DNA from: Okamejei kenojei
Taxonomy: Eukaryota
Length of the DNA stretch: 64,000 nt
Assembly: GCA_035221665.1 (NCBI GenBank)
Contig: CM069155.1
Location: forward strand, 29,326,001-29,390,000
Direction: 5' to 3'
The notes beneath the pieces are model-generated. The model was not told the DNA's origin. It worked only from the letters and a program-made list of their open reading frames with translations, and ran no database searches. Position numbers and translations under genes: made by a program. This document shows positions 1 through 64,000 of the stretch, piece after piece (positions within the stretch are counted from its first letter, which is position 1; each line of letters starts with the position of its first letter).

Positions 1-600
1 GAAGGGGGATTCTTTAGGACCGAGATGAGAAAACATTCCCCTTTAAGGACATCGGAAGTCGTTAGGACCGAGATGAATGATCTTTTTTCTCTCTGAAGGT
101 GCGCGTCTGTGGATCTCTGCCACAGTAGTATTGAAGCCATTCATTGCTTATATTAGAGGGAGTTAATGTGGCCCTGGTGGAAAAGGGTTCAAGGGGTGAT
201 GGGGAGAAGCAGGTATACAGGAAATTCTTGAGTGGGAGATCAGCATGACATATTGATGTCGGGGCAGGCTCGAAGGGCCGATTGCCTACCCCTGCACCTA
301 TTTACTAGTTTTTTTTTTTCCGTTATTTTTTTTTTTTTTTCCATGATTGTTTGTCCATCACACAGAGGGGGTGGCGCTGGATTTCCCTATCCTCAGAAGT
401 AGTTGAGGCCAGTTTCGTTGGCTATATTAAGAAGGTTGAGAGATGACCCGTGTGCTATAGGGATCAGGGGTAGGGAGAGAAGGCAAGGTAGACAGATACT
501 GAGTTGGATATACAACCATGATCAGATGAATGGCGGGCATGGCTCGAGGGGCCGAATATGCCTCCCTGCTCCTATTCCATGATTCTATTTTTTATGATGT
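1..600 (+). mobile_element. Two tandem degenerate CR1 LINE 3' ends
   Basis: Both match the CR1 3' region seen cleanly at 42290-42576 (tttaggaccgagatgagaaa...ggctcgaagggccga...cctgcacctattt). They contain many 1-bp indels. Confidence 0.8.
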
Positions 601-2092
601 CTGCGATGCTTGTACATCACCAGTGTCTGCTCTGGAAATGCCTCTGCCAGGCTTTGTTGCAGCAATCTTAGCTTGTTTTATTTTGGGTTAATCCCCTTTG
701 TTTTCTCTTCCTGCAAATAAAAGGCATGGCTCAATTGATTCCGATCGGGTGATTGACTTGGCCACTGGAGAGTTGAGTATACCATTTTTTTAGCTGTGAT
801 AACTCATTTTGCTTTGGCAGACTTTGGATCATTGGTCTTGCTGCAGAATAACGGCCACCATTAGGTGTGAGGCAGTGTTTTGTATTTGACTGATAGAAGA
901 ATGTCGATACACTTCCAGAATTCTTTAGTTTAGTACCATCACAGGTATAATCATCAAGTTGATAAGTGTCCATACCTGTCAGCAGCCATACATCCCATGC
1001 CATAACAACCCCCCCACCACCGTGTTGTCTCATGGGAAGTGGATGCTTTGGATCTTGACGGCTTATGCCTAGGCTTAAGGTTCTGGGCGGGCTTATGCTA
1101 GGCTTAGTTCCGCTCTACTCCAATACTTCGCGTCGTGCCATCAAACTGATATACATTAAACGTCGTCTCATCTGTTCTCAATNNNNNNNNNNNNNNNNNN
1201 NNNNNNNNNNNNNNNNNNNNNNNNNNNNNNNNNNNNNNNNNNNNNNNNNNNNNNNNNNNNNNNNNNNNNNNNNNNNNNNNNNNNNNNNNNNNNNNNNNNN
1301 NNNNNNNNNNNNTTCTTGGCAAACCTGTAAACCTGGCCATCCTATTGTATGCGGCTAACCGTGGTTTGCATCTTGCAGTGTAGTCTCTCTGCATTTTTGT
1401 CATGGCGTGTTCGGTGGACGTGGTTCCCAAAGTTTGACTAACCGCCACCTGACCCTATAGGGTTTTCTGATCGGTTTCCGGACAGTGGTTTTTTGCTTTA
1501 TGATAGAGAGAATTCTTCCTGACTTCAGCTGTGGAGGTCATCCTTGACTTGCCGCCCATGTGGTCGATTCGTAAAACTCACCAGGGGTCTCTTTCCTTAA
1601 TGATGTGCCACACAGTTGATTTTGGTAAGCCCTAATCTAAGGTTTGGCTGATGCCTCTAACAGTATTGTTCTTCTGTCCTATCACATTATGGCTGAGTTG
1701 ACTTTAAAAGTGCAACAACTTCCGTCGCAGGTTGATAAACAGAATAAAAGTTTCCCAAAGGATAATGGAAAGCTTAGTAAAAGACTAGTCTGGAGAGCTC
1801 TCTTATATAGCATTAAGGAGCATTTAATCACAACTGAACAATTCAACACCTGTGAAGCCGTGGTGTCCCCAAACTTTACAGTGGCTTGAAAATGCGGGGA
1901 TTATGCATAAACACACAGCTGTAAGTTCTACATGGTGAAACCTAAATGTTATATAAATGAACCTTTCGTAAATCGACAATGTGTTCTAAACCACGTGTGA
2001 TTTTTTTTTCACTATTACAAATCTCAATTATGGATACAGAGGCAAATAAATAAATAATAGGCTTTGTCCCAAACATTAATGGAGGGCACGCA
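600..2092 (-). mobile_element. Tc1/mariner DNA transposon remnant (gapped)
   Basis: Minus-strand fragments resemble the Tc1 DD34E region (HGGGGVVMAW; cagcaagaccaatgatccaaag for QQDNDPK; tccagtggccaagtcaatcacccgat for WPSQSPD). A TIR-like end, tttgtcccaaacattaatggagggcac, lies at about 2063-2089. Confidence 0.7.
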
Positions 2093-3199
2093 GTTGTATG
2101 TGTAATATAACAAAGCTGCAGGCCTGATCAGCTACATCCTAGGACACTGTAAACATCCACAGAGGAAATTGCCGATCCGTCCACGCAAGAGGTCGTCTGT
2201 AACTACTGGCGGGTTCCGTAAATGTAGGGAGCAAATGTGCCGCCTCAGTCATGAAGGGCTCAGGAAAAGGTAGAAGCGACATTCCAGCGATGCCGATCAT
2301 ATGTGATTGGAAAGTTACTGGTGAGTAATCTGAGGGATAGATAGTGTCAAGTTCACTTTTATTGTCACAAGCCCATGATATTTGTTTACCAGAACAGCCA
2401 GGCGGAAAAAGAGCACAATAACCATAGGATTGACATAAACAATCCATCTCAGTGGAATCGCCATTTTCTCACTGTGATGGAAGGCGATAAAGTTCAGTCT
2501 ATTTTCCTCCTTTGTTCCCCCATGGTCAGGCAGTGAACCATCCACATCGCCCGCTACGGGAAGCCCTCTGTACATGCCCTACAAATGGATGATCGTAACT
2601 CGACGTCAGGACAGATCAAATACATTCGGGGGCGGCTTGGAGTTCCAAATTGGCCGCGTCTTACCGGAAGGACCGCCTGCTTCACGACCACGGGCCACGG
2701 TTGGAGCACGATCTTCTGGCGAGCCCCGGCATGGATCCAGGCTCTGGGAACGCCGCCACGCGATGGAAGCTCCGGAAGTCCCCTGCAGTCAGCAGCCACC
2801 GCGGTCGGAGCTTCAAAACACTTGGCGACCATCGGCAAAGGATCCCAGGCTCCTGATAGGGTAAGTCCGCGCCACGCCTAGCTGTTGAAAGCTCAGGACG
2901 TTTCTCCTTATCTGGAAAGGCCGCATCCAAACCAGGGGGTAGCCGCGAGAGGAGCGTAATGCGACAAGGTTAAAAATCGCGTCTCCGTCGTGTAAGTTGC
3001 TGAAAATGGTTTCCCCCGATCCCCACCCCCCCCCCCCCCACCCCACATATGGCATACGAGAAACATTATATTATACATTGAACGCACTAAACATCACAAC
3101 ATGAAGGCTGCTGGAAAAGAAGGCTGCGGCGTGGATGCCGCGGATGATGGATCATGGCTTTTGATGGTCAATGGCTGATTTGGGATAGTCAACATGGGA

Positions 3200-3741
3200 G
3201 TCGTGTCGCGCAATCGATTGAGATTGTTGAAGATTTGACCAAAAAGGTCCATGAAGGCTAATCTGTAGAATTGTATACATTGAATGTTAGTAGGCATTTG
3301 ACAAGGTCCGCATGGAAGCTGCCTCTGGATCGGTGGATCCCGTGGGTTACAAGGAGAATAGCGATTTAAGATAAGTGGACCGTCATGGGAGGAAGCAGAG
3401 GGATGGGGAAGATTTTCGTGTTCCCCACTGGAGGCCTAGCTGACAAGTGGGTGCGCCTCAGTGTTCCGGCGCGGGCCCAATGTTGTTTGTAATCTCTGAC
3501 AATGATTTTGAGTGAAGTACATGGCAAAGACAGTAAGTTTGCAGGTGACCTAAAGAGGTGGTAGTGTAAGTGGTAATAGTTGGGTTGTCCATAAATTTTG
3601 AGCAGGATCTGATCCTTGATCGCTTGCCTACTTTGGGCCTTCCAGCATCAGAGTATGAGTATAGAGGGTGGGATGTCATGTTGCAGTTCATAAGTGCTGC
3701 TGTTCGAGTAGAATTGGGTTCAATTGTTGCAACAACGCACG
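3200..3741 (+). mobile_element. Highly degenerate CR1 RT fragment
   Basis: Contains ggcatttgacaaggtccgcatgg (KAFDKVPH-like), aagtttgcaggtgacc (KFADD-like) and gagtatagagggtgggatgtcatgttgcag. Confidence 0.6.
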
Positions 3742-6387
3742 NNNNNNNNNNNNNNNNNNNNNNNNNNNNNNNNNNNNNNNNNNNNNNNNNNNNNNNNNNN
3801 NNNNNNNNNNNNNNNNNNNNNNNNNNNNNNNNNNNNNNNNNNNNNNNNNNNNNNNNNNNNNNNNNNNNNNNNNNNNNNNNNNNNNNNNNNNNNNNNNNNN
3901 NNNNNNNNNNNNNNNNNNNNNNNNNNNNNNNNNNNNNNNNNNNNNNNNNNNNNNNNNNNNNNNNNNNNNNNNNNNNNNNNNNNNNNNNNNNNNNNNNNNN
4001 NNNNNNNNNNNNNNNNNNNNNNNNNNNNNNNNNNNNNNNNNNNNNNNNNNNNNNNNNNNNNNNNNNNNNNNNNNNNNNNNNNNNNNNNNNNNNNNNNNNN
4101 NNNNNNNNNNNNNNNNNNNNNNNNNNNNNNNNNNNNNNNNNNNNNNNNNNNNNNNNNNNNNNNNNNNNNNNNNNNNNNNNNNNNNNNNNNNNNNNNNNNN
4201 NNNNNNNNNNNNNNNNNNNNNNNNNNNNNNNNNNNNNNNNNTTTCCCCCCCCCCACCTTACCCCCCTTGCTCGGTGCAGGCTCGCGATTCTGAACTCGAA
4301 GGGCCGTATGGCCTCCTACTCCTGCACTATTTTCTAATGTTTCTATGTTTCTATGACTTACCTAGCTTTTGCAGCCCAATTCCCTCGTTTCTTTTCTGTC
4401 TCAGACCACCCCCCCCCCCCCCCCGGCGCCACGACAATCCAGTTTGAAGTAAGTATCCCGACCCTAACCGTGCCGCTTTCCGTATGTCCCAATGATGGCT
4501 ATCTGACACGGGTGGAATTTAGGCAAATGTCCAACCAGTTGTCAGTCAGCTTTAACTTTCGCGAGTACCTCTGATTATGTGGCTTTACGGTACTATTTAG
4601 AGCATTTAACACTACATTTGTGTATCGACTCTTCTCTATCATTGAAGATATATTGATAGATATTCACACAATGAACGCACTGCATGGTGAAAACTGCCCC
4701 TTTCCATCTATAATCACGCCTGTTTGCTCCTTTTGGCTTTGTTATCCCGAGGTAGATCAAACCAGCTACACGTGGGAGCGAACCAGCCTGCCAAATCGAA
4801 AGGTTTGTTTAATATGGGACCCACTGATTTACCTACAGGCAAAATAAAATTAAAGATCATTGTGCGTTGTATTCGTGCAGATGAATGTAATGCAGGTTTA
4901 ATGCTCTGTGTATAGGGAAGAGTGGTGTTGTGGCGAAGCATTCTCTACCTCCCGACGGTTATGTGAATGGACCTCCTGGTCAGAGGGAATCTGTGAGACT
5001 CCGTTCTTGTCGACTATGGGGAGTTGCCGCCCAGTTTTTGCCGAAGAAGCAGACGAAAGCTTGAAAATTAAAAACACGTTATTTTAGTTGAACATTTGAT
5101 CTTTTACATTAGCGGAGCTATGTTGTGACAATTGTCTAATCATTATTTCTGTTCAGCGTGCTATTCTGCGAATTCTTGTCCGTTATGCATGTTTCACTTT
5201 ATAAACATCATTCAGAGAACGGAGACGTCTTTTTCGGTTTCACTGTGTTTTATTAAAGTGCATAGTTCTCCTACCAGATTAATCGCAGTGCTTTCTTTGC
5301 ATTCTTTATAGCCAGACAGGAATGGTCAAAGATTGAAACCGGGCAATTGGGAGGGCTTCGATGGGTGTATTGAAGGGCATTGCTAGGGGTTTGAAAACTA
5401 TGTTTTCATTGCGGCAATACGATGACTGTATGAATTCCTTCAAACTGTATGTTTAAAATGTACTATGTTTCCTGGTTATCATAGGCGATGATCATCTTCG
5501 TATTCCTTCCCCTAAGCCCAACACGGACTCGCATAATGAAAATTATAGGTATTCCCTAAAGATGTTAACAGCATGCAAATTTAATGCTAAAGGTAATTAA
5601 ATACGTGGTGTTGAAACTATAGTCGTATTAGCGGACATTGTGGTGGCCCGTTCCTAATTATTTGATCAAGCGTGCTTATAGCAACTAGCGCTGTAAATAA
5701 CTGAGTGTGATGTGCACAACATTTACATGACCTGTCCTCCCACTCACTGAAAAAGTTTATAGCCCCTGCTCTGTGTATCTTTCCGTGGATTCTATATCTT
5801 CTGCTATATTCCAAAAAAGTGTTATCTGGTGACGATTGATTTTTTGACTAGCTAATCTTCAGCTTTTTTAAATTGAATTGAGTCTCATTGGCTAATTGTA
5901 ATTGTACAAATGGATTGTGTTAAAAACGGTCAATGGGCAGAAAATACTTATTTCAAAAATAATCTTTGGAGGTATTTGGTGCGAATTTGAGTCTCTCTGG
6001 ACGAATAGAGAATGCGATGCAGGAAAAAAAGATTGTGGTTCTTTTTCCTACTAAGACTAAGTGTTCTGTGGATTCAGGGTTCCATCTGTGTTGACATAGA
6101 ACATGTTGGGCAGGGCTGCTATCAAACTGATGTTTGTTTAATGACTGCCATCGTCAAATACCTTTCCCACTTTTCCTGGTACCCCACAGTCGTACGCGGT
6201 ATCGCATTACAACTAACCGAGGCTGATTATATAACAGGATTCAAAATTAGTCATCCACTGTATATTGGGAGGAATCGGTTCCAAAGAAAAAAGGGTGGGG
6301 GGAACATCAAAAGTAATTCTAATTCCGGTCAAACATATTTTGCATTAGAAAAAAAAGGCTATTGCATTGCATTTAAGATTCGTTTAA

Positions 6388-6393
6388 TTTATT
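6388..6393 (-). terminator. Candidate polyA signal of IgL cluster 1
   Basis: AATAAA on the minus strand about 280 nt after the C1 stop, similar to the spacing in cluster 2. Confidence 0.5.
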
Positions 6394-6671
6394 TTCGCAA
6401 AGGCTTCAAACAACACTAAGGTCACATATTGGCATTTGCCAAGTTATTTGGATGTACTAACTCATATTAATTAAACTTGAGGCTGTAAATAGTACTGGTA
6501 TTTTGTCGACAGAATAGCTTTAAAGTGAGCATGTCAAAAAAAATAAGCTTTACGTGCGAAAATGTAGCTGGTAAATGTAATACTCCTGAGACCAATACAT
6601 TTCCACACTTGCATCAAATAAAAGGAAATAATCATGATAAACAAACTCTCTCGATTAGCACATTTCCAATT

Positions 6672-6998
6672 TCACATACAGCTGGATTTCGCGATATCCA
6701 CCCGAATTGGTTTGCCTGAGTCTCGTGTTTAACCACAACAGGAGTAACAGCTCGTGTAATTTCAGTCTAGAGACTGGTAGAGTCAGGTAACTGCTCGCAC
6801 TGACGTGTTGTCCGTCTCCTGCTGGATCCGGCTGGTCTCAATGCCCATCACTTCTCGCACTGCCGTCCACAGTCCACTGAATTTCCACAGCACCCGGATT
6901 AAACCCGCTCACCAAACACACCAGGTGGACGGTGCCCTTTTTTACTCTCAACTCATCTGCTGAAGGTGGTAAAACGGATGCGGCAGGGGGACGAGGAT
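6672..6998 (-). pseudogene. IgL constant exon, cluster 1 (frameshifted as assembled)
   Basis: Acceptor aaacccag. Pieced translation: NPRPPAASVLPPSADE..TLVCLVSGFNPGAVEIQWTVDGSARSDGIETSRIQQETDNT..SSYLTL..VVKHETQAN..SSCM*. Multiple 1-bp indels, so either a pseudogene or sequencing noise. Confidence 0.85.
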
Positions 6999-8932
6999 CT
7001 GGGTTTAAAGAAGATCGCAGCTAAATAATAATTGAAGCACTACTTTCGGATCAAAGGTCAATGTAATAACCAATGTAATATCCTTTACGTCCACCGCGGC
7101 TTCAATAATAATACATTCACATCGTGTATCTAGCTACTGAAATATAATTTACAATGAGGATTTCGGGATAAATCAACATTACCCTTAATAAAATCTCAGT
7201 AATAGGTAGGAGGATCTGCAGATGCTGGTTTATTACCGAAGATAGACAAAATGCTGAGTAACACTCAGCGGGACAGGCATCAGAACTAGCTCTCGACTCG
7301 AAACGTCACTCATTCCTTCCCTCCGGAGATGCGGATTTATTCTCTGGGTCCACTGCTGATTTACTCCGGCATTTGTGTCTATCTTCGTCTAATTAAATTC
7401 ATTTTGCTTCATTCGAGACAAGAAAGGGATTGATCTCGATTTGTCCGTTGCCCTCTCAGGCAAAGGTGGATTGTGTATTTATTAGGCCGTTTGAGGAAAA
7501 ACGGGGCGGTCGGGTCCGTGCCAACTCGTAGCAGTTAATTCAGTCATACTGCCCCTCCATTCTATTCTATCTTCGGTATGAACTTCCTCGCCATTTATTT
7601 GACTGCAGTCTAGCTACTTCTCTCAACACCTCTTCTTACGACAGTTTGCTGCAGTAAGAGATTACTTAGAGTTGCCTATTAGCCTACATCATGTCTTGGA
7701 GCAGTGCAAGGAAATTGATTTGTGACGAAATAACTTGCAAAACCCAACATACAGTACCCTAGAGGGGATTGAACGCGGTCGCAAATATTGGAGCTGTGGA
7801 CGTAGCCTGCTGCAACCGGTTATACCAGTGATCTGTGCAGATGTTGTACACATTTTAAAGAGCTGCTATAATCTTAGTTATATCTAACCTCATTCATCTC
7901 TCGACGTGTTGCTCCATCTTAAACTATCTGACGTTTTTTGAAAGGGAACTGCTTCTTTTCATTGTCTGAATAGGGAAACAGTTCGGGGCAGCATATATCA
8001 ACCAGATATTAGTACAGAACTACTATTAGCAACGCAACATATTTAATGTTTGCAGATGCGCATGATCACAATTGCAAGGGTAAATTGCCCTTTACTGTTT
8101 TCATGTCAGAAGACCACCAGATCTTTTTCCCCTGGCCGAAGATTTGAGAAGACATTTGAAGCTAAATATATAACAGTTGATTTTTTAAATTTACAAGGTG
8201 ATGCAGTGATCTTTTCATAGCTCACAGAGAGATTAGATGGTTCAGATTAAATCATAAATTTCAGATATTTGAGAAAAAAACTTTCAATAGTCGTCGTAGC
8301 AGAAATAAAACCCTTTCTGATCAACAAAGAAAACCCTTGTATATACTAGAAACCAGATATTAAAAACTGAAAACGCTGGGGTTACCAAACGAATAGGCAG
8401 CTTCAGGGGAGATAAAACAGTTAACAAAATAACAGGCTAGCTCTGACGTGTTGGAGCTGAAACAATATGCTTGTTCCGCTCTCCGCAAATAATGAATTTT
8501 AATTGTGTGAAATGCGAGCACTCGATTGTCCTGGTCAGCTCCAGTGGTTCATTCCTTCAACCAAACGTTTCCTCTCAATGCGCAGATTGACTGATGGGTG
8601 TATATGCTATGTTACCAGGGTCGTCAAGAGCAGTCAGTTTCCATTCCAATTGGACTTTTTAAAAAAACGACCAGCTAGTCATCTGGGGTATTTGTGGGAC
8701 GGGTGATGGTGACTACAACCCGTATAATGTGACTGGCTTCAAAGAGTCTTGTCAAAATCATCAGTTTTTACTGGGGCGCATGCTCTCCGTAATTAGGTAA
8801 AATAATTATGTTTGTTCGGCAATGTCAACCCGATAATAAAGGGTTGCAACTGGCTTTGTTCGATTGAACTTGTACGAGAAAATATTGTGCTGAAAATAAA
8901 CTCGGTTCAACAATGACACGCATGACACTAAA

Positions 8933-8963
<31 letters not shown>

Positions 8964-9187
8964 AGCAAATGCAATCTATCTCAGGACCACTAATGAGTTT
9001 TGCATCTGGACAGAATACAATATTCTGAGGGGGGAAGTGGTAAGGAGGGGTGGGAGCTTACAATAGAAGTACACAAGTAAACATATGAAGGATATCATCG
9101 ATATTCTCAAAAAACCCTTGAAAGATAACGCAATTAATTATTGTTAATAAGAACTTACAGAACGTTAGAAAGAAATATTTTACTTAC

Positions 9188-9536
9188 TGCCAACAGCCAC
9201 TCGTGTTCCTTTTGCAAATCTTAAAAAGTTTTTCCACATAGCGCAGTAAACATCGGCAGCGTCGTCTGATTGAACGTTAGATAGTGTGAAAGTCCCCGTG
9301 TTGCCTGACACTGATCCGGAAAACCTCTCTGAAAACTCCCGGACCTCGACCAGGAGTGTCCTTGCTGGACCAATAATAGACTAAAACCGCGGAGTACGTC
9401 CCAGGGAATCTGCTGATACCAGTAAACATTGTCATTCCCTAAAGTAGCGCCGGACATGGTGCATGTTATTTCTAAATCTGCCCCGGAGTGATGGACATCG
9501 AAAGCGGCTGGCTCACTGTAACTTCTGCGCGTAAAT
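9188..9536 (-). pseudogene. Germline-joined VJ exon, IgL cluster 1 (three 1-bp indels)
   Basis: Reads (Y)LRAEVTVSQPLSMSITPGQ/LEITCTMSGATLGNDNVYWYQQIP/..VYYWSSKDTPGRGPGV/ERFSGSVSGNTGTFTLSNVQSDDAADVYCAMWKNFLRFAKGTRVAVG. Acceptor ccag and donor gtaagt (9182-9187). No RSS between V and J. Confidence 0.88.
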
Positions 9537-9651
9537 CTGGGGAAATAAAGAGTACAGTGATAACAATGATTTGTATTAAAACACGAGAGAAACCTCCCGC
9601 TGAGAAGCACTCGAGGAGGAAAACTAATTTTGATGAAAAAAGGAAACTCAC

Positions 9652-9700
9652 AAGTCGCGCAAAGAGCAAGCGCACAGAGTAGTCGGATCCAGTAAGTCAT
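9652..9700 (-). CDS. IgL leader exon, cluster 1 (MTYWIRLLCALALCAT)
   Basis: 49-nt exon from ATG to a phase-1 gtgagt donor (9646-9651). Hydrophobic signal peptide of the same length as the cluster-2 leader. Confidence 0.85.
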
Positions 9701-9804
9701 TTTATTTTACTGACCGGTGTTCAGGCAAGGCAACAGTTTCCCAATGGCTTCTAACGTATTTTAGTCTCGCTTTTGAATAGTGCGGTGAGGTGTCACCTTA
9801 TTAA

Positions 9805-9837
9805 ATGCAAATGATATTGCAGCTTAGCGCCAATCAG
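9805..9837 (-). promoter_or_regulatory. IgL promoter, cluster 1: perfect octamer plus CCAAT box
   Basis: ATTTGCAT on the coding strand (9805-9812, light-chain orientation) about 105 nt upstream of the ATG. CCAATCAG at 9830-9837; the same motif is at the equivalent position in clusters 2 and 4. Confidence 0.8.
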
Positions 9838-12284
9838 AAATGGTCAATGGTTTTCCCTGTGGCCTATTCGAACCGGAATAGGTTTCGAATTCTGTATCTC
9901 TGGTTACTTCGAAACATTTTTAAACATAAAAATAATAAGGAATAAGAACATCACTGTTTTATTTTCCTTTTTTATATATCAATTCCCATGGTGCTGTTGT
10001 GGAAGATAGGGTTCCACGAGTTTATTCAGCAAATTCCCGTCCGGTCAAAGTAAAAAGCTAGATTTTCTTACTCTGACGATTCGCATATTGGATGAGACAT
10101 AATTGCAGATTTGCAGATCTGAGGTTTATAGTCATTTTGTCCTTGCCGAAGGTGAACACCCCCGCGGAGGCGATCAAGTCCATGCCGACTCTCAAGTACT
10201 CATCTACTTAATCCTATTTTTCTGCACTTGGACCGTTGCTTTTACTCTCGCTTCACAGATACATCAGGTTGAAAATTACACAATAGTTTTGATTACAATT
10301 GCACCAATGTATATTGTCTACTTTGACCGTACTGTCGTGAAGCAAACCATGACCCAATATGCGCCTGCAATATCGGTCCTTGGAGAAAACGCATATCATC
10401 ATACCATAAGCATTTGATGTCAGTGAAAACGAAGATAAGTTTACTGACGTGGTGCTGGTACTTTATTTTACCCAACGGAAGAAAGTCTGGTGCCTCTGCT
10501 GTAAATACGAGAACCTGAACTGCCATACAGTGTGATTCCTATACTGGAGCAGCATTACAATATTAATAAATAAATAATAATATTACATATACGTTGTATA
10601 AATTTAAAATATATAGCACAAGCCGAACGCTTCCGGTGATGTGCGCGAGCGGGGGGGGAGGGGGGGGGGGCTCAAAATACACCTCAATAAATGCCGACAT
10701 GTACTGCATACCAAGGCTTCTGCCCGCTGTGCCCTGATTCCGAGATTCAAGGGACAAATATTTTCTTCCTTTTCATCGTGTTAATATATGAGTTCCAATC
10801 ATGATATTCAGAAATTCTTTGGGTTTTTTTTTTAACGTGTGTTAGCTATGACCTATATGGCAGAAATGAAATACGCGAGCAATTCAACAGCACAGGTCAC
10901 AAAAAAAGCGGGGCTACTTTTGCAAGGATCCCTGAGAACGGTTATGCAGACTTCCATTATAACTTACAAGCATCACATTTACGTTTACATTATTATTGTC
11001 AGAAAATACTTACCTGCTTGTCAATACAGTAGGACACACCTTCAATGATTGTTTTATGGTATGAGGGGATTAAATAGGCACATAGGCATACATGTTTCTT
11101 CCCAGATGAAAGGAATTTATCCGAGGGTATCTTTCGCACAATGGAAAATATGTTCAATTGGTAAATCCACAAAATGACATAATTTGAACGTGGTGCGTAT
11201 ATTAAGTTCGACCCGTGGAGCCTGAAGCACTGAGTGCATCATGAAAATACACCGAAGAATTGATCTTCAGACATGCAATTTAATAGACATGTAATGGTTA
11301 GTAAGCATCGGGTGATGAATAGGTTGCAACAGGCCATTAATATCCAAATCGTGATCTATCCATATTCTTCAGGGATGCTTCCTGACTTGCTGAGGTGCAT
11401 CAAGCATCTTATATCTTGTAATCTTATAAATCATCATCTGTAGTTCCTTGTCTCTACTTTTTTTTAAATCCTTTTCCTGTTGTGTTACTCAAGACACAAA
11501 TACATTGTCCGAAAATGGACATAGAAGGAGAATTCTATACAGCACCAATGATTAAGAAAATAAAGCTGACACTGATAAACGAGGACAAAGCATGTGAGGG
11601 GCCTGCTGCACTAAATGCGAAACACATTTCTATGCATGAATAAGAAGTTGTGGCCCTTTTGCCCCCAACATAAACAACGCGCTTTTATTAAAATATGGAT
11701 GGGATGAAGCACACAAAGAAAGCACTTACATCTCGCATGCGCTGTAACTGTAAAAAAAAATCAATAGTTAGCACCTTTTTTGCAAAAATGAAGGTCGTGT
11801 GTACAGGAAGGAACTGCAGATGCTGGTTTAAACCGAAGATAAACACAAAAAGCTGGAGTAACAGCGGGATAGGCAGCATCTCAGAGAGAAGGAATGGGGG
11901 ACGTTTCGGGTCGAGCCCCCTTCTTCAGAGGTGATCCTTTCCACGACCTGCAAAGTTATTTTTTACTGCAACGGCCTGACTCCCAATAGTATAAATCTAT
12001 TCAAACAAAGGTAATGAGGTAAGAATCAACAACGAAATACAGATTTGTAAGCATGCAGAGATAAGCGGAACAGAACGAAGGAGATAATTGTATTGAAATA
12101 GTTTTTGCAAAATTAATTGCCCGCCGGATATATATAATTTAATAAAGATCAACCCGAAATACATTTGTTAAACAAATGTCGTGATGATGCCGATCTTCAG
12201 GAATCATATTGCAGCTGCTGCACTGATCCAGAGAGACAACGGTTATTCAATTACAGTTGGATTGTGCATTTTTTAAATATACAA

Positions 12285-13770
12285 CCTGCCATAAGGCCAT
12301 AAGGTCATAAGAGTCCGTTATAAAGGATGAGGTTACGGAGTACTTAGAATTTCACGATAAAAATAGGCCGAAGTCAGCATGGCTTTGTGAAGGGAAGGTC
12401 TCACTTGACAAATTTGCTGGAATTCTTTGAAAAAGTAAATAGCAGGATAGACAAAGAGAGGCAGTAGATGTGTTTAATTCGATTTTCAGAAGCCTTTGAT
12501 AACGCGCCCACTCGTTAGGCTGCAGAGGAAGACGAGAGTCCACGTATCAAAGGATAGCAGGTTGCTGGATGGCAGAAGACAACGAGTGGCAATAAAGCGG
12601 ACTTGTTCTGGTTGCTTGCAAGTGACTAGTGGAGTTTTCCGCAAGGGTCGGTGCTGGGGCCGCTAATCTTCACGTTGTATAGTAATAATCTGGACGAGGG
12701 AATTGAAGGATTTGCGGCCAAGTTTGCGGATGATACAAATTAGGTGGAGGGGCAGGTTTGTGTAGAGATAGTAGGGACACTAAAGAAGGACTTGGCAGCT
12801 TGGGGAGAGTGGGCAGGGAAGTGGGAGATGGAATATAGTGTAGCAAAGTGTGGAGTTATGAATTTTTGTAATAGATTAAAGGCATATACTATTTTCTAAA
12901 TGGGGTGAGAATCCAGAAATCGGAGGTGCTAAGGGAATTGGTAGTGCTGGTGCAGTTCATCTGCAAGTCGAATCAGTTGTAAAGAAAACAAACTCAAGCT
13001 AGCATTAATTTGAAGAGGTCTCGTATATAAAACAGAGATGTCATGTTGAGGCTCTATAAGATGCTGGTATGGCCGCATTTAGAATAGTGTGAGCAATTTT
13101 TGGGCACGATATCTGGGGGAGGATGTGCTGGCTGAGGAGGGTCTGGAGGTGGTTTGCAAGAATAATCCCAGGAATTAGTAGGTTAACATATGTTGAGCGT
13201 TTGTAGGCACTGCACCCCACTTTCACCCTTCTCCTGGCCCCTGTTGCTGTGCATCCCCCCCTCCTGACCCCTCCTGGCCCCCTCTTGCTTGGCTGCCCTC
13301 TCCCTGTCCCCTTGGCCCTTCACCTCCACCCTGCTCCTCTCCTTCTCGCTGTTCCTGGCCTTAGTTTAGAAGAAAGAGGGGGGACCTCATTGACAAGTAC
13401 AGAATAGTGAAAAGGCTTGGATAGAGTACACGTGGAGAGGGATGTTTCCACCAGTGGGAGTCGAGGACTAGAGGTCTTAACCTCAGAATTAAAGGACGTT
13501 TTTTTTAGGAAGAGGGGAGGTGAAAGATATTTGGTCAAAGAGTGGTGAATCTGTGGAATTCCTTGCCAGAGAAGGCTGTGGAGGCTGTCTATGGATTTTT
13601 TTAAGGCAGAGATAGATAGATTCTTGATTAGTACAGGTGTTTGAAGTTATGTTGAGAAGGCAGGAGAATAGGGTTATGGTGGAGAGATAGATCAGCCATG
13701 ATTGAATGGCAGATTAGGCTTGATGGGCCAAATGGCTTAAATCTACTCCTATCCCTTATGATCTTATTGC
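12285..13770 (+). mobile_element. 5'-truncated CR1 LINE
   Basis: RT motifs ccgcaagggtcggtgctggggccg (PQGSVLGP) and aagtttgcggatgataca (KFADDT), with a cttatgatcttat tail. A pyrimidine-rich insert lies at about 13215-13360. Confidence 0.85.
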
Positions 13771-14319
13771 ATGTGTAAATTTTATAAATGCACAATTCAA
13801 CTGTACTTGGATACCCTTCGTCTCATCTGATGTGCAGCTGCAATATGATTGAGAAAGAGTGGCATCATGAAGGAAAAAATGGCTTAACGGATTAGTGATG
13901 CATCTACCATTCACATCCTTCACCACAAACACAACTTATATAGAATAAACAACATAGAATCGCACATCACTGGAAAACAAATCTGCGGCAATACAAATCG
14001 TTGAAGTAACTCTGTTAATGGAAAATGTAATGCCTATTAGAAGAAACATGATAAGAAAATAATAGGGAAACAAGCAAGAACAAACCTAGAAAGACACAAA
14101 CTCCTGGAGTACACCAGCAGTACATGCAGTATTCCTTGAGCACGTGGACAGTAACGTTTCGCCCTGATCTCTTTTTTCAGACCTGAAGAAGTTTCTCGAC
14201 CCGAAACATCATCTATCAATGTATTCCAGAGATGCTGCTTGCCCCGCTGAGTTACTCCAGCTCTCTGTGTCCTTTTGTGTAAATCTGCATCTGGTGTTTC
14301 CGATATGGCCACATATACA

Positions 14320-14560
14320 TCAGTAAAACCAAAGCAATTAGGTGACAGCTTTGTTGAGCATCTGCTCTCAATCTGCTGCGGCCACACGGATCGTCTGGTT
14401 ATCAGTCATTTTAATTCTCCATCGCATTTCCACAAGGATGTTTCTGTCTTCCACGTCCGGAGTGAAGCTAAAGTCAAACTGTTGCAACAGGAGCTCGTAT
14501 TCCATCCGGGTAGTCCACAACCCAACGGCTTGAACATTGAATTTTCAATTTTATGATTAC
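14320..14560 (+). mobile_element. Penelope-like element 3' (GIY-YIG) fragment
   Basis: ORF reads KQLGDSFVEHL..HFNSPSH..LVFHPGSPQPNGLNIEFS, matching the PLE C-terminus pattern. Confidence 0.7.
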
Positions 14561-14849
14561 CCCTAAACACCGCTACCCCTTTCCATCTCATCCTATCTAT
14601 TCCCGGCCCATTCTGACACCTCTTATTCCCACCTCAACCCCCAGTTCTCCACCAGTTTCTTCCTCCTCCCCGACACTCTCCATCTCCTTCCCCCATTGCT
14701 CCCCTTCCTTCCCTCTTCAGTTCCCAGCTACCAACCTTCCTCATTTTGTTCCATTCCTCGCCTACACTTCCTTTCAGATGACAGAACCTACAGATGTATT
14801 TCCATATCATCTCACAGCCGTTGTTGACATCTTCACCCTTCCACCCCCT

Positions 14850-15640
14850 CCCCCAAACTTGAATGTTATCCACCAATCACCCCTCCATGAAGCCTCTGCA
14901 GTCTCTTGTGCCATCGCCAATAAGTCAATGTTTTCCAGATGGCGAGTAGATCTGATACGGAAGAAGCTTTCTTCATATTTTTCGCAACCACTAATGAAAG
15001 GCTCACTGGTATATACTTTTCTGGTTTCTCTCCGATGTCCTTCAGAAACAGGGAAACACAATTGAATATTCTCCGGTTCTTTGGCACCTGGCCTATGGCT
15101 GAAGAGCAAACAAAGGTCACCGCCAAAAACCCAGTATTCTACTCTCTTGCGTCTCTCAATAACGTGGGATAGATTCTATTAGGCTATGGTGACTTATCTA
15201 AGCTGACATTTTTCAAGAGACAACAAAATCATCCTTCTTGATGTCAACATGCCCTGGACTATTAACATACCTCTCCTTGATTTCGCTATCCTGCTTGTCC
15301 TTCTTCTCGTTTAGTATTTCGCCAATTTCATCCGGCTCCTTTGTCTTGAGTTGTTTTGCTATTTTCTTTGTAATATATGTATAACATGTCTCACGTTTCT
15401 CCTCAATCCTACATACTAAGGTCCTGCTACGGCCTTCTTGGCCCTTCTAATTCCCTGTTTACGTACGCTCCGTTTGGTGTATCTTCTTCAATGGCACAGA
15501 TGGATTTCAGCTTCCTGAACCATTCACTTGCGTCCTTTTATTTTTTTTTTGCAACATCTCCCTTCATCAGAGGTCGCAGAACAGTCCGATCCTTGGTGTT
15601 CTGAGGAACAAGTTAGTCCCTGAATTATGACCAGATGGCC
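14850..15640 (-). mobile_element. Old degenerate CR1 fragment
   Basis: Minus strand ctatcccacgttattgagagacgcaagag...caggtgccaaagaaccggagaata resembles YPRLLREARE..VPEDWRIA. Confidence 0.55.
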
Positions 15641-15904
15641 TTTTAAAATCCAACACATGAGATGTGAATTTACCAAATAAAAGTTGCTCCTAAGCTTCTC
15701 TGGTACAGAAGGCAGAAGGATTTGGAGTTCAGGTGCATGGTTCCTTGAACGTGGAGTGGTAGACAGCTGGTCAAAAAGGCTTTTGGCAAATTGGCCATCA
15801 ATCAGAGTATTAGTGTAGACCCTGTGAGGTCATGTTGCAGTTATAATAGATGTTGGTGAAGCCGCATTTAGAGTATTGTGTTCAGTTCTGGGCACCATGC
15901 TTGG

Positions 15905-16905
15905 GTTGGTTTTTGCGGACCGAGCGGAGGTGTTCGGCGAAAAACGATCGCCAAGCCTCCGCTTGGTCTCACCGATATAGATCATCTGGCATCTGGAGCA
16001 GCGATGCAGTAGATGAGATTGGAGGAGGTGCAGGTGAACCTCTGTTGGACCTGGAAGGACTGCTTGGGTCCCTGAAAGGAGTGGAGGGGGGAGGTGAAGG
16101 GACAAGTGTAGCATTTCTTGCGGTTGCAAGGGAAGGGGTAGAGCGGGAGGGAAGGGAAGAATTGACAAGGGAGTTGCGGAGGGAGCGGTCTTTGCGGAAG
16201 GCAGACAGGGGGGGAGATGGGAAGATGTGGCGAGTGGAGGGGTCACGTTGGAGGTGGCGAAACTGGCGGAGGACTATGTGTTGCATTTGCTGGCTGGTGG
16301 GGTGAAAGGTGAGGACCAGGGGGACTCTGCCCTTGTTGCCAGTGGGGGAATGGGCAGCGAGGGCAGTGTTGCGGGATATGGAGGAGACCCTGGTGCGAGC
16401 CTCATCTATAGTGGGTGAGGGAAATCCCCGTTCTCTGAAGAATGAGGCCATTTGTGATGACCTGGTGTGGAACACCTCATCCTGGAAGTAGATGCGGCGT
16501 AGACGGAGGAATTGGGAATAGGGGATGGAGTCCTTACAGGAAGCAGGGTGGGAGGAAGAGTAGTCCAAGTAGCTGTGGGAGTCAGTTGGTTTGTAGTGGA
16601 TGTCGGTCAGGAGTGTATCACCTGCAATAGAGATGGTGAGGTCAAGGAATGGTAGGGAAATGTCGGAAATGGTCCAAGTGTATTTTAGTGCCGGATGGAA
16701 GTTGGTGGTGAAATGGATGAAGTCAGTCAGTTGTGTGTGGGTGCAGGAGATGACACCAAAGCAATCGTCGATGTAAAGGAGGTAGAGGTCGGGGATGTGG
16801 CCCTGGTACGCCGAGAACAAGGAGTGTTGGACGTGCCCGACAAAGAGGCAAGCGTAGCTGGGGCCCATGCATGTGCCCATAGCTACGCCTTGTGTTTGGA
16901 GGAAA
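15905..16905 (-). mobile_element. Penelope-like retroelement fragment (RT C-terminal part + GIY-YIG), nested in a CR1 fragment
   Basis: ORF 15969-16880 contains MGTCMGPSYACLF, YIDD, LPFLDL and HYKPTDSHSYLDYSSSHP. A shifted frame gives IYIGETKRRLGDRF. CR1 3' pieces flank it at about 15720-15900 and 16910-17070. Confidence 0.9.
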
Positions 16906-18303
16906 CAGGAGGAGTAAAATAGGTTTACGGTTAAGGGAAAAATATTTAATAGGAATCTGAGGGGTTACTGCGGGCAGGTGGGGCTGGTTAGGCCCGGTGT
17001 GGGGAAATTGGGCCGTCGGGCCAGTTTCCATACTGTTTGACTGTATGACTGTATGACTCTATGGCTCTATCCCTTTCTCTAGATACGTTTGTTTGACCCG
17101 CTGAGTTGCTCCAGCTTTTAGTTCAAAACTCATTATTTTATGCAGGTGTTCAGGGATGGACAATCGAGATTTGGATTTTGTTCATCCTGCCCAATTGTCC
17201 AGTGCGGACGCTCGATGCTTTCCCTGGATGACGCAAAGCGTGTTGGAAGGGCTGCTATCAAATCGCCCTTGCGCAATGACATCGCCAATTACCGTCGCTG
17301 CATTCGCTCGACCACGAAAGCCGCACTGTGGACACGGACAACCAATTGGAAATCCAGACTGTTGCACATCCCGATTCATGGTAAAAAAAATTGGGAGGAA
17401 ATTAGTGCTAATATTTAAAAGGCGTGGGGAATCAACACCAGTTAAATTCCTGTTCAAGAACTTTGCATCATAATAAAATGAAACGGAAAAAACATTGCAT
17501 CCGAGATCAATTCATTGAGTACATTGACTCATGGAAAAAAGACCAAAAAAAACGAGGAAGCACGAATCACTTATTTGCCTTTATTCAATGTTGTTGAACA
17601 CGCAGCACTAAAAGTCAATTAAACTTGAACCAGTACATTATTTGGATAGACAGCGTTTACAATAACAGAGTTTCCAATACATAATATTTGATGAAAATTA
17701 AAACTGCGAAGTTTTTGGTTATTTATTTATGTATCTATCCACCGTTCCATTTATTTATTTACATATTCCGCCTATTTGGCCGATCTATTTTATATATTTT
17801 TTTTATTTTTTCTATTTATTCATCTACTCGTGTATTCGTTTATGTCCTTAGTTGCGTATTTATTTATTTATTGATTGATTTATTTATTTGTTGTTTTTTG
17901 ATTTCTTTTCCTCCTTCCCCTCCCCTGCTTGTGCCCCACCTGTATTGACACACTATTTATCCCCACTCTCCCTCCCCTTCCCTCTATATTCCTTCTTCTG
18001 TCTTCACGATTCGAACTGCTATCCTTAGATCACAACTTTTGTCTTTTCTTATCTTATCCATCAGCCAATCACGCGCCGCCTCACTGTATCCACCTACTTG
18101 TGAGGCAGTCATACCCCACCTCTCTTCCAGCTTTCTCCTCCACCCCCACCACAATCAGTCAGAAGAGAGGTCCCGACTCTAAAGGTCACCTATCCATGTT
18201 CTCCCGAGGGTTCTCCCCTAATTTGTGTAACATTTCGATCTGTTGTCACCTGGAAGAAATGCATGATCCAAGTTTCCCAGCTCAGCGCGCAAGTTTTTCA
18301 CCA

Positions 18304-18589
18304 TCAAATAAAATGGATCGTGATGTTTTACGTAATGGGATTTGCCTTTAGTCTCGTATTTAACCACTCAGGAGGAAAGCGTGTGTAGTTTCCAATCTGA
18401 GGCTGGCAGAGGGCTGCCCGTCTCCTGCTGGACCCGGTTGGTCTCAACGCCATTCCTTCTCGCAGTTTTGTCTGCAGTTCACTCAATGTTTACACCCCGC
18501 GAATTAAGCCCGCTTACCGAACACACCAGGGTAGCGGGTCCATTTACCGTGACTTCGTTCGGCGAAGGTGGCAGAACCGACCTTAGGAT
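18304..18589 (-). pseudogene. Degenerate IgL constant pseudo-exon (psi-C a)
   Basis: Acceptor ataaccag. Reads ..SVLPPSPNEVTVNGPATLVCSVSGLNSRGVNIE*TADKTARRNGVETNRVQQET..ASDWKLHTLSS*VVKYET.., with in-frame stops and deletions. Confidence 0.85.
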
Positions 18590-19738
18590 CTGGTTATAAA
18601 ATGGACCAGTTCAATAAAAGTTGGAAAACTTCTCCAGAAACATTACGCTTTGCGATATCATTATCACAACGTCTCTCTCTCTATCAGCGGTTGATACTCA
18701 GAGTTTTCTTTCCAGGGCCGATGTATTATATTATATATTTTTTAGCTTTAAGGTAGGAGAGTTTGAATGGGGTACACTTTGCATGTCTTTTTTAAACAGA
18801 AAGTGTGGAACGCTTTGGTAGAAGAAGCGGTGGAAGTAGGTCCAAGAGGCGTTTAGGCAAGCACGTGAACAGATAGGGAATAGAGGGATATAGACATTAT
18901 TTTTCTCAGGCAGACTGCATTAGTGTAAATTGGCAATAGGTTCGCACAGACATCGCGGGCCATCGTGGATAGGTATGAAGTTATGGCACTGACATCGTGT
19001 TTTACAGCATTCACGCGGATGATGAGCAAGAGAAGCCGACAGCATTTATGTGTGGCATGAGTGTAAGTGCATGATTTTCTCGCCGGTCCTGGCGCTCACA
19101 TCTAGAAATCTTCGAAAGGCAACGCTAAAATAATGTAATTACATTACGACACAGGAAAAAATGCGGCCTCCCCCACCCCCGTCTTTATTTTCTTGTAATT
19201 TTCTCTCTCTCTCCTGGATATTTAATCTCCATTTGATTCACTTTGCGATGTATCTTCACTATGGGTATTAGAGCAATAGATAGGGATGGGAAATCGATGC
19301 ATCGTCTGGCCAACAATACATTAATCCCCTAAATAAATCAATGGGTAGGGATTAATTTAGCTAAAAAACCATAAACCGACAGTGTTAGTTAACGTGTAGG
19401 AAGGAACTGCAGATGCTGGTTTAAATCTAAGATAGACACAAAATGCTCGAGTAACGCAGCGGGACAGGAAACATCTCTCGATTCGGGTCTGAAGAAGGGT
19501 CTCGACCGGAAAGGTCACAAATTCCTTCTGTCCAGATATGCTCTCTATCCCGCTGAGTTGCTCCAGCATGTTGTATCTAGTGTTGGTTAACGCCTGTTTC
19601 GTTCTTTTTCCGGTCTAAGAGAAATATGGATTTGTTTTCCTGCAATATAGTTATTGAGTCCACTGAACGTTTCGATATATGTCAAAATCATGGAAGGGCA
19701 AGGCACAATTACGCCGCTGGCAGGCGACATGATATTTG

Positions 19739-22700
19739 AGAAGCAAGTGGATGACCTCAGGTTCGTCCGAGAAACTGAGTCGTTCCTCGACAAGTCCTAC
19801 AGTAAGATTGTTACGCCTAAGGTACTGGAAGAGAGAAGGCGGGTGACGGTGAGAAAGAGAGGGAAACATGGAATGCAAATGTCCCCGGGTGTTGTACCTC
19901 TTGTGAACAGGTTCACCCACTCAGAAGCTGTCGGGACAGAAGACGTTATCACACTGAGTGGCGGACTGGCTTGCGACGCAAAAAGGGCTGTTCAGCCAAA
20001 ACCAAAGAGGCCAACGTCAGGCAACGCCACCGTAGTTGGAGTCTCCATTGTGCGGGATTAGACGGGATTCGAGGATGGTGCGCTGCTTTCCTGGTGCCAG
20101 GATCCAGGATATCACGGACGGAGTGCAGAAAATCCTCAAGGGCGAAGGTGAACAGCCGGAAGTGGTAGCGCATGTTGGCACAAATGATGTCGGAAAGAAG
20201 GGGACGAATATTCTGCAGCGTGACCTTAGAGAGCTCGGAAAAATGCTGAAAAGCAGGACCTCCAAGGTTGTTATCTCCGGTTTGCTTCCAGTTCCTCGTG
20301 CTGGCGAGAGCAGGACCAGGGAGACACGGGTCCTGAACGTGTGGCTGAACAACTGGTGCAGGGGGCAGGGATTTAGATTCTTAGATCACTGGGGAGTAAG
20401 GGGGGGGGGTGCATAAAAGGGACGTATTGCATCTGAATAGGTGGGGAACCAGCATTCTGGCAGGCAGGGTTTAGGGTTTAGGCCACTGCTACACTGGTGG
20501 TTTTAAACTGAATAAGGGGGGTGGGGTGTGTCAAATGGGATAGTCGATGATGGAGTTAAAGGGAAAGAGAGTAAAGGGATGTTTAATGACCCCCTGAATC
20601 AACGGGAAAGGAAGCTCACAAAGGGATAGGAGAGTATGGCCAAGTGTAATAGGGATCGATGTGAAAGGTGAGATGCGTAAGGAATGAAAAGTATTGTACA
20701 TGAATGCGCGAAGTACAAGAAGTAAAGTAGATGAGCTTGAGGCTCAGTTAGAGGTTGGTAGATATGACATTGTGGGGATTACTGAGACGTGGCTGCAGGA
20801 GGATCAGGCCTGGGAACTTAATATTCAGGGTTATACATCCTATAGAAAGGACAGGCAGGTTGGCAGAGGAGGCGGGGTAGCTCTGCTAGTGAGGGATGAA
20901 ATTCAGTCCCTTGCGCGGGAAGACATATGGACTGACGAGGTAGAGTCACCGTGGATTGAGTTGAGGAATTGTAAAGGCAAGAAGACGCTAATTGGTTTTA
21001 TTTACAGAGCCCCAAATAGTAGCCCGGATGTACGTTATACGTTGCAGCAGGAGTTAAAACTGGCATGCAACACAGGTAATACCGCTGTGGTGATGGGCGA
21101 TTTTAATATGCAGGTTGACTGGGAAAATCAGGTTGGTTCAGGACCCCAAGAAAGAGAGTTTGTAGAATTCCTCCGAGATGGATTCTTAGAGTAGCTTGCA
21201 ATGGAGCCGACCAGAGAAAGGGCAATTCTGGATATAGTGTGGTCCAATTAACCTGATATGATAAGAGAACTTGAGGTAAAAGAACCGCTTGAAGGCAGTG
21301 ATCATAATATGATTAGTTTTAACCTGCAATTTGAGAAGGAGAACGATACATCCGAATTGGCAGTGATGCAGTTGAACAAAAGTGACTATGAAGGCATGAG
21401 AGGGAGCTGGCCAAAGTAGACTGGAAAGGGATCCTAGCAGGAATGACGGTGGAACAGCAATGGCAGGAATTTCTGGGCATAATCCGGAAGACGCATGATC
21501 ATTTCATTCCAAAAAGGAAGACAGATTCTAAGGAGAGTATGAAGCAACCGTGGCTGACAAGAGAAGTGAGGGATAGAATAATACGAAAAGAAAAGGTGAA
21601 TAACACAACAAAGAGTAGCCGGAAGCCAGAGGATTGGGAACAGAAGGAAACAAAACGGGCAATACGTTGGACAACAGAAGGAAACAAAATGGGCAATACG
21701 GGCTGAAAATATTGAGTATGAAGGGAAGCTGGCCAGGAATATAAAGAAGGACAGTAAAAGCTTCTTTAGATAATTTAAGGGAAAAAGAGTAGCAAAGTAA
21801 AATGTGGGTCCCTTGAAGGCAGTCACGGGTGAAATTATTATGGGCAACAAGGAAATGGAAGAAGAGTTGAATAGGTACTTCGGATCTGTCTTCACTAAGG
21901 AAGACACAAACAATCTCCCTTATGTACTGGAGGCGAGAGGATCTAATGGGGTAGAGGAACTGAAAGAAATGTTCATTAGGCGAGAAATAGTATTGGGTAG
22001 GCAATGGGACTGAAGGGTGATAAATCCCCTGGGCCTGATGGTCTGCATCGCAGGGTCCTCAGGGAGGTGGCTCGAGAAATAGTGGACGCATTGGTGATCG
22101 TTTTCCAATGTTCAATAGATTCAGGATCAGTTCCTGTGGATTCGAGGATAGCTAATGTTATCCCACTTTTCAAGAAAGGAGTGAGAGAGAAAACGGGGAA
22201 CTACAGACCAGTTAGCCTGACTTCGGTGGTGGGAAAGATGCTGGAGTCAATTATTAAAGAGGTAATAATGGGGCATTTGGATAGCAATAAAAGGATTAGT
22301 CCAAGTCAACATGGATTTATGAAAGGGAAATCATGCTTGACTAATGTTCTGGAATTTTTTGAGGATGTGACAAGTAAAATGGATGAAGGGGTGCCAGTGG
22401 ATGTTGTGTAATCTAGACTTTCAGAAAGCCCTTTGATAAGGTCCCGCACGGGAGACTGGTGACTAAAATTAGAGCAGGTGTATTGGGGGTAGGGTGTTGA
22501 CATGGATAGAAAATTGGTTGGCAAAGAGTAGGAGTGAACGGCAGAATGGCAGGCAGTGGCGAGTAGAGTGCCGCAAGGCTCGGTGTTGGGGACGCAACTG
22601 CTTACCATATATATTAATGATTTGGAAGAGGGAATTAGGAGCAACACTAGCAAGTTTGCGGATGACACAAAGTTGGGTGACAGTGTGAACTGTGAAGAGG

Positions 22701-23590
22701 ATGTTTGGAGCTTGCAGGATGACCTGGACAGGTTGAGTGAGTGGGCAGATGCGTGGCAGATGCAGTATAATATAGATAACTGTGCGGTTATCCACTTTGG
22801 CGGCAAAAACAAGGGGCAGATTATTAGCTCAATGGGGTTAGGTTAGGTAAGGGGGAGGTACAGCGAGACCTGGGTGTCCTTGTACACCAATCACTGAAAG
22901 TTGGCGTGCAGGTACAGCAGGCAGTGAAGAAAGCTAATGGAATGTCGGCCTTCATAACAGAAGGATTTCAGTACAGAAGTAAAGAATTTCTTCTGCAGTT
23001 GTATAGGGTTCTGGTGAGACCACATCTGGAGTATTGTGTACAGTTTTGGTCTCCTAATTTGAGGAAGGACATCCTTGTGATTGAGGCAGTGTAGCGTAGG
23101 TTCACGAGATAGATCCCTGGGATGGCGGGACTGTCATATGAGGAAAGATTGAAAAGACTAGGCTTGTGATCACTCGAGTTTAGAAGGATGAGGGTGGATC
23201 TTAGAGAAACATCAAAAAATTATAAAAGGACAGGACAAGCTAGATGCAGGAAAATTGTTCCCAATGTTGGGCGAGTGAAGAACCAGGGGCCACAGTCTTA
23301 GAATAAGGGGAGGTCGTTTAAGACTATGGTGAGAAAAAACCGTTTTCTCCCAGAGAGTTGTGAATTTATGGAATTCCCTGCCACAGAGGGCAGTGGAGGT
23401 CAAATCACTGGATGGATTTAAGAGAGAGTTAGATAGATCTCTAGGAGCTAGTGGAATGAAGGGATATGGGGAGAAGGCAGGCACGGGTAATTGATAGGGT
23501 ACGATCAGCCATGATCATAATGAATGGCGGTGCTGACTCGAAGGGCCGAATGGCCTCCTCCTGCAGCTATTTTCTATGTTTCGATGTTTC
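19739..23590 (+). mobile_element. Near full-length CR1 LINE (ORF1 esterase, ORF2 APE + RT), inactivated
   Basis: ORF1 SGNH-like motifs VVGVSIVR, CFPGARIQD and HVGTNDVG. APE motifs YMNARS, GITETWL and VMGDFN. RT motifs PQGSVLG and KFADDTKL, with a (TTCTATGT)n-like tail. Empty site gatatttg|caaatg in the paralog at about 35597-35610. Confidence 0.95.
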
Positions 23591-24856
23591 CAAATGCATA
23601 AGCAGTGAGGGGAATAGTCATTATTCCGGAAACATAACCACAGACTGGTGACAGTCGTTTTTCTATGTCGTTCTAGTTGTGGTAATTCGGTTTTGTTAGA
23701 ATGATACACAGGTATTAAATTTTAATAGCACCGTCAGAGAGCCGCAATCAAATAGTTACATGGGTATTCAAATAGACGATTGAAAAACAATTAAAATATC
23801 AATTTACATTGACCTAAGAAATAACAGAATGCAAATAAAAGCAAAGATCACAGATCCCCAGATGCTATTTTTCTTTGGCTCCAACATGTGAATAATCAAC
23901 AAGTTTCAGAAAATTGATGCCCAGGTTGTCTTTGGCTGTGTATCCGAGTAATTTATTTTCCTGACGCGTAAAGCCAACAGACAGAGAATTACAAAGAGTG
24001 GTGTAGAGAAACAGGGGCATTATGTAAATGAGGGAGAGGAACAAAATGAGAGATACAGCGGGGATCAGAGAGAAAGGAAAAGCAAGGGTAGAGAGCAACG
24101 GAGGAGGAGGTGAAGTTTAAAGCAATGAGGGCGATGTAAAGTACATAATTTAAAAGATTCATGGACAAAACGGGAATTAAAATAAAAAACATACAATTTG
24201 CAGATGACAGGCGTCCATGCAGATATGTAATTAATGGGAAAACAATACTAATTCTTATTAGTATTGATTAGTACTAATCCTGATAGCGGGGCTGTAATTG
24301 TAATTAAGAGACTTCAACTAAAATCCACCATTAAGCATAATAGATATAGATACAAAATTAGTCTAACTCAGCGGGGCAGGCAACATCTCTGGAGAAAGGG
24401 AAAATATGATGTTTCGGGTCGAACCCCTTCTTCAAGCTGAGTGTCGGGGGGATGGGGGGTGGGGCAACTAGAGGTATGAAAAGATTCAGAACAAATAAAA
24501 CCCGATGTCGATGACCATGGAAAGGTAGAGCTCACAATGGACAACCAGGACACTAGGGGAACCGAAGGAAAAGGCAAGGCCGGGATGACTCAAATCTTTG
24601 CTGTTGGCTCCTTCACGGAAATTACAAGCTGCAGAAGAAATTGGGAAGAAATTGGGCATGATAATGTCAGCTCGAGAGTAATCGGAATTGGTTCCTTTGA
24701 ACAGGGAAGGAATAATGGTGATTTGAATGAAGTGCATAGTCAAGACGTTTAATTGACCAATTTGTTCCGAGTGAAATAATGTTCAGTATCTACAAGTTAC
24801 AGTTTTAGAGGAATTGCCCAAATAACTAACGATCAGGTGAGCAATTGCAGATATGC

Positions 24857-25190
24857 GACGATTTATTCGAATCAGCAAAAATGTCTACAATCCGGATCAT
24901 TTAGAAAAGGTAGACACATAAAGCTGGTGTAACTTAGCGGGTCAGACAGCATCTGTGAAGAAAATGAATAGGTGACATTTCGGATCGAGATTCTTCTTCA
25001 GACAGTCTGAAGAAGGGCCTTGACCCAAAACGTCACCGATTCCTTTTCTCCAGAGATGCTTTCTGACCCGCTGAGTTGCTCCAGCTGTTTGTGTCTTACC
25101 TTTTCTAAATGATCCGGATTGTAGGCATTTTTTGCTGATTCGAATAAATCGTCTATCTTTGGTTTAAACCAGCATCTGCAGCTCCTTCCG
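24857..25190. repeat. Palindromic SINE-like element with an extended inverted repeat (about 300-bp hairpin)
   Basis: Arms centred on cttcagac-a-gtctgaag (about 25003). 25091-25153 is the reverse complement of 24857-24917. Confidence 0.85.
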
Positions 25191-26272
25191 ATTCATTAAG
25201 ACCTAAGCCCAGGTTGCTCATGTAACGTGAAAATAATTGGGAATAAGTCTTGGAATAAGTGAAAAGCGATTTGTGACAGAGGTAGGGGTTTGTCCGTGTC
25301 TGCTTGTCCTCTTACTATAGCAAATAGTTCCCTATTGTTCGCTCTTAACCCCGCCCCCGTTCTATTCTCACCCCCCCCCCCTCTCTCTCTCTCTTTTTCT
25401 CACGTGTCTATATGAAGCTGCCGTGCACTCATCGCATCTTTCTGAAGACATTATCCTGCTTTATTGAGAGTGTTGTTGGCCAGTTCCAGTGTGATACCAC
25501 CGTGAGACACGTGCACGCCACATACAAACTCAGTACCTGTTCTGCTAACGCCAATAATCACCCTGTTTCGTTAAAGCTGACAATCGGAAGAAATAAAGTG
25601 TAATGTTTGTAAATATTTAAATACAAACCGCGTCACCGATTAGTGTGAAAGTGACAGTCTTCTGTGATAAAGGATGGAGGTGCCATGCTCGGTGCGAGGA
25701 GTGTAAAGTGGAGGTGCGAACAACCCATCCGTTTACAGAAACTTGCTAATATGTTGGGAATTAATGGCGTTTCCAAATTTCCAGATTTCCAGGTATGCAC
25801 ACGCATTTTATTTAATTATATAACGGTGCATCGTATGAACGAAGACATATTTGACAATCCCTGAATGCTGGTAGGGACGGTTTTTTTTAAAATTATGCCT
25901 AACAACAGACTGAAACGTCTAATCTATTTCTCACTTCCCACGTGCCGCCTGACTTACTGAGAATTAATAGTATTTTCTGTTTATTTCTGTGATATTTTTC
26001 GTATTAAGACCACGTTTGCCATGCTTGGTTTACACAGATCTTTGTCTGATTAATGTTGTACACGAACTGACAAAGCGCTGTAGAACGCGTGGTATAAATC
26101 GACGAGTGGCTCACTACTGTTGTACGATTGTAATTAGTGATCGAAATAGAGAAACAAAATTAGTGTTGGTAGCTCAAATCTACGAGACAGCACAACCCAT
26201 TTAAGCCATCATGGTTCGGGTCAGAAATAAAACAAAGGGAATCAACAATGCATTTGAAATGCGTTTTTAAAC

Positions 26273-26278
26273 TTTATT
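26273..26278 (-). terminator. PolyA signal, IgL cluster 2
   Basis: AATAAA on the minus strand about 265 nt after the stop. Conserved in cluster 3 (42098-42103). Confidence 0.75.
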
Positions 26279-26542
26279 GAACGGCTGCAAAGATACCCTG
26301 GGTACAATAGCAACATCCATGTTTTCGGCTAACGCAATTGAATCTACTTGATGCTTCATTCAAGAACGTCATTCTTTCGAAAGAACTACATTTAAAGTGA
26401 ACAAGTCATAAAAATCGAAGTTTCAACTACAAATGGCATTTCTGAACGAAAACACCGATGTCCAATACATTACTAACTTGTCACATGGACGAACCCAATG
26501 ATGATAAACTAACTTTGTCAAGTCAGCCTCACGTTTCCAACA

Positions 26543-26865
26543 TCAGATACAGCTGGATCTCACGATATTTGTCTTAAGTGGGTTTGCCTGAGTCTGGTGT
26601 TTAACCACACAGGAGTAAAGCTCGTGTAAGTTCCAGTCTGAGGCTGTCAGAGTCAGGTAACTGCTGAGACTAAACGTGTTGTCCTTATCCTGCTGGATCG
26701 GGCTGGTCTCAACGCCGCTATTTTTTGCACCGCCGTCGACTGTCCACTCAACGACCACCGAGCCCGGGTTAAAGCCGTTCACCAAACAAACCAGGGTGGC
26801 GGTGCCCTTTGAGGTAACTTCATCAGCGGAAGGCGGGAGAACCGTCACTATAGGTGCCCGAGGAC
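26543..26865 (-). CDS. IGLC: Ig light chain constant exon (lambda/type II-like), cluster 2, intact
   Basis: Acceptor ttcaacag, phase 1. Reads GPRAPIVTVLPPSADEVTSKGTATLVCLVNGFNPGSVVVEWTVDG..FSLSSYLTLTASDWNLHELYSCVVKHQTQANPLKTNIVRSSCI*. Has the C1-set Cys/Trp/Cys and a penultimate interchain Cys. Confidence 0.96.
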
Positions 26866-27706
26866 CTGTTGAACAAGAAGTCACGTTTAATTGGAGAATT
26901 GCCAACGTCGAGATATCACATTTCAGAAAATGCATCCCATTAGAGCACTCATTTATTCATTTGTAGAAAATCGTTTTATTCTCGACCTATTTCAAACAAT
27001 TGTGTGTGTTTGTTAAAATCGGATAAACAATGAGTAAACAACGTGAAAGGAACTGGGATAGATGCTGTCTGTCCTATCCATAAACAACAGGGAAGCAACT
27101 GTGATATATCATGGCTGTAAAGTTTTATAAAATCGAACACATTAATATAACTTTATAAAAGTGATTTTCACTACACGTCTCCATGTCAGTCTATTTAAAT
27201 GTAACAAACGTAACTAATTTACTTCGCGGAATTTACAGATTAACAGATTGAAACTTATTTGATAGTGTGCACCCATTGAGATAGAGGGTGAAGTTATTTA
27301 AGTACCGCAGGAATATAAGGAAAATATTCTCCGAACCGCCATGGTCACCGATTCGCAGATTTCGATTTCATTATAGTTCGAATGTTAATTTATATTTGAA
27401 ATGTATTGCTGTGTTCATCAAACCTTGTTACACGCATTAAACAAAAGTAACCTATTTCCTGAGGGAAATGTGCAAAACGTTCTCTTTTCACATTTTCGGG
27501 TGAAACGATATACCCGTTAGACATGTCAACCAGAATTTCGGCAAAGTTGAATGTCAACGTTGCTGATCCCCGTTAACCAAGCAATTTACTTTCACATCTG
27601 GACAATTATTCTCCTGAGTTGAAAATTTCGCTGCGAATATTTCTGCAAATTATTTAACAAACCGCATTTTATGCAACGATAGTTGGGGGCACTTCAATTC
27701 CACGCT

Positions 27707-27832
27707 AATCCTTATATACAGGTCTGAAGAAGGGTTTCGGCCCGAAACGTTGCCTATCTCCTTCGCTCCTTAGATGCTGCTGCACCCGCTGAGTTTATCC
27801 AGGTCTTTGAGTACCCCCAATCCTTATATACA
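27707..27832 (+). mobile_element. 98-bp short element with a 14-bp TSD, beginning with a hammerhead-like motif
   Basis: AATCCTTATATACA occurs at 27707-27720 and 27819-27832. The element is absent from the paralogous intron of cluster 4 (about 57200-57250). Confidence 0.88.
27720..27755 (+). ncRNA. Minimal type-I hammerhead ribozyme-like motif
   Basis: AGGU-CUGAAGA-A-GGGU(UUCG)GCCC-GAAA-CG-UU-GCCU: catalytic core, stem II, 4-bp stem I and a palindromic ACGU in place of stem III. Activity is not shown. Confidence 0.6.
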
Positions 27833-28514
27833 TGACTACTTCAAAATCCCGAAAAGGTGCCAGTAATTCGCATTGGGAAACACGCGATAATTATTGGGCG
27901 GGAATGAAAAATTGGAGGGTCGCCTCACATTTTCGAGAACATTAAAGTTCTTAAAGTGCGGCCTAAATAATTTGGTAAATTGTGAACTGTAAACACACAT
28001 AAAGCTGGGAATCACAGGTTCACGATTTCTACTCTACTATGGAGGGCGTATGGCCCGAGCGAGTCTTGTTCGGGTCCTGAATAACTTGAATGGCTTTGAG
28101 ATAGAAATGTGGCTCTCATCTGCGAAAACAATTACATAAATTATTTTCGTGATTCAACTAAAGTGTAAAGAGATTCAGAGTGAAACACTTGTTTCAATAT
28201 CAAACAAAACACCGTAGAACAAATTATTCTCTCGCATCCCTGCACCGTGCGGTCGGATATCAATGCGTTTAAAAGATGGAAAGTAGCTGCAGTGCCAAAT
28301 GATTTAATAAATAATAAATAAAGAAATAATTAAGTCGATAAAGTCCATGTGTTCATTCGCGCGCTCAGTTGAGAAATTGATTTTTAGCTCACTTTTCGAG
28401 TTATTTTACCGAACTATGACCAAGTGAGCTCGGAGCGTGAACGTCTGTAAAGCAGGAATCTATACACTGCACCAACTACATCGAAATAAACCTTGCAAAA
28501 TCAAGTATAATTTG

Positions 28515-28760
28515 AAGATAGGCACAAAACGCTGGAGTAACTTAGCGGATCTCTGAAGAAAAAGAATAGGCGACGTTTCGGGTCGAGACCCTTCTTCAGA
28601 CTGAGAGTCAGGGGAAAGGGACGCGAGAGATATAGACGGTGTAGAGAGATAAAGAAAAATGATAGAGAGATATGCAAACAAGTAACGATGATAAAGGAAA
28701 TAGGCCATGGATAACCGTGGGCTCGGTGAAAACGAGTTATAGACAATGCAACTCACCAGG
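28515..28760 (-). mobile_element. SINE-like repeat in the J-C intron, with a hammerhead-like core on the gene's sense strand (28568-28602)
   Basis: Minus strand AGT-CTGAAGA-A-GGGTC(TC)GACCC-GAAA-CG-TC-GCCT. Same family as the copies near 11810, 14090, 19400, 24350, 24910, 35245, 41040 and 54435. Confidence 0.75.
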
Positions 28761-28964
28761 AAAACATTGAATCTATTACAACGACTAACTTCAAAGTTAC
28801 TTGAAGTTAAATCAATAGTCATACAGCTGGATTGTAAAGTGGCCAAATGAAATATGAGCTGATGTACCTCGAATTTGCATGAATTATGACGTTAATTCAA
28901 CAAACATTTTGTTTATATTTACAAAATATTCCATGGCGCAATTCAAATAATATATTCCACTTAC

Positions 28965-29306
28965 CACCAATACCCAGCCTCGTTCCTTTACCAAAATGTA
29001 AACCACTATCCCATTTTGCACAGTAATAGTCTGCAGCATCATCCGCCTGAACGTTAGATATTGCGAATGTTGCAGCGTTGCCTGACATTGAGACGGAGAA
29101 ACGGTCTGGAATGTCCGTGCCTTTATAAATGCTGCCGGAAGAATAATAGAATAAATACTTTGGAGTTTTGCCAGGGATCTGTTGGTACCAGGAGACATAG
29201 TTACCGCCTGAACTGGAGCCCGATATGGTGCAGGATATTTGTATGTTCTGCCCCGTAGAGGTGGACATCGAAGGCGGTTGACTTATTGTAATTGCCGCGT
29301 CTACAT
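28965..29306 (-). CDS. IGLV: Germline-joined VJ exon, Ig light chain cluster 2, intact
   Basis: 342-nt phase1-phase1 exon (ttctcag ... gtaagt). Reads (Y)VDAAITISQPPSMSTSTGQNIQISCTISGSSSGGNYVSWYQQIPGKTPKYLFYYSSGSIYKGTDIPDRFSVSMSGNAATFAISNVQADDAADYYCAKWDSGLHFGKGTRLGIG. V-set C, WYQQ and DYYC run directly into the J motif FGKGT. Confidence 0.96.
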
Positions 29307-29426
29307 CTGAGAAAAGATCAAGATCAGAAAAATATAAAATCATTAGGATAGTTGAAGTGCGGGAAAAGATCACAATTTAATGGTGCACGGCAATAAATCT
29401 ATTGCCCGGGGAAGTATAATACTCAC

Positions 29427-29475
29427 AAACTGCGCATAACACCAGAGCACCAACCACACAGATCCAGCAAGCCAT
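29427..29475 (-). CDS. IgL leader exon, cluster 2 (MACWICVVGALVLCAV)
   Basis: ATG at 29475 and gtgagt donor at 29421-29426. The 120-nt intron splices in frame to the VJ exon. Confidence 0.9.
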
Positions 29476-29551
29476 TTTAATTAAGCGACTGAACTCCGAT
29501 AGGGCGTCAGTTTCCTGATTAAGTGGCGTCTAAACTTGCTCAAGGGCTCGC

Positions 29552-29633
29552 TTTATAAATGGAATGACGAGTTCGCACCGTGTGTTTATCAATGCAAACC
29601 AATCAAACCAGAATGCTCGTCGAAGCCAATCAG
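29552..29633 (-). promoter_or_regulatory. IgL promoter, cluster 2: TATA, variant octamer, two CCAAT boxes
   Basis: TATAAA (29552-29557), GTTTGCAT 7/8 octamer (29592-29599), CCAATC (29599-29604) and AGCCAATCAG (29624-29633). Confidence 0.75.
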
Positions 29634-29895
29634 AAATTGCCAGATCCTTCCTTCCTCGAAATATTCCGCCACTGTGAAGCATAACCTGATGCGTTCTCAT
29701 ACATATCGTGGAATAAAAGGGATTGGTGCAGTAGCCCCTTCCCGATAATAAACAATCTATCCATTTTTGTATGATCCCTAAGCAAAAATATAATGAAGAG
29801 ATTATCTGAGAGTATTCAATCTTATATTCTGAAACTCTTTAATCGGCAATGGACACGGAAGCGAAACGGTCCAATTAAAACAATATAACGCTTTT

Positions 29896-30455
29896 CAAAA
29901 AACAATAATATTTATATTTTTATTAGAAGCATTGTACAGTAATATAAACCGCGGCATATGACAAAATACATTTCGTGTACCACCTCTATTTTAAATTTAA
30001 CAAGAAATTGATAGAACAAGAAAGAAAGAACGAGAAAGAGAAAGAGTGAAGGAAGTAGTGATGTGTAAACCCCTAGACTACCAGATGTGCAGTCCAGGGG
30101 TAAACCAGCAATAGCCTATAGAAAAATAAAGACAAAACCCCATAAATAATAAAACAAGAAATAAAAGAAAAGAAAAAAGAGAGAGACAGAAAAAAATGGG
30201 ACCCTTATGTGTGGATATACCTGCTTCATATCTCACCACACCCATCACCCAGTTGGTGAATCGGTTTATTTCCAGAGTTGTGTTGCACCATGTTAATCTT
30301 GTAATGAATCAATAAAAGGAGACCATGTCTTTAAAATTGTTCTGATTTTCCTGCTAGGACGGGTCTCATATCTTCAAGATGTAGCGTCTCAGACATGCTT
30401 GTAATCCACATTTTAAGCGTTGGGGTGGACGCATTTTTCCAAATCCCTGAATAGA
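29896..30455 (-). mobile_element. L1-clade LINE 3' end
   Basis: Minus strand translates as ..WKNASTPTLKMWITSMSETLHLEDMR..TWSPFIDSL (L1 ORF2 C-terminus-like), followed by a T-rich UTR. Absent upstream of cluster 4. Confidence 0.65.
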
Positions 30456-32604
30456 ACGTGATGGCAGCCACCCTCCTCTGCCCCGTTTTTATTCAGTGTC
30501 ATCTTAAATCGATATATTTTCGCAATTTCGAAAGCATAATTCCCACAGACCATCATTCTTCTTGTGTGAGAATGTTAACTAACATTCACACGAATAAATG
30601 TTAGTGCAGTTGCAGTTTTAGGAAGCAATTCAGACTACATGGTGCGTATGTTGCTTGGAAGAGCTGCCTGCTTTCACTCTAATACTGTAATGCGCAGTAG
30701 ACCTTTGCCCAAAGAAGGGCACCAGCATTTTGAAAAACAGAGGTGTTGCATCTGACTTTAATGAAGTTTAAAATTGGTGATATGTTTGATAACATGTTGA
30801 TATACTACATACGTATACGATAACTAATTGTATGTACAGTTGATGCAGTGTTTGTATATTCCAAACAGCACCAGTCAATGATGAGCATCAGCAATAAGAA
30901 ACAACGTCTGCAAGGGCACCCACGAATCGATCGTGGTAGTCATCTGCGCATCATCCCCGAATTTTGCACGACATTTTCCTTCCGTTTGATCAACAACAAA
31001 AGTTCCAAATTTAACATCTGGAAATTGTTCGGGATACTTGTTTTTTTCGAAATTAAACTCTAATAACCGGAGTTAGATTTTGGGTGCGCGCGCGCCACTG
31101 TTTCTTTCCATCCGGGGAGAGCAGACGAAGGTCACACAGTCAAACATTGCTCCCTACGCACAGGGGGGCCACATGCAAAGCAGCGAGACAGTGTTAATGG
31201 TTGTTCAGACATTTACATCAATCGGAGGCATTGATTTACTCCCGACAATATCACTGTTCTGAATATGCTTAAAAATTCCTAAATACTCATTAATATAAAT
31301 TACGATCTGGCAATTAACATGAATGCATGTAGCATAAATTCCCGTTAAACCAGATTAATTTAGCAGCCGTCATTATTGTTCTGCCATCCATTAACATAAC
31401 CGTCCATTCTTTCCAGCACGGCTGGGACGAGAAACAATGTGTACCATCTACAGAGTTAGTTGCAATTGCGCGCGTAAGCCACTCTAAACGTATGCATGCC
31501 GCTAGGACAGCCATTTTTTATCAAATGCTTATTCGCAGAATCCCCTCCAAGAGTTTCTCTAGTACACAGTATCCAGGATTTGTAAATATCTTGCATTGCT
31601 CTCACTGCTGCCGTTCTTCACTTTGCAACATGCAATGCTGTAAGAAAATGAACACGCGAACGATGGCAGTGGCTCAAGGTTGTTCATCATTATCTTCCCA
31701 AATGCCTATCCACAGATGCTGCTTGATCCCCTCAGTTACTCCAGCAGTTTGTGCTTTACTCAAGATTCCAGTATCCGCAGTTCCTTGCGTTCTGTTTTGA
31801 ATGAACAATGAATACTGCGTTCCCAGAGATGCACACATTCCACAAATGTTGGAGAATTAGATATGATCAAGCATGATTGTTTCATATTGTACACTCATGG
31901 AAAGTGGACACTGTGTACCAATAAAACATTATTGACCCCACTGCTCGCCGAGATGTGTATTAGTATATCTGTATTTCTTTCCTAGAGACGTCTGAGACTA
32001 GCTGGGCACTTGATTTAATAAATAACCCCTTGCTTTTTGAGTACCATGATAAACGGCTAATTCTATAACATATTTACCCTTTCTTTCTAGATCAGACTTA
32101 ATCATTGGGGTCAAGGAAAGAGCGTTGACGCCGCGGCCCTGTTTCCACCAATCTTTCACGCACAAGAAGCACAAGAAGCGACAAGACAGACGCCATTGTA
32201 TGCAGATGCCGAGAAGTGCGTTCAGTTCTGGTTGTACAACTTCTTATCTTATGTGTGGACTAGATAAGAAGATGACATTCATTGTATAACTGAATGCTTC
32301 GGTCTAGCTCACGCAGCTCACCTTCATGAGAGGGAGAGAAAGACTTTACCTTGGAACGTGATCCGGAGCTGTTCCAGGAACGGAGAGTTCTCCAGATCAG
32401 CCATAGCAAACTGGAATCTGGAAGAGGATAAATTCAGGCGATTCGTTGTTATTAGCAATTAAAACTCAATGAGCAAAAGGGCGTGAGATGTGTTGCTTTA
32501 TGAGCATTTTCTCGTATTTTGCTATGATAAAGATGGACTTGGAAACCAAAATATCTATCTCATTCCATCTCATTCCAGCTACCCACTCAATACCAAATTA
32601 TAAT

Positions 32605-33296
32605 AGACAATAGACAATAGGTGCAGGAGGAGGCAATTCGGCCCTTCGAGCCAGCACCGCCATTCAATGTGATCATGGCTGATCATCCCCAATCAGTACC
32701 CCGTTCCTGCCTTCTCCCCATACCCCCTGAATGCGCTATCTTTAAGAGCCTTATCTAGTTTTCTCTTGAAAGTATCCAGAGAACCGGCCTCCACCACCCT
32801 CTGAGGCGGAGAATTCCACAGACTCAAAACTCTGTGATAAAAAGTGTTTCCTCTTCTTCGTTCTAAATGACTTACCCCTTATTCTTAAACTGTGGCCCCG
32901 GTTCTGGACTCCCCAAACATCGGGAAAATGTTTCCTGCCTCCAGCGTGTCCAAACCGTTAATAATCTTATATGTTTCAATAGGACCCCCTCTCATCCTGT
33001 AGAATATGGAAGCCCAGCCGTTCCATTCTCTCAGCATATGAGAGGCCCGCAATCCAGGGAAACAACCTTGTAAACCTACCGTGCACTCCCTCAATAGCAA
33101 GAATGTCCTCCCTCGAATAAGAGGCCAAAATTGCATACAATACTCCAGGTGTGGTCTCACCAGGCCATATACAACTGCAGAAGGACCTCTTGACTCCTGT
33201 ACTCAATTCCTCTTGTTATGATGGTCAACATGCCATTCGCTTTCTTCACTGCCTGCTGTACCTGCATGCTTACTTTCATTGACTGGTGAACAAGGA
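32605..33296 (-). mobile_element. 5'-truncated CR1 LINE
   Basis: RPHLEYCMQFW motif and a (TAGACAA)n tail at about 32605-32620. Confidence 0.88.
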
Positions 33297-34028
33297 AGCA
33301 CGAATCATTTATTTGCCTTTATTCAATTTTGTTGAACACGCAGCACAAAAGTTACAAACTTGAAGGAACATATTATTTGGATAGACAGCGTTTACAATAA
33401 CAGCGTTTCCAATATATAATATTTGATGAAAATAAAAACTGCGAAGTTTCTGGTTGTTTATTTATGTATCTATCCACCCATCCGTTTATTTATTTAGATA
33501 TTCGCATATTTGTCCATCTATTTTATATATATATTTTAATTTTTCTATTTATTTATCTACTCGTGTATTCGTTTATGTCCTTGTTTATCCGTCTATTTAT
33601 TTATTTGTTGTATTTTTATTTTTTTCTTCCTTCACCTCTCCTGCTTGTGCCCCATCCGTATTGACACCTATTTATCGCCATTCTCCCTCCCCTTCCCCCT
33701 ATATGTCTTCTTCTGTCTTCACGATTCGAACTTCTATCCTCAGATCACACCTTTTGTCTTTTCTTATCTGGCCTTTGTCCAACCACCAACCAATCACCCG
33801 CCGCCTCACTGTATCCAACTACTTCTCTGGCTTAGTCATACCCCACCTCTCTTCCAGCTTTCTCCTCCTCCCCCACCACAATTAGTCAGAAGATACGTCC
33901 CGATTCTAAACGTCACCTATCCATGTTCTCCGAGGCTTCCCCACCACTTTGTGTAACATTTCGATCTGTTGTCACCTGGAAGAAATGAATGATCCAAGTT
34001 TCCCAGCTCAGCTCGCCAGTTTTTCACC

Positions 34029-34262
34029 ACCAAATAAAATGGATCGCAATTTGATACTCAATGGGATTTAAGTCAACCAGACAGGAGTAAAGCGTGTGTA
34101 GTTTCCAGTCTGAGGCTGGCAGAGGGTTACCCGTCCCCTTCAGGACCCGGTTGGTCTCAACGCCATTCCTTCTCGCAGTTTTGTCTGCAGTCCATTAAAC
34201 CCGCTCACCGAACAAACCAGCGTGACTTCGCTCGGCGAAGGTGGCAGAACCGACCCAAGGAT
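34029..34262 (-). pseudogene. Degenerate IgL constant pseudo-exon (psi-C b)
   Basis: Paralog of 18304-18589 with further internal deletions and the same ataaccag acceptor. Confidence 0.8.
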
Positions 34263-34915
34263 CTGGTTATAAAAAGGACCAGTTTAGTAAAAGTTGGAAA
34301 ACTGCTTCAGAAATATTACGCTTTGCGATGATACATTGGATATAATTATCAGAATGTCTCTCACTATGTCAGCGGTGGATACTCGGAGTTTTCTTTCCAG
34401 GGCCGAAGTATTATATAATATAGTTCATAGCTTTAAAGTAGGAGAGGGGTGGAAGGGGGTACACTTTAAAGTTGAAGAGGGTACACTTTGCATGTATTTT
34501 TTAAACAGGAAGTGTGCAACGGTTTGCTAGAAGAAGCGGTGTAAGTAAATACCCAGCAAGGCTCAAGAGGCATTTAGGCAAGCACGTGAACATATAGGGA
34601 ATGGAGGGATACAGACATTATATATGGCAAGCAGATGGCATTAGCGTAAATTAGCATTAGGTTCGCACAGACATCGTGGGCCATCGTGGATAGATCTGAA
34701 GTTATGACACTGACATCGTGTTTTACAGCATGTACGCGGATGATGAGCAGGAGAGGCCGACAGCATTTATGTGTGGCATGAGTGCATGGTTTTCTCGCCG
34801 GTCCTGGCGCTCACATATAGAAGTTTTCGAAAGGCAACGTTGATAAAATGTAATTACATTACGACACAGGAAATAATGCGGCCTTTTGGGTCAGTATCAG
34901 CTTCTGTCAGATGAA

Positions 34916-35024
34916 CCCCCCCCCCCCCACCCCCCCCCCCCCCCCCCCACCCCCCCCCCCCCCCCCACCCCACCCCCCCCCCCCCCCACCCCCCCCACCC
35001 CCCCCCCCCCCCCCCCACCCACCC
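34916..35024. repeat. Poly-C / (CnA) tract
   Basis: About 110 nt of C with occasional A. The paralog near 19170 has only about 11 nt. Confidence 0.9.
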
Positions 35025-36475
35025 CGTCTTTATTTTCTTGTAATTTTCAATTCATTCTCTCTCCTGGATATTTAACCCGTTTGATTCACTTTGCGATTTA
35101 TCTTCACTAAGAGCATGGGAGCAATACATAGGGATGGGAAATCGATGCAGTGGCTGACCAACAATTCATTAATCCCCAAAATAAACCAATGGATAGGGAT
35201 TAATTTAGTTAAAGAGCCATAAACCGACAGTGTTAGTTAACGTGTAGGAAGGAACTACAGATACTGGTTTAAATCGAAGATAGATGCAAAATGCTCGAGT
35301 GACGCAGCGGGACAGGAAGCATCTCTAGAGAGAAGGAATGGGTGACGTTTCGGGTCTGAAGAAGGGTCTCGACCGGAAAGGTCACACATTCCTTCTGTCC
35401 GGAGATGCTGCCTGTCCCGCTGAGTCACTCCAGCATGCTGCATCTAGTGTTGGTTAAGGTTTGTTTCGGTTTTTTTCCGGTCTAAGAGAAATATGGATTT
35501 TTCGCCTGCAATGTAGTTATTGAGTCCACCGATCTTTTCGATATATGTCAAAATCATGGAATGGCAAAGTGCAATTACACCGTTGTCGGGCGTCATGATA
35601 TTTGCAAATGTATAAACAATGAGGAGAATGGTCTTTAATCCGGAAACGTAACTACAGACTGATGATAGTCATTTTTTTATGTCGTTCTGGTTATGGTCAT
35701 TCGTTTTTGATAGGAATGATACACAGGTATTAAATTTAAATAGCACAGTCAGAGAGCCGCAATCAAGTAATTAAATAGGTATTCAAGTAGACTATTAAAA
35801 ACAATTGACCTTAGAAATTACAGAATGCAAATAAAAGCAAAGATCACAGAAAACTCTGCTATTTTTATTTGGCTCCAACATGTGAATAATCAACAAGTGT
35901 CAGCCAATTGATGCCCAAGTTGTCTTTGGCTGTGTATCCGAGTAAATTATTTTCGGACGCGTAAAACCAACAGACAGAGAATTACAAAGAGTGGTGGAGA
36001 GAAACAGGGGCATTATGTAAACGAGGGAGAGGAACAAAACGAGAGATACAGCGGGGATCAGAGAGAAAGGAAAAGCAAGGGTAGAGAGCAACGGAGGACG
36101 AGGTGAAGTTCAAAGCAATGAGGACGATGTAAAGTACATAATTTAAAAGATTCATGGACAAAACGGGATTATTAAAAAGAAAATATACAATTTGTCAGAT
36201 CACCGGCGTCCAGGCAGACATGTAATTAATGGGTAAACAATACTAATTCTTATGAGTAGTGATTAGTACTAATCCTGATCGCGGAGATGTAATTGTAATT
36301 AAGATACTCCAACTAAAATCCACCATTAAGCATAATAGATATAGACACAAAATGATAGTAACTCAGCGGGTCAGGCAACACGTCTGGAGTAAAGGAAAAT
36401 ATGATGTTTCGGGTCGAAACCCTTCTTCAAACTCGGAGTCGGGGGGATGGAGAGTGGGGGAGCTAGAGGTATGAA

Positions 36476-36900
36476 TATACTACAGGATCCAGGATGTCAC
36501 GGACACAATATCCTCAAGGGCCAAGGTGAACAGCCGGAAGTGGTAGTGCATGTTGGCACAAAAAATGTCGGAAAGAAGGGGATAAATGTTCTGCAGCGTG
36601 AATTTAGAGAACTCGGGAAAATGCTGAAAAACAGGACCTGCAGGGTTGTTATCTCCGGTTTGCTTCCAGTTCCTCGTGCTGGCGAGAGCAGGAACAGGGA
36701 GATACACGACCTGAATGTATGGCTGAGAAACTGGTGCAGGGGCAGGTTTATATTCTTAGACCACTGAGATGTGTTTTGGAGTAAGGGGAAAATGTACAAA
36801 GGGGACGATTTGCACCTTAACCGATGGAGGACCAGCATTCTGGCAGGCAGGTTTGCCACTGCTACACGGGTGGTTTTAAATTAAATAAGGGAGGGGAGGT

Positions 36901-36933
<33 letters not shown>

Positions 36934-39900
36934 CAAATGGGATAGTCTAGGACGGAGTTAAAATGAAAGAGAGTAAAGGGATAGTTAATGACCCTTGAAT
37001 TAAGGGGATAGAAAACTCACAAAGGAGTGTATGGCCAAGTGTAATAGGGACCGATGTGAAATGTGAGATGCGTAAGGATTTAAAGGTATTGTATATGAAT
37101 GCGCAAAGTATAAGAAGTAAAGTAGATCGAAACATAGAAACATAGAAAATAGGTGCAGGAGTAGGCCAATCGGCCCTTCGAACCTGCACCACTATTCATT
37201 ATGATCATGGGTGATCATCCAACTCAGTATCCCTTACCTGCCTTCTCTTCACACCCCCTGATCCCTTTAGCCACAAGGGCCACATCTAACTCCCTCTTAA
37301 ATATAGCCAACCAACTGGCCTCAACTACCTTCTGTGACAGAGAATTCCAGAGATTCACCACTCTCTGTGTGAAAAATGTTTTTCTTATCTCGGTCCTAAA
37401 AGATTTCCCCCTTATTCTTAAACTGTAACCCATTGTCCTGGACGTCCCCAACATCGGGAAAAATCTTCCTGCATCTAGCCTGTCCAACCCCTTAAGGATT
37501 TTGTAAGTATCTATAAGATCCCCCATCAATCTTCTAAATTCTAGCGAGTACAAGCCGAGTCTATCCAATCTTTCTTCATATGAAAGTCCTGACATCCCAG
37601 GAATCAGTCTGGTGAACCTTCTCTGTACTCCTTCTATCGCAAGAATGCATTTCCACAGATTTGGAGACCAAAACTGTACGCAACACTCCAGGTGTGGTCT
37701 CACCAAGACCCAGTACAACTGCAGTAGAACCTCCCTACTCCTATATTCAAATCCTTTTGCTATGAATGCTAACATACTATTCGCTTTCTTCACTACCTGC
37801 TGCACCTGCATGCCTACTTTCAATGACTGGTGTACCATGACACCCAGGTCTCGTTGCATCGCCCCTTTTCCTAATCGGCCACCATTCAAATAATAGTCTA
37901 CTTTCCTGCTTTTGCCACCAAAGTGGATAACCTCACATTAATCCACACTGTACTGCATCTGCCATGCATTTGCCCACTCACCTAGCCTACCCAAGTCACC
38001 AAGCAGCCTCATAGAAACCTCCTGACAGCTAACACTGTCCCCCAGCTTCGTGTCATCCACAACATTGAGATGTTGCATTCAATTCCCTTGTCCAAATCTT
38101 TAATATATATTGTAAATAGCTGGGGTCCCAGCACTGAGCCTTGCGGCACCCCACTAGTCACTGCCTGCCACCCTGAAAAGGACCTGTTCGCTACTACTCT
38201 TTGCTTCCTGTCCGCCAGCCAGTTCTCTATCCACATAAATACTGAACCGCCAACACTGTGTATGATGAGCTTGAGGCTCAGTTCGAGGTTTGTAGATATG
38301 ACATTGTGGGGATTACTGAGACGTGGCTGCAGGAGGATCGGGCATGGGAACTTAATATTCAGCATTATACATCCTTTGGAAAGGACAGGCAGGTAGGCAG
38401 AGGAGGGGAGGAGCAACTCTGCTGTTGAGGGATGGAATTCAGCCCCCTTGCGAAGGAAGACATGACGAGTGACTGACGAGGTAGTCACTGTAGATTCAGT
38501 TAATGAATTGTAAAGGCAAGAAGACACTAATTGATGTTATCTACATACCCCCATTTAGTAGCCCAGCTGTCGAGTGTAAGTTGCAGCAGGTGTTAAAACT
38601 GGCATGTAACAAAGTTAATTACACTTTGGTGATGGGGGATTTCAATATGCAGGTAGACTGGGAAAATCAGGTTGGTTCAGGATCCCAAGAAAGAGAGTTT
38701 GTAGAGTGCCTCCGAGATGGATTCTGAGAGCAGCTTGTAATGGAGACGAGCAGAGAGAAGGTAATTCTGGATTTAGTGTTGTCTAATGAACCAGATTTGA
38801 TAAGAGAACTCGAGGTAAAGGAACCGCTTGGAGGTAGTGATCATAATATGATTAGTTTTAATCTGCAATTTGAGAAGGAAAAGTTTAAATCGGAAGTGTC
38901 AGTGATGCAGTTGAACAAAGCGGACTATGAAAGCATGAGAGAGGAGCTGGCCAAGGTAGACAGGAAAGGGATCCTAGCAGGTCTGCATCCCAGGGTCCTC
39001 GGGGAGGTGGGTCTAGAAATAGTGATCTGGAAAATGATCACTGGCGATTATTTTTCAATGTTCAATAGATTCGGGATCGATTCCTGTGGATTGGAGGATA
39101 GCTAATGTTATCCCACTTTTCAAGAAAGGAGTGAGAGAGAAAACGGGGAATTACAGACCAGTTAGCCTGACTTTGGTGGTGGGAAAGATGCTAGTCAATT
39201 ATTAAAGAGGTAAAAATGGGGCATTTGGACAGCAGTGAAAGGATTAGTCCAAGTCGACACGGATTTGTGAAAGGAAAATCATGCTTGACTAATCTTCTGG
39301 AATTATTTGAGGATGTGACAAGTAAAATGGATGAAGGCTGGCAGTGGATGTGATGTATCTAGACTTTCAGAAAGCCTTTGATAAGGTCCCGCACGGGAGA
39401 CTCGTGACTAAAATTAGAGCACATGGTATTGGGGGTAGGGTGTTGACATGGATAGAAAATTTGTTGGAAGAGAGGAAGCAAAGAGAAGGAGTGAATGGCA
39501 GGTAGTGGCGAGTGGACTGCCGCAAGGCTCGGTGTTGGGGCCGCAACAGTTTAACATATATATTAATGATTTGGAAGAAGGAATTAGGAGCAACACTAGC
39601 ATGTTTGCGAATGACACAAAGCTGGGTGGCAGTGTGAACTGTGAAGAGGATGTTAGGAGGTTGCAGGGTGACCTGGACAGGTTGAGTGAGTGGGCAGATG
39701 CGTGGCAGATGCAGTATACTATAGATAAATGTGAGGTTATCCACTTTGGCGACAGAAACAAGGGAGAAGATTATTATCTGAATGGGGTTAGGTTAGGGAA
39801 GGGAGGAAGGGGTGCAAAGAGACCTGGGTGTCCTTGTACACCAGTCACTGAAAGTTGGCGTGCATGTACAACAGGCAGTGAAGAAAGCTAATGGAATGTT

Positions 39901-40607
39901 GGCCTTCATAACAAGAGGATTTCAGTATAAGAGTAAAGAGGTTCTTCTGCTGTTGTATGGGGCTCTGGTAAGACCACATCTGGAGTATTGTGTACGGATT
40001 TGGTCTCCTAATTTGAGGAAGGACATCCTTGTGATTGAGGCAGTGCAGCGTAAGTTAATGAGATTGATTCATGGGATGGCGGGACTGTCATATGAGGAAA
40101 GATTGAAAAGACTAGGCTTGTATTCACTGGAGTTTAGAAGAAGGGGGATCTTGCCTGCCATTCTGAAAATGACCCGTTCACTCCTACTCTTTGCTATCAA
40201 ATTATAAAAGGTATATAAAATAAAATATAGAACATATAAAATTATAAAGGAACTGAACAAGTTAGATGCAGGAAAAGTGCCCCCAATGCTGGGCGAGTCC
40301 AGAACCAGGGGCCACATTCTTAGAATAAAGGGGAGGCCATTTAAGACTGAGGTGAAAAAAACTTTTTCACCCAGAGAGTTGTGAATTTGTGAAATTCCCT
40401 GCCACAGAGGGCAGTGGAGACTAAATCACTGGATGGATTTAAGAGTTAGATAGAGCTCTAGAGGTTAGTGGAATCAAGGGACATGGGGAAAAGGCAGGCA
40501 CGGGTTATTGATTGGGGACGATCAGCCACGATCACAATGAATGGCGGTGCTGGCTCGAGGGGTCGAATAGCCTCCTTCTGCACCTATTTTCCATGTTTCT
40601 ATGTTTC
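36476..40607 (+). mobile_element. CR1 LINE (ORF1 part + ORF2 with internal deletion), inserted in a SINE
   Basis: HVGTKNVG, VMGDFN, GGSDHN and PQGSVLGP motifs. TATGAA is repeated at 36470-36475 and 40608-40613. Empty site gaggtatgaaaagattc at about 24471-24488. Confidence 0.92.
37128..38263 (-). mobile_element. Antisense CR1 nested within the host CR1 endonuclease region
   Basis: Interrupts agtaaagtagat|gagcttgagg. The (AAACATAG)n tail is at about 37130. ORFs contain RPHLECCVQFW and PQGSVLGPQ. Confidence 0.92.
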
Positions 40608-41413
40608 TATGAAATGATTCAGAACAAATGAGACCCGATGTCGATGACCAGGGAAAGGTGGAGATCACAATGGACAACCAGGACACTAGGGAAACGGGAG
40701 GAAAAGGCAAGGCCGGGAAGACTCAAATCTTTGCTGTTGGCTCCTTCATAAATATTACAAGCCGCAGAAGAAATTGTGAAGAAATGGGAAATGATAATGG
40801 AAGCTCGAGAGTAATCGGAATTGGTTCCTTTGAACAGGGAAGGTACCATGGTGATTTGAATGCATAGTCAAGACGTTTTAATTGACGAATTTGTTCCGAG
40901 TGAAAGTATACCCAGTATTTACAAGTTACAGATTTGGAGTAATTTCCAAAATAACTAACGCTCAGGTGAGCAATAGCAGATATGTGACGATTTATTCGAA
41001 TCAGCAAAAAATGCCGACAATCCGGATCATTTAGAAAAGATAAGACACATAAAGCTGGAGTAACTTAGCGGTTCAGACAGCATCTCTGGAGAAAATTGAT
41101 AGGTGACATTTCGGATCACTTCTTCAAACAGTCTGAAGAAGGGTCTCGCCCCAAAACGTCACCGACTCCTTTTCTCCAGAGATGCTTTCTGACCCGCTGA
41201 GTTACTCCAGCTGTTTGTGTCTATCTTTGGTTGAAACCAGCATCTGCAGCTCCTTCCTATTCATTAAGACCTAAGCCCATGTTGCTCATGTAACGTGAAA
41301 ATAATTGGGAATAAATCTTGGAATAAGTGAAAATCGATATGTGACAGGGGTAGGGGTTTGTCCGTGACAGCTTGCCCTCTTAATATAGCATATGGTTCCC
41401 TCATTGTTCGCCC

Positions 41414-41450
<37 letters not shown>

Positions 41451-42200
41451 CTCGCTCTCGCTCTCCCTCTGCCACGCTCTCTTTCTTTCTGCACGTGTCT
41501 ATATGAAGCCGCCGTGCACTCATCGCATCTTTCTGTAGATGTTATCCTGCTTTATTGAGAGTGTTGTTGCCCAGTTCCAGTGTGATACCACCGTGAGACA
41601 CGTGCACGCCACATGCAAACTAAGTGGCTGTTCTGCTAACGCCAATAATCACCCTGTTTCTTTAAAGCTGATAATCGGAAGAAATAAAGTGTAATGTTTG
41701 TAAATATGTAAATAAAAACCCCGTCACCGAAAGGTGTGAAAGTCACGGTCTTCTGTGATAAAGGATGGAGGTGCCATGCTTGGTGAGAGGAGTTTAAATT
41801 GGAGGTGCGAACAACCCATCAGTTTACAGAAACTGGCTGATATGTTGGGAATTAATGGCGTTTCCAAATGTCCAGATTTCTAGGTATGCACACGTATTTT
41901 ATTTTATTATGTAACGGTGCACCATATGAACGAAGGCATATTTAACAAATCCTGAACGCATGAGGCTAGTAGGGACGTTTTTTTTTAAATTATTTTTAAA
42001 AAGAGCCTGAAACGTCTAATCTATTTCTCACTTACCACGTGCCGCCCGACTTACTGAGAATTAATAGTATTTTCTGTTTATTTCTTCGTTTTAAAACTTT
42101 ATTCAACGGCTGCAAATATACAATGGGTACAATAGCAACATCCATGCTTTTGGCTAACGCAATTGAATCTACTTGATGCTTCATTCAAGAACGACATTCT

Positions 42201-42576
42201 TAAGGGCTTAAGGGGTTGGACGGGCTAGATGCAGGAAGATTGTTCCCGATGTTGGGGAAGTCCAGGACAAGGGGTCACAGCTTAAGGATAAGGGGGAAAT
42301 CCTTTAAGACCGAGATGAGAAAGACTTTTTTCACACAGAGAGTGGTGAGTCTCTGGAACTCTCTGCCACAGAGGGTAGTTGAGGCCAGTTCATTGGCTAT
42401 ATTTAAGAGTGAGTTGGATGTGGCCCTTGTGGCTAAGGGGATCAGAGGGTATGGAGAGAAGGCAGGTACGGGATACTGAGTTGGATGATCAGCCATGATC
42501 ATATTGAATGGCGGTGCAGGCTCGAAGGGCTGAATGGCCTACTCCTGCACCTAATTTCTATGTTTCTATGTTTCTG
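42201..42576 (+). mobile_element. CR1 3' fragment inserted in the 3' UTR of the orphan C exon
   Basis: Interrupts cattct|ttcgaaagaac, which is intact at about 26370-26385. Ends in a (TTCTATGT)n tail. Confidence 0.92.
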
Positions 42577-42744
42577 TTTCGAAAGAACTACATTTAAAGT
42601 GAACAATGTATAAAAATCGAACTTTCAATTACAAATGGCATTTCTGAACGAAAACACCGAAGTCAGATACATTACTAACTTGTCACATGGACGAACCCAA
42701 TGATGATAAACTAACTTTGTCCGTTCAGCCTCACGTTTCCAACA

Positions 42745-43064
42745 TCAGATACAGCTGGATCTCACGATATTTGTCTTAAGTGGGTTTGCCTGAGTCTGGT
42801 GTTTAACCACACAGGAGTAAAGCTCGTGTAAGTTCCAGTCTGAGGCTGTCAGAGTCAGGTAACTGCTGAGACTGAACATGTCCTTATCCTGCTGGATCGG
42901 GCTGGTCTCAACGCCGCTATTTTTTGCACCGCCGTCGACTGTCCACTCAACGACCACCGAGCCCGGGTTAAAGCCGTTCACCAAACAAACCAGGGTGGCG
43001 GTGCCCTTTGAGGTAACTTCATCAGCGGAATGCGGAAGAACCGTCACGATCGGTGCCCGAGGAT
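42745..43064 (-). pseudogene. Orphan IgL constant exon, cluster 3 (open frame, no VJ or leader)
   Basis: DPRAPIVTVLPHSADEV..QQDKDMFSLSSY..RSSCI*. Nearly identical to C2 apart from a one-codon deletion and P to H. Homology to the cluster-2 intron stops at about 43153. Confidence 0.9.
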
Positions 43065-43809
43065 CTGTTGAACAAGTAGTCACGTTTAATTGGAGAATTG
43101 CCAACGTCGAGATATCATATTTCAGAAAATGCATCCCATTAGAGCACTCATTTAAAATCCCCAGTATTGCTTCTATAGTGCCTCTCACAGACTAAGGAAA
43201 CTGATGTCCGATGACCAATACCTCGAAAATAGCACGAAATTAATATTCTGCTGAGCTGAAGTAGCAATCTCCATTGGCACCAGAGCACCGCTATCGGTAG
43301 TTATATTAACTCAAGCTCTTCCATAAAGGTCTGTCCTGTCGAAGGGGACGGAGCGCAGGAAGGAGATTGAGAACCGCATAAGCTGGTTGCCAAAATAACA
43401 GCTCTCCCTCAACGACAGCAAGACTTAGGACATTCTGGTTGACTTCATGGAACGAAGAAGGACAAAGAATGGCGTCGAAGTAGAGATGTTCTACATCTTC
43501 AGGTACTTAGGAATAAATATCACCAGCAAATGGTCCTGGACCAGCCATATGGAAGCAATCGCCAAGGATGCAAAAAACAACTTTATTCCCTTAGGAGGCT
43601 CGGCAAGTTTGGCGTGTACCCAACAGCCCCCGCTACATGTGCACTCTAGAAAACATTTTTATCTGCATGCATCACACCATGGTTTGGGAATAGCTCCATC
43701 GAAACCCGCAAGAAATGCAGACAGTTGTGGACATAGCCCAGGCCACCACGCAAACCAATCTACCTTCCTTGGACTTCACCTGTACAACTCCGCCTTGCTG
43801 AGCCACAAG

Positions 43810-46800
43810 CAACACCTCCGGCAGCCTAAAGAGGAAGCCGACAGGAGCGGTGATGCAGACCTCTACAGGCCGGCAAAGTACAAGCGGAGAAAAGGAATCA
43901 GAGCTGCCAAGGAAAGATACTCTGAGAAGTTGAGAAGCAAGTTCTCAGCTAGTGACTCTTCTTCAGTTTGGAAGGGTTTGCAAGAAATCACCAGCTACAA
44001 GAGGAGAGACCCCCCCCCCTTTGAACAATCGTCAGCTGACCTAAGACCTGAATGAGTTATGCTGCAGGTTTGACAAGCAGAAATGTAACCCTCGTACCCC
44101 CTCCCCCCCATCCCCAACCAACACAGACAGACTCCAGTCTGCAAAGACTGGAAACTTCTACACGCACTCCTCCCCATTCACCACTTCACACCTACTTAAA
44201 GAAAGACTCCAGTCTGATAAGACTGGACCCTTTCCCACCGCAACCAACACTTCACACCCACCTGCAACCTGACCAGAATCTGCAAAGACTGGACCTTTCT
44301 ACACCCATTCCTCCCCAATCACCACTTCACACCAACTTAAAGCAAGACTCCAGTTTGAAAAGAGTGGACCCTTTCCCACCCAACCCTCTCCAATCACCAC
44401 TTAACGCCCAATTACCCATCCACTCCGAGCTGCACACCACCACTTCTTCATCATCAACAATAACACTAGAGGAGGTGGAGAGTCTGTTCAGAATGTAGAA
44501 AAGCCAGAAACCTCAGGACCGGGCGATGTTTAATGGGGAAAAAGGACATGGCAGACCAATTAAATAACTACTTTGGTTCTGTCTTCACTAAGGAAGACAT
44601 AAATAATCTGCCGGAAATAACAGGGGACTGGGGGTCAAATGAGATGGAGGAACTGAGTGAAATCCAGGTTAGCCGGGAAGTGGTGTTAGATAAATTGAAT
44701 GGATTAAAGGCAGATAAATCCCCAGGGCCAGATAGGCTGCATCACAGAGTACTTAAGGAAGTAGCCCCAGAAATAGTGGATGCATTATTGATAATTTTTC
44801 AAAACTCTTTAGATTCTGGAGTAGTTCCTGAGGATTGGAGGGTAGCTAATGTAACCCCACTTTTTAAAAAGAGAGGGAGCGAGAAAACGGGGAATTACAG
44901 ACCAGTTAGTCTAACGTCGGTAGTGAGGAAAATGCTAGAGTCAGTTATTAAAGATGGGATAGCAGCACATTTGGAAAGTGGTGAAATCATTGCACAAAGT
45001 CCGCATGGATTTATGAAAGGTTAATCATGTCTGACGAATCTTATATAATTTATCGCGGATGTAACTAGTAGAGTGGATAAAGGAGAACCAGTGAATGTGG
45101 TATATCTGGACTTTCAGAAGGCTTTCAACAAGGTCCCACTTAAGAGATTAGTATACAAACTTAAAGCACACGGTATTGGGGGTTCAGTATTAATGTGGAT
45201 AGAGAACTGGCTGGCAGACAGGAAGCAAAGAGTAGGAGTAAACAGGTCATTTTCAGAACGACAGGCAGTGGCTAGTGGGGTACCACAAGGCTCAGTGCTG
45301 GGACCCCAGCTATTTACAATATATATTAATGATCTGGATGAGGGAATTGAATGCAACATCTCCAAGTTTGTGGATGAAATGAAGCTGGGGGGGGGGGGGG
45401 GGGGGCAGTGTTAGCTGTGCGGAGGATGCTAGGAGGCTGCAAGGTGACTTGGATAGGTTGGGTGAGTGGGCAAATGCATGGCAGATGCAGTATAATGTGG
45501 ATAAATGTGAGGTTATCCACTTTGGTTGCAAAAACAGAAGGGTAGACTATTATCTGAATAGTGACCGATTAGGAAACGGGGAGATGCTACGAGACCTGGG
45601 TGTCATGGTACACCAGTCATTGAAAGTAGGCATGCAGGTGCAGCAGGCTGTGAAGAAAGCGAATGGTATGTTGGCATTCATAGAAAAAGGATTTGAGTAC
45701 AAGAGCATGGAGGTTCTACTGCAGTTGTACAGGGTCTTGGTGAGGCCACACCTGGATAACTGCGTACAGTTTTGGTCTCCTAACCTGAGGAAAGACATTC
45801 TTGCCATGGTGGGTGAACAGAGAATGTTCACCTGACTGATTCCTGGGATGGCAGGACTTCCATATGAAGAAAGACTGGATAGACTCGGCTTGTACTCGCT
45901 GGAATTTAGAAGACTGAGGAGGAATTTTGTAGAGACATACACAATTCTTAAGGGGTTGGACAGGCTAGGTGCAGGAAGATTGTTCCTGATGTTGGGGAAC
46001 TCCAGAACAAGGGGTCACAGTTTAAGGATAAGGGGGAAGTATTTTAGGACCGAGATGAGAAAATAATTTCTCACACAGAAAGTGGTGAATCTGTGGAAGT
46101 CTCTTCCACAGAAGGTAGTTGAGGCCAGTTTGTTGGCAATATTTAAGATGGAGTTAGATGTGGCCCTTATGGCTAAAGGGATCAGGGGGTATGGAGAAAA
46201 GGCAGGTACAGGATACTGAGTTGGATGATCAGCGATGTTCATATTGAATGGCTGTGCAGGTGCAAAGGGACGAATGGCCTACTCCTGCACCTATTTTCTA
46301 TGTTTCTATATTTCCCCCTCTACTCTCAAGCTCTGTGCTGAACAACTGGCGTCGGTCTACACAGACATTTTCAACCAATACCTGCAAACCTGTACTGTCC
46401 CTGCCTGCTTCAACGTGTCCACTATTGTCCCTTTACCCAAAAAGTCAAGGATTGCTGGTCTTAATGACTACAGGCCTTTCGCACTGACTTCTCTAGTCAT
46501 GATGGCCCTTGAAAGGCTTGGGTTGGCCAAGTTGAAAAATATCACGAACCCTCTGCTGGACCATCTGCAGTTTTCATATCGGGCCAATAGATCTGCGGAT
46601 GACACAGTCAACCTGGGCCTGCACTTCATCCTCCAGCACCTAGACGGCCTTGGGACCTAAGCGAGGATTTTGTTTCTTGATTTTAGCTCTGCATTCAACA
46701 CCATTGTGCCAGAATTACTACACGCCAAACTTTCCGAGTTGACTGTGCCTGAACCCCTCTGTCGGTGGATCATCAGCTTCCTGACAGGCAGAAAGCAGCA

Positions 46801-47835
46801 TGTGAGGCTGGGAAGGCCCATCTCGGACCTGCAACCCCTCAGCATAGGAGCACCGTATGGCTGCATGCTTTCCCCTCTCCTCTAATCTCTCTACACCAAT
46901 GACTGCACCTACTCTGTCGAGTTTCTCCACTGACTCCTCTCTCAAGTTTGTGGACGACACAACCCTCATTGGACTAATCTAGGGTGGGGAAGAAACTGCC
47001 TATAGACAGGAGGTGACACAGCTGGTGTCCTGGTGCCATCGAAACAACCTGGAGCTCAATGCTCTTAAGACAGTGGAATTGATAGCAGACTTTAGGCTAT
47101 CTCCGCATCCCCTCATCCCACTTACCATCAACAAAACCACAGTCACATCTGTGGAGCCTTTTAACTTCCTGGGAAGTTTTTAGGTTCCATCGACTCCACA
47201 GTCAAAAAGGCACAACAGAGGATGTACTTCCTGCGGCAGCTGAGGAAGCACAATTTGCCACAGGCAATGATGGTCCAATTCTATACAGCCATCATAGAAA
47301 CTGTCCTCACCTTCTCAATCATAGTCTAGTTTGGCTCAGCCACCAAGCACGACATCCAGAGGCTGCAGCGAATCGTCGGATCAGTTGAGATGGTTTTTGG
47401 TTGCAACCATCCCTCCATTGATGAGCTGTACACTGTACACTGCAAGGGCCTGGAAGCGAGCGGGCAAGATCATCCCTGACCTCTTTCACTCTGACCACAA
47501 ACTCTTTGATTCACTTCCCTCTGGAAGGCGACTCTGAACCGTCGAAGCTGCCGCAGCCAGACATGTAAACAGATGTTTTTCCACGAGTAGTAGCTCTACT
47601 CAATAATCAAAAATCTGTAGCCTCCTACTGCTCTGGTATTTTATTTAATTCACATGTGTAATCAATAATGTTTTATGTGTCATTCCTAACTATCATTGTA
47701 TGTCATGTTGTCACTTGCAGGCAGAGCACCAAGGCAAATTCCTTGTATGTGAATACTTGGCCAATAAACTTATTTATTCATTCATTTATTCGTTCATTCA
47801 TTCATTTATTCAGTCATCATTCATTCATTCATTCA
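43810..47835 (+). mobile_element. Rex1/Babar-like LINE (5'-truncated), split by CR1
   Basis: Motifs SSSVWKGLQEITSYK, LKLCAEQLA, LNDYRPFALTS, QFSYRANRS, FLDFSSAFNTI, GAPYGCMLSPLL and KFVDDT. (TTCA)n tail at 47775-47835. Internal 70-80-bp tandem repeats at 44100-44430. Confidence 0.88.
44531..46310 (+). mobile_element. 5'-truncated CR1 nested in the Rex1-like element
   Basis: Motifs KSPGPD, NYRPVSLTS, YLDFQKAF and PQGSVLGP, with a TTCTATGTTTCTA tail. The host reads ..gatgttt|..tccccctctactctcaag across it. Confidence 0.92.
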
Positions 47836-48894
47836 TAAACAGGAACAGTCGCATTTTGCTAATTCCTTCGTTTCCCTTCTCCCATCAGACAAGAGGTATA
47901 GAAGTTTGAAAACGCAATTTTGGTGATTATTTTGACAACCCGATGCGTGTCGTGCTTGGAAAAGCGGTCTGTGATACTATCCTATTGTAATGCACAGTAA
48001 TTCGCAAAACTTCCCACGACTCAAATTGGAAAGTTTACCTGTACCAACTTAATGCATATGTGAGTGAAGTAAAAGGGGTCATATTGGCTCTCACCGACCA
48101 CTTCCAGAGTTCTTTCGACTTTGTAGTACGACAGGACGACAGGAATATTACATGCAGCACATCCATATTCAATTGAAGTTGAGTGGAATAGGGGCACTCC
48201 AGCTATCTTGTAAAACTGACAAGGGAGAAACGCGAAGAGTGGTTTTCGGGAAATAACCATAACCATATAACCATATAACAATTACAGCACGGAAACAGGC
48301 CCTCTCGGCCCTTCGTAAATAGCGTGTGAGAAAAGGAATTCTCATGAATAATTGTTCTTAAATTGTGATTAATCTATATTAGTTTAGCATTGCACATGGC
48401 TGGTCAGCCATCCATTAACTTAACCGTTCATCCTTACTACGTTTTCCCCATGACCTGCCTGGGATTTCCCAGGAAGCTCCGGTTTCCTCCCACGCCACGC
48501 CACAGACTGGTAGGTTAATTGGATTGCTAACATTATATACTGTCCCTAAAATGTGTAGGATAATGTTGATGTGCGGGGAGTGATGATCAGGGCCAGTTTC
48601 CGCGCTGTATCTCCAAAGTGACAACAATTTGTACCATCTACAGAATGAGCTGTAATTGCGCGCATAAGCAACTCTGAACATAGGCATATCACTATCACTT
48701 GCAAGTTTACCTAATGTTTATTTACACAGGTCCCTGCTCTCTCCGTTCTCATCCTTCTCTCACTGTGCACGTGTAAAATTTGCAACGTGCAATACCGTGA
48801 GAAAATCAACACGCGAAACACCGCACTGGCTCATGGCTGTTCATTATTACCTCCCCAAATGCCGATCCGCCAATGCTACATGATCCCCCACAGA

Positions 48895-49985
48895 GTCAAA
48901 GAGAGTCATAGAATGTGGACGCAGGCCCTTCTGCCCCAGTTTCCCACATCGGCCAACATGCCCCATCTACACTTGTCCCACCCGCCCGTATAAGGTCCAT
49001 ATCCCTCCATGTCCATATACCTGTCTATCGGAGTTTTAAACGTTGGGATAGTCCCTAACACATCTACCTCCTCTGGCTGCTTGTTCCATACACCCACCAC
49101 CTTCTGTGGGAAAAAGTTACCCCTCAGATTCCTAATAAATCTTTGCCCCGTTACCATAAACCTGGTGCTCGATTCACCTGCTCTGGGCAAGAGACTGTGG
49201 TCATCTAAATGCGGCATCACCAACGTCTTACATCTGCAACAAGACCGCTCAACCTCTATACTCTTACTCTGGCTGATGAAGGCCAATGTGCCAAAAGCCT
49301 TTTTGACCACCCGATCTACCGTCGACTGCATAGGGCCTGCCCACGTTAGACTTCCCAAAATGCAACACTTCACATTTCCCTACATTAAATTCCACCAACC
49401 ATTCCTCAGCCTACCTGGCCAATAGATCAAGATCCTGCTGTATGTTTAAAAAAAACATCTCGACTATCTGCAAAACCACCCACGTTTGTATCATCTGCAC
49501 ACTTGCTAATCTTAAGCACCTGTCCCACATAGGAGACCTAAACAGCAATGTCTGGTGACCTTGCCCGCCACCCCAGGTTTCCATGAGGTCACCAGAGGTT
49601 TTGGGTCACTCTCCCTAATGGTCGAAAGTGGTTTCCGCGTGGTCGATGCTTCATCTAGGTTGCTGCTATTTTTTAATCCTGATTAAAACAAGCCTCGACT
49701 AAAAATAGGTTGCCTTATTAAAAATCGATATTTTTTAGTCCAGGTCTAGTCGAAGCCAGTTTTCTTCAGTCGAGGAAGGTTTTCAACATATGCGTGGGAG
49801 GTGGTAGAAGGTTGCAGACCACCTCGACCTTGATTTTTTTTTGAGGCAGAGGCAAGGTCACCAGAGGTTGCTGTTCAGGTCTCCAAAGTGGGACAGGGGC
49901 TTGACCGATTATGATCTCATTCAAATCATGGATATAGATGACAAACATTAACGGGCCCAGTACCGAACCCTGAGGCACACCCCGT
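48895..49985 (-). mobile_element. CR1 fragment (interrupted by a MITE)
   Basis: Motifs VDRVVKKAFGTLAFI and PQGSVLGPLMF. Shared with the paralog at about 59705-60505. Confidence 0.8.
49515..49901. mobile_element. Non-autonomous DNA transposon (MITE), about 390 bp with about 50-bp TIRs
   Basis: agcacctgtcccacataggagacctaaacagcaatgtctggtgaccttgcc versus ggcaaggtcaccagaggttgctgttcaggtctccaaagtgggacaggggct. Empty site atcttaacc at 60421-60429. Confidence 0.85.
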
Positions 49986-50094
49986 GTTACCCCAGCACTT
50001 TTTGTTTATCATGATTTCAACATCTGCAGTTCCTTCTGTCTCTGTGTTCCCACTTTTGGATGGGCAATAAATACTGCATTCCCAGAGACGCAAT

Positions 50095-50419
50095 CACTAT
50101 TCATTGTGATCATGGCTGATCATTCACAATCAGTAACCCGTGCCTGCCTTCTACCCATCTCCCTTGATTTCGCTAGCCCCGAGAGCTCTATCTAAATCTT
50201 TGAAGTTAATCCAGTGAATTGGCCTTTACTGCCTTCTGTGACAGAGTATCCCACACATTCACAACCGTCTGGGTGAAATTTATTTCTCATCTCAGTTTTA
50301 AATGGCCTCCCCTTTAATATTAGACTGTGCCCCCTGATTCTGGACTCCCCCGTCATTGGGAACATTTTTCCTGCGACAAGCTTATCCAGTCCCTTTATAA
50401 TTTTATAAGTTTCTATGAC

Positions 50420-50455
<36 letters not shown>

Positions 50456-51000
50456 ATCCTTCTAAATTCCAGTGAATACAAGCCCATTATTTCCAATCTT
50501 TCCTCATGTGACAGTCCCGCCATCCCAGGGATTTACCTCTTGAACCTACGCTGCATTGCCTCAATAGCAAGGATGTTCTTCCTCAAATTAAGAGACGAAA
50601 ACTGCACACCACACTCCAGATGTGGTCTCAACTGCAGAAGGATCTCTTTACTCCTCTACGCAAATCCTTCCGTTATGAAGGTCAACATGCCATTAGCTTT
50701 CTTCACTGCCTGCTGTACCTGTTTTTCTTTCAGTGACTGGTGTACAAGGACACCCAGATCTCGCTGCACTTCCCTTTTTCCTAATCTGACACCATTGAGA
50801 TAATAATCTGCCTCTTTGTTCTTGCAGCCAAAGTGGATAAACTCACAATGATCTACATTATACTGCATCTGTCATGCATCTCCCCACTCACTCAACCTGT
50901 CCACGTCACACTGCAATCTCCTAGCATCCTGCTCGCAGTTCACACCATTCGCAGTTCCTACTCTTTGTTTCCTGTTTTCCAACCAATTCTCTATCCATGT
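50095..51000 (-). mobile_element. CR1 3' fragment
   Basis: WQMQYNV, QRDLGVLVH and KKANGML motifs. Paralog at about 60660-61630. Confidence 0.85.
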
Positions 51001-51296
51001 CTTTACCATGTCAAAGATCAAGCAGAGTGCATTGATGAAGGATTGTTTAATGTTTAACAGTTAATAAAGTGGACATGGTGTACTAATAAAACAGTGTTGA
51101 CTCCACTGCAGTTCCAGATGTCTATTGGGATATCTCAATTTCATTCTTAGAGACAACCGATTTAATAAATAGCGTACTGTTTCTTCAGTACAAAGAAGAA
51201 CAACTAGTTTTAAAACAGAGTTTACTTTTGTTTCGAGATCAGATTTATTGATTGTATAAATGAACGTTTCCATCCAGCTCACAGAACTCACCTTCA

Positions 51297-51297
51297 T

Positions 51298-51360
<63 letters not shown>
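51297..51360. repeat. (GA)n microsatellite
   Basis: Seen directly. Confidence 0.95.
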
Positions 51361-51361
<1 letters not shown>

Positions 51362-53620
51362 CCACATCTAACTCCCTCTTAAATATAGCCAATGAACTGA
51401 CCTCAACTACCTTTTGTGGCAGAGAATTCCAGAGATTCGCCACTCTCTGTGTGAAAAATGGTTTTCTCATCTCGGTCCTAAAAGACTTCCCCTTTATCCT
51501 TAGACTGTGACCCCTTGTTCTGGACTTCCCCAACATCGGGAATAACCTTCCTGCATCTAGTCTGTCCAACCCCTTATGAATTTTGTAAATTTCTATAAAA
51601 TCCCCCCTCAATCTTCTAAATTCTAACGAGTACAAACCGAGTCTATCCAGCCTTTCTTCATATGAAAGTCCTGACATTCCAAGAATCAGTCTAGTGAACC
51701 TTCTCTGTACTCCCTCTATGGCAAGAATGTCTTTCCACAGATCAGGAGCCCAAAACTGTACGCAATACCCTAGGTGTACAAATAATCCAGGCTAACCTGA
51801 ATTTCACTCAGTTCCTCCATCTCATTTGACCCGTGGTCCCCTGCTATTTCTGGCAGATTATTTATGTCTTCATTTGTGAAGATAGAACCAAAGTAGTTAT
51901 TCAATTGGTCTGCCATGTCTTTGTTCCCCATGATCGATTCATCTGTTTCTGACTGCAAGCGACCTACATTTGTTTTAACTAATCGTGTTCTCTTCACATA
52001 TCTATAAAAACTTTTGCAGTCAGTTGTTATGTTCCCTGCCAGTTTTCTTTCATAATCTCTTTTCCCTTTCCTAATTAAGCCCTTTGTCCTCCTCTGCTGG
52101 ACTCTGAATTTCTCCCAGTCCTCTGGTAGGCTGCTTTGTCTGCCTAATTTGTATGCTTCACCTTTTGTTTTGATACTTTCTCTGATTTCCCTTGTTATCC
52201 ACGGATGCACTACCTTCCCTGATTTGTTAATTTGCCAAACTGGGATAAACAATTGTTGTAGTTCCTCCATGCAGTCTTTAAATGCCTTTCCATTGCCTAT
52301 CCACCGTCAACCTTTTAAGAATCAATTGCCAGTCTATCTTGGAGAATTCACGTCTCGTACCCTCAAAGTTGCCTTTGGTTAAGTTCAGAACCTTTGTTTC
52401 TGACTTAATTATGTCACTCTCCATCCTAATGAAGAACTCAACCATATTATAGTCACTCTTGCCCAAGGGGCCACGCACAACAAGACTGCTAACTAACCCT
52501 TCCTCATTACTCAATACCCAGTCTAGAATAGCCTGCTCTCTCGTTGGTTCCTCTACATGTTGGTTTAGAAAACTATCAGGCATACATTTCCAGGAAAATC
52601 CCTCTTCCTCAGCACCCCTGCCCATTTCTTGGCGTTATGGGTGGGGGGATGTGGTGATTCACCCAAATTACATGTAGATTGAGTCACCCATTATAACTGT
52701 TTTACCTTTGTTGCACGCATTTCTATAATTTACTGTTTGATGCCACCCCCAACTCCACTACTACTGTTAGGTGGCCTGTACACAAACTCCCACTAGCGTT
52801 TTTGCAACTTAGAGGTAGTTCGCAGTCTACCCCTTATCGATTCACATCCTCCAAGCTGATGTCCTTCCTTTTATATTGAATGCATTCCTCTCTCACCAGC
52901 AACGCTACCCCACCTCCCTTTTCCTTCTGTCTATCCCTCCTGAGTATTGAATATCCCACGATGTTTCAGTCCAGCCTTGGTCCCCCGGAGCCTTGTTCTC
53001 CGATGATCCTAACTATATCATCTTCTTTAATAACTATCTGCACATTCAGCTCATCCACCTTATTACGAATGCCATTGCATTGAGGAATAAAGCCTTCAGG
53101 CTTGTTTTTACAACACTCTTACCCTTGGACAATTATGTTGAAAAGTGGTCCTTTTTGATTTTGCCCTGGATTTGTCTGCCTGCACTTTTTACTTTTCACC
53201 TTGCTACCTATTGCTTCCCTCATTTGTACACCCTCTGCCTCTCTGGCACACACATTTAAGAAAAACCCACCACTCTTATTCTCTGTTTATTATATTTTCC
53301 TTCTTCCTTTTTTTTCACATAAATGGTTGGGTATGAGTGCCTTTCCCGTCTTGCCTCCTGCTCACACACTGTATACTAGCTTTCTCTATTGAGCCCTCTC
53401 CGCAAACCGTTCTAGTTTACGGTCTTCCCAGATCCTTTGCCATCATTCCGCAGGATATTGGTCCCCCTTGGGTTCAAGTGCACCCGACCGTTTTGAAAGG
53501 TCATACCTTCCAAGTAGAAGTCCCAATGATCCAGAAACTTGAATCCCTTGCCCTCGACTCAAGTCCTTCAGCCCCCGCATTTATCCTCCCAAAAAACCTG
53601 TTCTATTCTACCCTCACTGT
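51361..53620 (-). mobile_element. CR1 LINE with internal deletion, abutting the (GA)n tract
   Basis: ORFs contain YEERLDRLGLYSLE, HPWITREI and ILDWVLSN..LGKSDYN. A junction lies near 51775. Confidence 0.85.
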
Positions 53621-56080
53621 TCGCGTGGGTAGATGGAATTAAACCAAATCGTGGGAGTTCCCCCCCCCCCCCCAAAAATAGGAACATTGGCGTTTTTTAC
53701 ATCGGAGATCAAGAGGCCATGGGCAAAGTGATAATGTACAGTTATATCGCAAAAGTAAAGGTGATATGGCCAGTTGTGTTGAATAGACGTGGTTAAAATA
53801 GACGGTGCGCTAATGACACCGTTTGAGACGCTTAATAGGCTTGTTGAACATGTGGTTGACAAAAATAAATTTGGGAATAACCAAAAAAGTTGCAAGAGGA
53901 GATCTCAGAGTCGTTCTCGCGCGAGGACTCGTGCCGCAGAACCGGACTGGGAAACCCACCGGAAGGTAAGTTTTGCCCGTCAGCAGTAACCGGCAACTTA
54001 GTCATTACCGTGGGAATCTGGTTAAACTCTTGTTCATCAACGGGGAGTCTCGTACACATCCACGAGTCTTTCACTCGGGGTACCTCGTGGGTCAACTCGC
54101 ACCGGGGAACTGTGTGGAGGGAGGCAATACCTGGACGGTGAAGAGGCCGATAAAGATCGGCCACGCTGCCAGTGCAGCTGAACTTCACGGTCGGTGAATA
54201 AACCATTCATTATTAACAGCTGGGATTTGAAAATGGGTAAACTCTGGCGACGCTATATACTGTCTCAGTGCACACCCACGATACAACTTTACTGTATCTG
54301 AGATGTTTATCTAAGATGTATTTAGTGCTTATGTATAGTGATATTTGTACTGACTGTAACAAAAGTGATTTACACAGTACCCGGTAGATGTGAATAACGC
54401 CATTAGATCCATTCTAAAACTCTACGTATTTCTTTGAAGATAGACTAAAAAGCTGGTCAGCCAACATCTCGGGAGAAAGAAATTGAATAGGCGACGTTTC
54501 GGGTTCTGAAGAAGCTTCGTCGCTATTCGTTTTTTATCAGAGATGCTGTCTGACGAGAATGATTTTCTCCAACTTGTTTATGTCTATCTTCGGTTTAAAC
54601 CGGCACCTGCAGTCCTTCCTACACACTTGTATTTCTTTAATCTGCAACACCGGTTCAGTGTATTGAATTGGGCGCAGACGATTTCTGAGAGTTTCGAAGA
54701 GAAAAATAGAGGAGAGCGAGTTGGAAAAAAATGCTTAATGTGGAGGGATGAAACACGAGAACCCTGGATTGTTGGATCTACAGTGCGGACATAATTTCAT
54801 TGCTGGTCTGGTATGTAAGGGTGAGATGAAGTGGAATGTCTTCGCCGAGGTTGTGAATCATGGAATCCTCTTTGTTGGGTGACTTAGAATGTCCAGTCCA
54901 TTGCAATAAATTTCATATCTGATCGTCTGATATTGAATGATAGTTGGACACTAGAGAACAGATGGAAACGCCAAAACCAGTAAGATTAATCTTGCTGTTT
55001 GCTCCCACAGAAACAATAATACAAACCCACAGCGGGGATTGTGATGGTACATGGAAGTTAACGACGGCCTAAGCGTAATTGGAATACAAATTCTCGTCAT
55101 TGGTTAATGTCAATGTCTTTGGTGAGAAAAGGGGTGTGTGTGTGTGGTGTGGAGTGGAGGTTTGGTTTTTTTGGTTGGTTGGTGTGTTTGTTTGTTGGGT
55201 GTTTGGTGGATGAGTGGAGGTAGTGTTTTGTTGTTTTGTTGGGGATGTTTCTGGAGGTGTGGAGTGCGGGTGCATAGTGTGGATAGTTGTGAAGCAGAGC
55301 GTGGGATACAATTTGTCAGTTTTACAGAATCTTGCTGACATGTGGGAATTAATGTAGAGTACGGGAAAATGTCCAGGTATTCAATATCTTGCCTTTATTT
55401 ACAGTAAAGTAACGGTGCACCTTATTGAACGGAAAACATACGTAACAAATCCTTTAACCCTGAAGGTGTTGGGTTGGTAGGGATATATTATTGAACAAAA
55501 GAACAACCTGAAACGTCAAATCAATTTCTCACTTCAGGTCGCTCGCCTGCTGAGTATGCTATTTTTGTGGTTCTTATTCGAGTTGAAATCACCTTGGTCA
55601 TGATTGGGGTTTTAGAACGCATTGTGTCACTTGATGCGTGCACAACTCACTACTGTTCTACATTGTAATTCGCGTTCGAGAATTGAGGGGAAATTATTCA
55701 AGCGTTTCTGTCAATGTACAAGACAACACAATCCATATTATGCGTCATGTTTTGGGTCATAAATAAATCAATGAGAATCAGCAATAACATTTGACAATTA
55801 GTTTAAAGCTCTTACTCAACGTCTGCAAAGAATTACCTTGGGTACAATAGCAACATACATGCTTATAGTTAACGCATTGAATCGACGATGCTTTATTCAA
55901 GAACTATATTCTTCGAAAGAAACAACAAGTTAAAGCGAACAAAAGTCATAAAAATCAAGGTTTCAACCAGAAATTGGCATTTCTTTATGAAAATTTCCGA
56001 AAGACAAAGACTAACTTTGTCAAATGGAGAACCCAATGGCGATTAACTAACTGTGGGGAGTCAGCTCACGCTTCAAAACA

Positions 56081-56404
56081 TCAGATACAGCTGGATCTCA
56101 TGATAGTTGTCTTCAGGCGGTTTGACTGAGTTGGTTGTTTAACCACACAGGAGTAAAGATCGTGTAGTTCCAGTCTGAGGCTGTCAAGAGTCTGGTAACT
56201 GCTGAGAATGAACGTTGTTGTCCTTATCCTGTGGATCGGGTGGTCTCCACTCCGCACTATTTTTTGGCACCGCCGCTCGACGCTCCACTCAACGGCACCG
56301 AGCCCGGATTAAAGCCGTTCACAAACCACACCAAGGTGGCGGTGCGTTGAGGTATAACTCATCGGCTGAAGGAGGGAGGACCGTTCACGATCGGTGCCGA
56401 GGAT
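56081..56404 (-). pseudogene. IgL constant exon, cluster 4 (many 1-bp indels as assembled)
   Basis: Aligns to C2 and C3 throughout (ttaaccacacaggagtaaag; gttccagtctgaggctgtca; ttaaagccgttcac). Acceptor aaacag, ends SSCI*. Confidence 0.88.
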
Positions 56405-57629
56405 CTGTTTAATAAGAAGGTCCACATTTAATTGGGAGAATGTTGTCGTTGAGATATCATTATTTGCCGAAAAATACATCTCATTAAAAAATCATTTTAT
56501 TCATTTGTAGAAAATAAGTCGTTTATTCTCTGACCTATTTCCAACCTCATTATGGTGTGGGTTTTTTTTACTTGTGTGAACAATAAATAAAGTACGTGAA
56601 AGCTACTAGAATAGATCCTGTCTACCCTATGCATAAACTCCGGTAAAGCTTATATGATAGATCATGGCGCACTAGTTTATAAATACGAATTACATTATTA
56701 CAACTTTTTATAATGTTCAATTTTACTACACATTTTACTTTTACATTTATATAAATATATTCAGCAGTTAAAACGATTTCGCGTCGCCGGGAACATATAA
56801 TAACAGATTTAAACGTATATAATTGTCGGAACCCTTTGAGATGGAGGGTGGCGCTATTTAAATTCGGCAAAATTATATAGAAACTTTTCTGCTAAGCCGG
56901 TTGTCGATTGGCAGATGTCGTTCAAAGCAAGGATGGCATTGTAGTGATCATTTAAATTGAAATGCATTGTTGCGTCCACGAAAGGCAGCTATAGTATAAA
57001 CAAAAGTTCTGGAACAAAATTGTGCGAAGTTCATTTCTTTCGCATTTCGCATTTTGATATCCTTGTTCAAACCCGTCAACGGAATTTATGACAGTGTTGA
57101 ATATTATCGTTGCTGAACCCCGTACCCAAGCCATATTTCCTTTCATATCTGCACAATCACTGCGAATAATCGACAATTTATTGGGACGACCCAATTCCAT
57201 GCAACTTCAGTTTACATCAACCCTCTTCCTAATTGACTATATTCAAAAATCCGAGAGAAATTTCACCATTCGCAAGGTAGTACGCAGATATTATGAGACG
57301 GTAAAAAATAGAAAATTGAAGAATTATGCTTCACATTTTCGGTACATTAAATCATGGTGCGTGACCTAAGTAATTCTGTGAACTGTAAAACAATATTTTA
57401 TTTGGAATCACAAGCTGCGAATTGCTAATATAATAGGTGGACGCTGTAAGGGTTAGTTTCTTGCTCGTGTCATGTTGTTATGAAATGCTTAGAAGGCGGA
57501 ATATGGCTCTGATCAGTGCAACAATTAATAAATTTTTTCGTCGCTTATTATATACATTATTTTCTAACAATATCTGCATTGAAATAAAAAGAAAACAGCG
57601 CGCTAATCCGATGATATATGTTACTTTAC

Positions 57630-57978
57630 CGCCAATACCAGCCTCGTTCCTTTACCGAAAATGTTAACCACTATCCATTGGCCCAGTAATAATCAGCAGC
57701 ATCCAACCGATGAACGCTAGATATTGCGAATATTAGAAAGAGTTGCCGGACACCGAGACGGAGAAAAAAAAAAACGGTCTCTGGAAAGGTCCGTGCCTTT
57801 ATAATTGTGCTGGAATAATACCAGAATAGATATTTGGGTGTTTGCCAGGAATCTGTTGGTACCACGCGACATCGTTAGCGCCTTGAACTGGAACCGATAT
57901 GGTGCAGGATTTTGTATGTTCTGTCCAGTAGAGGTGGACATCGAAGGCGCTGACTTACTGTAACTGCCGCGCTTAAGT
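57630..57978 (-). pseudogene. Germline-joined VJ exon, cluster 4 (paralog of VJ2, frameshifted as assembled)
   Basis: Fragments LSAAVTVSQ, MSTSTGQNIQ, TPKYLFWYYSST and DAADYY. The junction tggatagtggtt-acattt-ggtaaaggaacgaggctg matches VJ2. Confidence 0.88.
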
Positions 57979-58106
57979 CTGAGATAAGAGAAATATCAGA
58001 GTAAAAAATGAAAATTGTTAGTTTGTTGTAAAGTGTGTGAGTGATAACCCCAAATTGATGGTGCACAGAAATAAGTATAATGTCTAGGAAAATGTTAAAT
58101 ACTCAC

Positions 58107-58153
58107 ATACTGGCAAAAAAACAACGCACGACCACACGGATCAAATAAGACAT
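58107..58153 (-). pseudogene. IgL leader exon, cluster 4 (47 nt, indels)
   Basis: ATG at 58153 and gtgagt donor at 58101-58106. Aligns to leader 2. Confidence 0.7.
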
Positions 58154-58233
58154 TTGCAATTAACCGACTGAGCTCTCGATGGGGCGGCAAGTTTCCAGGA
58201 CAAGTGGCGTGTTAATCTTGCTCTCTGGCTTCT

Positions 58234-58315
58234 TTTATAAATGGAATGACGAGAGGTCACACGTGTGTTTATCTCTCCAAACCAATCAACGGTATGCTCC
58301 GTCGAAGCCAATCAG
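58234..58315 (-). promoter_or_regulatory. IgL promoter, cluster 4: TATA and CCAAT boxes, octamer disrupted
   Basis: tttataaatggaatgacgag and gtcgaagccaatcagaaatt are identical to cluster 2. aatgcaaac is replaced by tctccaaac. Confidence 0.65.
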
Positions 58316-61300
58316 AAATTGTCAGATTATTCCTCAAAATATTCGCCACTGTGAAAATGCAGGTCCTTATTTTAGAGATTTGTATTTCTAAAAAGCTTCA
58401 TGTATTCTAATACATTCATCAGAATTACAAGGATTGCCACAGTTTCCCTTCTTTATTAACAAACAATCTATAATTTTTCAATATGACCCCACCGGTATAT
58501 ATATTAAACAAATTGTACTGCGAGTATTCACTGTTATATTTGGTAATGTTTTAATCACCATTGAAATGGGAATATAAATATTTTATCTAAAACGGTCCAA
58601 CTGAATCCGTATCGCTGACTACTAAAACTGATAACAGTCACTCCTGGCACTTTTTGTTTAATTATATATCACAATAAATCTAAATATCTTTGTAATTTTA
58701 AAAAATCGTAAATCACAGGCTGCTTCTACTTGTGTATCAGATAATTCAGAAAGAACCTGAGGGGACTGAACATCACTGCAATCTCAAGTAAAGTTGCAGT
58801 TTAGTTTTGGAGGCAATTTTGGACCACCCGATGTGTGTCGTGCTTGGGGAAAAGTTTTCATGTTGTAATGCGCTGTAATTCGCAAACCTTGCCACGACTC
58901 AAAAGTGGAAAGGTTACTGAACCAATATTAATGCATATTATGAGAGAGGAAAAGGGGTCACATTGACTCTTCACCGTCCACTTCCAGAGTTCTTTCGACT
59001 TTGTAGGTTACGCCAGGACGACAGGAATTTACACACAGCAATCCATATTCATTAAGTAGTTGAATAGAATAGGGAAACTCCTGCTATCTGGCAAAACTGA
59101 CAAGGGGAAAGGAAAAACACGAAGAGCGGTGTCGGGAAATAGGGGTGAGAAAAAGGTACTTATCAAACATTATTTGTCCTTAAATTGTCATTAAACTAAA
59201 TAAGTTTAGCTGTGAAATGGACTGGTCACCATCCATTAAACTTAACGTTCATCCTTTCACAACTACGTTTTCCCCATGAACTGCCTGGGATTTCCAGGAT
59301 AGCTCGGTTTCCTCCCACACTACAAAGACAGATTGGGAGGTTCATAGGTTTGTAATATTTTATTGTTCATAAAAGTGTTGTAGGATAATGTTAATGTGCG
59401 GGTACTGTTGATCAGGTGGTAGAGGATCTGTTTCCGCGCTGTATCTCCAAATTAAACTAAAGTGACTACAATGTGTATCATCTACAGAATGAGCTGCAAT
59501 TGGGCGCCTCCGTCACTGAAGTAGGCAGATCACTACGACTAGCAAGTTTACCTATTGTTTTTAAGTACAAGGTCCCTGCTCTCTCGTTCTCATAATTCTC
59601 TTATTGCTGCACGTTTTAAACTTTGCAACGTGCAATACCGTGAGAATATGAACACGCGAAACACCCAAATGCCGATCCGCAGATGCTACATGATCCGCCA
59701 TGGAGTCAAAGAGAGTCATAGAGTCATAGAGTGTGGAAACAGGCCCTTCACCCCAACTTTCCCACATCGGCCAAACGTTCCCATTCTACACAACGCCCAC
59801 CTGCCGTTTAGGTCCATATCCCTCCAAATCCGTCATATCAATTTACTTGCCTAACTGTTTTTTAAACGTTGGGATAGTCCCTGGCACAACTACCTCCTCT
59901 GGCTGCTTGTTCCATACATCCACCACCTCTGAGGGAAAAGGTTTACCGCTCAGATTCCTATTAAATCTTTGCCCCGTCACCATAAACCTGGACCTCGATT
60001 CACCTACTCTGGGCAAGGGGACCTGTCCATCTTACCCGATCTATTCATCTCACGTCCTCTATATACTTTTATAATATTTCCCCTCATCTTCCTGCTCTCC
60101 AAGTAATAGTGTCCCAGCCTTACTCAAACACCCCCACCCCCCCCCCCCCCCCCCCCCCTATACTCAAACTCTATACTCATTACTGTGGCTTGATGAAGCC
60201 AATGTGCCAAAAGCCTTTTTTGAGCACCCGCTCTAACCGTCGATGCCCAGGTCCTGCCTATGTTAGAATTCCCAAAAGCAAACATTTTACATTTTTCTGC
60301 ATTAATTCCATCAACCATTCCTGCCTACCTGGCCAATTGATCAAGAACCTGTGCACTTCTTCACAATCCTCTCCGATATCTGCAAAAACCTCCAAGTTTG
60401 TAATCATCGGAAAACTTGCTATCTTAACCAGCATGATCCCATTCAAAATCATTGATATTAGATGAATAAAACATTAACGGGCCCAGCAACAGAATCCTGA
60501 AGACACCCGGGTACCTAGCACTTTGTGTTTATCATGATTCCAGATCTGGGTTCTTGTGTCTCTGTGCCCCACTTTTGGATGGGCAATAAATACTACATTC
60601 CCAAAGACGGTTCATCCTACAAATGAATAACATTGGAAGATTTAGTATGGCAAATGAGATAGAAAACATAGAAAAATTCTATTTTCAGGAGGTGCAGGAG
60701 GAAGGCCATTTGGCCCTTCGAGCCTTGCACCGCTATTTCATTGTCATCATGGTGATATCCACAATCAGTAACCAGTGCATGGCCTTCTCCCCATATCCAT
60801 TGATTACGCTAGCCCCGAGAGGCTACTAACTTTTAAAATTAATCCCAGTGAATTGGCCTTTGCGGCCTTCTGTGGCAGAGTATTCACAAATTCACAAACT
60901 CTTGGGTGGAAAGTTTTTTCATCACAGNNNNNNNNNNNNNNNNNNNNNNNNNNNNNNNNNNNNNNNNNNNNNNNNNNNNNNNNNNNNNNNNNNNNNNNNN
61001 NNNNNNNNNNNNNNNNNNNNNNNNNNNNNNNNNNNNNNNNNNNNNNNNNNNNNNNNNNNNNNNNNNNNNNNNNNNNNNNNNNNNNNNNNNGTGGCCCCTG
61101 GTGCTGGGGATTGAACCTACGCTGCACTGCCTCAATGAGCATGGATTGTCCTTCTCCAAATTAGGGAGACCAAAACTGACACATCCTCGAGATGTGGTCT
61201 CACAGGGCCCTGTGGAAAACTGCAGAAGGACCTCTTTCCCCTCTACTCAAATCCTCTCGTATGAAGGGCAATGCCGTTAGCTTTCTTCACGGCCTGTTCC

Positions 61301-63149
61301 ATACCTGGTGTACAAGGAAACCCAGGTCTCGCTGCACTCCCCTTTTTCCTAATATGACACAATTGAGATAATAATCTGCTCCTTGTGGCTAAAAGTGGAT
61401 ATAACTCACAATTATCCCCTACATTATACTGCATCTGCCATGCATCTGCCCACTCACTCAACCCCTGGTCCAAGTCAACCCGGAACCTCCAGCATACTCT
61501 TCGACTTCACAAGGCACCCAACTTTGTGCATCTGCAAATTTGTTTGTGATACTTTAATCCCATCATCTAATAATTAATACATTATGTAAATAGTTGCGGT
61601 CCCCAGCACCCGGAGTCTTTCGGCATACACTTCGCATTTATTCCTACTTCTTTGTTTCAGCGTTGACCCCACTGCCACTTCCAGATGTCTTTTAGGTTAT
61701 CTAAATTCATGAGATATACGAGACTAGCGCTGGCCCTGGATTTACTAAAAAGCTCTCTGTTTCTTGAGTACAAGAAGAAAATTAGTTTTTTTTAAATCAG
61801 AGTTTACTTTGTGTCCCCCCCCCCCCCCCCGAGCTCAGATTTATTGATTATATAAATGAATGTTTCGTTCCAGCTCACAGAACTCCACCTTCATGAGAGA
61901 GAGAAGAAGAGAGAGATGAGGAGACGGGAGGATGAGAGAGATGAGAGAGAGAGAAAGACTGCACATTAGATCATGACCCGAAAGGTGCCAGAGGACTTTC
62001 GAGTTCCCCAGACCAGCTGCAGCATTCAGAACCTGGAAGAGCAGAAAATTCATATGAAGTATATTATTAACCGCCGTTTTATTCTGTTCAGTTTAATGAG
62101 CGTAAGGCGTGAGATTTACAGCTTCTATTAAGATCGTGGTGGAACCAAAATAATCTATCTCGTTCTATTCCATTTACAGTTCCCACTCAATACCAAAACT
62201 CTCAAGGGACTTCTCTGATATTGCTCCAAAAAGGAGCAATATGGCTGTGATGATATCCTTGCCACACGTGATGGTTTCTTGCTTCCGACAACATTCAAGT
62301 AGTCCGACCATTTTACAGGATTAAGTTTTTTATTTCAATGACATAATCCCATCCTTGTCTCTCCTTTGCTACAAGTGCAACAAGCCCACGGTCTTGTCGT
62401 CTACAGAATGCAATTCTAATCGGTCCCTCTTACGTATAACCGGCAACAAAGTAGTCAACAAGGCATTCAAGAAACCAGGACACATAAATTCATAAGTTCA
62501 TAAAAATTCATTGTCTATGAGCAGATTTATGCCTTCGGCCATCAAAGGCTACTCCGCCATTCTATTCGTGGGACCTATCTACCTTAACCTCCTAAACACC
62601 ATTCTCATCTTANNNNNNNNNNNNNNNNNNNNNNNNNNNNNNNNNNNNNNNNNNNNNNNNNNNNNNNNNNNNNNNNNNNNNNNNNNNNNNNNNNNNNNNN
62701 NNNNNNNNNNNNNNNNNNNNNNNNNNNNNNNNNNNNNNNNNNNNNNNNNNNNNNNNNNNNNNNNNNNNNNNNNNNNNNNNNNNNNNNNNNNNNNNNNNNN
62801 NNNNNNNNNNNNNNNNNNNNNNNNNNNNNNNNNNNNNNNNNNNNNNNNNNNNNNNNNNNNNNNNNNNNNNNNNNNNNNNNNNNNNNNNNNNNNNNNNNNN
62901 NNNNNNNNNNNNNNNNNNNNNNNNNNNNNNNNNNNNNNNNNNNNNNNNNNNNNNNNNNNNNNNNNNNNNNNNNNNNNNNNNNNNNNNNNNNNNNNNNNNN
63001 NNNNNNNNNNNNNNNNNNNNNNNNNNNNNNNNNNNNNNNNNNNNNNNNNNNNNNNNNNNNNNNNNNNNNNNNNNNNNNNNNNNNNNNNNNNNNNNNNNNN
63101 NNNNNNNNNNNNGGCACTTCCATAGCCGGTAAATGTCACAAATGAATAC

Positions 63150-63415
63150 AGCCCTTATCAGGTGCTGCTGGCACGGCCTCCCTCTAGCCGCACTTTCATA
63201 TTGAAGCAGCCCCCTGTCAGTGCTCTGGCGCAGCTGTCCCATAGACCGAACATTTACACATGAAGCAGCCCTGTCAGGCGCTGCCGCACGAGCCGTCCCC
63301 ATAGCCCAGCACATTTTACACATGAAGCAGCCCTGTCCCGGCGCGCCTGACCCCATAGCCCCACATTTGACACATGAAGCACCCTGTCAGGCGCGGCCTG
63401 TCCCATAGCCCCGCT
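63150..63415. repeat. Minisatellite, about 55-60-bp unit, 4-5 copies
   Basis: Repeating cacatgaagcagccctgtcaggcgc...cccatagccc..acatttta. Confidence 0.8.
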
Positions 63416-63689
63416 ATATTAGTGTGTAAGCTCACGTAAATCAACATTTAGTGTACAGCTTTACCTATGAACTATAAAAAAATTCATACACCCTTGCTTA
63501 AAACAATTATAACATTGTCAGAAACACATATAACAATAACTTTTTTACTTTGCCTTAGCTTTTACTTAAAGAAAACACATAAAATACATACTTGATTATA
63601 TGAGAAACCCTTTATAGCCCGACTCACGCCAAGTCCAATATAGGGGCTGAATGAGTCCCAGTAATTTCTGACGTGGGACCAACATCTGG

Positions 63690-63985
63690 TGACCACTGAC
63701 CCCACTGTCATGGCTCCAGCGTTTGCTTCCTGCCGTTCCAATGGCATCCCCACAGCTGGGAGCGCCTGACCCCCCCTGTCAGTGACTCTGCTTAAATTTC
63801 TTGCCGTTTTTACGGCAATCACGCAGGCTGGGAGCAGCTGACCCCCCCTGTCAAGCGACTTCTGCTTAAATTTCTTGCTGTTATTAGGCATTCCTGCAGG
63901 CTGGGACCGCTGACCCCCCTGTCACGCTCTGCTTAAATTTCTTGCCGTTAATATGCATTTCTCTGCAGCAGGGAGCCGCTGACTG
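63690..63985. repeat. Minisatellite, about 70-75-bp unit, about 4 copies
   Basis: Repeating gctgggagc..ctgacccccctgtca..ctctgcttaaatttcttgccgtt. Confidence 0.8.
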
Positions 63986-64000
63986 CTCCTTATCTCTGCA

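Follow-up and report, generated by a model that had tools for sequence, protein, structure and literature searches.

A germline-joined lambda (type II) light-chain minicluster of a second, long-CDR2 V family in the skate Okamejei kenojei

The window, a stretch of 64,000 nucleotides of Okamejei kenojei DNA (GCA_035221665.1, CM069155.1, positions 29,326,001 to 29,390,000), carries a light-chain minicluster on its minus strand. As judged from sequence, it is most probably an intact germline-joined lambda (type II) gene of a second V family with a long CDR2, encoding an ordinary light chain that would pair with IgM/IgW heavy chains without a RAG step. Germline joining is textbook knowledge for cartilaginous-fish lambda, and expressibility without RAG is already known for the lambda genes of these fish as a whole. 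The joining being already known, the points of interest are the V family, its spread among elasmobranchs and its promoter shift.

The spliced reading frame is open and in phase over 237 aa, all splice sites are canonical GT-AG sites of phase 1, and Pfam searches gave a V-set match in the VJ exon and a C1-set match in the C exon (Table 1). The V domain is predicted to adopt an Ig V fold (mean pLDDT 92.8, 12-row alignment), and the VH-contact residues and the C-terminal cysteine are retained. Among the best 60 of 1,572 matches in a PDB sequence search, only engineered or mammalian-type antibodies were obtained. The initial annotation had described all parts as intact, in phase and free of RSS, which held for anatomy, splicing and frame; the promoter, however, is intact only in part, its octamer being imperfect (GTTTGCAT). 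The short FR3 and long CDR2 noted there were borne out: CDR1 has 8 residues and CDR2-IMGT 6, and FR3 is two residues shorter than in classic type II V, whose two extra residues are missing.

Table 1. Features of the window gene (positions in the window)
Feature	Position	Strand	Remark
Inverted CCAAT box TCTGATTGG	29626..29634	-	Promoter element specific to the long-CDR2 family
Imperfect octamer GTTTGCAT	29592..29599	-	At -124
TGATAA GATA-type site	29591-29586	-	Directly after the imperfect octamer
TATA box	29552..29557	-	TATAAA at 29557
Leader exon, 49 nt	29427..29475	-	Phase 1, 16 codons + 1 nt; ATG at 29475
Leader-V intron, 120 nt	between leader exon and VJ exon	-	GT-AG
Fused V-J exon, 342 nt	28965..29306	-	Open, without RSS; long-CDR2 lambda V family
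CDR2, 6 residues	29128..29145	-	YSSGSI (CDR2-IMGT)
Germline CDR3, 8 residues	28996..29019	-	Old V-J join
J-C intron, 2,099 nt	26866..28964	-	GT-AG
C-lambda (type II) exon	26543..26865	-	Penultimate cysteine and stop
AATAAA polyadenylation signal	26273..26278	-	Outside the span of the initial annotation

A scan for RSSs gave no RSS-like pair in the gene and one weak hit in the whole window, at 60362; the scan works, since the RSSs of L080, a split IgM cluster, were detected with it. At each of the 30 chromosomal V loci fetched, V and J are joined, and J with its splice donor comes within 52-67 nt after the second cysteine. Lambda arrays were located on contig C25 at 29.3-29.9 Mb, which holds the window, and at 30.4-30.7 Mb, from 150 of 179 and 150 of 269 candidates scored, so that their counts are to be read as 'at least'. 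CDR3 length (8) is constant in 19/19 open paralogues on this chromosome. Leucoraja and Rhinoraja models share the identical 8-residue CDR3, from which that of Amblyraja departs by one residue. DNA contigs of another species span the join (run X10); in a second sample of the same species, the longest piece carried too little sequence on one flank of the join to be counted. A somatic join from lymphocyte DNA was ruled out, the join being common to paralogues and other species. Because all 30 loci are joined, the same CDR3 recurs in other skates and the join is bridged in another species, it is, on these sequence grounds, inherited and old. The germline status proposed in the initial annotation was thus supported, as was its statement that cluster 4 has the same join, though cluster 4 is full of 1-base indels.

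All light-chain genes of the assembly whose junction is readable have V and J joined (30 lambda, 2 sigma and 3 sigma-2; C25, C26, C28 and C581; L031-L065), which may be peculiar to this species or reflect a gap in the assembly. No perfect RSS was found on C25 or C26, and a perfect-RSS hit near a sigma locus was rejected, as it sits within a repeat. With a shark kappa query, no kappa was found in the assembly among the 150 of 354 candidates scored; the best matches, at 44-45%, were lambda C.

The window gene was matched by short-read contigs with 0-4 differences (run X1, possibly the source sample), and its counterpart in the main array is 88% identical. The region from 4.2 to 32 kb of the window is an inverted near-copy of C25:29.659-29.686 Mb, between two 500-N gaps, and belongs to a 58-kb contig (4242-62612) that is flanked by 500-N gaps and inverted relative to the main array. 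Relative to the main copy, the number of indels drops from 81 per 1.7 kb at the left end to 4-8 per 2 kb by 18-28 kb; because this gradient is a consensus-error pattern, the frameshifts seen in clusters 1 and 4 of the window may be artefacts. Copy counts are soft, since the 58-kb contig may represent a second haplotype of the main array. In clusters 1 (6675-9534) and 4 (56084-57990), joined genes of the long family are disrupted by 1-base indels. Cluster 1, a near-copy of the intact L048/L012 cluster, has kept a perfect octamer. Also observed in the window were an orphan C exon without V and with one codon deleted (42748-43062) and two decayed C exons (18347-18586 and 34048-34253).

Among the 30 fetched V loci, 9 belong to classic type II and 21 go with the window V. 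This second group combines a short FR3 with 6-7 residues in CDR2 and 8-9 in CDR3, and the mean identity of the V to classic type II is 49%. CDR lengths were surveyed in 180 parsed chondrichthyan lambda proteins (9 of 189 were skipped; near-duplicates are included). The 88 long-family proteins showed a CDR2 of 5-8 residues (7 in 67), a short FR3 throughout and a CDR3 of 8 or 9 residues in 87, versus a CDR2 of 2-4 residues, a long FR3 in 80 and a CDR3 of 5-13 residues in the 92 classic proteins. In a V tree of 79 rows, which lacks three rows (Squalus, lungfish and bichir kappa), the long family formed a clade with 99/97 support and the classic family one with 100/99; without the CDR2 columns, support for the long-family clade was still 100/98. 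Separate V and C phylogenies placed the V outside the classic type II clade and the C inside the type II clade. The strongly supported long-family clade sets the window V apart from classic type II, as a member of a second lambda V family. The window V lies on the kappa/lambda side of the V tree, apart from sigma and sigma-2 (99/89). A grouping of long and classic V as sisters had 36/77 support and was not rejected (p-AU 0.57 without CDR2 columns); they may be sisters, or one of them may be nearer to bony-vertebrate lambda V. The split between them predates the shark-ray divergence, because both families occur in sharks and rays, and most simply the long CDR2 would be the ancestral state.

A profile search with the window family gave 287 hits, of which 120 were listed, and family counts refer to these. 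The 47 top-scoring records represent 7 genera of batoids and 9 of sharks and carry automated names throughout; cloned cDNA names were not among them. The classic V query found cloned chains of sandbar shark, dogfish, elephant shark and ratfish. Ten clusters of the long family listed 60 members, and the 55 shown were XP_, GCC or GCB models. The literature searched, in the parts available, contained no account of a second lambda V family in elasmobranchs. The long-CDR2 family, its spread and its promoter shift appear under-described. As to the 'undescribed V family' of the initial annotation, a distinct lambda V family was confirmed, whereas its novelty is plausible but not proven, given RefSeq orthologues under the generic name 'lambda-1-like' and the old ratfish entry AAA59369.1.

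Sequence identity between the C region of the window gene and the C regions of classic-family genes on its chromosome is 64-72%, compared with 48-51% to sigma, 46-47% to sigma-2 and 44% to a shark kappa. In the C tree, in which one row (P0128) is a faulty gene model, the C regions of both V families fell into one chondrichthyan clade (93/91) including AAA59379, AAA86749 and AAA59371, so that the type II/lambda-like C first reported for this gene nests among type II C regions. In ratfish, Heterodontus, Carcharodon and Scyliorhinus, C regions paired by species and not by V family, which points to homogenisation of C exons while the V families persisted. Two further lambda-like chains with a divergent C, about 50% identical to type II, were also observed, one in basking and white shark and another in elephant shark (P0341/P0455; P0457-P0459); their C regions cluster with 99/83 support. 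No counterpart of the basking/white shark chain was found in this skate.

With its single V-J-C minicluster, joined and without RSS, and a C that groups with type II, the gene is placed in type II lambda; its V neither nests with classic V nor has the CDR2 of 2-4 residues or the long FR3 of that family. Its CDR lengths fall in the lambda range (CDR1 3-9, CDR2 3-7; PMC5985310). Membership in the lambda-2 isotype, which the initial annotation had considered, is extremely improbable. Its sole attraction is the unlikeness of the V to classic type II (the mean identity of 49%). Lambda-2 is defined by a CDR1 of 5-7 and a CDR2 of 2-3 residues, with none in cartilaginous fish (Guselnikov 2018, PMC5985310), against 8/6 here, and the window C is nested among the classic lambda C regions of its own chromosome, to which it is 64-72% identical. 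The protein searches returned no lambda-2 sequence, and this isotype is set apart by the stated CDR marks and by the position of the C. The modal CDR1/CDR2 lengths of the long family, 8/7, are those given for sigma-2 (type I) in PMC5985310, lengths that are not exclusive to sigma-2. Membership in sigma-2 was rejected, as the V is 30-35% and the C 46-47% identical and the trees place both elsewhere. Only 3 sigma-2 clusters were found in this assembly (L063-L065, L087-L089); for the little skate, PMC2192082 reports at least 89 type I clusters. An array at C8:21.7-23.1 Mb (L090-L096) comprises at least 15 VJ domains that are sigma-2-like, are encoded by single exons and have a CDR3 of 4 residues; one of them lies in a 1,888-codon open frame. 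In a third sigma cluster (L074, C28:18.034-18.040 Mb), V contains stops as well as an insertion.

In Ig promoters, the principal B-cell element is the octamer. A perfect octamer was found about 117-130 nt upstream of the ATG in 9/9 classic promoters and in 4/4 further classic clusters, that is, in 13/13 classic versus 1/21 long-family promoters. The inverted CCAAT box TCTGATTGG is present in 21/21 long-family and 0/9 classic promoters, and AGATAA occupies the usual place of the octamer in 16/21 of the former; the promoter copies are related and these counts reflect few events. The five long-family promoters without AGATAA are those keeping an octamer or near-octamer, the window gene included. 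This promoter split between the two lambda V families is new here. As the main Ig B-cell element is mostly lost, a different level or timing of expression is likely, and the long family is likely switched on differently from textbook lambda genes. The altered promoter could also account for the absence of the family from cDNA deposits.

Across related skate long-family paralogues, frameworks gave uncorrected pairwise pN/pS values of 0.40 and 0.51, against 1.40 and 0.83 for CDR1+2 (8 and 9 genes); six classic genes were too alike to read (framework pN/pS 1.14 on very few changes). AID hotspot motifs numbered 10-13 per 100 nt in CDRs versus 6-7 in frameworks, about 1.6-1.8-fold denser. The VJ exon is open in 19/21 long-family genes; a leader stop affects one gene and a broken C two. 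These data fit working antigen-binding chains that would be diversified by gene copy and hypermutation. For such an ordinary light chain, an old RAG join in germ cells would have fixed CDR3 at 8-9 residues, and the joined cluster would then have multiplied. Present diversity would come from copy differences in CDR1 and CDR2 together with AID hypermutation, and C exons may have been homogenised between neighbouring clusters within each lineage. Octamer loss in favour of CCAAT/GATA would probably have led to lower or differently timed expression.

The same promoter make-up could instead mark a specialised early or invariant-like chain, used in embryonic/neonatal B cells or in pre-B-like heavy-chain testing through a CCAAT/GATA promoter. 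Consistent with this are the octamer count (1/21 against 13/13), the GATA site in 16/21, missing solely from the five with octamer or near-octamer, the narrow CDR3 length range of the long family, its absence among the cDNA deposits listed and the resemblance, in the alignment, of its FR2-CDR2 to that of tetrapod long-CDR2 lambda/VpreB-type V. Germline-joined kappa and sigma-2 chains of the nurse shark are neonatal according to PMC2193156 and PMC5192425. About 19 open, varied V copies with raised CDR replacement change, however, suit antigen binding and not invariance, and a VpreB-like tail is missing, so that we hold a specialised early chain to be quite unlikely. That the long family is near-silent and decaying after octamer loss is very improbable: the octamer was lost and several copies are broken, with a stop in one leader and with damaged and orphan C exons, but the family has been kept in 16 genera with its frameworks under purifying selection, and many of the breaks follow assembly error at contig ends. 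A bolder interpretation, which we regard as unlikely, would see an ancient long-CDR2 lambda lineage, joined once before the chimaera-shark split and akin to the source of tetrapod long-CDR2 lambda/VpreB; its CCAAT/GATA promoter would denote a stage-specific, RAG-independent chain and the skate, without kappa, would have its whole light-chain repertoire without recombination.

To our knowledge, reviews treat cartilaginous-fish lambda as a single short-CDR2 V type. Most skate lambda genes here are of the second V family and combine a sigma-2-like loop geometry with a lambda C; isotype (C) and paratope shape (V) are therefore uncoupled. The question at stake is how a B cell picks one ready-made light chain when rearrangement cannot enforce exclusion, and two pre-joined families with opposite promoter make-up in one locus offer a direct test of light-chain choice per B cell.

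The closest named proteins are from skates. XP_032899425.1 (Amblyraja, 91% identical in V) and XP_055511140.1 (Leucoraja, 82%), annotated in RefSeq as 'immunoglobulin lambda-1 light chain-like', are direct orthologues with the same join; their names are automated and a family description was not found for them. Classic cartilaginous-fish lambda genes (nurse-shark NS3, little-skate AAA59379, sandbar-shark AAA86749, ratfish AAA59371) are likewise germline-joined V-J-C miniclusters, and those of O. kenojei lie in the same chromosome region, about 1 Mb away, with C regions in the same clade as that of the window gene. The window family differs from them in V (44-54% identical), in its J end, in a CDR2 of 6-7 against 2-4 residues, in an FR3 shorter by two residues, in a CDR3 of 8-9 against 5-13 residues and in the loss of most octamers. 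Six lambda loci have been attributed to the nurse shark; no nurse-shark sequence was among the matches found. Ratfish AAA59369.1 (Hydrolagus colliei) shares the CDR2 of 7 residues, the short FR3, the 8-residue CDR3, the type II C and a near-identical J end, but its V framework is 43-53% identical to the long family and it did not clearly group with that family in the tree, where a position within was not rejected (p-AU 0.32); its profile score of 114.9 is no higher than that of tetrapod long-CDR2 V. Its accession number belongs to a series of type II entries from ratfish and skate, so the 1994 study in which type II was defined is its probable source. The lambda-2 chain of ray-finned fish is also a light chain of the kappa/lambda group, but has short CDR1 and CDR2 and was not found in cartilaginous fish (PMC5985310). 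Among bony vertebrates, bowfin, amphibian and turtle have long-CDR2 lambda V, taken here as the IGLV4/5/VpreB type; these show a similar FR2-CDR2 pattern and length, but differ in a mostly long FR3, in split V and J and in having no tree support for orthology with the skate family.
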